Assembly (NCBI GenBank): GCA_002189035.1
Contig: NEEC01000016.1
Span: 620,001 to 684,000 of the forward strand
Origin: Utricularia gibba
Lineage: Eukaryota; Plantae; Magnoliophyta
DNA: 64,000 nt
Direction: 5' to 3'
The notes under the pieces are model-generated. The model worked only from the letters and a program-made list of their open reading frames with translations. It searched no databases and was not told the origin of the DNA. The translations under genes were made by a program, and so were the position numbers. Shown here in pieces: positions 1 through 64,000 of this stretch; the first letter of the stretch is position 1; each line of letters begins with the position of its first letter.

Positions 1-13
1 GTGTCCTGTGGAG

Positions 14-1402
14 ATGGTGATGCGGATGGATTCCGGATTATCTGCATACTCCGGCCTGCTTACGAGCCCCGGAACGCCGGAACACGGCGAAAATGATCCC
101 GGGACGAAGACTTGGAGTTCAGAACGAGTGCCATTTCCTGCAAGGAGACAGATCAGTGCTGCAGCATTGATCCCCTTAACAGTGGGAGAGCTTTGCCATC
201 AAAATGGGACGATGCTGAGAGATGGATTACCAGTCCGATATCCGGCAACTGCCCCTCACTGGTTCATATGCAGCGACACCTCAAGTCCAAGAGCGGCCCT
301 ATCAGGCCCACCGTTCCATATTCCTCAGTCTGCACGCCTGCACAAGACGGGAAAATCAGCTACTTGATCAGGAGTTCACCGGAAAACAGGGGTGAGCTAG
401 TGCCTCATGATGGTTTATCTCCTGGAAATACTCCGGTATCAGAGGCATTTGGTGAAGATATTGCCATTTCTGGGAGTATTCCAAGTGCACTGGCGTTAGA
501 AGATTTGAGTAGTGAGACTTCAGAGCCAGCTTCTACAGGTAAACAAATATTTGACAGAGTCCCTGTACATGTTTATTTTGCAAGTTCATGCCATGGAATC
601 CTAAATGAAACATCCCAGATGGAAGAAATGGAACCTGGAGGGAAGAAGATGATATTTTCCTTCAAAGTAGGGATGCAGCAACTCAAATGAGTCCAGGTGG
701 AAGCACACGATCATCGTCAAGGGGCCGGTTATCGTTCTCATTACCACCTTTTCTGGTTACCAGCCATGAAAACTCTGATGTCCGAGATGTTCAGGTGGAC
801 AAAAGCACCACAAATCCAAGTAAAGGTGGTGTCCTTAAGATGATTAGAGCAAGCAAAAATGCAGAGCACTCGCCTTCAACGTGGAACAACAGCGAGACAT
901 CAAAAAAGTTGTCCAAGTATGCAAATGACCACTACAGTATTAGCCAACACATAAAGAGTTTCTCCGAAATGAAGAACATTCTACATCTGATCCACTATAT
1001 GAAAATCTACATTGAGACAATGCTCAAATGTTCACATTTTGGTCAATCTGCAGGATAGAAAGAGAAGCAGCCAAGATCTCTGCTTGGGAGAAATTGCAGA
1101 AGGCAAAAGCTGATGCAGCACTACGCAAACTCGAGGTCTCAAGAAAAATTGTGTTCTGAAAGTTGATAAACCAACTCTATTTCATAACACAAATCATGCG
1201 TTTTTTACAGATGGAACTAGAGAAGAAGAGATCAGCTTCTATGGATAGGATAGCACACAGGCTCAGGCAGGCAGAAATTAAAGCCCAAGCCAAGAGAGAT
1301 ATGCTGTTTGGTGCAGCTCCAGCGACATCCCGTACCAAATTTTTTGGCTGTCACTATTTTACCATATGTTTTCGCTCTAAAAATGGCTGCAAGAAAAGTT
1401 AG
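14..1402 (+). CDS. Remorin family protein (group 5-like, C-terminal remorin coiled coil), 4 exons, apparent 1-bp deletion near 172-177
   Basis: Motifs SPGTP..WSSERVP, SGRALPSKWDDAERW, SRDAATQMSP and IEREAAKISAWEKLQKAKADAALRKLE/MELEKKRSASMDRI. GT-AG introns 539-618, 917-1053 and 1136-1210 keep the frame. Start codon uncertain (14 or 20, or upstream of the window). Confidence 0.88.
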
Positions 1403-1989
1403 TTTCTAAGTCAGAAGCCATATACAATGCAATGATGTACCATCCCTTGTGGGATCACAGAGTCGAATGCTTCCATTAACATTTTATGATCCAACAAATA
1501 TAAGAAGACTCCATTATAAAGCAGTGTAAACAACCATGAGAAGTGCTGGGTGGAGCTTTTTATGCTTGTCATCAATTCCATAAACTAAAAACACACCAAA
1601 CTGCACCTACAACCTCTTTCCATGAACTTATAATCTTTACCAAGGACATCATACCTACTCTAGTTTCTTCTCCTTCCTCTCAAACACAAGAAACATCCTT
1701 ATAGCATAAAAAGACAGCATTGTATTGAATAGGTTATGCTGCACAGCATATCAAATTTAAATTCTTCTGCCTCAAAAATAAATCCTCTGACGCAGGAAAA
1801 CAAAAACTCCTAGCAGAAATTAAGTAATGCCATGAAAATTTCTTCACGTAGAAGAAACCATGCACGAAGTTAGTCCATTTCCTGCCCAAAGTATTTGAAT
1901 CAACTCCACATCGGAGTTTATGAAGTATGAGCGCGGGAACACAACGATACACCCTTTGATCCCATATCTAGTACCGATGAGGGCCAAAC

Positions 1990-2700
1990 TAATGCGCGCC
2001 CCAATCGCCAAATTTCTCAACTTCATGCTCCTCCTCACTGCAGATGCGGCGTTAATCGACGCTGGGAACCGTGGATTGGAGGTCTCCGCGGAGTCGTTGG
2101 AGCTTTGGGCGTCCGCGGTGGAGGACGAAATGCTGGGCGGAACCGCCTCGATCCGGCGTTGATGTGTACTCTCATCCGACGAAGACCAAGTCGAATAATC
2201 AATCCCCTTTCCATCTACGCTTCGAAGGAATCGTTTCAAAGGCACAATTGCGGCCTTGTGTTGCTTCTCATGTGTCAGAGTGGCTCCTTAACAATTAGTT
2301 GTTGATTGCGAGGCCGCATCAATGGCACCGGCATGCCATTAAGATCAGTGACATCTGAGATTAACCCGTCTGGGCAAGATGGGGAACACAACACGGTGGC
2401 TGTAGTTGTAGAGTCGAGTGTTGGGCTCGGCCTTGGGAGTTGTATCGTATCAAGGCCGACACCCTGTCCCCCCATAACAACAGAAGCCGTGTTCCGGGGC
2501 CGCAATCAACGCCAATCAGCGTCCCTGATTCCGATGGCTTCGGCTATGTGGTCTGGAGACCAAACCCAAAGCCACAACCTTGTAGATGCCAGCCCTTATC
2601 ACTCAGATTTCAAGTATGAGAGACTGTTGGGAAGATGATGTGAAGTTTCCCTGAACTTGCGAAGGCACACTTGCAGGGAAGATCTGAAAAGCATTGATGA
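1990..2700 (+). mobile_element. Decayed L1-clade LINE ORF1 remnant (DUF4283 / zinc-knuckle type)
   Basis: Collinear motifs across broken frames: FHLRFE...EWLLNN*LLIARP..W, GMPLRSVTSEI, VFRGR...LIP and DFKYERL followed by a degraded C/H region. These resemble plant LINE ORF1 (FLFRFE..PWxFxNxLLxLRxW / GLPLxxxTEEI / FKYERLPxFC). Stops and frameshifts are present. Confidence 0.5.
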
Positions 2701-3232
2701 ATTTTCACCGGAATTATGACGTCAACAATGACGCCGTCGACCATGGGAAACCAATCCCCTCTGCACAGTTCACACCAAAAGGGAATTGTGACGCCATCGG
2801 CCATGGGAGACTTCCTCACTGGTCAACCCACCCTATGACGCCACGGCTTACTTCACGGAACCCCACCACTTCCATCTCCCGAAGGGTGTCTCAAACCAAA
2901 GGAAAGGAGCAGAATGGCATCCCCCTTGGCCCCTTGTACGCTGACGCCATGGCGGACGGCGGCGCTAATAAAAAGCACGTTGAACAGATTTGAGATTAAA
3001 GGCTGCAATTAGGGTAATTAATTCGTCGAGGTAAACCCTAGATGACAGTCACATGCCTATCTTCAAAGATACGCGCATTCCTCTGGACGGCAAGATCTTG
3101 ATTTTACAGTGACAAAATCCACACGCCTCTCCGCGGAATATCCACGTGCGTGCTTCTTCTCCAACTATAAGTACCATTCCGCCTCCCCAGCTTCTCGAAT
3201 TTCTCATCGCTTCCTCTCTCTGCACGCTGCGC

Positions 3233-4202
3233 ATGGGTTGGATCCGGGCCGTAGGTTGGGGCAAGGGAGTTTCGCCACCGTGGATACGGCGGTGCCGGTC
3301 GGAGGCAACGGAGGTTTGCCGCCATTGATGGCGGTGAAGTCGTGCTCTGCTTCGCGATCGGCGTCGGTGGTTAAGGAGAAGCTGATTTTGGAGGAATTAA
3401 AGGGTTGCCCGCATGTTATTGGTTGCTATGGGGAGTGTTTTTCGTGGGAGAATGGGGAAAGGTTGTATAACATGTTGTTGGAGTACGCCGCCGGTGGGTC
3501 ACTGGCGCAGAAAGTCAAGAATTTGGGTGGGTGTTTGCCGGAATCCGAAATCCGGCGATATACCAAAGGGTTGCTTCAGGGGATTCAGAGTATCCACGAA
3601 TTGGGATATGTGCACTGCGATATTAAGCTGCAGAACATTCTGCTGTTCCCTGAAGGCGGATTGAAGATCGCCGATTTCGGGTTAGCGAAGAGAGCCGGCG
3701 ACGAGAAGGCGGAGATGCGGGGAACGCCGATGTACATGTCGCCGGAGATGGTGTCCCGGGGTGAACAGGGCACCGCAGCGGATATCTGGGCACTCGGGTG
3801 TGTCGTAGCCGAGATGGCCTCAGGATCCCCCGTGTGGCGGTACTCCGACATACCATCCCTACTCTCGAAACTCAGCTCCCGCGACGCGGTGCCGGAGATC
3901 CCCCAAAACTTATCAGAACAAGGAAAGGATTTCCTACGAAAATGCTTCATCAGGGCTCCCGGTGCCAGATGGACGGCGACGATGCTTCTAAATCACCCTT
4001 TCGTGCACGACATCAACGACGTAGAGAAGCCGGCCTCCGTCTCCCCAAGATGCCCTTTCGATTTCACAGAGTCATCGGAGTGCTTCCCGATGCCGGAAAC
4101 GCGTCCAGCGAGTCGATCTCGGCGCCGGATCGCCTCCATAGGCTCCTCGAAGAAGAGTGGCCTGATTGGTCAACTTCCAACCGTTGGATCAGCATCAGAT
4201 AA
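3233..4202 (+). CDS. Intronless MAP kinase kinase kinase (MAPKKK17/18, NPK1-like), two apparent 1-bp deletions
   Basis: Complete kinase motifs: GQGSFATV, AVKS, HCDIKLQN, DFG, GTPMYMSPE, DIWALG. The family-typical start MGWIRG (ATG 3233) and C-terminus PDRLHRLLEEEWPDWSTSNRWISIR* lie in other frames and join if one base is added at 3246-3248 and one at 4086-4088. Confidence 0.92.
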
Positions 4203-6310
4203 CAAATCTTGTCCTAGGATCTTAGGACCCGGATAGATGCATCTCACCTGTACAGTTACATTCGGACCGTTGGATCCGACCAAATTTTGCACTTTTAGAA
4301 AAACAAATGATTAAACCTTTCTTTCTATTTTTAGCAACTTGCCTCTCTCCACTATATTTAGAAAAATGGATATGGATACATGAACACATTTCTAATTCAT
4401 ACTTTAATTACATAGATATTCCATATTTTTATAAAAATATAATAACTGGATTAAATTCTATTAACTTCTAATTAAATCACCACTTTAAAAAAAGGATTTT
4501 TAATTTCTGGAATTTGGGAGAGATTATTTTAATTAATTTCAAAATTTTACAAAAAAAGAAAAAGATTTTGGTCGATTTCCGAGGTAGGTACTCCGATAAG
4601 GGGCGGGCGGGGGTTTCTGCCTCCTGGTGAAAGCGACGGGGCGGGAGGCGGCCGCCAATATCCGGCCAATGGGAGATGCGCTTCAGCTGCTCCCAGGAGA
4701 TATGGTGCAAGTTGCGGAGGGGCGGTGGCGGGGTGCGCAGAACCGGGGCCTCGGAAAGCGGAATCGACGCAAGTTGCAGTAATATTCAATGCCCCTCGAT
4801 CTTAGAATCTGCCAATTGCCGAAATGATGAAATGGAACAAAATAACCCAAAAAAAATGGTGTACCGGAGATGCCCAGATGAACTGACTAGAGAGAAGATG
4901 ATGGTGCGGAGATGGCGGCAGCAACTGTACGAGATTTGCTTGTCTTCCTCCTCCCTGAGGGCGATGGATGACGAAGCCAAGTTGGGGATCGGAGGCCAAG
5001 TTGCTCTTTCTTTCCTTGTTATGCGTCGGAGGCATCTTTTACCCACCCACATCGCCAATCCGGATGAATTAGAATATTAATCATATATTAATATTATGTA
5101 AAAAAAATGATCATCTTATTTATATTTTTTTATTTAAATATGTGAGTGAATAAAACAGTGACAAATTTCGTCTTGCATTAACCACCACTCTAACCTTTTT
5201 GTAATTTGATTTAATTCTTTATATTTACACAAACTATATCTAAATTAAAATTCAAATGGTGTGTGACAAGCAAGTGTTACAAAGATATATTTAAAATAAT
5301 TAAAAAGAGAGAAAAATTCTCTGGAGTCAAAGTTCACTTGGGTCAACGGCGTTCGTCATGGAAAAAACATTTATTTAAGGAGTCAACGGTCAACCCCATT
5401 AACACTAATCATGAAATCAAGACCAAAAAAATAAAGGATTCAAAGCCGCGCCCTCCCTCCAGCGTGAGTCAAAACCCTAAAATTACTATTAAATCGCATG
5501 ACAATTAATCAGGGACTCACATTTTTTTTTCAAGTCGCACCCTATTTTAAAACGTGTTAAAAAAGCGTACCGAAAGTCAACTCTCAATATGAAGTCAACG
5601 CAGCGGGCAGGCACGTGTGCTTCCGGATAGGGTTTAATTATAATTAATTCCAAAAATCCAATTTTCGATTTAATTATACACAACCAACCCCCCATGATTT
5701 GATTTTAAAACAATGATCCAAACCCATATGCATTGAATCAACCCCAATTCCCTTAGTGGGGGGAGGGGGGGGGTGGGTGCATTGAATCAACCCCTATCCA
5801 AAGGCATCGCCCACTTGACCCGAGACTTATGGATCACCCATTCATTATTCATCTCACTTTCCAAATGCCTATCTCCCCCAGTGCCCTCCTCCCACTTGCC
5901 CTTTATTACAGCAACTTGGCAACTCTGTTGGTGGAGTCGCCCTTCCACTTGCAGACTTTGGACCCAGATCATGGTTACCGATGGGGTGGCTACTGGCTGC
6001 TGCTTCTCTTGGAGCATTTCCCAACCACCAAATGGTATGTTGCACAACCACCAAACCAAGGCAGAGAATCCTGAACTGAACTGAAATGAATCCAAGCAAA
6101 GACTTCTAAGAACAATCAAAGGGAAGGAAGCAGCTTGGCTTTCCTTTTTGGTTGATAGAAATGCTGAGGATTGGGCTGATAGGGATACTAACCGGTGGCT
6201 GTGATAACTCAGCAATGGTAATGGTGTAGCACAGTGAAAAAAATGGGAATGTTGTCACTATCAATGAGGAAGGCCAACACCAACTGTTGTTACCTTCGCT
6301 GTAAAGAGTT

Positions 6311-7604
6311 TTAGGTATGCTTCTTAGCACGACCGTTGGGTGGGCTGCATCTTCTCTCTTGGCACCGGATGACGTGGGCTTCTTTGCGCAGGCTGGAGCT
6401 CTGTCAGGTTCATATCGCTAGTCGTAGAACAGCTCTTCTTCTGCACAAATCCTTTCCTGTGCAAATGTGCCTACTCTGTGATCGCCGGGCTCCAAGATTA
6501 CCTGCCAACGTATGCTAATGATGGTTAGACAAAAAGCAGCTGGAGGTTCATATGGGAACGATGAATTTGACTGATTCGGATTGTAATTACCTTGGCATAG
6601 CAATTTGGTTCCTAAAAGAATAGCAGAAGGAGCATATCCATCTTCTAGCGAGGTGCTGCCCTCATTATCTCCATCACCGCTGGTGCCAACACCATTATGC
6701 ATATCTGTTGCATCCTTTTGCCTCTTTTCCAGCAAAGCAATCCCTCTATCAGCACAAGCTATCTTAAAATGCCTCCTTTCCATGAGAGCTTATAAAGATT
6801 TTTAGTGACATCTAGTACTTTATCAGTATTTTCTTGAATCCGCTTCTGTAGATCAAACGCAGAAGAAGAAAATTTCAAAATTTCCCCAAGTGATCAAATT
6901 TTGAAAAATATAAATATATATCGTTAATCTACCTGTATGTACATAAGGTGGAACATGGTTCTTTAGAAGAATCAATCACTATTACGACTATTTTGACTGA
7001 GGGACTTGTTTCTGCCTTCCCAACAATCTGATGTAACACACAAAATAGTCTCTTTGAGAATCAGTATTTTAAACTATTGTTCTTGGCTAAATGCAAGAAT
7101 GGAGGGGCGCACATTCATGTACCCGGTATGAGCAGATGAAGGAAAAAAACTTCAGCTTTAGTTGAAGACATAGATGCCAGGTGAGTAAAATATGGATAAA
7201 AGGGCCTGGAAAATGTGGATGTACTACATCATCAAGATGCATGAAAGAATCGAAAATTGATGCATCAGGACTGAAAAAGCAAGAAAATTTATTGGCCGAT
7301 CGAAGTGTGAACTACATATGGAGGCAATCCATAACAGTAAAATGCCAAGCGAAGCATCGTTTTACGCAACACAGTGGACTCCAAAAACCTATGCTTCAGG
7401 ATTGCAGAAAAGTTCAATGCACTTGCTTCTCCAACCCACAAAATCCTTCGCTGCTGATCTACATTTTTCTTAAAGAAACACGGAACGGAATAAAGCCCAA
7501 TCTCACACAAGAATGCTGATAAAAACACAGCTGTGAAGTGGAAGAAATACCGAAAGCTCGTATCCGGAGGCGGAGGCGTCGGAGGAGGCTTTGAGTGCCG
7601 ACAT
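6311..7604 (-). pseudogene. CLF: CURLY LEAF / E(z)-type histone methyltransferase relic with a large internal deletion
   Basis: Exon 1 7604-7551 (MSALKASSDASASGYELS); exon 2 7027-6933 (..VIDS/LKNHV); exon 3 from 6845 (KRIQEN...MERR...LLEKRQKDATDM...EDGYAPSAILLG) joined at about 6610 to EPNCYAK; intron 6590-6502; then GDHRVGTFAQERICAEEELFYD*RYEPDRAPACAKKP...GRAKKHT*. TAG at 6420-6418 replaces the Tyr of FYDY. Confidence 0.9.
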
Positions 7605-7879
7605 TGCCAAGGAATGGCATTGTGGCGTCAATGGCGGTATGGTTTTGAAAACAAACCCTAACGACCGAAGACCAATGCAGCGCCCATTCCTGCGCTTCCT
7701 TCCACACTGTAATTTTTTGTAGCAGTCGCAATGGTATCCATCCACAGCACATTCGCGTTATGCAGGAATCATCCCTGCGAGAGACCACACAACCACCACA
7801 CTCTTCTTACCTTCACTCAAGGAGGAACAAAGCATACTGCGAAAAATAATTGCTTCATCGATTTCAGGCGACATGCATT

Positions 7880-7939
7880 TGGGCTTTTAGTGGGCTGAAG
7901 TCAGTGCCAGCCCATCAGTAACGAAACTGGATAGGCCCA
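7880..7939. promoter_or_regulatory. Cluster of four site II (TGGGCY) motifs in the head-to-head CLF-relic / PAB promoter
   Basis: TGGGCT at 7880 and 7891, AGCCCA at 7909, GGCCCA at 7934; the two start codons (7604 minus, 8005 plus) are 400 bp apart. Confidence 0.6.
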
Positions 7940-8004
7940 TTAGTGCTGCAGTTTCTGAAAACGGGATAGGCCATCGGTGCACATGAACCACATTCGGCGA
8001 CGCC

Positions 8005-10015
8005 ATGAAGATTGGCGGAGGAGTGCTGTTTGGGATTCCACGCGCCGCCGCATTTCCCACAGGTCTCCAAGGCCGCCGCTTGCCGAATCTTCGCTGCTAC
8101 TCTTCTTCGTATCCTGGTACTCCAATTGCATTTTCAGAATTCCCGAGTTGTCTGTGCGGGAATTTGAGGTTTTCTCTAATGCAGACCACGCGCAGTTTAT
8201 AAAGGAAATTTCGGGTTTGGAGCCTCCCAAGCATTTGAAGAGTCTTCTCAAGATACTTACTGCTAGAGGTGAATCTCATCCCCTGAAACTTGATTCTAGA
8301 TTCGTTGGATTTCCCTTATATGTGGAATTCCGGAATCACATTGTCAGCTGTAGAAAACATGGCAACACCGTTGAAGATATAGTTGTTTTTTTTTTTGCTT
8401 TCGCCCTCATAACAGGTGAAGAATTACTCTCACCTGGAGCAAAGCGTGGAATGCTTCCTCTTTGTATCCCTCTCTCACGAAGCACTTCAGGTTTTTCTAA
8501 TGGCAGATAGAACGAGCATATGAAGCATTCGGCAACATTTTTTTGTTTTTGATATATCTGCATTTGGCATCGGTAGGCTCAATCACAGCATTGTTACGTT
8601 GGCCGACTGCTCCATCTTGGTAAACTGACCTCAACATGGAACAGAAAGCAATACTGCCATTGAAAGAAATGTGATGTTTTGAGTGCAAGTTTGCAGGATG
8701 GAGATGCCAGTAGTGGAGGTACACAACTATGGAGTGTGGTTTCTGGCTAAAAGTGTGAGCAGTTTTTTTCTGTTCACCATATTCAAGGGGGCTTTATTAC
8801 AGAAGGAGTAACATAACATATACCCATGTTGTTCTCTTGCTGTTGTTTGCTGTATCTGTATACAGGTTGAGCATTATATAAACAGAATATTAGCAGAAGA
8901 AGATGTCAAGAACTGCCAAGAAAGAAACGATGAGTTATTTGTTGTTTCAGGGGACTCCGGAAATGAGTTGTACAGACAGGGTGATTTTGCTGCTTCTCAG
9001 ATTTCAAGCTTGGAGACCTATCTTTTGAAGAAGGTAGCAGTTCAATTGGAACTTCTTACGTGGAACGAATCTTATATGTTTTATTTCTTTTTCGAATGGC
9101 ACAAGATGTACGAAACATGGGAAATCTAGTATAAGAACATTCTTGAGAGCCACTTCATTGTTGAAGCTACATTTATTATATTACAGGTGGGATTGTTTCC
9201 TGACATACTAGAAGACAAAATTAAGATGCATTTTGAGAAAGGAGACCATGTAAGATATTTTACTTGTGTTCAATGCGGAATGGTCTCTGTTTCCGTTTAA
9301 TGATACACGTTCTGTTGGTGTAAGGTTTCAGCTTTGGTGACTGCGGAATTTTATACCAAGAAGGAGCACTTCCCAGGTTTTGGGCGTCCTTTTGTCTTCA
9401 ATGCAGAAGTAATGATGAGGTAAATTAGATCCTATCCTTCTTCTACTGCAAGCACATATCTTGATCACCCTTCGTCACTTAATGAACTATCATTCTTCAT
9501 TGGCTCCCTAGAGTTGGACGACTCCCGGAAGCCAAAGATTCGGCAAGGGGAGCTCTAAAATCCCCTTGGTGGACTCTGGGCTGTCCGTATCAGGTATAAA
9601 CAAACAAAGCAGCTTTTCAAGCATTCAGCACAATGTGAGTTTCCAGGTTCACATAAACAAACAAAGTAGCCTTTCATGACTTCTCTAGGAAGTTGCTGAA
9701 ATGGCTCAATGGGAAGACGAGCAGATTGAGTATATCAAAGAGAGGGTATCAGAAGAAGGGAGGAATGAAGACATAAAGAAGGGAAAGGCGCCTGCTCAGG
9801 TCCAGCCACAGCATTGTTTCTCTCAAACATCATGCATAACATCTATTCCTTTTCATATTTTCTGAGCGCAGGTTTCACTTGATGAGGCTGCGTTTTTGTT
9901 GGATCTGGCTTCCGTTGATGGCTCATGGGATGACGAATGCCTGGAGAGGGTCTCCGAATGCTACAAAGAAGCTGGGCTCCATCAAATTGCGTCATTCATA
10001 CTTTACAGAGACTGA
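8005..10015 (+). CDS. PAB: PROTEIN IN CHLOROPLAST ATPASE BIOGENESIS (PAB)-like, about 11 exons
   Basis: Spliced translation MKIGGGVLFG...EPPKHLKSLLKIL..GEELLSPGAKRGMLPLCIPLS..GSITALLRWPTAP..MEMPVVEV..FPGFGRPFVFNAE..GALKSPWWTLGC..EAAFLLDLASVDGSWDECLERVSECYKEAGL; all introns GT-AG and in frame. Confidence 0.88.
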
Positions 10016-10312
10016 CAAGATGTGAAGGAAAACGAAGCAATGACTCCTTTGTGGGACAAGTGCCCGCAACTCCAACCCAACATGCAGTAACAAACAGAAA
10101 TATGGCTGCTCACCCATTCTGATCTTGTTGTGGAGGAAGTCGTGTCGGCCACAATGGAATGCAATTCTTTTTAAAGAAAAAAAATGGAAGAATTCTTAAA
10201 TGGGGCTTGAGATCAAGTCATTCCTGTTTGTCTGACTGATGATGAGCCCAGGGGAAAAAAAAATTAACAAAAGAAAATCTGCCGCAAATTGCGTTAGATG
10301 GGGTGGGTGGGC

Positions 10313-10317
10313 AAAAA
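10313..10317 (-). terminator. Putative RNA polymerase III terminator (T5)
   Basis: TTTTT on the minus strand 7 nt after the snoRNA-like 3' stem. Confidence 0.55.
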
Positions 10318-10324
10318 GGAAGAA

Positions 10325-10411
10325 GAGCTCAGGAGAGTGCTACTACTTCGCTCACATGAACAGCGATGCCCGGAACCCCCTGGTACCGGAAGGCACATTT
10401 CTTCATAGCTC
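10325..10411 (-). ncRNA. Box C/D snoRNA-like RNA (87 nt) directly downstream of a tRNA-like element; possibly snoR43 family
   Basis: 5' GAGC (10411-10408) pairs with 3' GCTC (10328-10325); box C variant ATGAAGA at 10406-10400; box D CTGA at 10332-10329. Guide target not identified. Confidence 0.68.
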
Positions 10412-10413
10412 GC

Positions 10414-10476
10414 GGCGCTTGCCGAGGATCGAACCAGGGCCGTCAGCATGATAGCGTTCAACTACACCGCTAGTGC
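10414..10476 (-). tRNA. Degenerate tRNA-Gly(GCC)-derived element (63 nt) without a normal anticodon arm; not a decoding tRNA
   Basis: GCACTAGCGGTGTAGTTGAACGCTATCATGCTGACGGCCCTGGTTCGATCCTCGGCAAGCGCC. Against the plant tRNA-Gly(GCC) sequence as I recall it: 14/18 identity at the 5' end, 20/28 at the 3' end, and a middle 8 nt shorter. B-box GGTTCGATCC retained; CAA triplets and AT-rich DNA lie upstream. Confidence 0.75.
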
Positions 10477-10679
10477 TGAGTTGTTGATGTTGGTAAATGT
10501 AACAAAAACTAAATATAACATTAATTTATAATTTTTTATTACATTTTAAATATGAATTGATTTTATACTAGTCATTAATAAAAAAATAATTTCACACATG
10601 CATCAATTTTAACTATATTAAAATTGTTAATTCCATTAAAATTAATTTTAAAATGATTTTTCCCTACATAAGCCTTTCT

Positions 10680-12852
10680 CTAGGGATCACTGGTACCAAC
10701 CCCCACAATTTCCTTGACATTGTTGATCATTTTCAGGACTTGCCACATGGTTGGCCTCTGCTCAGGAGACGTGGCGCTGCAGAAGCTGGAAACCTCAACC
10801 AGCATTCTAAGTCTCATATCATCCTCCCCCTCGTCGTCCCGCATTGCCCGGACCCAGTCCGACATGTCCGGTGGCTCCAGGAACGGGTGCTGGGAGGGGT
10901 GCTTCCCGGAAAGGAGCTCCAGAAGCAGGATTCCGAAGGAATACACGTCGGACTTTGGAGTTGGGAACTGGGAAGAGTTTCGAGTTTCGGGTGCCCTGTA
11001 CTTGGATGACTCTTGATCGTCGTCCGGGGAAGTGTTGACTGTGGGAGTGAGGCAGTAGTCGGCCAAGCAGGCCTCGAAATCTGACCCCAACAGAACATTG
11101 GAAGACTTGAGGTTGCCATGGATGAACCTTGATGCTTGATGGATGTAAGCCAGCCCCTTTGCTACATCCTCTGCGATTTTGAGGCACGATGTCCAGTGGA
11201 GAGGCTTCCCCTTCGCTGATCTTGAACCTGTACCAGGAACCAGTAGAAAACGATGTCCTTAGTTGTCACAAACTACAGTCTTTACTCAAACATTCAGGCT
11301 CGCATTTGCATCACAGACCCCATAAAACACACAGATATTGCTTTCGAGATCAAGCAATGGCACAGGCAAGACAAGTTTTTGCAGTGCCAGAGCTCCCATT
11401 TTGTAAACTAATATAAAGGGTGCATAGAAGAAGGCAAATCACTTGGTTGTGATCTCAGGAAGCTGAGAAAGCTTACCATGAATGAGATTGAACAAGCTTC
11501 CATTGGGTTGGTAATCATAAATGATCAATCTTTCTTGTTTGGCTCGGAAATAAGCTCTTAATGGAACCAAATTTGGGTGTCTGAGAACTCCAACGGATTC
11601 CATGTGTTGCTCAAAGGCTTCTTCACTTACAACGGCGGTTTTGCTTGAATCCAGTCTCTTCAAAGACACGGTTAATTGACTTCCCACCACAGCTTTGTAT
11701 GTCGTACCAATGGAGCCCCTTCCGAGAAGCTCAGCTGAAGCTTTCATCAGTTGCTCCAAAGTGTATTGCTCATCCTCCGCTGAAAAAAATATCAAATTCC
11801 CACCTGCAAAACGGTTGCGTACATTTCTCTTGACTCCAAAGATAGTGTTTTCAGGTTGGATTGATGAGAACGTGGCCGTTTCACATGGAGCTCTTACATC
11901 TGGAGTTCTTTCTTCTGCTTTGCGTTGAATCTGTTGTGTTTCTCCACTTTCCTCTCCTCTTCCTCTTCTTCTGAAAAGTGCAAATACACTTGAAAATGCA
12001 AGAATGAGAATCAGAGCTCCTGTGAAGAACCCAAGAAACAAGCCCACTTTTACACGATGTTTTCTTTGATCTGGAGAAGTATCATATGATTGCGCGTTTT
12101 GCATAAGGGGTGACGGAGGAGAAGGCAATGGGCGGTGGTGGCGGGGGAGGTGGAGTTGAAGAAATTGGCATCTCGACAAGGAACATTGATAACTTTCCCA
12201 CATAAGCCAGGATTATGCAGGAAGGAGAAAATGGTGAGCTTCTTCAAGGTTGGGTTAAAGGAATTTGGCCAGAAAGATTGTTATGCGAAACATTCAACAC
12301 TCTCAAATTCGTCTGATTCAACGGCGGAATAAACCCAGAAAACCGATTGAATTCGAGACGGAGAGATTCCAACAGAGGCAATCCCTTCAAGTTCTCCGGC
12401 AGAAGCCCGGTGAAGTTGTTATGAGAAAAGTCAAGAGCTTGCAGACGGTGGAGGAACAGGACAGACGGAGGAAATTCACCGGAAAAGTAATTCCGACCCA
12501 GTAACAAAGTCTTGAGATTAACAAGAGTCGAAAGGTCCGGTACAGGGCCGGTGAGCGAATTGTTCCTCAGATTCAGAACCCGGAGCTGGTCCAAGCGGCT
12601 GAGGGTGGCCGCCGCCACACCGCCCCGAAGCCCGAAGCTTTCTACATCGTAGCGAACGACGCGGCCTTGTACACATTTCACTCCCCGCCACTCACAGTGA
12701 TCGAAGGGCTCATTCATATTGTAGAGGAGGACGTTGTTCAAGTCCGCCGCCGCCTTAAAGCCCAGGAGGCCGACGGCGTCAGTTGGAAGAGCCGTCACTA
12801 AATGTGCGCTCCCACTGAGGAGTATCAGCTGTAGGAGAATCATAGCGAGCAT
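10680..12852 (-). CDS. LRR receptor-like kinase (LRR-III type, At5g67200-like, probably catalytically atypical), 2 exons, two apparent 1-bp deletions
   Basis: Signal peptide, LRRNT (C.WRGVKC), LxxLxLxxNxL repeats, NPGLCG cap, transmembrane helix, kinase domain with [11 protein letters not shown] and HGNLKSSN. Intron 11476-11228. Frames join by adding a base at 12252-12254 and at 12130-12132. Confidence 0.93.
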
Positions 12853-13841
12853 TTCTCGTCGCCGTCGTCGGAGCTCCCCGGCGGAGGAAAATGCGGAGCA
12901 GCTGGAAACCAGAAAGCTTTTTGAGAAGTGACAAAAGCACTGTTTTCCTTCGGTAATTAGGAAAGTAGCCAGATAAAAACAATGGAATGTGATGTAACAC
13001 AAATTTTGAAAACTAATCCCATTCTATTAAAATAAATTCTATTTCAATAAAATTAATTTTAATTTCTAAATAAGTATTTAATTTTTTTTACGAGAATGGA
13101 TTTTTGAGAATCAATTATTTACATAAAAAGTATGAGTAGATAACTTATTATATATATAATTTATTTATAATATCAATTTACATTTTTTTTTATCAAAATT
13201 TCATTTTGGAATTAGGTTTATACAGATTGTTAATTGACAACATAATAAATATTGATTTTAAGGATCAATTAATAATTTATTTATATTAAATATAATTTTT
13301 TAATAGTATTAGTAAAATATATCATTTATTTATAAAAATCATTTTTTTATTTTTTTTACATTATAAATATATATCAATTCTGATTTGATCAAATGTTCAA
13401 TTTTGTTAACATCATGATTTTTTCAAATGTAGTTTAAATATAATAATTAGATTTTTCAATAAATAAGATTTTATTTAAAAAAATTTAAAATATACTTTTT
13501 ATTTAATTTCATATGTTCTTTTTTATAAAATGTGACTAAATCACGATTTAATCTTTTTAAATCACAAATCGATGATGATATAATTTAGGTTAAATTCGAC
13601 ATAAATACAATTAAATCGCTTTAGGTCATGAATGATTAATACAAATGATTTATCATTTTTTGATCATTTAAATTAATCGATATATTGCATAAGTTGTTGT
13701 TACATCAATTATGTGTCGGCAAAATAGTATTTTCCAATTATTTGAGTTTTTTTAAGTAAAAACAAATATTATTTTATCTTCTTCATCTTTTTTAAAAGAT
13801 ACGGCTTCTTCCTAAACGGAACACAGTTTGGGAGTGTGGCC

Positions 13842-16017
13842 ATGGCTACCGACTTCAAGTCCCTGCCTTTAATTGGTAATCATCGATTTTCTTTAGCTTC
13901 GTTGCATTTTTTCGCGGTCGTGAGTTGGGTGCTGGATCTTTCGCTCCATGAATTGTTTGAATGGAAGTCTAGTTAGTTGTGTATAAGATTCGTTTGAGTG
14001 CCATGGCAGATATCAGGCCGCTAATGGAGAAATGGGAGTACCCAGACATGGAGAATGACAAGGAGGTAGCTGAAGTTGTACGGCAGTTGGACCTGGCTTG
14101 TAGAGAAGCTGGATTCTTTTATGTGGTAATTTAATTTTCCTCATCTTGTTGTCAACTTTTGAAAAAAACGTATTACTTCAGTGCTTGTTAGCTGATTCAA
14201 TCTCTTTGGTAATTCAAGTGTGGATCCGTCGTAGCAGCAGTTTTCTGCTATTTTCAGCTCATTTCTCTACACGAAAGCAAAATGTTACATTTCCACTTTG
14301 CATGGCGAGGAAATTGATTAGTGATAGAAGGTTTTGAGTAATGGCTTTCACACTGGGAGTAATGACTACAGTTTCTGTGGCAAGTTTGATGTTTCAGAGC
14401 TGAAAAACTTGTTTTGTTTAGAGAGTAGGATGATGCCCGGTGAATCATTTTGATTCTTTATTTTTAACTGTCTTCAGAAGGGCCATGGGATTCCTGATAC
14501 TCTAATCAAACAAATCAGGAGCATTGCTCGTGAGTTTTTCCATTTACCTTACGAAGAAAAGCTCAATATAAAACTTTCAGCAGCGACAGGTTTCAGGTTA
14601 TTACAGTTCACCATCAATCTATCGTTTCATATGGTTGTATTTAATAAAGGGGTGCTGAATTCAGAGGATATCAACGCGTTGGAGAAAACATTACAAAGGG
14701 TGTGCCAGATATGCAAGAAGCCATCGATGTAAGTAATGATTCTCATCCTGTTTGTAGTGTTTCTCCGTATAATTTGTATGGATTGCTTTCACTTGTCAGT
14801 GCTACAGAGAAGTGAAACCTGGAACCTATGGGAGTCTTGGTGAAGTTATGGAAGGATGTAACAAATGGTACCTGCTTGTTGTTGCTCATCTGGGACGTGG
14901 AAAATTTAAGAACATTGCTTCTAAATGTTTTATACATTTATTTACCTGCAGGCCAAATGATCCTCCAAATTTCAAAGTTCTTATGGAAGAGTATATCAAC
15001 CTCTGTACAGGTGCAGTGCTAGTAAATATGAGTCTGCTTCAAGGCGATTCACTTGGTAATGAATGTTGTGATCCAGATCTGTCGAGAAAAATAATGGGGG
15101 GAATAGCATTAGCACTTGGCGAAGCAGTTGATGCCTTTGAGGGGAAGGTTGCTGGTGATCCGTTTTGGGTACTTCGCATCATCGGATATCCAGTTTCTCG
15201 CAAAGAAAACAACAGTCTAGATGCAGTTGCTGCCGAGGATGACATCGGATGGTAATGCTTTGATTTACATCTTCCTTCCCAGTCCCCAGACTTTAACTGT
15301 TTCTAATGCACTTTACTTTGTTCCCACACTGCTCATTGATCGACTTCAGTGGAGCTCACACAGACTATGGTACTCATTCATCCAAACTTCATTCAACTTG
15401 CTCAATCTGCACTCCATCTCTATTCACTTTCGTTTGCAGGTTTGCTCACATTAGTTAATCAAGATGATGATATAACAGCTCTGGAGGTATCCCCATGTCT
15501 CATTGAATTTCATCTCTTTCTTCATGTCACGCATGAACTTTATCTTGAACATTTGAAGGTGAGAAACAGCAAAGGGGAATGGATATCAGCAGCTCCTGTC
15601 CCCGGCGCCTTTGTCTGCAACATTGGTGACATGCTAAAGGTACCATCAATCCATCATGCATCATACCTCAAACCCCATTCATGTTCTGATGCCTTTCCAG
15701 ATCTTAACCAATGGTTTATACGAGTCGACTCTGCATCGGGTCATCAACAAAACTTCAAAATATCGTGTCTGTGTTGCGTATTTCTTCGAGGTTAGCTGGC
15801 CATCCGTTGAATCAAATCCCCTACATTTTGCTACTCATATGTATGTATATGTCTGTCTGATTCCATATTTGCATTGATGATCAACTAGCCGAACTTCGAC
15901 TCCGCCATAGAACCACTGGATTCATGCGTGGAGAAAACTGGTGGCAGCAAGAAGCTGCAAGCAGCTGTTTATGGGAAGCATCTGGTCGGTAAAGTGCTGA
16001 CCAACTTCGTTCTGTAG
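13842..16017 (+). CDS. 2-oxoglutarate/Fe(II)-dependent dioxygenase (At3g50210 / DIN11-like clade), about 11 exons
   Basis: [13 protein letters not shown]...[15 protein letters not shown]...[22 protein letters not shown]...GAHTDYG (HxD)...[43 protein letters not shown]. Confidence 0.92.
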
Positions 16018-16068
16018 AGCTCCTTCCCATTACCACGATTACACCATTTCCCCCCCAGTCCCCCTGTC

Positions 16069-16295
16069 TTCTGGCTTGTCTTATTCTGTGTGCAAGGCAT
16101 GATTCCTATGGTGAGGATTCTTCCAAAGACTCCCACAGCAGCGGATGCCATGGCAATCCCATGTCGAGGTCATTCATTCCGGTTGTGTGGTATAGCTTCT
16201 CAAGAAGCACTTTTCTGGTTTGTATCATTTTGTGTGTAATGTATGATTCCTATTGGTGATGATTCTTCCAAAGACTCAAACAGCAGCGGATGCCA
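16069..16295. repeat. Imperfect direct duplication with 144-bp offset in the 3' flank of the dioxygenase
   Basis: ATGATTCCTATGGTGAGGATTCTTCCAAAGACTCCCACAGCAGCGGATGCCA (16099-16150) vs ATGATTCCTATTGGTGATGATTCTTCCAAAGACTCAAACAGCAGCGGATGCCA (16243-16295); weaker similarity extends about 30 bp upstream. Confidence 0.85.
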
Positions 16296-16710
16296 CTGTG
16301 AGTATGACATTCCCACATCATGATCATTGAAATGTTTAAATCAAACACGAAGAAGAATGAAAGATTAAAATCTAAAATATGTAAAATGTTGTTTTAAAGG
16401 ATTTTATAATTTTTTAGAGTTTAATAGGTTCTTGAGAATTATTCATCTCAGTTTCAGAAATCAATCGAATATATGCGTAAATTTTAAATTCTAATGGACT
16501 TGAAATAAAACGAAGTAAAACATAAATTTGAGTTGTACACACACGATAAGATTTTGGGGTGGGTTTGCACTCACCCTGTACATAGTCATTTGGTATCTCA
16601 TATAAATTAATTGAAATTGACCTTCAACTAATAATGTGAAATTGACAACCACTTTATTCAATACAATATTCCAACACGAAATACAATTAGATGTAATCAA
16701 TGTTGGAGTT

Positions 16711-17995
16711 TCATGGTTCAACTACAACTTTTCCGGTAGCATGGCCTTCGATTGCCTTTCTCCAACCTTGTTCTGCATCACTCAAAGAATGCCGGGAATG
16801 AACGACACTTTTCAGCTTCCCCGCTTCCATCAGTTTGACAAGAGTTTTCAGATCTTCATCGTCCTTCGGGCCCAGAAGATGTGGCACCAGTTTCTTCTTA
16901 GCGAAGGTCACTTTCTTGATCACGAACCGCAGCATCGTCGCCACCCGGGAGTAAGATCGACTGCAACACTGCTGTCGTTCACCACCGCCTCGAAAACCGA
17001 CCACGGAACCGCGGCGGCGCAGTGAATCACGACGTCGTACTTCTTGCCGGATGGGCTCTTCAGGGACGCGCCTGCGGGTTCAGTTAATCAGGGAAGAGCG
17101 CATTTACAATGAGAGGTGCGAAGAGTGACCACCTTGTGGAGATTTGTAGTCTAGAACTTCGTCTGCTCCAAGGCTTCTTACCAGATCCAGATTCCGGGCA
17201 CCGCAGGTGGCGGTGACGTGATGGTTACCCAGCTTGGCGAGCTGGACGGCGTAGTGTCCCACGCCGCCGGAGGCGGCGGTGATCAGAACGTTTTTCGGGT
17301 GCCCTGTTTCATCCAGTTTCAGGCCGGCTGATTGGATTAGGGCCCTGTAGGCAGTTTCGGCCGCGATCGGAAGCCCACTTGCTTCGACAGCTCCGACGTT
17401 AGGTGGCCGGAGGACTGTCAAAGCTTCCTTTGCCACCGCATACTCCGACAATCCACCTCCCCTCTGTTTTTTTTTCATTTGCAAAATTTAATTAGTGTTT
17501 TAATTTATACATTCAAAATTCCAGAAAAAAAGATTAATTCTGAGGCTCACGAAGAAATTCAGATGAGCGACGACTCTGTCTCCGGGAACGAACTTCTTGA
17601 CACCGGCGCCGACCTCTACCACCTCTCCGGCGACATCCGTGGCTGTGTGTGTTGCCGACGCAGCTGACTAAATCAAAAACTGAAAATAAAAAAAATAAAA
17701 ATTGCAATTCTTTTCACCAGGAACAAGTGAAGATCCGGGAGCAAACAGAAGCCTCCAAAGGGCCCTCAGCCTGTAGGCTTTCCAGTCGACAGGATTCAAG
17801 CTCGCAGCTTCCACTCTCACCACAACCTCATCCCTCCCAGCCTTCGGGATCGGCACTCGTACGTGCTGCAAAGACAAGCAGAATGTACAGCACCCAAACC
17901 CGAATAAGATTTTCCAGGAAAACTACACTACACCTCTTACGCACTTTCAGAGAAATAACCCCATTCAGAGAGCGATCGTAAGCGACGGCGTTCAT
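16711..17995 (-). CDS. ceQORH: Chloroplast envelope quinone oxidoreductase homolog (MDR superfamily), apparent 1-bp deletion at 16944-16946
   Basis: EAASLNPVDWK, ATDVAGEVVEVG, NVLITAASGGVGHYAVQLAKL, LGADEVLDYK, SPSGKKYDVVIHC, GHATGKVVVEP*. Confidence 0.92.
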
Positions 17996-18475
17996 CGGAC
18001 GGGTTCCCACAAACTTGGGTTCACCAGTCTGCACCCCAGAGAAGGATATATAACCAGGAAGGATTGTAGAATTTTCTTTCCGGCGAGCACAGCAGCGACC
18101 AACTGATGGATGATGTTGAAATTCAGGACTCTTCTCCACCGCGCGACCGTTCTCCACCGCAGAACCGGCTCGGTGCTCCTCCACGACACCTTGGAAATTT
18201 CCCTACAGTAGATAAAAATAAACACTTTTTTTATAGACATAATAGCGATCCTGACTGACTTAAAATATATATTTTTTATTTCAAAACTAATTTTTAATAT
18301 TTCAAATCAATGTTTGAACTGAAACAGTATGATTTGATTCTAATTTAATTTAAAATTTATGATTTTGATTTTGAACTGAAATTGAATTGGATATCGAACT
18401 ATAGTATATGAAATTCAATGAAACCAATCGATTCCAAATGGAAATCGATTAGTTTAGAAACCCATCACAACATTA

Positions 18476-18708
18476 AAACAATGTTCTGAAAAATTTTTAA
18501 ACTTTAATTTTATTTTTTAAAAATAAAAATAATTTTGTTCTAGAACATAAATAAAATTAATTTTATTAAAAAATATTTTTAAAATTATACTACAAAAATT
18601 ATTTTTATAAAATTAATGAATATGTTACTTCTACTTTTAATTCTTACTTTTCTAAAATAATTTTTGAAAATTAAAAATATATTCCAAAAATTTTTAAGAA
18701 CATTGTTT
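18476..18708. mobile_element. AT-rich MITE-like element with 23-bp terminal inverted repeats
   Basis: AAACAATGTTCTGAAAAATTTTT (18476-18498) matches the reverse complement of 18686-18708 at 22/23; no ORF; target-site duplication not clear. Confidence 0.6.
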
Positions 18709-19124
18709 AATTTTGTAACTTGACTTTTGTTATAAGAATTAAGCTAATTATAAAAGGGAATTCATCCCAAATCTTTATTTTAATTAATAATAGATTTAAA
18801 ATATTTATGTTTAAATAAATATACTTTGCATTTTAAAATATGTTTGGAAATATTATTATATATTTATTCACAATAGATATAAAAAAGATTTAAAAAAAAT
18901 CATACGCAATAAATGTTAAAATAAATATGATTAATGTTTTACAAATTAAACGTGTATTAAAGTGGGCCGGCCCATTTTCTACTGGGTCACACAAATTGGA
19001 TTTCAGCCCAAAAGAGAAGTTGCTCGGAGGGTAAAAATGTCACGTCCTCGGAAACTGATCTGGAAGGCCGAAAGCTGTCCTGGCAAAATCATCATTTCAT
19101 CTCGTTCACGTAGGAGGCTGGGAA

Positions 19125-20886
19125 ATGCATTCGCTTCCTGCTACTGGATTTCTTCTGAAGTTCACGCCGTCGTTTCGTTGCGGTAAAGAGAGGTATAATG
19201 GATTCTCGGTTCCATTTGCTGTATTCTCTGCCCAGAAAGCCTCACCTCCTTCTCCTGGTAATTGGTCCTTTAGTTGTTTTGGATGTCTTTTCTTTTATTC
19301 CTTTCCTAGACCTTGCTTGTTGTTGATGATGGTAGTAGATTGCGTCGAGGATGACGACCTCTTGAAGGCTTTCATGAGAGAAAGGAAGTTGAATGGGGAC
19401 TGGGTGACCAAGGTCTGTGATGGGATTTGGGAGAGGGGCACCATTCCGAGTTCATTACTTGTGGGTGAATTTGACAGCCTTGCTGATATTGCAGAGCTTG
19501 AGTCTGGGAAGTCGTTGGAGGTATGCCATTCAGTCCCTTGTGTCAGCATTGTCGTATATATGCATCATTTTCTTATGTCTGATTATATCCATATGAATCA
19601 AACCCATCCAATGGACTAGAAGATTTCCTTCAGGGTATACAACTTAGCTTCAGCTTCTGTCATCAGTACTTTTTATGCGCACCAGTTGAATGTAGTATGG
19701 GAAAATTAAAGAATTCATTTGAGGGATGGTGTCCGGATTGATAGCCTCTAATGGATCATATCCATTGCAGGCTGGGTTGTTGTGATTCGCGGAAGAAAAT
19801 AGATTTGCTGATGTAGAAAATTGAGCAATATGTAGTTACAGTGTTCTTTTTGCTGTGTTCAGGAACTTCAATATGACAGCGAATCCCGTAGACGGCTGAA
19901 TTTTCTGAGATATGAAGCTGTAAGTTTTACGCCGTATGTATTTGCATATCTCCTAGACACTGGCTTGATTCCTTAATGAAATGTACTTGGTACATGCAGC
20001 TTAAGAAGGAGCTGCTACTTTTGACTGTGGGAATTGGAACTGCTTGTACTGGATACTGTCTGATAACCTTGTCTGTTCAGGTTAGATGGGATCAATTCTC
20101 TGTTTCTGATTCTGTCTGTTTCTAAAACTACCGATACAGTTTACAAGCACCGGGCTGCGGTTCACGTACGACTAACTCTCCCTGATTTCCATTAGGCTTC
20201 AGTGAGCTATGCAATTGGAGTGCTTTTTAGGTGAGCTTTGTTGAGCTTATGAGTTCAATCAGTTAATGGTTTGTTAAGCTGGTGACCCTGATGTTCTTTT
20301 CCCTTTCAGCTTGCTCTACTTCCATCTACTCTGCAAACATGCAGACAGCATCTCTAGAGAATCAGTACCTGGGATTTTTAAGAAAACCAAGTCCAAAAAG
20401 TACTGAACCCAGGCTTGATTTGTGCCATCTGTTTTAGTTTCAGCTCGAGTATAGAAGTCGAGCCAAATTTAGTGGCTCCATTTCTGTACAAGAGGTGACC
20501 GCTATGATATATGCTAATGTTGGCATTGTACCAGAATCGGAATAAGGAGTGAGGACATTGCAAATGTGTTTGAGACTACTGTGAAAGGTAGCGGCCTCGC
20601 TTTATCATCTCCGAGGCTCGTAATTCCTGCTGCAATATATGCCCTCTGGGGATTTTCTCGGCATTTTTCGCATGAAATTTTCGATTTCCAGGTTATGATT
20701 CATCACCTTGAGCTACATTATGAACATGGGGTGATCTTTTGATTCTTATTTCTGGTGGTTATTCAGCAGGTTGTTCCAGCGATGATGGGTCTCTTTGCAT
20801 ACAAAGCAGCAGCATTGGTACAGGTTTATAGAGACAATGAAGATCTCAAGTTCATCTTCCCCGAGACTGAAGATGAGTTCCAGTGA
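19125..20886 (+). CDS. Uncharacterised, probably plastid membrane protein with a CGL160/Atp1(UncI)-like C-terminal domain
   Basis: Transit-peptide-like N-terminus; spliced C-terminus LKKELLLLTVGIG..ASVSYAIGVLFSLLYFHLL..SSPRLVIPAA..VPAMMGLFAYKAAALVQ follows the CGL160 pattern (FLTLGIG / PRLLVP / IPMLVGFFTYKIA). GT-AG introns in frame. The gene is well supported; the family call is weaker. Confidence 0.72.
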
Positions 20887-21375
20887 TCGGAATGCTCAAG
20901 GTTTCCACACTGGCTCAGTAAGCTGTACATGTAACAGAGAAACCCTTTGGAAGGAAAAAGATGCAACTTTTGAGCTTTAATAGATAAACCAAACCTGAAG
21001 TACTCCAACCACCACCCTGTATTCTATTCCAAAATTCTACACCAGTGTATTGTTTTTGCCTTTTTATGGATTTTCCAATGCCGAGGAGCTGCCATACAAC
21101 AGGGCGTTGCAGATCGGGCGCGAAGGATAAACAATATGTTGTGAAAAAAAAAAGAATACACAAAAAACTCCCAAGGCAACTTTATTGAAACACAGACCAT
21201 GAAAGCAGTAGACGATAGCCAAGTACCTAAACAACAGGTAACCGGAAGTTGAAACAACACCAACTCAAGCTACGAAGAATAAGCAGAGTGTCATTTGCAG
21301 CGGACTCCAGCATAAGCACATGATGCTTCAAGTTCATCAGAAGGCCAGGCCCTTGATCAAGTGAGAGCATGATCC

Positions 21376-21840
21376 TCAGTAGAGATCCTTCTCCTTGTGT
21401 GTGTGGATCACACAGTCGGATGTTGGATAGGCGATGCAGGTGAGGACGTACCCCTGCTCCACCTGATTCTCGTCAAGAAATGAGCCATCCGACTGGTCGA
21501 CTGAACCAGAAGCTATCTTCCCAGCACAGGTGGAGCAGGCTCCAGCACGGCAGGAGTATGGGAGTTCAATTCCAGCAGTCTCAGCAGCATCAAGAAGGTA
21601 TTGATCATCTGGTGCATCGAATTCGGACTCCTCACCTTTGTCGTTAATCAGTTTCACCTTGTATGATGTGGCCATGGCTGAAGCTTTGAACTCAGACTTC
21701 GGCTTCAATCTAAAGGATCTGGTAATGCTTTTCACTGATCCAAGGGATGATGTGCTTGTGCCCCTCTTTAACAAGGCAACTGGGATTCGGGTGGGCTGGG
21801 AAACTCCAAACACAGAGGTTGGAATGCATGGAGCCGCCAT
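21376..21840 (-). CDS. Root-type (non-photosynthetic) plastid [2Fe-2S] ferredoxin, Fd3-like; coding region intronless, probable 5' UTR intron
   Basis: Transit peptide followed by [61 protein letters not shown]. Confidence 0.96.
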
Positions 21841-23339
21841 TCCTCCTGCGAAATGAGCTATAGGATGCTGCTACATTATTCTTAGAGTATGATAGAGAAA
21901 CAATTACCGTGACAAACAATTAAAAAAAGCAAGCACCAGATTGCAACAAACCAAAGAAGCTTTGGCACAATATGAACAGAAGAAAGAAAAAAGACGTGCT
22001 CCGTTACTAGAAACAACCATTCAATGTTAAGAAAATGGGCTGCAGATTTACATGCATACGCAGCTTAAAAGATCTTTGCACTGCTAGTAAGAGCATTCAT
22101 GAAATGGTGGTATCCCGTTGTTGCGACGGGCTCAAATCACATAGTTCTCGGAATTCAGTCAAGCAGGGAAATGACCACAAAAAGTTACTCCATTCATCAT
22201 GCAACACTCACTGATATCTCCAAAGAATTCAACATAAATTACGAGTACTACATAAGAAATATCCAACTTCTGACGCTGGAAGTTTCCTTTAAAGAATGAA
22301 AGAAAAACGGAAAAGGAATCATTTCTCAGATAAAGACCTCGGAGCAAAAGTTTCCCGAATCGTCAGAAAGAATCAATTTTTCCTAAAGAGTTCTCGTTAC
22401 ACTTCAACAAGAATCGTCTAAAAAGAAAGAGAAACGACAACTGAAAGAAGATTGGTGAAAAGATCGAAAACTGAACAGGAAACCCAGCAGGTGTTCAACT
22501 GAACTGTTCTTTCGTTTCAGGAAAAAAAACCCAACGAAGAATGAACGAAACAATATTCAGCACAATCAAATCGTTTACAACAACAAAAGCCTCGGTGACG
22601 CCGATGCAGTATTCACGAACCTGAAGTGGACAGCGCTCAAAGTTTCCAAGTCCGAACAACAGCAACCCTGCTTCTGGAAAGAGACTCGGAAACCTAACCC
22701 TGCCTTATAAAGCCGAATTTTTTTTGGTGGATCCGCCACCCCGGGCCGGGCTTCGCTGGCCAAACTATGCGGGTAGTGATAAACCTTCCTGTTTCATAAA
22801 TCGGGGCGACTTAGAACCGGTGCGAGTGGAAAAAGGCAGCTTTGGGTTCGGGTAAGAGCCAAAAGTCACTGCACTCCAAGCCCACTGACTTCTAGTACCA
22901 CCCAAGAGGCAGTCACTACAGCTACATTCTTTTCCTTCGTTCTTTTGTAGTTCAATCTGATCTTCTTGGGTTGTGTGTATCCTGTAACTAGAAAGCCCTT
23001 CTGCTGAGCTGAGCAAATACAGTAGTATGAAATCTAGGCATCAATGGCTGTGGAGCAGAGAGAGGTATGGGTTATGGCTTATAGATGCAATGGATGTCTA
23101 CCAAGTAGCTTGCATTTGCACACAAAGCAAGTAAATATGACTTGATACATCAGCAGTTCTGACACCAAAGCAGAGCAAACAATGTATTTGCAACAACACT
23201 CATGTCTAATCATACATAATGCTGCAAGTGTATGTGGTAGTTATACACTTTCATTCCAGGGAATTGAACTACTTACAGCACAGCACAGCAGCAGCATCAA
23301 GAAGAATGGATTTCTGGGATGAATGAATATGAAGACCAA

Positions 23340-25066
23340 TTAGTTGTCTGGTTCGTAAATCGGCCTGTAAAGGGGAGGATCGTCTCCTAGCACGAGGGAC
23401 TTCAAGATGGCCTCACAGACGGCGCTGTCATAGACGAGCAGATGCCCACCTTCACGGACCTCATGGTACTGAATCCATGGAAGCTTACTGTGTATGTATC
23501 TCTGGAGCTGAAATGGCACCACCCTATCCTCGTGTCCCTGCCAAATATGCACCAAACTTTCCATTTCAGGGTATGGGTTGGAAAGCTCCGTTGGTTCAAA
23601 ATCCCATTTGCCGAAAGCCACCAAGACATCACGACGGATTGAGTTGAAGACAGTGGGGTCCTTGATCTTGTGCTGTGCCACATATCAACAACATGACATT
23701 CTTGGGATATTGCAGGTAAGTTCAGTGAAAGTAAATGGATGAAAAATAGCATTTCTTGGTGAGAGATTCAACGTTGACCCAAGTACCTTGTTCAGGAGCT
23801 GGTATCCAGGAGTGTTCCTCAGTGTTTCCAAGTCCTTACTACAGAAAAATGCAGGATTTCTGTCGAGGACATTGGATGATGGGAAGATTTTCTGCGTCAG
23901 CCACCAATGAAACACACAGGGAGCATAGCGCAAACCCCTGAAAGTCCACCGACAGATGCGCTTGCGATAGTCATTCTTTGTCAAGGCACGAGGTAGAGAG
24001 GGCCACCGGTAGTTGATAAATGGAACAACAAGAGCGCTGCCTGATAGCCTAAGAAAAACAGGAGATTAAAAAGTCACAAACAACTCAGAGCGGAATCCAC
24101 ACCCAACACTGAAGCAAACTATCAAGTTCAAACACTAAGTATTAACTTGTTGCAACAACAGCTAATGCATTTAGAACGAGTATTGTAGTGTAAGAACTGT
24201 ATAATGGTCAGAGATCCAAGCGCAGTCCTATTTACAAATTATCCTACTCTTCCACAATTTCCATATCCATAAATTCAACTAAACGAGTTAAACAGGAGCA
24301 ACCACCAAAGTAAACCAGCATTAGATGCAACAAAATGCTACCTGTTAGGAATCCACTTGAGGCAACTCCAAACAGGGTAGCATCCCAATGAAACTCCAAG
24401 AACATAGAACTTGGCTCCCAGTTGCAGTTTATCAGCCAGTTCCTCAATATCGGATGCCTCACTCTTCAGGGATCTTTTCGGATTTGGATCACTATCCCCA
24501 TATCCAGCACGGTCAAAGAGCAGGAGGTATATCTTCAACTCATCCAGAAGTTCCTAATGGATAAAACACAATTAGATGTCCTTCTACAGCTCTTTGAAGC
24601 GCTTCACAACAATAAGCTTTCAACATAAGAACCAAAATGCTCAGACCGCCCCCAGTTAACGAAGTGGGATTCCAAAATCACAATCACCCTTCAATACCAA
24701 CTGATTCGATTCTGATCATATGAAAATTAAAAAAAAAATCCCAAGCCCAGACCCTATTGTCACAAAAACAACAAAAGATTCAGTAAACGAAGAAGAGGAG
24801 CAAATTTTATTTACTTCTGATGCGTTGAAGTTCATCTCCTTCGAGCTCCCAAATCCATGAACAACGACAACCCTGTAATTGGACAAATGCTTGGGGACTC
24901 CTCTCTCGGTGTAAGCCAAAAACCTTCCATCGCCAAGCCTAATCCTCTTACAATCACCCTCCGTCACATCCATAGATTCAGAGCTTTCAGCAGGAGCAGG
25001 CTGCGTCGGTTGCTTTGCCAATCCCAAACAACCCATCATCAAGTCAACAACTTTCCTGAAAACCAT
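23340..25066 (-). CDS. Alpha/beta-hydrolase family esterase/lipase, multi-exon
   Basis: RIRLGDGRFLAYTERGVP..VVHGFGSS..FDRAGYGDSDPNP..GVSLGCYPVW (nucleophile elbow)..HIWQGHEDRVVP..EGGHLL (catalytic His). Confidence 0.92.
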
Positions 25067-25919
25067 TCTGCTAAAAACATGCCCGGTACCACCACTACAC
25101 CACGTTTTTCAGAGAATCTCTGAAATAGACGGGATCCAGCTATCAAGGAACCTTAGGCCGAAAAAACATGTTTTTGAGGTGCCCCATTTGGGTCTTATTC
25201 CCAAGAATATCTTCCCGAAACTTGGAGACACTTCACAACTCAGTAAACACTGGTTTTCAACCAAACAACTCAGAAGGACCCAAATGTCTGGCCTTATGGG
25301 CTTCAATGTTTTGCAATTGAGGATCCGGTTTATGTAACCGAAAGCTGTAACTCAACCCTCGGATTCCCCTCTATGCCATATTCCTTGTTTTTCTTCTCTT
25401 CCCTGTATAAAGAAAATGATTACTCAATATAATATGACAATTGTACCAAAGCATATTCCCGTCGATGCGTTGCATTTGCAATATTTGGAAGAAGTAGACA
25501 CGCACGTGTCGAACTATGACAGGGCTGTTGTTCCCAACTCCAACCATCTTCGACTGAGAAGTCGAGCCCAGTTGTAAGTCCCTTCTGTTGCTGTACATCA
25601 GGTGGCTTCTTACAAACTCCGTAGCAAGTGTTCGAGGAAATGCTTGGTGTGGATTGTTCATTGGCAGAGTTTCGAATAGAACATCACCGGGTATATGCCC
25701 GTTATCTGAGAGTCGATCGAGCTGTGATTCAGTTGCCTATGTGTTTGCGCTTTCAGCAAGCTGTGGCTGGATTAGCGATAGGCGTTGGATTTTTTTCTGG
25801 TTCTGGAAAAAGAGATATGGCCAAATCACATTGAAGATAATCTTTCCACTGTTGCCCGTATCCAAGTATTTGTATTTCTTCTACTACAGGAAAACACGAA
25901 CCTACTACAAGCTTGTCGA

Positions 25920-26965
25920 TCACCAAAAGAACCATCTTTTCTTGGTAGGAATGTCTGCAACTGGTTCATCTTTCATCCTGTTGTGCATTCCCTGGTTCAG
26001 GGATTCTAGTCTCCGCCTGGAAACAAACCACAAGGATATGGCCGGATGAACCATTAATTCCATGAGTTTACTGGTTAAATGAAGGACAAAAAAGACACTA
26101 CTTGGTATCTGTAAGACGACCATGAAGACTCCATCTCTGTCGAAAGCCTTCCATTCCCTCGACCCCGCTCGCCAGAATCAATCGTCTGTGGGATGAAATA
26201 TCAAACTGTGAGACCACTAGATGCAGTGATCCCTCACATAATTTGTTCAACAGAGGTTTAGTGGTATACCTCTCCAAAGAAGTAACTTGTGATTCTAACT
26301 GTGAAGCTCTCTCTTTGGCTTCATCTAAAGGCATTGACATTCCAAGTTTCATTTCACTGTCCTGAAGCCGCTGTCTTAGTTCCATGTCCTAAAAGTTGAG
26401 AATTCATGTTGGTCTTAAACTCGACTTCTCGAGATGACATTCACTCGAATCCATTAAAAGAAATACACATAACCCTGTACAAAATCACTTCTTAAAAGTC
26501 CAAAAATCAGAGAGAAACAGGCACAAAAATTGGATCAATGCAGAAGCTTGTAAAAGTGGAATCAAACCACTAGAAAACTCACTCTTCTCTCAGCACATTC
26601 TCGATATAACACAATCTCATCCTGACAGAATGGCTCCACATCGTTAATCTGCAAGCCTATTGAGGCGAAATCAACAACATTTATGATAGTCACAAAAAAG
26701 TTATTCTCTCCAGTTCGCTGGTAACGAGAGGAAACAATAATGGAGCTTAAGATGTTTACATAGAAAGAGGTTTCGTAAAATCCCATCACACAGATCAACT
26801 CCTTCTAGCACATGGGAAGCTATTTCAGGCGGAATGAAAGGAGAGGGCAGACCCGTCATCAGATCATCGCCGACCAGTATAGTTTCCTCCATGGTAGGCT
26901 GAGAATCCACTGAAACAAATCACACGAAGACACCAACTTAAGACCTTCATTTTCAAACCTTCCAT
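25920..26965 (-). CDS. Conserved uncharacterised plant protein with C-X9-C-X9-C-X9-C motif and coiled coil, 6 exons
   Basis: ME|VDSQPTMEETILVGDDLMTGLPSP..VDLCDGILRNLFL|CLQINDVEPFCQDEIVLYRECAERR|DMELRQRLQDSE..SLER|RLILASG..GRLTDTK|..RLESL..KKRWFFW*; splice sites keep the frame. Confidence 0.82.
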
Positions 26966-27121
26966 GACGCAAAAGGCTAATCAAAGTTACATTAGCCTAC
27001 CATCCATGGCGACAGTTCGAAGTGGAACGCCAACTGCTCGACAAAATGCCTCTGAAGCTTGTGGTAGGATTCCTAGTTCCAACGAAAACGTAGCAGACTA
27101 CGCGTATTTATATCTAGAATA

Positions 27122-27203
27122 TGGGCCTTTGCGTGGCTTGAAATGAGTAGGGCCTGTAATGAAAAGCCCAATGATCACCGACCCCAAAACCCTACCTATA
27201 TAA
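27122..27203. promoter_or_regulatory. Site II motifs, telo-box-like motif and TATA box upstream of RPP2 (head-to-head promoter)
   Basis: TGGGCC 27122, AGCCCA 27164, AAACCCT 27187, TATATAA 27197; this combination is typical of plant ribosomal protein promoters. Confidence 0.6.
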
Positions 27204-27379
27204 CCCTCAATGTGCTCGCTCGCAATCGGATTTGGTGGTTCGTGTGAAAATCCTCCTCACGGTGTTGGCCATCAGTTCCAATCTCTGCTTCTGTATGTAC
27301 TCTTGCGCGAATTCATTTGGCTTTTTTCCTCATTTGAAGCGCTTCTGATTGAGTTTTTCTTTGTATCATCTTTAGAGAA

Positions 27380-28308
27380 ATGAAGGTAGTTGCTGCGTAC
27401 TTGCTAGCGGTTTTGGGTGGCAACACCTCCCCGTCTGCGGAGGACTTGAAGGATATATTGGGCTCAGGTGCTTCTTCCTTTTGCTGTATTTGCAGTGTCT
27501 CTGATCTGAAGATTTAATCTTCCGTGGTATCGCTTTAGTTGTGCCAGTGCTGTTCAAGTGCTGGTGTTGTCTTTATTCTGATCCTGTTCCGTAGGCTCTT
27601 CTCAAATCACCTTTCTACATTCTTCTAAAGCAGTGAATGCGATGCGCATTCCTCTGGTGATTCTTAACTTCGAAATCTAGAATGTGTTCAATGGTTGAAG
27701 CCCCATTTTCGTCTGTCAAGGTGTCTTTCTAGCTTTTTACTGCTTGAAGAAGATTCCTTCGAATTAGGGATGAAAGAACGCAGTGCAAATCCCGGTGATA
27801 CAAAATCAATGGCAGCATGCGTATATGATGCATCGCTCCCAAGCAAATGACACATAGACACTTGCCTTATATGCCACTGCTTCTCTTGCCATCATGATTC
27901 TCTTGCATTCAAAATGCTTAGCTTTTTGTTGGTTTTTTATGTATGGAATGCCTCCTTGTTCCACAGTTGGGGCAGATGCAGATGATGATAAGATTGAGCT
28001 ATTGTTGTCACAAGTCAAAGGCAAGGATGTAACTGCACTGATTGCCTCTGGCCGAGAAAAACTGGCCTCTGTCCCTGCTGGTGGCGGAGGTATTGCCGTT
28101 GCTGCCGCCCATTCTCCTGGCGATGCCGCCCCTGCTGCCGCCGCACCCGAAACCAAAAAGGAAGAAAAGGTGGAGGAAAAGGAGGAATCCGATGATGTAA
28201 GTATTTCTGAAATCTTGGCCAACATGGGGTACTCCCGTTGACGTACCTGCTGCTTATCTCCATCTGGGGTTTGTCTTGCAGGATATGGGATTCAGTCTGT
28301 TTGACTAA
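27380..28308 (+). CDS. RPP2: 60S acidic ribosomal protein P2, 3 coding exons
   Basis: MKVVAAYLLAVLGGNTSPSAEDLKDILGS|VGADADDDKIELLLSQVKGKD..GREKLASVP..KKEEKVEEKEESDD|DMGFSLFD*. Confidence 0.97.
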
Positions 28309-28564
28309 GAAGAGCAAGCTGCTCATCTCCCCCGTTCTGAAGTCTCCCTTTTTCCTTCTTTTCTACAAATGTTCATTTCTTGTACTTGGCCGGCATGCCG
28401 AATACCCTTTACGAAGTTTGGGAAGCCCAACTAGCTTTTCTTGCTTGTGTTACAGTGTCGCGTTTCCCACGTTTTGTTTCTCTATCAAACCAAACAAAGG
28501 GATTGCAGAATGAGGAGAATTTGACTCTTTCATAGAGCATTCGCATTCGGGGATTTGGATTTAA

Positions 28565-28710
28565 CACGTGTGACGTGTCCGGCGAGCAAATGAGGAGAGT
28601 AGGCGGACACTTGGCAGTGACGAGCAATGAGGGAAACTGAGACCAAACCGACACGTGCCACCCGCCCACCACTTCTTTCATTCTTAGGTTCCACTGATCC
28701 CATTATAAAT
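28565..28710 (+). promoter_or_regulatory. G-box/ABRE cluster and TATA box
   Basis: CACGTG 28565, ACGTGTC 28573, CACGTG 28652, and TATAAAT near 28703, just upstream of the next ORF. Confidence 0.45.
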
Positions 28711-28787
28711 GAGTCCGCCCCACCCACTTCGGAGATTCACCCATAGCTACACGGCGGTGCCGGCACGGGAGAGGCGTCTGCTAGAAA

Positions 28788-29285
28788 ATGATGAGGACGC
28801 ACGGTGCGCACCCGAGGCTTACGAAGCTGCTGGTGAATGTGACGATTCAGAGAAGCCTCGTAGCTGTAAAGCTGGTTTTGCCGGTGGATGTCACGGTGGA
28901 GGAACTGACAGCGACGGCCTTGAGACAGTACGTGAAGGAGATGAGATTGCCGATTCTACCGTCCGTCGATCCGTCTGCCTTCGACCTCCATTACTCGCAC
29001 TTCAGTTTAGAAAGTAAAATCGATGCTCCACAATCTCGATCTCAAATCGCGGAGGAACTGACATTTCTTTGTTTTATTCTTGAATCCATTGGTGGAATAG
29101 GTTTGAGCAGAGACGAGAAACTGATGAATCTCGGATCACGGAACTTCTTTCTTTGCCTGAACGCGGCCGCAGCCGTCGACGTCGCCGATTCCAAATCCGC
29201 CTTTTCCGAAGATATCGGCCGAAAAAGGACAATTCCATGGCTAACAAGGACACATTCAAGAAGAGAATCAAACTTGAATCTGTAG
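28788..29285 (+). CDS. Uncharacterised At4g22758-like protein, 2 exons; true start may be upstream (28709)
   Basis: RLTKLLVNVTIQRSL..V..L...ALRQYVKEMRLPILP..DPSAFDLHYSHFSLES|LSRDEKLMNLGSRNFFLC; intron 29014-29100. Confidence 0.78.
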   Translation: MMRTHGAHPRLTKLLVNVTIQRSLVAVKLVLPVDVTVEELTATALRQYVKEMRLPILPSVDPSAFDLHYSHFSLESKIDAPQSRSQIAEELTFLCFILESIGGIGLSRDEKLMNLGSRNFFLCLNAAAAVDVADSKSAFSEDIGRKRTIPWLTRTHSRRESNLNL

Positions 29286-29590
29286 AGATAGTACGGTCAG
29301 ATGCTGACCCTTCAATGGGCCGGGCCGGGACGGGCCGTAATTCCAGGCTACCTGAACCCGAATATACTTCATTTTTCCTCTAAAAAACGAGAACGTGTGG
29401 TCCAAATTACATTTTTAGCCTTTTGGGGAGGGGGAAAAGGAAATAAAACTTTTATAGGGGCTTTCGAAGAAAATCAGAACAAAACATTTTATCTTTTCGT
29501 TGGCTTTTGAGAAGATTTCTAGCTCGCTCGTGTTGGAATCCAAAGAGGAAGTGATCCCCACCCAAGCTTCGTGAAAGACGTCAATGGTAT

Positions 29591-32389
29591 CTAAGACGTC
29601 GGAACTACCGTACCGATGAAGCCAAATCCGGCGATAGTGAAGGTGATGACCTGAAGGAAGAGATATATGTAGTAGTTGTTCCTTCCGTAGAGGAAATCGT
29701 AGCATCCACAGAAGAAGAGAAAGGCCGCAAATCCAAGTTCTTGAAGGAGGATTCTGCGTGCAAAAACAAGAGAAGCCAAACATGATGGAAGCCTTGAAAC
29801 GATGGAGATCCCAGGAGTTGCAGTTTCGTCAGTTTGTTTATCGTACCTGTCGCCGAGGAATTTGGAAAAAGATTTCTTGGGTGCTGTTTTGGTCTTGTTC
29901 TTTAGAGCATCCCCAAGTTTCTCAGTGACAACCCACTCGTTGGCTCGTTTTGCCTCCAAAAGGCCGATGATTGTCGCCTTTGTGCGCTGGAACGACATCA
30001 CGTTCTCAAACAAAATCCAGAAGAACAAGAGATGGAATGACCTGAAACCACATTGGAAAGCCAGGTAATGTCCAGAGAAGTAACAAGTTATTTGAAAAAT
30101 GACCTGAAAGTGTATGCTACAATGAGGCTTTTCCACCCCACGGGTGAACATAAATCAACACTGACGTAAAAATGATGGAGTGACGAGAGGCGTGTAAGTC
30201 ACCTTGGAGTTCCGACAGAGTTAAGGGCGGTTATGATGCAAGGAATGTAAATGGCACCCCATTTTGGAACATCTACTTCAGGGACGAGAATCGTCAAGGG
30301 GAGTACCACGCAGTAGAAGAAGAAAGTGAACATGTGAGCGATGAGTTTGCGGACAAAGAAGAAACTGTAGATCACGTAGAATTTCTTGTATAGTGAAACC
30401 TTCTGCACCAAGAAGTAAGTTTGATGTTAGATTTATAGATAATGGATCGTCTTGTGATATCTGAATGCAAGAAACCTAACCTTGTTTGTAGCAATTTCAA
30501 TCACCATTTTTCGAAACAAATTTGCTGGGCCACATGACCATCGGTGCTGCTGGAATCTGAATGCTTTGAATGTGCTTGGAAGTTCACTTTTTACCTGTAA
30601 CAGAAAACTTACATATCAACATTCAGCTCCCTCCCAAAAGACCAAATTAATGACATTTCTCTGTTCAGAGACGACATCAACATGAAAACAGCATAGAAGA
30701 GAATGACCTGAAGATCTCCCAAATAAAGAAACTTCCACCCCTTCAGCCCAGCTCTAACAGCAAGATCCATATCTTCAACAGTCGTTCTATCCTTCCAGCC
30801 GCCAGCTTCGTTGATTGCAGATAATCTCCATATCCCACCGGTTCCTGAATACCGATTGGCAAAAATCAGACTGAAATAAAGCTAAAGTAATGGCATGCCT
30901 TTAGACCATCTAAGGAGTTGGTGAAAATAAAGCATTTTCAGTATGACGCATGTGTTATTCTTATCTTATGTACCAAGTATGAGACCAGCGTGCTCTCAGC
31001 TTTAACCAGGATTGGATTAACTTACCATTGAAGCCAAAAAAGGCATGTGTGGCCGATCCCACCTCTTGCTCTACCTTGAAATGGTAATCTAAAGACATCT
31101 CTTGCATTCTTGTCAACATACATTCATTTGCGTTCACTGTAAAAACTCCAGCAAGCATTAGGCAGATAAGCAAATGATTATTCCACCAGAACGCGATCAA
31201 GTGGTACCAGCATAATGTAAACTATCAAATTTACGATCTCGACTCACAATATTTTTCGTCGTCACTCAAACTCAAGAAACTACAACCATCCTAGAAGAAA
31301 AACCGAAAAGAGAGCAATAGAGAATCGTAATCCTGGGCAGGGCCTTACCAAACCTCCATCTGGCCTGAACGAGGGCGATATCAGGGTTGTGTATGAGGAA
31401 AGGGACCGCGCGGAGCAGGAAATCGGGCTCCGGTCGGAAATCGGCGTCGAAAATGACAACGAACTCGCAGGCTTTCGCATAATCGTGTTTTAGCCCTTCC
31501 TTTAGAGCTCCGGCCTTGTATCCGCCTCGAGTCTCCCGGATCTGATACCGGATGTTCACTCCTTTGCTCCCCCATCTCAAGCATTCCTTCTCCACCAAAT
31601 CCTGCACCAAATCCCCCAATTTCGAATTCGAAAACGACTATTTCTTCAATAATAGTAACAAAAATAAAGTACACGCACAAAATAATTTTTTTTTTTACCT
31701 CAAATTTTTTACCCCATGACCAAGTAAAATATTCATCATACGGTAAAATTACATATATTTTTCTTTATAGATAACAAAAATCATTTCGATATTTTATATT
31801 ATCAAATGATATTCCTCCTCTGCGGTAAAAAAACAAAAAATTTACCTGCCATGATATAAGGAAGGTGAAAAGTTGATCGAGTAAAAAAAAAAGGCCAGGA
31901 GGGGGCGTGCCGTACCTTAATGTGGACGTCGGTGGAATCATCGAGCACTTGAATCACCAATTTGTCGGCTGGCCACGACAAGTTGCAGGCGGCGCCGATC
32001 GAGATCTTGTAAACCTGCGAATATTCCGGCGCCGGGCCGGTTGACAAACGATGAGAAAGAGCCAAGGACTGGTTTGCTTTTGAGTCGCGTACCTCTTTCT
32101 CGTTATACATTGGGATCTGAACCAGCACCGCCGGAAAGTTAGAGCTACGGGACTCGACGTCGACGTCCGCCGTCATCGGCTCCCAGTTATACCGCTTCTC
32201 CGGCTTCTTCCAGAACAGCTTCACCAGGACTATTACTACTCCCATGCACAGGCGTTCGATGAACACCATTATCGACATTGCCAAGCAAACGTAAACGCAG
32301 ACTCTCAGCACCGGCACGATCACCGGGGCTCTGACGGTTTCCCAGAGAAACGCGATTTGCTCGCCGCCGTACCCGGTGATTTCAGCCAT
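29591..32389 (-). CDS. CSLA2: Cellulose synthase-like A, glucomannan 4-beta-mannosyltransferase (CSLA2-like), 9 exons
   Basis: [60 protein letters not shown] (QxxRW), [11 protein letters not shown]. Confidence 0.94.
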
Positions 32390-33650
32390 CGCCGGAAGAT
32401 CTAAACAACCCTGGGCTGGTTCAGTTACCAAACAAGAGGCGAAGAAGAAAGAATCTTGTGCTCTGTTTCTTTGCGCGAAACAGGGGAAAACAGAGGGTCA
32501 AAGAATATGATTTGCACCGGCGGAATAAAGCGCTGCTCTTTATATTTCATACCGTTACCAATTTATAAAATCTTAATTCGTTTTAATTCTTTTATTCCAA
32601 ATAAAATAAAAAAATAAGTATTTTTATATTACATTCTATATTTTAAATACAACCATTATATATTATATATTTTTTCTTGTAATATTTAATTCATTATTTC
32701 CAAATTAAAATAAAAAAATCGTCCATGAAATGGTCTTTTTAGTGCTGCCGATTATGAACGTAAAACTTCATTCTTCCAAAAAAAATTAATTCAAGATTAA
32801 AAGAATTCATATATTTAATGATAAACACTTAATGTTCGTAATTAATATGAAATATCATCATTAAACTTGTGATTTTACATTATTCTTTATTAGAATTCTC
32901 GTCAATTACTCTTGTATATGTATCTCTATATCATTACAAATGATGTCATCATTTGTAATGATATGTTGAACCATATCATAATGATTTCTATCTAAGATTG
33001 AATAGCAATAGTTGGCTACAATTTTCCAAAAAACATCTGAATTAAAATAAATTAAAAATGATAAGATCAAATTAATAATCAAAACACTAAAATATGATCA
33101 TAATATTTAAATATGTGATAGCATTGAATATTATGAGAACATTGAAGAATTATTCAGAAAAATGACATATTTTCTGATAAAAATTATTAATATGTGAAAG
33201 ATGAGTAATAGATAGTCTAAATGACTATGCTCTACATCATTTTTATTCGTTATTTATTATTTAAAAAATAGAAATTAATGATTTTACAGAAAATAAGATA
33301 TTTTTATTTTTAGAAAAATAGGCATAATTTATTTATGAAAATAATTTTTATTTTTTAAATTTAATTTCAGCAATTGTGTGGGCCACGCTGTGAGAACATG
33401 TCGGTGGCTACCTTACTTAATAAGAATATTTTTTCAAAATAAAAAGATTCTGATTACTTTAATAAACAGTAATTAATTGTCAGAAAAAGCAACCAACTAA
33501 CCCCATAGTCAATGAATAATTCCGTCATTAGACAAAAGATTTCCCTTTTGTTTTTCTCGTTAGTCGTTAGGTAGTTGGAGAATTTAAAGTATTAAGGAGA
33601 AATGTGAATGATTAGCTTTCTTAAACAAAAAAAATAAAAATAAATTAAGG

Positions 33651-34133
33651 ATGCGTTTGGTAGCATAGTATAATTAATAACATATTTAAGTTATTTATAT
33701 TTAGATAAATACATATTATATGATTAAAATTAAAATTTGTTTGATATATAAGTTTTGAACATATGTATTTAAAATAATATTATATTTAATAAATTTGAAA
33801 TAAATAATTTATAAATCGAGTTATTTAGTAAAACTCATCAATAAAATAAATTTTGAAATATCTAGTTTAGAGTATTTACAGTAATTTTATAAAATTTTCA
33901 TGTATTATTATATTAGTAGATAAAACATGTATTATTATTTATATATGTATGTTTAAAGAGGAAAACTAAACTATTAGACGGTATTTGATAGTTATACTGG
34001 TATAAATTATCTCGATATAAACTTTTCTTAATTGAAGATATAAAAATAAGGAATGTTAGGTGAAAACAATTTTATACTTTATAAAGAATAAAAAAATATT
34101 TCGAAAAAATTTATTATTGATTACCAAACATAT
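33651..34133. mobile_element. Possible decayed MITE-like element
   Basis: ATGCGTTTGGTA (33651) vs reverse complement of TACCAAACATAT (34122-34133), 10/12, bounding very AT-rich DNA; GTTTGG termini are common in plant MITEs. Confidence 0.3.
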
Positions 34134-35179
34134 TATTATTATACAACATATTGAGATATTCCATGTTATCTTTATTATCAAAGATGCCCTCAAACTACTA
34201 TAACATTCTAACATGTTATTTAGAACATCACATTTTGGCTTTCTTCATCATAAACTATGATCAATTTTTTATATATGCGATATCTATTTTTCTAATACAT
34301 CCCAATTTAAGACCAAGATACATCTCTAGTAGTATCATAAAAATGAAGTATGCATGCTTTGTGACCCGGTTGATATTTCCTGTCCATCTGAAACAAAGCG
34401 CCCGAAAGGGAACATCTTTGTATGGCTGGAGACAAGCCAGCAAAATGTTGTACTAGAGAAAGGTAAAGGCAAAGGGAATGGAATTCGATTATCTGGTCAA
34501 AATACGCAGCAAGAGGCGGAGCGGCGGAGGGTGCGCCGGTCAACCTACTTAACTAAAGGGCTCCTAAATTTTCGGCCGGAAATCCTTGCGTCTGCAGAGC
34601 TTATCTTTTAGTGACGGTCTTGTCGACCCACGTTTGGTAATTTGTCCGAAACTTCAGCCGGTTTGTTGGTAGTTGGTAGTTGGCCGAATCTATTTTGTTG
34701 ACTTGTGGATACAGTTTCACACATGCACGCCTTTTCAAGCACGTGCATGGACCGACACCCCAAAAAACCGATTTGATTTCTGAATGAGTTGATCTACCGG
34801 AGGGTGGTACTTGAAAGCAAGGGGCTTGTTTATTGGGTCTGTTTCTGAGCTCATGATTCCTCTTGCCAACTGAAATGCAAGGATGGGAAGATCTGTTTTG
34901 CCTGAAACTTGAATGGGTTGGGATTATGAACTTATGATCATGGAACCAACTAACTGTACAGTGCTATGAAAAAGGGGAGAGGAATTTGGATTTCGAAAGA
35001 GACACCTTGTTTATTGTATTTGCCTAAACAGCTCCTCTTTCAAATTTTACCAACCGCTAAAACGAACTGGGAAACGCCACTGATCATTTTACCCGGCCGA
35101 GCTACGAAATTCGAGTCTTCTTGTCACTTCATCGCTGATATGGGTTTTGCTGGGCTGATCAGCAACTTTGCCAATGCCG

Positions 35180-35756
35180 TTGAGCCAGATCCTGTATTTG
35201 GAAAAGTGTTTTGATGATGTTTAGGATACAAGTGCTTCTGGAACTCTTCTTTGGCCGTGGTTGCTCTTAGGTGGTTCATGTTTCCAGTACTTTTTTCTTT
35301 TGCATTTTTCAGGGACGTGTTCTTCTTTCTTTCTGATGTAGGGTGCTCCTATTTATGAATTAGAATGTAAGATGATCACATGGTTTTGTAGGGTATGAGT
35401 TTATTACTTTGCAAATGGGCTATAAGTTCAACCTGTAAAGAATCACTTCTAGCAGCTACTGCTTTCTGTGTGTCAATTTTCATGTGTTCGTGCATTTAAT
35501 ACTGATCACTCGTTGAAGTTGCATGCTCTCTGATTGACTACGTTCCACTTGCAAACATTGGGATCTAGCTTTGTTGTTTTTGAAACTTGTTCCATATGTA
35601 GAGTGCGGCTCATATCAACCTTCTGGCTTCTTATCTTTAGAACGAGTGGCGTGCTATTGGTGTTGAGCTGAGCCGTGGATGGGTTAATTACGCTATCCAT
35701 CGCCCCGAGCCACACATCATGAGAACCAAGCTCAGCAGCACATTGCTGCCAAGTGA
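35180..35756 (+). pseudogene. CKS1: Cyclin-dependent kinase regulatory subunit (CKS) pseudogene with internal deletion
   Basis: Exon 1 relic LSQILYLEKCFDDV* (cf. MGQIQYSEKYFDD). Exon 3 begins at 35641 after an AG: [27 protein letters not shown], joined out of frame to [18 protein letters not shown] and the Gln tract are missing. Confidence 0.88.
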
Positions 35757-36235
35757 AATTTACTTTTCAACTCTCTGTTTTATATTCTGAAAAGCAATGT
35801 TGAATCGCCACTTGGTGCTCAAGTGGATTGTGTGGACATCTAGAGTTCCAGGTTTGCTTGACGTTCTCCATTGTTAATGGAATTCACCATACTACCTGCT
35901 CTTGCTTCGTGTGCACTGGTGAGATTTGTTTTGGAAGAATATCATTATTCAGTTAGTTTGAAACAAAAACTTCAGTGCAACTGATGATGAAAAACACACT
36001 CGGTGCATGTTCTTGTAACATAGCATGTCTCTTATACAATCTGAAGTTTGGTGTATTACAATACGAGCATCTGGGAGTGGAATCCCCAGAATGCACCACA
36101 GCAATCAAAAGGAAAGGGGCCAGCTCGAGTACTCTTACTCCAAACTATAATCTATCTTCATATTCCACTTATGTTTCATAAAGAGTGTTTTTACCCAGTT
36201 AACAACTTTCTTGCAGCTCTGTGTTGATCAGCCGA

Positions 36236-37833
36236 TCACGAACCTTGATACCTCCAGGGAGATAAGGTTGGTTCACTGGATGAGGAGAGTTTCATTGAAT
36301 CACATTTTGGCTTCTCAGCTGGTTTCTCTGCAGGTGCATCAATTCTCCTGCAAGGTGATTCCTTGTTACTGAGAACTGTATGATTTCTTAGCAACAGAAT
36401 GTTGAAGAAATTTTACTCACCTTTCACCAAGTGAAGAGGATGAAGGGGAAGGATGATCCTTGAGGAACTTGGCTTGAGCTAAGCTTTCAGAGAAGTATTC
36501 CTTGCTGTCATAATTCAAGCTGGCTACCTGACTCTTGAACTGCGGTTCCAGTTCCCCAGTCACGAATGCAGGGGAAGAAAACAGGGAATGTGTAAACGAA
36601 TGATTATACGAAGGAATCACATCGAAGTGATGATGATCCTTCACATAAATAGAGCCACAGGAGATGAGCTGCATGATCAAATTTGCTGGTTTCAGCTTCA
36701 TGGCAGGCCGCAGTCGAGGCCCCTCTGCTTCAAGACATCTTTTGATGGTCTTGAGCCTCACAATATCAGCTCTGATGAGAGCCTCAAGAGTGTTAGTCTG
36801 GTAGCTAGGGAATGATTCACTGGATGTCAAGAGAGTAGGCGAAATGAAGCCCCTGCTTGACTCTGGAGCCTCTTTCATTTCAAAAGCTCCCTTCTCATTG
36901 CATCCTTCCTTTGAGTGTCCAGCGTGTTGAGTGCTAACTCCAGAGGCTTCAACATCGGTCTGAGTCGAAGCGTCGACGAAACGCAATCCGCAGTTGAATG
37001 AATTCTTCATGCTGATATAGGAATCTGGAGATGCAGCAGAAGAACAGGAGCGGTGATGCGTGGGGAAAGGTACTCAGTGTGAGATGCTCTTCTGGTTCTT
37101 CCATTCAGGTTTGATGAAGATGAAGAATCATCCCGGATTCTAGGCTCCTGCTGTGACTTTGTCTCGTTTAATGCAATGGTTTCAGAGGGACTGCAGCCAC
37201 CTAGAAGAAGAAGAAAGCTTGTTGCTGAAAAGCATGAAACTTTTGTATTCTGAAGCAAATGCAGAACTGAGAAACTACCAGAATAAGATCCTTCAAAGAG
37301 TTCTGAGCCCTTGAGAACATACTCATTACCATTAGTAGGAAGAATCAGATCTTCTTCACATAGATCATGCCACACATATCCATTCTTGTAGCTCCTGCAT
37401 CAACAAAAACAGCACCGATTTGGAGAAGCTGGGATGGAAAATAAGCAGATGAACCACTTTCACCTCTTGCAGGACCAAGAATACTTCGCTGCTATCCCTC
37501 TGCCCCTCACAGAATTCAGCCTCACAATGACATCTACAAGTTATATAAACTTCGCCTCAAACTTCAACAACGAAACTACTACTGAGAGAATGTTTCATAA
37601 TCGAATTTATGAGAGGCAAAGCTACCTCTGAGACGAAGCCCATCTGAGGAGGATACAGGGACCTCCATGAAATGGGGATGCTCTAGCTTTCCCTTGCTGG
37701 ATAGGTAATATACTATTGGAACTTTGCTGCTGCATTGCTCAAGCTGCTGCCGCTGATACTCGGGAGATTTTTCAGACCATACTTTTGTTCTTCCTGGACT
37801 AAGATGCCCGTACTTTCTCACTGTCCCATCCAT
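36236..37833 (-). CDS. SOK: SOSEKI family polar protein (DIX-like / DUF966), apparent 1-bp deletion at 37062-37065
   Basis: [32 protein letters not shown]...YSWSCKR|[26 protein letters not shown]; DASTQTD; LISCGS (CG motif). Last exon inferred. Confidence 0.9.
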
Positions 37834-39249
37834 TTCTCACCTTCAGCATCAACTTCCGGTATCAAATGTTCCAAAACCAACCTAAATGGAACAGTGGAAC
37901 TTCTTCACTAGTCTTAAACAATGCACATCTCTACAGACAGATCTCTCGCAATTCAAGTTCAATAACTAAAGACCGGAACTTTTTCTCTGATCCTGCACAG
38001 CCCTCTACAGAACAAAAAGGGATGATAACAAGCATTACACATTCAACGTATATCTGTGTGTAAGATGCAGCGGAGATGAAGAAAATATGGACCCAGTTCC
38101 CGATTACCGAGTATCAAATAAAAATTGCAGCTTTTGGAGAAAAAAATGAAGCCAGATTAGCAAATGGGAAGCAGAAAGCAAAAGCAGGATTAATGGCGAA
38201 AATTTGAGAGATGGGGCTGAAGAAAAGGACCAGAGAAATGAAGATGAAGGGGAAAGAAAGCAGTTTTTTTTTTTTTTTTGCAATATGGATGCCCAGCCCC
38301 TCATCCAGCACTCCCTCTGCTGTTTACAGTTTTCAATTTAGCCAGCTGCAATGAATGATTGATTATCAGAGAATGTCTTCAACAGCTTCGACAGATCCAA
38401 AACTTTCACTTCATCCCTGCTTCCTGTAGTAACCCCTTCATGGATAAAAAAAGTAAAAAACGGATTCTGTTTGGTGTGATAACTCCCGCTGCTAGTCCTG
38501 TAGGAGAAGGATTGAATGTCGGGGAAGGATTATTCGATCTACAAAGAAGAAGTGCTTGTCCAATAATGATGTGAGAAGTAATGGAAATTGAATGGAGTTA
38601 GTTGGGAATATTGAATATCCAAACATGATGGTGTCTTTAAAACATGATGACATCTCATACCATCGGGGTCTCCACTACCGACGTAGAGGCTACCACTCCC
38701 ACCGCCAGTGCGCCCCTCCCTTATCCATCCATCGCCTTGGTGGTACCAGGTCGGAGATGCAAATTTTCTTGTTCGAGGTACCAAAGAATTCATCTTTTGC
38801 ACCGATACTCACGGCCTGGTTTCTGCATCAAAATGGGTGGTAAACAAATCCGAGAATTACAAAAAAAATCGAACAAGGACATAGTGAGGTAGAAGAAGAT
38901 GAAGAAGAAGAGAGAGAGGTCCGTACTTTTACTGTGATTGTTGGTTTTACAGTGAGACGACGCTAAATATACACTCTTTTAAGCTCAGGCCACTGCTCAT
39001 GGACCCAAAAAGCCCACCGGTTTCAAATCATGATGTTTTTTCTTTCCTTTGGTCTAATGCCGGCACCGCCGCTGCATAGTTTTGATGACGGTGGTGTCCA
39101 GCAGTTCCGGTACCGGCGGAATGAGGAGGTGGCCAAGCGGCGGTGTGTAAAACAAAGTCAAACCTCATGGTTCTTGCTTATTCGACACACATTCTGACGC
39201 AAGAACGGAATCTAACAGCAGGGCAGTTTTTCTATGGCAAAACGAGCCA

Positions 39250-40906
39250 TCAAACCGCAGCACTTGCAGTTGTTTTCGCGATGCTTTTGGTGTCGAATAT
39301 TTCGATCCAGTAGCCATCGGGATCCTTGATGAAGGCAATGTCCTTGATCTTCCCTGAAACACAAAAGACAGCATGGTTTATGCACATCACAGAACCAGCA
39401 AACAGGGGAAACAAAACTGTTGTCATGGTGGTATTGTGCTGACCATCCTCAGGTTTCTTCACAAACTCCACTCCTAAACTTTCAAATCTCTTGCATGCCT
39501 TGTGCACATCATCCACCGTGATACCAATGTGACCTTGGAAGAGAAAAACGCATACATTTGTTGTACTCAGAACAGAGGCGATGCTTCAGTGGAAGACATT
39601 TGATACCATTGAGGAAAAACCATGATCAGAGAGAGTTATACGGTTCACGTACCAAAGCCACGGGGTTCGGAGTTCCCATTGTGATAACCCTGGAACTCGG
39701 GATCGGTCTCGGTACCCAGTTGCTATGGAAACAAATTTCATTAGGCAACTAGCTGACAATTAACAATGCCTTCTGCTAAACGGTGTGGAGAAGAAGAATC
39801 TTACTGTGTAAGCTCAAGCACAGCTTTCTGTCCGAAAGTCCAAGCAGTACGCTCAACAGGATCAGTCGGAGCAGAAGATACATCCTAGACATAGATAACA
39901 ACCCACATTTTCAAAAGACAGATCCACAACGACACTGAAAGAAATGAATTAACAACTTTTCTATTCAAGTGTACGGTAACCTCACCTCATATCCCAAAAA
40001 GTACAAGGAAAACTTTATTTCTTCAAAATCCAATCTCTTAAGCAACCTGTGGTCAGGAAATTCAGTAACTAAGAAAAAAAAAGATAACTACCATTCACAT
40101 AATTCGAGAGTACGAAGAAGAGATTATCACTCACGACATGCCCATAATTCGAGAGTAGAAATCAAGACTGACTTTGGGGTCCTTAACACGAAGCATCTGG
40201 GTACAAAAAATGTGGTTATCTCTATCAAAACAGGCTCAAATAAGTAGACATGTACACGAGCATGTGTGGTAACTGATACTCTCACCTCCTCAATTATTAA
40301 ATGCATTTCATCGTAATCAAGATAGAAATGAGATAAAAAAAAACATTTTTGAGTCTACAAGGTTATTGTGTTGGACAAATTATCCATCTGCAATTCTATA
40401 GAAAAGTGGCTGGTGGGAGAAGAAATCAATTGTCTTTAAAAACAAATTAGCTTCGGATACACAAATCTCGAGTTTTCCCAATCAGTTTCGAAACTTCAAG
40501 CTAATTTTATCAGGGAAAAATCAAACAGGAACAGCAAGTTCAATCGAAATGATGGCTTACAGTTTGCTGCAAGAAATAGCTCTTAGTCGCCTCATCATCT
40601 GGCGCATGGAGACCTGGGTTGTTCTCAGCTGATTCTTTAGACGCCATAACAGTGGTCGTCGACAGAAATCTTCTGGCTTTACCCAAACCCTGCGAAAAAA
40701 AAGTCACAGAATGAAAAACCCAGAAACAAAATAAAAACAAAGAAAAGGAAAGCGGATACAGAACAACGAAATCGCCCAATATTTCACCCCAAGACCTCAT
40801 CTTTTCGCACGGATAGTGAAGAAAAGGTCGGTGGAAAAACCAAATGCGCCGCTCGAACGGCGCGGCTGAGGCGGCAACAAGCGGAAGCCAACGAAAACGC
40901 AGCCAT
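39250..40906 (-). CDS. GLX1: Lactoylglutathione lyase (glyoxalase I, Zn-type GLX1) with N-terminal transit-peptide extension
   Basis: YFLQQT|[20 protein letters not shown]|[16 protein letters not shown]|..LELT|[16 protein letters not shown]..|[18 protein letters not shown]|..[16 protein letters not shown]; ATGs at 40906 (long form) and 40647 (short form). Confidence 0.95.
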
Positions 40907-41483
40907 TGTTTCCTTGGTATTGGAATTAGATAAGCCAAAGAACAGACGATCACATACCTTTTGAGAAGAAAACGTGCAAGATTATGCTGGAGCAAAGCTA
41001 CTTCACTGATATCAGCTTCTCAAGATCTGGAAGGTGCAGTTCCACCATACGATACCACCGAAATTCATTCCCAATTAAATCATTTATTCTATTTTATTAA
41101 TAATAAATTAATTCTTAATAAACCAGTGAACGCAGCGGCGGAGTCATCGCCGGAGGAGAATGGCGGCAGCGGAAATGAAATGCGACCACCGTACGACTAC
41201 GGTAAGTGCAACCCCGGCGGCATTATGCAACTAAATCAACAGGTTCCAATGATGCCGCAGCCGATCTTGAACCCTAACCCGGGTCCGCATGGCTTTGCAG
41301 GATTTCATGTCCAGGTAATGCGTTTCTTGGGTTTAGACAATCGTCCGACCCGATCACGATTCCGATGATCATACAAAGGAATCAAAAGAACTAAATCCGA
41401 GAAGTTCTACTTGGACTGTTGGTGGGTTTCCTGTCTGAGGAAGATGACGATCTACAGCAAGAGTGTGCGTGCGCATTCAATGC

Positions 41484-44400
41484 TCACCTCATGTGAAGAT
41501 GGTTCCTCCTCCGCCCTGGGAAACAACCAGGAAGACGACGACCGCATTTCATGAACAGGAATACCAGTACTCGATAGCAGAGAGCCATGACGAGGAGTAT
41601 GAGGACGTTCCTCCATTTGGCGCCTGGAACAGGAGATATTTCGTACACGTTCCTCAGTGCATCGTATCCCGACAGTGTCCTCACCTGCCCCACGGCGAAT
41701 GAGGTTCCCGTGTACTCGTTCTCCAGCAATCCCTGCAGAAAACAGAGAACCATAACCAGATGAACTCTTGATGATGGTTTGAAGTGCTGGTTTTACCTGA
41801 ATGGAGTAGGTATGGAAGGCAACGAAGGAGATGGGATACATCCACACATAGTGAGTCAATGCGCCTCGAATCCGATAATATCCGGCTGAAAGCATCATCA
41901 GCATCTGGGGAGGAGGAAGCACAATGCACATCAAGATAATGAACTGGGTAGCCAACTTCAGAAGGATGACTTACATGGATAGTGATCAGCAGCAGGGTGC
42001 TATGGAAGATGGATTCGGAGATGGAGGCGGCGAGCAGGACGAGTCCTTCGTTGACAAAGAGGCACATGAAGAAGTTCACCACAAAATACACCAGAAGGCT
42101 GAAGTCTTCTCGCAGCTTGATGAGGAAATAGAAGGGTACTGAAGATGAGACAGAGAGTAAAAACAGAAATGGAATACTAGAGAACAAGTGGCCGAGAAGA
42201 AACGCTAGTCTCCCAGAGTGCTGGTTTGCTTCCTCGCATGCGTATATCTGCATACCGCCAGGTACTTACATTAGCTTTGCTTTTCATTTCTACTTCACAA
42301 GCATAAACAGACATGGCCCGGAAACAGATACCTTGATTTCTTTTACTTGTGCAGGGAAAGCAGCTATGCTGAGAAGGGATAGAAAGGAGACGAACACAAA
42401 AATGGCACTAACTCTTGGCTGCAAGTTCAAGGACAAAAAAACAACAATTAAAGTGAAACTTCAGGTGCGGGGCGAAGGCAACCAAAAAGAGAAAAAGTTC
42501 TTCGGAATGCCAAGAATAAAGATGGATAGAATGCAGTTTCCAGGAAGGACAAGTATGGTAATAATAACTTACAACAACTGATGATAAAGAATGCCCCAGG
42601 CCCCAAAATGCTGTTCCAATACATGTCGACAGGAACACATACAGAACTAAGCGAAGCCAGTAGTATTTCCACTCCCTGGACATAACTGTCAAGGATCTCC
42701 ATGTTAATATGGCAACTTTGGCAAAGAAGTTTGCCTTTCCTTTGCTCTTGAGGAATGGACCTTCCTGTAGTTAGTCGTCAGATAAATTATTCGAGCCATA
42801 ATGCATCATATGTATCACTTCTGACATGTAAAACAACCTTTTCCTTAAGCTTCAAAATCATGGAGTCAACAGCTGCAGCATCTGAGGATGATTTATATGT
42901 TGCTTCAAGTGTTCGTATTGCTACAGCTGTGTCCATATTAACTGCAGAAAGCTCACCATTGTCGTCCTGCACAGTCACAGACTTACAATTAGGTGTGTGA
43001 ATACATTCTCACCCATAGAGAAAAATAGAAAAAAAAAAGTTAATCCTAGTCAACCTTATGGTTCATACCTGCCAGTTTTTGTACATTGCAATGATTCTAT
43101 CAAAATCTGTGTTTATAGCTCTTAGGAAATGGTCTGATGGGCTTTGCATAATGGGGCAAGGAAATCCGGCATTGGCAAAATGCTTCAAAAAATGGAGGCA
43201 ATGTCTCAGTCTAAACGTCTAAGAAAGACACAGGCTCCTCATAAATCTTGTACACTTCAATGTTTTTCGTAAAGGTAGAATTCATATAAGTGGGGCATGG
43301 AAGACCAACATTTTAAAAAGCACTACCTGCAGGCAAGAAAGTGTTTCCCCAAAGAACAATGTGTTTCCATTGGAAAGAAGACATATCCTGTCAAAAAGGC
43401 CGAAGACTTCGGTGCTACTTTGATGAATAGTGAAGATTAGAGTGCAACCTGTGCTTGCAAGCTTCTTCAATGTGACCATCATCAACAGAGCAGAAACACT
43501 GAAAAGGAAACAATATTTAAAAAAATCGGCATTGAAACACATCAAATATATGGGAACTGAAAATAAAACCTGTCTAGCTGATACAGAGGCTCATCAATGA
43601 ACAGAATATGTGGTCTCGTCACGAGCTCTCGTGCAATTGCTACTCGTTGTCTCTCACCCCTTGGAAGTCCCTTCATGAAACAGTGGCCTCCAATAAGCTT
43701 ATTTGCACAGTCCTCCAATGACATGGCGATGATGGCATGATCAACTGCACCTCTCCTCTGGAAACAGCCAGGAAGCTGAAGCAGGGATGAGTAATAAAGG
43801 AACTCGCGCACTGTCAATGATTCTATCAGCGTTGTTTCTCTATCAGCGTATCCCTGGATGCAATACCAAATCAACTGTAATTCTCAAACATGCTACTAAA
43901 AATCAAGAATAACTTCAGGACAGTCGCATGCTTGATGAAAATAGACTGCCATTATCATCTTGTTGGTACATCACTATAGCCAGTTTTCTGAGAAAATGAT
44001 CACATCCAATGCATCAATGGACCACATTCCGCATGCAAAAAAAATGGAAGTGGTGCATCAACACACATCTCTACAATAAAATGAAAGAGTTGCAGCGTAG
44101 AACTTACAAAAGTGCCATACGGTAAGCATGATTTTACACCATTAAAGAAAATCTCTCCATGAATTCTGGCAGACTCAGGCAATCTTCCTGGAATTTGGAT
44201 GCAATAACAAGACAAAATTCAATCAATATTCTGAGATGAATCTATATTAACGCATCAGAGTAGAAAAACCTGCTAAAGCTCTCAACAGTGTTGATTTCCC
44301 GGATTTAGCCGGACCCATGATCACTGTCATTGTCCCTGGCAATGCATACCCATCAGAATTCTTGATAACCATGTCCGAGTACTTCCGTTTACCCTTTATC

Positions 44401-44735
44401 ATGACTGCCAAATCTTTCCACACAACTGAGGCCCCCGCAATTCTTCTTGCAGTCTCAGGCAAAGAAGGTGATGGTAACTGTCCAGTGTTGAGCTTTAAAC
44501 GAGAAGGAGAGATGGGGTCAGCGGCATTGTTAACAGAGTCTCCTCGAACTTCCTCTACTTTATCCTCAGCATCTGTATCTTCCCAATCAGGGGAGTCTTC
44601 AAAAGAAATAGGTTGCCTGATGTTTCCTGGTTTTCTTACGTAAAAGTAACTGCTTGAAGGCACTCTGCTAGTGGGGCTACTGGCAGAAGATGATGAGGAT
44701 CGATAATGATCCAAATGAGATTGAATTTCTTCCAT
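41484..44735 (-). CDS. ABCG3: Half-size ABC transporter ABCG3/WBC3-like
   Basis: MEEIQS..YRSSSSSASSP N-terminus, Walker A GPAKSGKST, signature GLPRGERQRV, Walker B LFIDEP, IHQSS, C-terminal ABC2 membrane domain. Confidence 0.94.
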
Positions 44736-46163
44736 TTACTAATCCTAAAATCGACTTCAAATCAGAAGGGTGACTGAAACTACCACACCAACAGCACAAG
44801 AAACAATCACAGTTGCTTACTTCTTTAAGCGAGAAGTATAGACGCAAGAGCAATACAGAAATTCATAGCATTAGGCCCTGAAAACTTCATCATAGACCGT
44901 GCATTGAAAATCCATTTCAAGTTACTCAAACGCCAGTTTATAAAAATTGCTTCTAGCTACTACCCAAGTTTCTGTTTTCTACCGGAGCAGTTCTGCATAA
45001 GATGAAATCTCTTCAAGGAAAAGCGTTTTGAATGAGCCGGGGAATAAAAACCTCAAAACATAATAATGAACCCATCAAAAATACAGGAAGCGAACAGCAT
45101 CAGGTTCACTCGGGGCCAATAAACCTCAACGGCGATAATCTAGCCAGAGACTCGAGTCCGGATGGGTGAAACACAGAAATGCGGGATCTGGGGCCTGGGA
45201 TATCAGACACGACGAACAAACGGCGCCACCTGAAAGAGAGTGCTCCAGAATACAGTAACAAGGGTATGAAAGCTGATGGTGACAACAATTAAGTGGAAAA
45301 GCAAGCAGTAATTAGGAAAGAAAACTGGATTGATTTCAACATTCGAAATACCCATGAGAGCGCTTACAAGTTCCACACCTTTTTTCCTTTCCCGCGTGCA
45401 CAAAAATCAATATAAGCAAGTTCATAAACACTCTCATTTACATAAAGGTCTGTTCTTTATCACCCAAGGAGCAACCCAATATTACCATTAACAGGAAAAG
45501 CATCCCTGCCCCGTGAAATGTCCATCTAGTGTGGGGCTGGAGTGTTGTGAGTATCGAGGACCAAGAAAAGCAAATGTCTTTTCTTGAATGATTGCATTGC
45601 GGGAATAACACAATGCTCAGTTACCCAGACGTCACTATTTTGAAAAGCTTTCATCTTATGCATGTCCCCTGCTAACTAAAAACCTACAGCAAGAGAAATA
45701 AAGGTCCTGTGAGGGAATCGTCTGAGGTGGCAAGAGTTTCAACATTTGGGATTTCCATGACGTAGCAAAATCTCATTTTTAGATTTCCCTGTGAGATTCC
45801 TGGCTGCCGAAGATGCCGAAATTACGCTTCAAATTGTCGGCCTAAAAAGTAAAGGAATAATATGCATAACAAGTAACACCTCTTCGTGCTCATGCTGTCT
45901 TGTTCTCTACTACATGTACTTTATTAAGTAGCTGCCTTCCTCATCTTCGACTATTATCCTGTATGGTGTAATGCACGTATATCTGATCCCAATATGTTTC
46001 CAATCTCTACAAATCATCATGAAATTTCACATAGTCCACGCTAATCACAACTTTTATGGCTAGTTTCTGCTACTGTACCACAACTGCACAGAAAAATCAT
46101 TTTTCACTAACAATAATAACAGGGTTTGTCATCGAAGTAACAATCACCTGCTGCATATAAGTA

Positions 46164-46572
46164 TCACTGTCTTGTGACAGGCTTATAGAGCACAACAGTG
46201 ACATACTTCGATCGAAAGCGATGAGTGACCCCGAGCGCCACAACAGATCTTGGAGGTTCTCTGTTCTCAATATAGAGATGATTTATGTTCACATTTTGAG
46301 GAGATGGGAGTGGTCCGCAAGGATCACTAGGAGCAGAAAGGTTCAACAAAGTGTGGCTCAAATGTGGAGGAAGGGCTGGGGGCTCTCGGCCGTCGTCATC
46401 ATTTCCTGGGTACACATTGTTGTAACTTGCTTCAGGTGAATTTGGAACGTCAAATCCAACAACACTCACTTGATCCTAATAAAAAGAGAATCTAAATTAG
46501 AACGACTGGTAAATAAGAATACGGATACCTTGTCTCGTGACTTACTTGGCTCTCACCATACTGGTGGTTCAT
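46164..46572 (-). CDS. KINB3: SnRK1 regulatory subunit beta-3 (ASC domain only), 2 coding exons, long intron-containing 5' leader
   Basis: MNHQYGESQ|DQVSVVGFDVPNSPEASYNNVY..EPPALPPHL..PQNVNINHLYIENR..RSVVALGVTHRFRSKYVTVVLYKP. Confidence 0.93.
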
Positions 46573-48710
46573 TGCAAGTTTCCAAAAATTGAGTCCCTGA
46601 AAAAACAGCCCCCAAAAAATTGTCACCTTTGCTAGCATAAAAGATTTTAGTTCGAGTTTTACCCAAATGAATGAAAACTTTCACCTTTAGAAAAAGCGAT
46701 ATAAAAATTTTAACAGGAAACATTTCTAGTGTATATTTAGTATACTACGTAGAGAGCAGAATCATCAACACTGACAGTTAATTAATTCAGGGCAAACGCG
46801 CTGTTAATAGCAAAGAATTCAGATGACAAGAATTATTTGAGAACTTTAGGGGAAAAAATCACCAATAAAGAACACATAAAAAGTCAAGATCAGGACCATC
46901 TCAAAGCCCAAAAGGTTAAATGTACGTTTAGCAGCACCAGGATTAAAACTGGTACATTGAACACAACAGTTTAAATGGCGGCTTTTACATTACAATCCCA
47001 TACCAAAAACAACAAGTGATGAAAAAAATAATTTCTTCACGAATTCAACTTCCGGGTACCAATATGGCCTAGTCGCATTTATAAGCTTTTTAAACAACTA
47101 CACATATTCAAGTTCCAAGCATCGACTTCAAAATGCATTCACAAACAATTGCCCACTGAGCAGTGGAAAAAACCTGTTCTTCGGAAATAAGTTAAAGCTG
47201 TATTCTTTCACATATAAAGCAGACAACTTTACAATCCATCATTAGAATACTTTAAAAAAGTTGGAACTTCTGTACGTTGATACACATGAAAATTAAATGT
47301 TAATCAGACATCAGTTTTCCATGTGAATTACCGGATTTCTTTAACGAGAAGTAAAATCTTTGTGCGACGAACAAAGACCTGTTTAACATAAAGCCTAGCT
47401 AGACTGCACATAAAGAAACTCAGGCACATGAGTGAAATCCAAGAAAAACATGAACACTATGCGCCACTAAGCTCACACAGATTAAAAGCCTCAGCCATTA
47501 ATGCGTCCGAATTACTAAATGTGCAGCCACTAAGATCATCAGGTGATATAAACCCGAAAACATGCAAATGAATCGCCAGAATTCATTGACCGGAAATCAA
47601 GAAATAAAATCACATGCAAGGCCGATGCCCAAGTTTACAAAAAAAAAAAAAATTCAAGAATAACAACTCGCATTCCTCTACTTCCAAAATAAAGTAAAAT
47701 TTTTTGGCATGTACCCAAAACACCATCAGAACTAACGTGAACTGCATCTAGAAACCCGTATGCCCAAAAATGAAAAAAAAAAAAAAAAACGATGACCGAA
47801 AATGTACAGTAACAGAAAGAACAAAAAATTAAGGAAAGAAATAGAAGAACCATTCACTACGACATCAAAACAAAACCGCTTTTGACCCCAAAAGACAATG
47901 GAACTCCCCACAAAAGTCAATGAAACAACCACCAGAAATTGAAGAAGCAAAAACATTGACAGCCCCAAGACTCGCTACCTCAAGAGGTGCCGACGGAAAG
48001 AAGGATACCACACAACCAAGAATTTCGAAAACTTCCGACCATCACAACCTTTTACCTAGAAGATTCCGCCAATAGATTCTTGACCAACTTATTATTCGCT
48101 TTAGCAGGGATTTCAAAAGTAATCGTTGGTAGTAGATGGGCCTCCAGAAATCCCGGCCCATGGGCCTCCACTTATGCCTGCCCTGCTGGCACGTCTATAA
48201 TTATATTAGTAATATTTGAATTTTAAAAAATAATTAAAATTTAAAGAAATTTAAAAATATTTCCTTTTCTAAAAAAGGAAAGACTTGGACCACAGGGCGC
48301 AGAAGTAAGTACCATCAATTTAGGGTTTATAAGGATGGGGCAACTCTATGAAAAGACACTTCACCATAAAAGCCAGGCACCCTTGGCCTACCAATCGGGT
48401 CCGCTGTCGGGTCAAAGTGTTGGATCCAATTATACCTTTACTTTTTTTCCCCAAATGAATTTAATTTTATATAATACGAATCAGGAGGCTAATGAGGTAC
48501 GCGAGACGAACCTTCTGAACCCTTCCCTCTGTTCTCGATCTCCATCTCCTCCTCACGGCTGGTGCAGCGGCGATCGGTATCGTTCTTCGTTCCCTCTCAG
48601 CCCTGGATCTACTTCTTCTCTGTAGAATCCGATCAATCCGCTTTCTTTCCTGCTGTGTTGGGAGTGAGGATTGAGAAGGATAAGCGGATGAACTGCGAGA
48701 GCGAGGCGTT

Positions 48711-48816
48711 GTTTTCTGGTGCAGCATCCTCAAGATTCACGCAACCAGAGACTGTTGACGGTGCTCAGCAGCCGTTAGATCGTGAGAATCTTGATGATGC
48801 TGCATCGGCAATCAAC
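48711..48816 (+). ncRNA. MIR172: MIR172 precursor hairpin
   Basis: Exact mature miR172 AGAATCTTGATGATGCTGCAT at 48785-48805; star arm GCAGCATCCTCAAGATTCACG at 48721-48741; TATATAA at 48468. Confidence 0.97.
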
Positions 48817-50140
48817 GGCTACCTAGACACGCCAGCCAGCCAGCCAGCCTCGGAAGGTGAGCGAGCGAGCGAGCCAGAAGAGGAATTTGTGATAAATGAG
48901 TGAATTTCAAAATATGTAAAACAAATTAAAAAATCAAATTCAAGTATTAAGTTATTAATTAATTAAAATGCATGATTATTAAATTATATACAATTATACC
49001 CTAGATTTTTTTTACGAGATATGAAAAGTTATTTTACGTTAGATAATATATGTTAATCTTGATAAATAATAATATTTGATATCATTAATTAATTATATAT
49101 ATATTTTTTTTTTGTTTAATTCTTTATTTATACTGAAACATAAATTCATATATGATGGTACAAAATTAAAAAATAACTCCAAAAAATTAATTCGAAAGAA
49201 CTTTATTTTTTATTGAAGCATGGGTATATTAACTTCTCAAACATTTCATTGCTCTTGCTTCATGTGAAGTAGAAGCAAAACATGTCTTATCTAAGAATCA
49301 CTTCTATAAATGATTTTATTGAAGTTAGAGTTCCACCAAACAGATTCTAAACCTCAATTTCATTGAGCATATGAAAAAGATTTAGAAAGGTGTGATGATG
49401 AATATAATTAGGATTTATGAACATACTAATCCTAAACACAAAAAATTAGCATTGTTCCTAACACATGGGCAGACCCGACCCGACCCGACACGGAATTCTA
49501 ACCCGGTAGTTTCTCGATTGCGTCAGTTACCCAATAAAGTAGGACACACCTCGATTTCAGGAAAGAGTTGGACCACACGGGGATGGGATGCAGCATCAAC
49601 TAGGGTTTATAACGTTAGGCCCACTCTAGGAATCTCGACTAGTTGTCGATGTCTCGTACCCTAATTCAATAATAATAATAATAATATTGAAAAGAATTAT
49701 TTTTTCATATATATATATATATTACCAATTAATTATTTTTCTAAATGTTCTTAAAGGGTGATGGAAACCATACTTGGCAAGAATGTGGGCAGAATGGAGT
49801 GAATTTTTCTAGTGAAAAAAAGCTTTAGGTTGAAGTCACTGTGAAACACACTGTTTAGTAACAGTAATTGCATGAATTTGATTATGATAAAGGTAGGGTT
49901 CATGGCGTCGAGGCTGGAACACTTCAGTGTGAGCTTCTTTAACCCTACTTTCTGCTTCTTCTGCTCCTGGGTTCTGGTTCATGAATCATCATACACGCAT
50001 TTTTTGGGTATTGGGTGGGTGGCTGCATCCCCATCTCATTCTTTTTTATGTCTCTGTACAGTAGAGATCAGCATCTGGTTTCATCTCTTTGTTTCTTGAT
50101 GGAATCTGGTTTCATGAGGATATACAAATAGCAGGAGCGA

Positions 50141-50260
50141 GCCGCTGTTTTCTGTTGCAGCATCTTCGGGGTACACGGAGCGGAAGCTGATGATGATGAT
50201 CAGCAGGGTTGGGTCCTGGGGATCTTGATAATGCTGTTCCATCGGCAATCAATGGCTACC
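50141..50260 (+). ncRNA. Diverged MIR172-like hairpin (tandem paralogue)
   Basis: 3' arm GGGATCTTGATAATGCTGTTC (50219-50239) followed by CATCGGCAATCAATGGCTAC (cf. CATCGGCAATCAACGGCTAC in the first copy); 5' arm GCAGCATCTTCGGGGTACACG (50157-50177) preceded by TGTTTTCTG as in the first copy. Confidence 0.85.
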
Positions 50261-50773
50261 AGCATAACACGTGTTCTCATGGTCTCCTGTCGTGTCCGAA
50301 CTGTAGGGCAAGCAGGAAGGCTGACAGAATGAATGAGCATTTTCTTCATATTCTGTAGTTTTCCCAACACGACACCTCTTCTTTGTGAGGGTTTTCCTGG
50401 AACCCCATTTTTCCACTCATGAAGCACGTAAAGTTTTCTGAACACTGCAGTCTCATGTTTCTGAAACTTGCTATGAGGAAGAACGGGAGGAAATAGCATG
50501 AAAAAGAGAAAGTACAGTTCGATTGAAACACTGGTATCGTAACACACAGGGGCTAACGCTTGATGAAGATCCTGACCTTCTGTTTCCAAAACCAACTGAA
50601 CTGATACAAACGAGACGCACATTTTGGTATTGGCAAAGATGTTGTCTGATCTCGGCTCCGTGCTTCCATTGAAGAATCTTCAAAAGCATCATCATGGCAT
50701 CTGTTGGTGCCTCTATGTGCTCCAGGGGCAATTCTTCAATAACCCATACAAAAATAAAAGGAATGAGCCAACG

Positions 50774-51330
50774 CTACACAGAGGAGCTGCCGGCAAACTC
50801 AGTCGCGGCCGCGATTTTCGGCTTGGGCTTCCATACTACCATTGCCTGTACCATTCCGGCGACGGAAGCTGCGTTTTGAAGGGCACCTTGGGTCACCTTC
50901 CCTGGGTCGATGACTCCGGCTTCCACCAAGTTCCCATTCCCTGATTTCACCTTCTCCACGACCACCTCGCCTTCTACACCCGCCTTCTGAGGTATGGCTA
51001 TCAAAGCCCGGAAATGAAGCGTATCTTGAAGCATAAAATGAAGTTACCCTGGCTTTCAAAAGGTAACATCAAAACAAAAAAAAAAAAAAAACCCAGAAAA
51101 CTTGCGAAAAGGCATTTTTCAGCATACCTTCAGCCTGAAACTCTTCCCTTTTGGATACTATCAGTCCCAAGCCGCGCATCAGAACCTTCAAGTTTCTTTT
51201 TTATTGCAGAGACAAACGCTGAGAGGCGCACCAGGCAGCCCCGCCGCCAGGAACAGCGCCTTCCCCGATAGCAGCAAAAGTTGCATTTTTGTCATCCTTC
51301 ATGGCGAAGCTTGCGATCCTCTACCTCGGT
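50774..51330 (-). pseudogene. CPN60A: Chaperonin-60 alpha 3' gene fragment
   Basis: EVEDRKLR/.DDKNATFAAIGEGAVPGGGAA/LVRLS..K.KLEGSDARLGTD.IQK, an intron relic, then [52 protein letters not shown]; frameshifts, small deletions, 5' part absent. Confidence 0.9.
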
Positions 51331-51642
51331 TTATACAGTAAGGTGATTGTTGATGGTGATGACTGTATTTTAAAAATTATTATCAATTTGAGTTGAATCT
51401 TTTTTTCATATTAAATTAAATATTTTAATTATATTTAAAAAAAAATTGTGATTACCAATAGACTGAAACTATTTTTTTTCATTTAGTATGAATTCAAATT
51501 AAATAAAATCTAATTAAATTCATGACTATAATAAACTCATGAAGTTTTTAAAACCCTAGCACAGAGTTTATTGTTTATTCAAATAAATAATTATGTGAAA
51601 AAAGTAATAAATAATTACAAATTTTAAGTCATATGCCACAAA

Positions 51643-51795
51643 CAGTAGCCCTAAAAATAATTGTCCTCCTTTTTACCTAAAAAGTAAAAATAATTGTCCT
51701 CCTCAGTAGTCAGTAGCCTAAAAATAATTGTCCTCGTTTTTACCCTAAAAATAATTTCAAATTTTAATTGTCCTCCTTTATAACCTAAAAATAAT
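51643..51795. repeat. Degenerate minisatellite, about 33-40 bp period
   Basis: TAATTGTCCTC at 51658, 51691, 51725 and 51765; CTAAAAATAA recurs four times. Confidence 0.8.
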
Positions 51796-52498
51796 GCAGC
51801 CATATCTTCAGGGGGGTGGGGGGATTTTGTTTGAGGAGATTCTCTGAATCTCTGGCATTTCAGGCGGCGGAATTCGTAAGCCTGTGCAACCGACCCAGCA
51901 AATCATTTTCAGAGTTCCACCATTCGCTACGTTTTTTTGTCTGTGGAGTTGTTTGTATGCGCTTGTCTGGGAATAACTGCACTAGAATCTTGAGAAAGGT
52001 GAGGAAGCGGTGTGGGAAAGTTGTTTTTTGATTTTTGGGGTCGATGCGTTGCTCCCTTCTTTTTATCTTTATTTTTTTTCATAATGTAGTCTGTTCTGTA
52101 GGTGGATTATGATTCTGTTTTGTGGACTTCCTGGTTGGTCCATATCATTTTTTGCTTTACTCTAAGATCGTCTGCTTGTAGTTGGGTGTTTGGTTTATTG
52201 GGAGCATGTTGCAGGTCCAAAGTTGAAGTTTTTCCGTGCTTTATTAGAAGGTTTTGGCTTTGTTTCTGCTGTTTGGGTGTCTTTCGGTGTTTCATGCCGA
52301 TTGGTTTCCTTGCCGACAATAATGAATGTAGATGACTGATTTTACTTACTGAAAGGACGAGTTATTAAGACTTTGGTCTCTCTAGACTTGAATCTGTAGG
52401 TTTTTTGTTTTGATACAAGTGCCAGAAGGTGGGTGATGCAACATATTCTTTGGCCGTTGCTCAAAATTTCGATCAGTTGAGCAGCTTATCTCTTGAAA

Positions 52499-55138
52499 AT
52501 GGGAACCACCCATCGTAGGTTTGTAATGCTTCACATTCTGTAATCCATTTTACCAGGGAAAATGTCATCGGCCGCTTACCTTGTTTCAACTTTTTCTGTG
52601 CTGCAGCGGGGTAATTAAGAAGTCCAGTGGTCGTTTGCGCCTCTTCGTCACAACCATTACGGGAATGGTGTTTGGATACTTTGTCGGGGTTTCATTTCCT
52701 TCTGTTACTTTAAGTAAGGTAATCCACAATCTAACATATACACTTTGGAGATTTTTTATAATTCATTATGATATTTTCCTTCATGTTTTACAGATTATCC
52801 TACCCTCAAGGCTAATGTCATCTTTGGACGTGGCATTCACTGATGAAAATCATGATGTTAGACGTAATTTTCCTAAAAGTCTTGGGACAGGAAGTACTCC
52901 TCCAACACCGAGGGTATTCTCCCTAATCTTTTGATGGCATAAGTCATTTTTTGTTTATCTTCGTATGTGTATCCTTTCAGATTTTCGCTCCTACCAATCC
53001 ACGTGGTGCAGAGTCTTTACCTCCAGGAATTGTTGTCTCAGAATCAGACTTTTATTTAAGAAGATTATGGGGTGAGCCAAGTCGGGTAAGACATGTAGAA
53101 TATGGATTTTGTGAGAGCTGTGCTCTTAGGAATCCATATTCATGGTATCGTTAAGGTGTCTTTCAAATAAAAAGTTCGCCCTTGCATGATTACATATTTT
53201 GGAACGTTCAGGATCTGAGGAATAAGCCCAAGTACCTTGTAACATTTACAGTGGGTGTAGAGCAAAAGAGGAACATTAATATGGCTGTAAAAAAGGTAAC
53301 ATACATCTACAAAAATCTTCATCATGTGGTTTTTGAGTTTTAAATTTTCACGATGTGCATATAATGAGTTTGCATTATGTTCCAGTTTTCGGAGAATTTT
53401 CAGATACTACTGTTCCATTATGATGGGCGCACGAGTGAATGGGATGAGTTTGAGTGGTCAAAGCGTGCCATTCATGTCAGTGTTAGAAAGCAAACAAAAT
53501 GGTAAAACTTCTTGGTGTGGTATTTTTGAATGGATAATGACCACATGGACAACTCTTGGAGGTCTTTTGTAATTTTCATGTGTAGTTGAGAAGGTCAAGT
53601 GTCTTTTAGATGGCTTACTAAACCTTTTCTCTGAAGACAGCTATTCTTTTTTCAACCCCCCTAGGTGGTATGCAAAGAGATTTCTTCATCCAGCTATTGT
53701 AGCAGCGTATGATTACATTTTTATTTGGGATGAAGATCTTGGAGTTGAGCATTTCAATGCTGAGAAGTAATTCTCATCTTTCACTGCACCTATTGTTTTC
53801 AAGATTTTTCCGATCAAGCTGCCATAGATTTGATTCCTCCACTTTTTTGATGCTAGATACATTGAATTAGTCAGGAAACATGGTTTGGAGATATCTCAAC
53901 CAGGACTTGAACCCAACGAAGGGTTGACATGGCAAATGACGAAGAGGCTCGGTGACAGGGAAGTCCACAAGTAAGTTGTGTACTTTAATTTTGCAGAAAA
54001 TTTTTCTTCCCTCTCCCAGAATATGTTGCTTGATAACGGATATCTATGACAGGGAAACAGAGGAGAAGCCAGGATGGTGCAGTAATCCACATTTGCCACC
54101 ATGTGCAGCGTATTTGTTCTCTCCCATCTTAAACACACTCTTTTAATGTAGGCATTTCCTCAAAGTATGAGTGAATCTAGATAGTTTTTACCAGGGAGTG
54201 TTGGTTTGTGACCAATAGCTGTGATTACTCCTAGTTGAGTATTGTCACTAATTTTTCTGGGGAAAGTTCAAATAGAGTCTACATAAGCCAAACATGCATA
54301 GAGAAGTAAACGGAATCATGTCATTTTTATAACCAGTTCCAACAGCTTCAGAGTAGGGATGCTCTTTCACCAACAATTTGTGTAATTCTCTTTTTCCTTT
54401 TTCTGCACAGATTTGTTGAAATCATGGCTCCTGTGTTTTCTCGGGATGCTTGGAGATGTGTTTGGCATATGATTCAGGCAGCTGATGCACCTTGCTCACC
54501 TTCTTTACCTTTTCTATTCTGTTTCTCTGTCTCTTGTGCATTGAATGCTGAATCTCTTCTTTCAACTTTCACATTATCATGACTCTGAGCATATTGTTCT
54601 CTGCAGAATGACTTGGTTCACGGGTGGGGATTGGATTTTGCATTGAGGAGATGCGTAGAGGTCAGTCCATTTTCCCCATCCCATACACAGATCACATCCT
54701 TCTCCGTTTGAACACAATATCAATGAAACTGAAGCATCATATTGATCACAAATACCCAATTCCTCAGCCTGCTCATCAGAAGATAGGCGTAGTCGATTCC
54801 CAGTGGATCATTCACCAAGTAATCCCATCCCTTGGAAACCAGGTTCAAAACCATCATCATGATCTCACTTTGCATTCAAATCCTCATCTGCTATCAGCCT
54901 CGTGCTCCCCCGATGTGTAATTTTTCAGGGCGAGACTCAGAATGGAAGACCTCCATGGGAAGGGGTACGCGCTGGAGCCTTCTCTCTTTGCGCAGCACCA
55001 CCACCACACAGATTATGCAGCTGATTCACTCAATTCCTGCAGGTACGAGACAGGTGCAAACACGAGTGGGGGCTTTTCCAGGATCGTCTTGCCGGTGCAG
55101 ACAAGGCGTACATCTCCCAGCTACGGAGGACGCCTTAG
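52499..55138 (+). CDS. DUF707 family protein (putative type II membrane glycosyltransferase-like), about 13 exons
   Basis: MGTTHRS|..transmembrane..NPRGAESLPPGIVVSESDFYLRRLWGEP..KYLVTFTVG..LFHYDG..WDEFEWS..WYAKRFLHP..YDYIFIWDEDLGVEHF..EISQPGL..FVEIMAPVFSRDAWRCVWHMIQNDLVHGWGLD. Confidence 0.93.
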
Positions 55139-56565
55139 GACCCGCCGGTCCCCTCCATTGTAAATTGCGTCACCCGCGTTTTCCACCATTGCGGTTACCA
55201 TTTCATCCTTTTTCCTTGCGTGGTTTCCCAAAATGGCTCCATAGCTTGGGTCCTATCCTTCGATTTCTCCAAGAATGCACGAGAGCCCGAGGCTACTTTG
55301 CCAACAAAGAATGGCGACGATCCCGAAAATTTACAGAGAGAGAGAGACAACTATTTTTGTGTATTTAATTATGGGATTTAAGTATATTCCAAAATGTAAT
55401 AAAAAAATATTGATTAATTATTTATAAATAGAAAAATACTACGAAAAGATAATTAAATGATGTTTTAATATCAAATCCCAATTTAATCTTTCATAAGTCT
55501 TGTAAAATATGGAATTTTGATGTATTTTAATATCTAATATCATCTATTAAATAAAATTTTAAAAATGAAAATTTTATTACTAAGTGTAGTAGAATTCTTA
55601 ATTATAATTGAATATGTATATACTCAATTGTGGATATTAGTATCTAATTTTAGGTATGTAATTGTGAGTATATAATTGTTGATATTAGTCATTTAATTAT
55701 AATGTAATTTGATATGTATATACTTAATTATATATAACATTTGATATCCAAAAATAAAAATTTGAATATATGAATGAAATCATCATGACATACGTATGTT
55801 AGTTAATCAAATAACATTTTATATATAAATTTAATTATAAATCTTTTATAATATACTATTAAACCTACTGACGTACCAAAACCAATTAAAGACACTCGTT
55901 TTAATTATATGACGAAAAAAAAGAAGAAAATAGAAAATAAAAAATGGTCAAATTTGGGAGTGTGGGGCCTATTTTGACCGAGGCAGTTAATTTAGGTTCC
56001 CCTGGTTAGACCGTCGATCCCGCACTGAACGGCGAAAGCCCGCTCCACTCCACCGACTTGTTGATGGGAAGAAATGGAGAAGTGGGGGCGCTGACTTGCG
56101 TGTTTAGTGCCCTTTTGTCTAAGATTTAGCGGGAGACTTTTTTTTTTCGCTGGATCTAGAAGTCAAAGTAGCTGCGGCCTGGTTGCTCGAATCAGTGTTC
56201 GGTGAAGGATTTTGAGATCCTTCACATAAATGAAGACGAGAGGGCTGTGTGATTAAAAGTCTTGTTTTGTTATTTAACGGGGGAGGACGTTCTGTGGGGC
56301 GGTGAGATCTCGTGATTTGATGATGGCGGAGTTTTGGTGGCTTCAAGAACTGGTGTCTGAAGGCGTTTATGATTCAGAGGTTTTAAAATAAGGTTGGATT
56401 CGTATACTGAGCTGATCTAATTGGTTTTTTGGGGTTTTATGTAAAGATTTTTCATTTTCTGAATCGGCTGGAAGTTATTACAATTTTTGGATTTCTGGTT
56501 GCTTTAGTTGAAATCAGAATTGCTGATGCTGGACTGTTTTTCCCGTGCCGTTTTGCAGTTTCTGG

Positions 56566-59500
56566 ATGCGAATTAGGATGAGAAGGGAGATGCTTCAGAC
56601 GGTGGGGCTGATCCTAATTATATTTTTTTCAGGTGGGTCTTTTATGTTTCATTGGAATTCAATTCGTGGTCATTTCTTATTGTTCACTGCTTTTGTTTCT
56701 ACTGTAAAAGGACCTTACGATTGGTCAGCTTCTTTCCTGTCTCAGCATGAATATCACTTGGATCTTTCTCTTGTTCTGCCTTTTCATATTCTCCGAACGA
56801 TATTATTTTATAACCATTTTGTTATGTGGTAATCATCAATATGCCCAGAGAGCTTCATCCTGCCTTCGCTGTCTCCACATCCCCATCCCCACCCCACCCC
56901 CCCCCCTTACCCCTTTTCAGGATATGTACTTCCATTGTACAGATATATGAAAGTGATAAAGTGATAATGTAAAAGAGTATAGTCTAGGAAAACTAGTGTA
57001 AATCAAGATCAGCTCTCATACATTATCTTTCCCTTTAAACTCTTGGTTCCAGATTCTCAGAAGGTACAGGCATCTGTCGGGGATGACAATTATCAAACCT
57101 GCGAGTATGTTGTCAAAAACTGGGCATCCTCATCAGTTGACCTTGAAGTGAGCAATGACGAGCATGAATTACGTGACTTGCTTTTTTTCCTGCACATACC
57201 TCGCACAGGGGGTCGGACTTACTTACACTGGTATGTCCTTCAGAACCCTGTACGTGAACTTGCCCTTGGTCTAAAGGGCAAGACATTTTTACTTTGGATC
57301 ACTCTATTATTGCTTCACGCCCACTGATGCTCTTTCCAATTTCTCTATGCTCAGCTTCTTGAAAAAACTGTATTTGAACACTCAGGAATGTCCACGGTCT
57401 TATGACAAGTTGAGATTTAATCCAGGGTAACCTTCCATCCCCTTGTTGTTTCTTTAACATTAGATTGAGGGCATTGCTTTTATATTTCGACTGTTATAAT
57501 GTGCATACCATGACACTTAATCATATCCTGAATATAGGTGGAAATCGCTGCCTTTTTCAATATCTTTAAATTTCTCCGCCAAGTAGGACAGTAGCACTTA
57601 TACAAATATTTTAGCTTCATTCTGTTAATTGCGAGAAAACTTGGGATAATAATTTATAATGCTTTGAAATATTTCATCATAGTCATGTCTGCATTGAAAC
57701 TGAGAAAGATGGTCATCATGTTTAAGAGATCACGCTGTCACATAGTCTGACTAGTGCAAGTTATAGTTGCAGTTTTTTTGTTGGCATCATTTCATACATA
57801 GCATGTTATAGAGATGTTCAATCTTTGGGCTGCTTCCTTTTCTCATGCAGAAAACCAAACTGTCGATTGATAAGTACCCATGATGATTATAGTGTGATGT
57901 CTAAGTTTCCAAGGGAGAAAACGTCAGTGGTGACAATCCTAAGAAATCCTTTAGACCGTGTCTTTAGCACTTACGAATTTTCTGTGGAGGTAGCTGCGAG
58001 GTTTTTAATTCATCCTAACTTAACATCTGTGGCAAAAGCAGCCCAAATGGCTCTTCGTCAACGTCGTAAAACATCTACTGTAAGCACATTGGACATCTGG
58101 CCTTGGAAGTATTTGGTTCCATGGATGAGAGAAGATCTATTTGCTCGGGTAAATCATCTTGCCATACAATCTTACCTTTTTTTACGTGGAAATTTGGTAG
58201 TAGCACTAGATTGATGATGATGAACAAAACTTTGTACCCTGTCTAAGATCAATTCACTATATTATGGCAGAGAGATGCCAGAAAGCGCACAGGACTGCGT
58301 CGTTTTGTAACTAATGATTCTTATGACAATGGTAACGTCGTGATGCCTCTGCATGAGTACATACATGATCCTATAGCTCAAGATATTGTTCACAATGGAG
58401 CCACCTTCCAGGTAATTCAGTCAGCTGATTTTCAAGGCACGCACATTTTCAAGTCAAGCAACTTGGAACTAAAGCATAAAACATTTCCGAACATTGTCCA
58501 AGTTCTTGATTCAGTCCTTTTTTCGGAATTTATAATGCATTCTATATATTCTTTTCCACAAAATTTACCAGATTGCTGGTATCACAAACAACTCTTATTC
58601 TGCGGATGCACATGAGGTGCGCCATTGTGTTCTAAAGTATCATGCACTTGGTAAATATGTGCTTGAAGTTGCAAAGGTGTGGTTTCTTTTTTTCAGTATT
58701 TCAGAATACTCATTCCACATCATCAACTAGTCATGGAGTTGCGAAATATTGCAGAAGAGGTTGGATGAAATGCTGTATGTTGGATTAACTGAAAATCACA
58801 AAGAATCAGCCACAGTGTTTGCAAATACCGTTGGTGCACAGGTGATTTCTATGCACATTGAATCAAACTCAACCACAGATGCTGCTAGTCACCCTGATCA
58901 AGGGTCTGAAACAGGTCAGTTCTATTTCCTCAACAGTTTCTTCTTCAATGATCAATGATCTCATGGATACATTTCATATTTATGGTATTAGCTCCATGCA
59001 ATATTAAACACTATGGGTGTAACTTTGCCTGCAGAATTGAAGTCCTCCATTGATAATAATGAAACTGATGCCGATGATCAGGTAATGAGTTGAAGGTTCT
59101 TCATCCCAAGTTGTCTCTGCTGATCTTATTCTTCCTCAAATTCTCTGAACGTTAAAAAACTTGTTTATTCTCAGGGCCAAAGCACCAATGTTACCAACTC
59201 CACTGAAAAGGTTGTTGGAATGAAAAATTGTTAACTGTTTTGTTTCGCAGGTCAAATTTTCCATCATGAATCCATTGAAATCTTCCCCGGATTCTAACAA
59301 CGCATAGATTTGTGATGGGAAATTTTACCTGCAGAACAAGCTGATTCATTTGCAAATGCATCTACTCATGATTTCCTTGTTTTTTCATCAGATGACTGTT
59401 GAGAAACTGATTGAATCATATGAGACTTGTGTACCAGGACTTCGAAAAACACAATCTCAGCGACGAGTGAATTCTCTAAAGCAAATATCACCAGTAAATT

Positions 59501-59954
59501 TCACCAAGGAGGTGCATATCTGTATCACCCCTCTTAACACACTTCCATGCCTTGCCCTGCTGCTTATATTGTTTGACTGTTTTCAGGGCCGTAAGGCGAT
59601 CTCCGGTGAACTCCTCCGTGAGATAGAATCACTCAACAGTCTAGATATACAGCTTTACAAGTATGCACAGAGCATCTTTGCAAAGCACCAAGACACAATG
59701 AGACATGATGTCTTTACAGTGAGTCCAAAGATTTGCAATTTGAAGCACCACTGTTCAGTACCATAAAACTCATCATTCTAATGCATTTACAGGAAGGGAT
59801 TGCAACCTCCCTCAGCGCAAATGTACACTCCCCAGGCCTCTCCGATTCCCTCTCATGGAATTTCTTGTTCGTATCAGTTGGTAGCTTCTCATCGCTTCTC
59901 CTCATCCTTTTCTATGTAAATTCATGGAGGAGAGCATCCAAATTGAAACTGTGA
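56566..59954 (+). CDS. TPST: Tyrosylprotein sulfotransferase
   Basis: LFFLHIPRTGGRTY, CPRSYDKLRF, THDDYS, VTILRNPLDRVFSTYEFSVEVAARFL, STLDIWPWKYLVPWMREDLF, MLYVGLTENHKESA, LNSLDIQLYKYAQ, C-terminal transmembrane helix. Start either 56566 or 56578. Confidence 0.94.
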
Positions 59955-62065
59955 TCTGGGTTTCAATCTATTATGAGGAGGATTCAATCAGAGCAGACAT
60001 GTCTGAGAATGGGGTGACACCATATCACCTCTGCAACATACCCCAAGTATGAACTGAGAGCTTTCTTTCTGGTGGACAGAGATCTGAGCTTGTGGGCTGC
60101 ATCCATTGGTTCTTTTTGTATACTTCTTAAACCAGAAACCCCACATTTAGATTTTCATTTTACATTCTTAAAATGAGAAATTAATAGTTATGTTTAATAC
60201 AACTATTTCTTATTTTTCAGAATAAAAATATAAAATTTTATTAAATAAATAAATTTAATTAAATAATCATATGCTTAAAATTAAATGTAATGGCTCATCT
60301 TCTCTTTGTAAGTTATTTTGATTTCAGGAACAAAGTAATGTAGAATTCGACTAAAATTTCTAAATCCTTTCTTGGGCCAGACTATTTCATTTATTTGGAG
60401 CTATTAGAACGAGATCCAACTCTTACTTATTAAAATCTCAAACAAATTTCACATTGATTACGAATGGGATAGAAGAAAAATTTATATAAAATTTTTTCTC
60501 TAATTTTGAATAAGATATTTTTTTCATAAAGAAAAATATAAAATGATAAGGATTTGATATTTAAAATGAATAATATATTATAAGAATAGAATGATTTGTT
60601 ACATTAAAAATTTGTTTAATACATAAATTTTATATATTTATGTTTAAAATAATAAAATAATAAAATAAATAAATGTTGTACTCTCTTAGGATATAAATAT
60701 ACATATATTAAAAACATATGTTTCAAAATACATGCATTTAAATACTTGAACATTAGCGCTTTCCCAAAATATATATGTATAATATTACTTTTTATTTTGA
60801 GTTTTATTTGGGGCCCACGGGACGTGGTAAACATTTAAACAAAATGGACCCAGAGGGTCCAATCCCACCTTCCAACAAGTGCTGACCACCTTAGATCCCT
60901 TGCACCCGCGCCCACTGAATTACTTTCTCCACAATGTGACATTTTCCTAACTTTTTTTTTCCTTTTTTTGTTTTGAAAATAGCTCAAGTAATTGCGATTT
61001 TCAAGTAACGTCCAAAAATTGCACTGTACGATCCAGACAATGCGATCACATTACAACATGTCTACATTATTACATGTTGAAATTGAAATACCAGAAATGA
61101 AATGAATGGAAAATGCTGAAGAAATGGAGTGAAATTTCTCCGTCCTCCGTGCCATTGCCACCACCCCATATCCCTTTCTCTCCCTTTCCCACGCCGAAGC
61201 CGCCTCCTGCTCAACACACTCAAATGAGTCCGTGAAGGGGGTTTTTTGCTAGAATTTGTGGTAAGGTAACGCCTCGTCATGAACTGTTTCTGTTACGCAT
61301 TTTTCTTCTTCTTCCTTGAGGTGCCGGAGTTAACATTTTTGGCGTTTTTTTTGCCCTGCCCTTGTGTGTGGTATACCCACTCATGCATTTCTGGTTTTCG
61401 GCATCGAGAAGTGGGGTTTTGGAAGATTTCTAGAGTTTGGGGGGTTGTAGAGGGTTGTGCTTTGTTTTCCCTTTTTGCAAACTGGGGTTTGTGTTTTTTG
61501 GTTCCGGCGGCCAAAGGCGGCGTCTTTTTGGCTTCTGCGTGATTTCTAGGGCAGACGTGTGTGGTGGGGAAGGAAGTACGCGAAACGGCGTCGCTTCATC
61601 TGTATTATTAAACACGTGTAGTTGCTCCACTATGCGACAAGATTTGTTTGTATGGACTTGTAACTTTTGACCTCCATTATTTTTACCTCCCTTTTGTGTG
61701 GGTAAATTCTTCTTTTTTTACTTCTGAACATGGGTAATGATTTCTCGCTGTAAAATCTTGATAACAAGAGCTATCATGAGACATTCATTGGTGAATCTAC
61801 GTTTATTCGGCTATATTCTTTGAACATGCTCTACGTTGATGACATTTTCCATAGTCGTTTGCTTGTGAAATGGTAAATTTGTGAACTTTATAGTGTTCAC
61901 TTAACACTGCTCCATACTGAGCGTTTTGCCTTCGTAGTCAAATTATGCTGATTCTTCTTCTTTCTTTATGCTCTCAGTTCTTTGTAGACAAATGGTAATC
62001 AGATTACTTGTTTCTTTATGCTTTCAGTTCAAAAGTAACTGGTTTGAGCCTGAATTTTCAGAACT

Positions 62066-63243
62066 ATGGGTGTGGTTGGGCCTGAAAACTGCTGGGATGC
62101 GTATGTCAATAGCATGGCTGGGGAGGACAACTTCGATAACTTGTTCAATATTCTGGACTTCTCTATGGACAGTCTCGAAGGAAATGATTTTGTGGGTGAC
62201 TGTGATATTGAATCACAGTGTCTTGAGCCTATTCCATCGAATCTGTTGATCGAGCCGTTGTTGGATAATGGCCCGCTGTGTTTATCATCTGAACCAGCTG
62301 CTTCTGTGAGTTTGTTTTCCAAATACAGTGATTTTTTCCTGTGTTTTTGAAGTAGCTTCATATGTATGATCTTTGGGGAGGGATATGCCGAGGCACTCGT
62401 ATGCTGCAGTATGAGTTGATCATGTGATCAGCATATTTTTAATCAGCATTGTCGATTTTAGCTGCTTCTGCTTGTTCTAATCATGTTTTTTTTTTTCTGT
62501 AGTTGAATCATCCTTCAAAGATTAGTGACGCTCAGGGGACAAATCAAGGTTCAGAGAATATTCAAGTATCATCCAGCTCTGATATCCTCCAGCATGTTGA
62601 TCCCCATGGGGTGAGTGAGTCCAGATTTTGCCAGACTCAGAGCCCTAACTCAGTTCTTGAAAGCAGTGGATGTTCATCACGGAAAGCCGGTGTGCATGTG
62701 CCGGTCCGGGCGAGGTCCAAACGTGTGAGATCTGGTGTGAACCCATGGCTGGCTGCATCAAATTTTGTTAGTGTTACTGCATCAGCTTCCAAGAGAGTTT
62801 CAAATGCCAAAAAAGAGAGGGAGCAGAAGAAAAAGATGTCACCTCCTTATCCAGTTGCTAAGGAAAATGAAAACAACATCCTGCATACAGTTGAAAACTC
62901 TCCTCATGTATCAGATAAGGTTGAGTCAGCTGCAGTTACCAAAAAATGCACACATTGTCAAGTGACGAAGACTCCTCAATGGAGGGAGGGGCCAAGAGGT
63001 CCCAAGACTCTCTGCAATGCCTGTGGTGTTCGCTATCGATCAGGCCGGCTTTACCCGGAGTATAGGCCAGCAGCAAGTCCTACATTTGTTCCAACTCTCC
63101 ACTCAAATTCCCACAAGAAGGTGATTGAAATGAGGAACAAGGGAAGACATGCGCCTGGTACTATGAATGGTTCTGCCTCTTCTCCAGTTTCTGGCCTTGA
63201 TCCAATGGATAGTACTGGGAGCTACTGGAAAAATTACATCTAG
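62066..63243 (+). CDS. GATA zinc-finger transcription factor (subfamily A), 2 coding exons
   Basis: Acidic N-terminal exon; VPVRARSKR; [59 protein letters not shown] (C-X2-C-X18-C-X2-C). Confidence 0.96.
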
Positions 63244-64000
63244 CTAGAGGAAAAAAGAGGTTGAGTTAGGATCTAATCCTGATATGAATTCTTTTTTTCC
63301 AGATGAGAGCAGTTTGTAGCATAGAGACCATGTACAAAAAGCTGGATGCTGAGGCAGTAGCAAGTGTAGGAAAGTTGGGTTTCTTGTAATATGGTTTGTT
63401 TGTTGGATTGATATTTACCTTCAATAGCTTTCCCTTCAATTCCCTGCATTGTTATCAAACCTCACAACCAGGAACACCATGGTTGCAGAATTTACCCAAA
63501 GCACCTGTTGACAAAGAAGAAGGTGAGGCAATGAACATCTGTCCCTTCCTCTGAAAGGAATGCATGCTCGTACCGTGGATACATACGCACCAGACAGATT
63601 CACGAATCCCTGAAAACTTCCCAGGGTTTTGGCCAAAGTCAACAAAAGCATGATCAAGTTTGTCTCAGCACCTCACGAAAGTGGGCTAGGTTTACAGGCG
63701 ACAAAACACAGTGCAGAAGACAGAAACACACAGTACATACTATCTTAGCAAACCAAAACCAGAACAGTCACCGATCAACCACAACAGAGCGAATTTTACG
63801 AGGAAACCCAATACGGGAGAAAAACCCTGCGGCGTTTTTCCTCTGGCTCGGTGAAGTTTTCACTACAGCAAGCTCAAGCCTCAAAATAGAGCAAACAAGT
63901 TACAAAGCAATCCCCTTACCCATCAGAGCGTTTCCTTCCACCACCAACCCACAGGTAATTCTCCTGGGAAAGCCGATCAATTTCTCTGAATCTCCGACGA

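Follow-up and report, generated by a model that had tools for sequence, protein, structure and literature searches.

Can a tRNA that no longer decodes persist in a plant genome for the benefit of the RNA encoded behind it? The question is raised by a short unit on the minus strand of a 64-kb window (the whole stretch of DNA analysed here), in which a tRNA-Gly-like element without a usable anticodon arm precedes a box C/D small nucleolar RNA (snoRNA). The textbook example of a snoRNA borrowing the RNA polymerase III (Pol III) promoter and the processing enzymes of a tRNA is the plant tRNA-snoRNA dicistron, and plant dicistronic tRNA-Gly(GCC)-snoR43 genes were reportedly described by Kruszka et al. 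in 2003 in EMBO J 22:621. In the known dicistrons the promoter and processing roles of the tRNA half are inseparable from its decoding role, since the tRNA there also works as a tRNA. If the snoRNA in the window is still maintained, decoding would have been separated naturally from promoter and processing roles.

Plant dicistronic tRNA-Gly(GCC)-snoR43 genes are also covered by four later publications (PMC3858429, PMC2875012, PMC8583080, PMC12972900). The window unit resembles these genes in having a CAA motif, a tRNA-Gly-derived element, a short spacer and a box C/D snoRNA ∼87 nt long, followed by a T run. It departs from them in its tRNA half, which lacks a usable anticodon arm and carries mismatches in the acceptor and T stems. 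It is near certain that the unit is homologous to the plant dicistronic tRNA-Gly(GCC)-snoRNA genes, of which we take it to be a diverged paralogue.

Layout and genomic setting of the unit

The sequence-only reading of this DNA had placed a CAA motif, a tRNA-Gly-like element, a spacer, a C/D RNA and a run of five Ts on the minus strand, and each of them lies where it was placed. The unit and its immediate surroundings comprise the following features, in the order in which the minus strand is read, with the convergent gene last:

10682-10680, minus strand: stop codon of a receptor-like kinase gene upstream of the unit (sequence)
10540-10535, minus strand: AATAAA, probably the poly(A) signal of the kinase gene upstream (sequence)
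10530-10509, minus strand: AT-rich upstream region with two TATA-like elements (sequence)
10530-10521, minus strand: TATA-like element 1, TATAAATTAA (sequence)
10518-10509, minus strand: TATA-like element 2, TTATATTTAG (sequence)
10490-10481, minus strand: CAA motif ACATCAACAA, just 5′ of the tRNA-like element (read in sequence)
10486-10481, minus strand: CAACAA (read in sequence)
10476-10414, minus strand: tRNA-Gly(GCC) relic, 63 nt (sequence; alignment to canonical tRNA-Gly)
10469-10458, minus strand: degenerate A-box region CGGTGTAGTTGA, which aligns to TGGTCTAGTGGTA of canonical tRNA-Gly (alignment)
10435-10425, minus strand: B box GGTTCGATCCT, with 10/11 positions fitting the consensus GGTTCGANNCC (sequence)
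10413-10412, minus strand: spacer GC, 2 nt, separating the relic discriminator position from the snoRNA stem, where RNase Z would be expected to cut (sequence)
10411-10325, minus strand: box C/D snoRNA, 87 nt, with GAGC/GCUC termini (sequence; covariance model R1; Rfam snoR114)
10317-10313, minus strand: T5 run, Pol III terminator-like, starting 7 nt past the snoRNA 3′ stem (sequence)
10102-10277, plus strand: transcribed 3′ end of the convergent gene (RNA contig, run X6)

The unit is single-copy within the 64-kb window and sits between two convergent genes. Relative to the first base of the relic, the two TATA-like elements span -54 to -33 and the CAACAA lies at -10 to -5. A check of the whole unit, relic and snoRNA together, found no TTTT inside it. 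The Pol III signals of the unit thus consist of a B box fitting its consensus at 10/11 positions, a CAA motif upstream, the lack of an internal T4 and the T5 run, while the A box is degenerate. On the downstream side, the X6 RNA contig of the convergent gene (10102-10277) ends 36 nt before the T5 run is reached. Elsewhere in the window, Rfam matches MIR172 at 48709-48815; the window is plant DNA.

On the upstream side, the receptor-kinase gene ends 204 nt from the unit on the same strand. This shared orientation, and the position of the unit close behind the gene end, would suit a different route of expression, in which the snoRNA is alive via Pol II read-through of the receptor-kinase gene and the relic acts as a cleavage signal only or has no role. 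Dicistronic tRNA-mRNA transcripts in plants, which would support such a route, are reportedly the subject of a 2020 bioRxiv study. Members of the snoRNA family described below that have no tRNA, at L015:2809-2892 and L009:1018-1101, carry a TATA element at approximately -30, so the family is not tied to one expression route. Against read-through stands the AATAAA between the kinase stop codon and the unit; its position, 59 nt upstream of the unit, suggests from the sequence that the kinase mRNA ends before the unit, and the unit would therefore be independent of its neighbor. The full Pol III layout is also kept, with the CAA motif, the B box, no internal T4 and a T5 run just past the stem, and no RNA contig bridging the kinase gene and the unit was seen, with X6 as the run mapped to the region. 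Weighing both sides, we consider Pol II read-through improbable.

Origin of the tRNA-like half and its loss of decoding

The relic was compared with tRNA-Gly(GCC), which is almost the only tRNA present in the plant contigs used here. Identity to the canonical plant tRNA-Gly(GCC) extends over 46/71 positions. The remaining differences are 16 substitutions (9 transitions and 7 transversions) and 10 indel positions (9 bases deleted and 1 inserted), and six of the nine deleted bases come from the 3′ strand of the anticodon stem together with the beginning of the variable region. Divergence amounts to 26% of aligned sites and is a neutral-looking mix of changes. The alignment score to tRNA-Gly(GCC) is 19, compared with -3.7 ± 3.35 in dinucleotide shuffles, and was reached by 0/5000 of these. 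When the 5′ 38 nt are scored alone, without the generic T arm, the score is matched by 4/5000 shuffles. From the alignment score, the shuffle tests and the substitution and indel counts, we infer that tRNA-Gly(GCC) is the ancestor of the relic, which has since diverged far from it.

Dedicated tRNA searches do not recognize the relic. ARAGORN finds 0 tRNAs in the whole 64-kb window, and when run on the unit with relaxed thresholds, in intron mode and in mitochondrial mode, it makes spurious calls over other parts only. The Rfam tRNA model (RF00005), with which a canonical 71-nt plant tRNA-Gly scores 62.5 bits, leaves the relic unmatched even at E ≤ 10. By comparison, ARAGORN calls the tRNA in each of 141 units from other plants, nearly all of which carry the canonical sequence. 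The proposal of a tRNA-Gly-derived element without a usable anticodon arm, made originally from the letters alone, is borne out by the silence of ARAGORN and Rfam together with the identity count and the shuffles.

A closer look at the relic shows which parts of the tRNA remain. The acceptor stem retains 5/7 pairs, with A.C and A.A mismatches breaking the other two, and the canonical pair C5-G68 has become U-A, a double change that keeps the pairing. A D arm of 4 bp remains, and 4/5 pairs form in the T arm, which has a U.C mismatch. In place of the anticodon arm there is a 15-nt linker with a residual mini-stem, UCA-UGC-UGA. The acceptor pair count, the intact B box and this mini-stem had all been described in the sequence-only reading, and all are present. 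The A-box consensus is TRGCNNAGTGG. In the relic the A and B boxes lie ∼8 nt closer together than they do in any ordinary tRNA gene. As a tRNA, the relic is only marginally stable: a cloverleaf-like fold, forced and without an anticodon arm, reaches -2.1 kcal/mol, and the best alternative fold -15.7 kcal/mol, compared with -33.2 kcal/mol for a real tRNA. With the 3′ side of the anticodon stem lost and 16 substitutions in place, the relic cannot be expected to decode, and we regard the inability of the tRNA half to decode as near certain. Raw reads with an intact tRNA-Gly would have told against the relic; the DNA contigs of two other runs carry the truncated form, with no intact tRNA-Gly at the locus.

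The snoRNA half and its family

A pattern scan of metagenome contigs yielded 120 plant loci with tRNA-Gly(GCC)-snoRNA units. The tRNA in these loci is almost always one 71-nt sequence, and the box C/D RNAs that follow the canonical tRNA-Gly form one family of 75-99 nt. The termini of the family read GAGCU-R-UGAUGA ... CUGAGCUC, a hairpin with a GGGU loop lies between box C and box D′, and a T run follows soon past the 3′ stem. Alignment A1 brings together 67 distinct tRNA-Gly-linked snoRNAs of other plants. RNAalifold predicts from these members a terminal stem of 4 bp and an internal hairpin of 7 bp; 9/14 predicted pairs show compensatory changes, and covariation is seen in 7 pairs of the internal hairpin.

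We built a covariance model, R1, on the terminal stem and internal hairpin of the 67 members, with the window sequence excluded. Applied to the 64-kb window, R1 gives one real match, at 10325-10411 on the minus strand, which covers model positions 1-89 of 89 with 37.6 bits and an E-value of 1e-6. The training members score 37-85 bits, which places the window snoRNA at the bottom, divergent edge of the family. The fusion of the relic to a dicistronic-type box C/D snoRNA with intact ends and boxes, as first claimed from the sequence, is thus upheld by a full-length match.

The same reading had proposed a search with Infernal and Rfam. The best Rfam match of the window snoRNA is snoR114 (RF01421), and it is full length (positions 1-87 of 87), with 18.9 bits and an E-value of 0.37; this score does not reach the RF01421 gathering score of 45. 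Five of eight tested tRNA-Gly-linked loci of other plants match Rfam snoR114 at 62-84 bits, beside a canonical tRNA. Several tRNA-linked members of other plants also fall below the snoR114 threshold (L011, L039, L015, L085 and L014). Since tRNA-linked members match snoR114, Rfam snoR114 and the tRNA-linked snoR43-type RNAs are one family. On these sequence comparisons, we regard the window snoRNA as a near-certain member of this tRNA-Gly-linked family (snoR43 type, Rfam snoR114).

Arabidopsis snoR114 is an 88-nt, solitary, intergenic orphan (PMC2685112, PMC8053127). The Rfam family RF01421 shares with the window snoRNA the termini GAGCU.UGA.GA ... CUGAGCUC and an internal hairpin in the same place. 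The two have no stem sequence of that hairpin in common, and in the window snoRNA the D′ and C′ boxes are degenerate. The internal features of the snoRNA are:

10406-10400, minus strand: box C, AUGAAGA (sequence)
10389-10370, minus strand: internal hairpin CCGGUACC-AGGG-GGUUCCGG, with 7 standard pairs around one U.U mismatch (R1 alignment)
10363-10360, minus strand: degenerate D′ box CUGU, which aligns to family CUGA(U) (R1 alignment)
10349-10345, minus strand: degenerate C′ box GAAGU, which aligns to family GAUGA with both conserved G positions kept (R1 alignment)
10332-10329, minus strand: box D, CUGA (sequence)

The terminal stem, AUGAAGA and CUGA are placed to form a kink-turn. Measured against the family, the window unit falls within the range of each dimension. 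Its spacer after the tRNA is 2 nt (family 1-10 nt), its snoRNA length is 87 nt (family 75-99 nt, median 86), and the first T4 comes 7 nt after the 3′ stem (family 0-12 nt). The window box C core, UGAAGA, is one of four variants found among 78 members (UGAUGA in 55, UGAGGA in 15, UGAAGA in 4 and UGACGA in 4), and its box D, CUGA, is that of 74/78. A CAA no more than 12 nt upstream is found in 66/75 distinct tRNA-Gly-snoRNA units of other plants and is present in the window. All 18 of the 18 family-invariant end and box positions are kept.

The hairpin has changed without being lost. R1 aligns it to the family hairpin GUGAUGgu-aGGG-UccAuCAc; the stem letters are wholly different and the G-rich loop is the same. 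The segments after box C and before box D also pair together, at -5.8 kcal/mol in the window compared with -2.4 in shuffles; for the family, the means are -6.85 and -3.99 kcal/mol, respectively.

Two further readings of the unit were rejected, and we give them jointly a negligible probability. A chance resemblance to a tRNA and a snoRNA is at odds with the R1 E-value of 1e-6 with exact ends and with the 0/5000 shuffles that reach the tRNA score. A tRNA-derived SINE would be at odds with a unit that is single-copy in the window and has no flanking direct repeats or target-site duplications and no A-rich tail; the unit ends in a T run after the snoRNA, unlike the A-rich or simple-repeat tail of a SINE. 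Apart from the short length of the motifs, nothing speaks in favor of either reading.

Maintained promoter module or decaying pseudogene

If the unit is live, its expression may be envisaged as follows. RNA polymerase III and TFIIIC would be recruited via the B box and the residual A box of the relic, possibly assisted by the TATA-like and CAA elements, and transcription would begin near 10476 and terminate at the T5 run. The acceptor, T and D part of the relic would be recognized by protein-only RNase P and by RNase Z, neither of which would need the anticodon arm. RNase P would cut the 5′ leader and RNase Z would cut past the discriminator position 10414, freeing the 5′ end of the snoRNA. 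The La protein would bind the U tail of the precursor (PMC12972900). C/D proteins would then assemble on the AUGAAGA/CUGA kink-turn, where the A that replaces the usual U of box C could pair with the U of box D, and would protect an RNA of ∼87 nt, while the relic fragment would be thrown away.

Parts of this scheme have been established for other plant RNAs. The plant protein-only RNase P (PRORP) requires the acceptor stem and the D domain, with the anticodon domain dispensable, and in Arabidopsis tRNA-Gly-snoR43.1 RNase Z cuts only once RNase P has cleaved (PMC3858429). What is missing from the relic is the part of a tRNA that is dispensable to the processing enzymes, which fits the idea of a promoter and processing module without proving it. 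With a marginal tRNA fold and an acceptor stem interrupted twice, the relic may nevertheless be cut poorly by RNase P and RNase Z.

The principal alternative is a dead pseudogene descended from a tRNA-Gly-snoRNA dicistron, silent as a whole, in which the snoRNA motifs are intact by chance or the snoRNA died recently. Other plants commonly carry decayed copies of the family. At L093:7832 both the B box and box C are destroyed; at L036 a 41-nt deletion in the tRNA joins the 5′ end of the acceptor to the T arm, and box D is mutated; the snoRNAs of L048 and L010 are truncated. The poor tRNA fold of the relic (-2.1 kcal/mol forced), the degenerate C′ and D′ boxes and a model score at the lowest end of the family range would all suit a decaying copy. 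The clearly dead copy L093, however, differs from the window unit in having both its B box and its box C hit.

The two halves of the window unit can also be set against each other. Even decay at 26% predicts the loss of 4-5 of the 18 conserved snoRNA positions, and the observed loss is 0; under neutral joint decay of both halves, the probability of keeping all 18 is ∼0.742^18 = 0.005, an estimate that assumes equal rates in both halves and ignores the choice of this locus for its intact boxes (ascertainment bias). The retention of all these positions next to a tRNA that differs at 26% of sites favors continued selection. The hairpin, which has been kept by changes on both sides of its stem, points the same way and is likewise difficult to reconcile with a dead copy.

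A second copy of the locus provides a further comparison. X3 is a 3935-nt DNA contig from another sample that carries a copy ∼4% diverged in non-coding DNA. Its 63-nt relic has 0 differences from the window, with the B box unchanged. The spacer carries one change (10413 G>A), and the snoRNA has three substitutions (10369, 10381 and 10397), all at family-variable positions. The flanks differ by 7 substitutions and 5 indels, or 12 events in 159 nt. Among the flanking differences, a 12-nt deletion of 10491-10502 brings the TATA-like elements closer to the relic, and a 2-nt deletion lengthens the T run.

Between window and X3, the relic is more conserved than the flanks when all events are counted (Fisher one-sided 0.016) and less clearly so for substitutions alone (0.09). 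This conservation test of the relic is weak, and the flanks are AT-rich and indel-prone. The snoRNA alone is not significantly conserved, with 3/87 substitutions compared with 7/159 in the flanks, and a snoRNA that changes at about the flank rate is what a pseudogene would show. The B box and T run are nonetheless intact in both copies, which a pseudogene would not lead one to expect, and the unchanged relic, the restriction of snoRNA changes to family-variable positions and the kept T run together favor continued selection.

With the unit alone as query, none of the listed RNA runs contains it; runs X6-X9 match the flank only, and X6 represents the 3′ end of the convergent plus-strand gene. 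This absence agrees with a dead copy, but is weak negative evidence, since poly(A) libraries would rarely show a snoRNA. In the contigs of the two nearest kinase-matched relatives examined, found with the last kinase exon (77% and 72% amino-acid identity), there is no B box, tRNA or snoRNA downstream; these relatives are too distant or are paralogues, and the result does not bear on orthologues.

Several features count against a live unit, namely the short gap between the A and B boxes, the lowest model score in the family and the degenerate C′ and D′ boxes. Taking all of this together, we judge the case for a live Pol III unit, in which the relic would drive and process the snoRNA, to be evenly balanced. 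The more specific reading, that a non-decoding tRNA has been kept, or was long kept, purely to give a still-selected snoRNA its internal Pol III promoter and a handle for RNase P and RNase Z, we put forward tentatively, at slightly under an even chance. A dead pseudogene is a serious possibility, to which we would give somewhat over a third of the weight. That the relic survives as a promoter and processing module is plausible.

By analogy, a tRNA-shaped element that would serve only its passenger RNA has a precedent in herpesvirus tRNA-pre-miRNA genes (PMC4378190). In murine gammaherpesvirus 68, these genes give a Pol III transcript whose halves are separated by host RNase Z (PMC4378190), and with a tRNA-shaped element co-transcribed with a downstream small RNA they are the closest precedent for the window unit. 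They differ in being viral, in carrying a pre-miRNA hairpin rather than a snoRNA as passenger, and in an element that still folds as a tRNA. The t-elements of plant mitochondria are non-decoding, tRNA-shaped processing signals (PMC3858429), which mark sites of RNase P or RNase Z cleavage, a role proposed here for the relic. Unlike it, they are embedded in longer transcripts not made by Pol III, have no snoRNA fused to them and fold stably, whereas the window relic folds weakly. A limited literature search found no paper on a decoding-dead tRNA relic ahead of a plant snoRNA.

Should the relic prove to be a promoter and processing module, plants would have a cellular equivalent of the herpesvirus tRNA-pre-miRNA genes. 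The tRNA half of a dicistron could then shrink to acceptor, D and T parts, and in vivo transcription and cutting by RNase P and RNase Z would require no more than a B box, the D and T arms and an acceptor stem with some of its pairs. Compact expression cassettes based on tRNAs could be designed with such a minimal unit as a guide. A silent unit would be one more pseudogene of a multi-copy family.

The sequence-only reading had matched the guide segments to no rRNA or snRNA. Most snoR43 variants, and snoR114 as well, are orphans in Arabidopsis RiboMeth-seq (PMC8053127), and guides that match no known target are unremarkable in this family.

A single family of tRNA-linked snoRNAs

The Rfam snoR114 model (RF01421) matches, at 62-84 bits, the snoRNAs of plant loci on three metagenome contigs (L016:262-428, L007:2355-4939 and L065:58-222), in which the snoRNA lies 6-7 nt 3′ of a canonical tRNA-Gly(GCC). 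Because the model recognizes snoRNAs placed 3′ of canonical tRNA-Gly(GCC), the tRNA-linked snoR43-type RNAs and snoR114 are a single family. In the literature, Arabidopsis snoR114 is described as a solitary, intergenic, orphan snoRNA (PMC2685112, PMC8053127).

An alignment of 67 distinct family snoRNAs from other plants (A1) shows an internal hairpin with a GGGU-type loop, positioned between box C and box D′ and kept across the whole family. The stem covaries, with one pair, for example, being UA in 47 members and CG in 19.

A1 columns 29-54; window 10370-10389, minus strand: internal hairpin

In many members of the family, there is also base pairing between the two putative guide segments.

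Altered units and copies lacking a tRNA

At L036:1230-1400, the tRNA-Gly has an internal deletion of 41 nt, such that GCAC runs straight into the T arm and 3′ acceptor strand and what remains resembles a minihelix; the family snoRNA 3′ of this remnant has ATGA as its box D. In L022 (minus strand), a perfect hairpin of ∼30 nt (GAAGGGTGCT-GTGATGAACCG-AGCACCCTT) stands in place of a full snoRNA just after the canonical tRNA-Gly 3′ end; this hairpin includes a box C-like TGATGA and is followed by a T run.

Other family snoRNAs have no tRNA upstream (L015:2809-2892 and L009:1018-1101). Each carries a TATAAAT element ∼30-40 nt 5′ of the snoRNA and lies downstream of a normal tRNA-snoRNA unit, by a few hundred bases or less. 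These tRNA-less copies point to a second, tRNA-independent expression route for the family.

Genomic setting of the unit and a second version of the locus

The unit is contained in a ∼400 nt intergenic gap between two convergent genes, a receptor-kinase gene and a plus-strand gene whose 3′ UTR is seen to 10277 in an RNA-run contig (X6).

Window 9868-10277, plus strand: 3′ end of the plus-strand gene (C-terminal exon by eye, and RNA contig X6)
Window 48709-48815, plus strand: MIR172 precursor (Rfam 72.9 bits, threshold 70)

The frame of the C-terminal exon, read by eye, gives ...SLDEAAFLLDLASVDGSWDDECLERVSECYKEAGLHQIASFILYRD, with a putative stop codon near 10005. The MIR172 precursor is the sole above-threshold Rfam match within the 64-kb window.

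A contig from a DNA run (X3) differs from window 10100-10734 by 12 substitutions and 18 gapped bases, mostly within 10254-10532. Two contigs occur at comparable depth over window 10707-10800: one matches the window exactly and the other differs from it at 11 places, so that either the sample is heterozygous or two closely similar copies exist in it.
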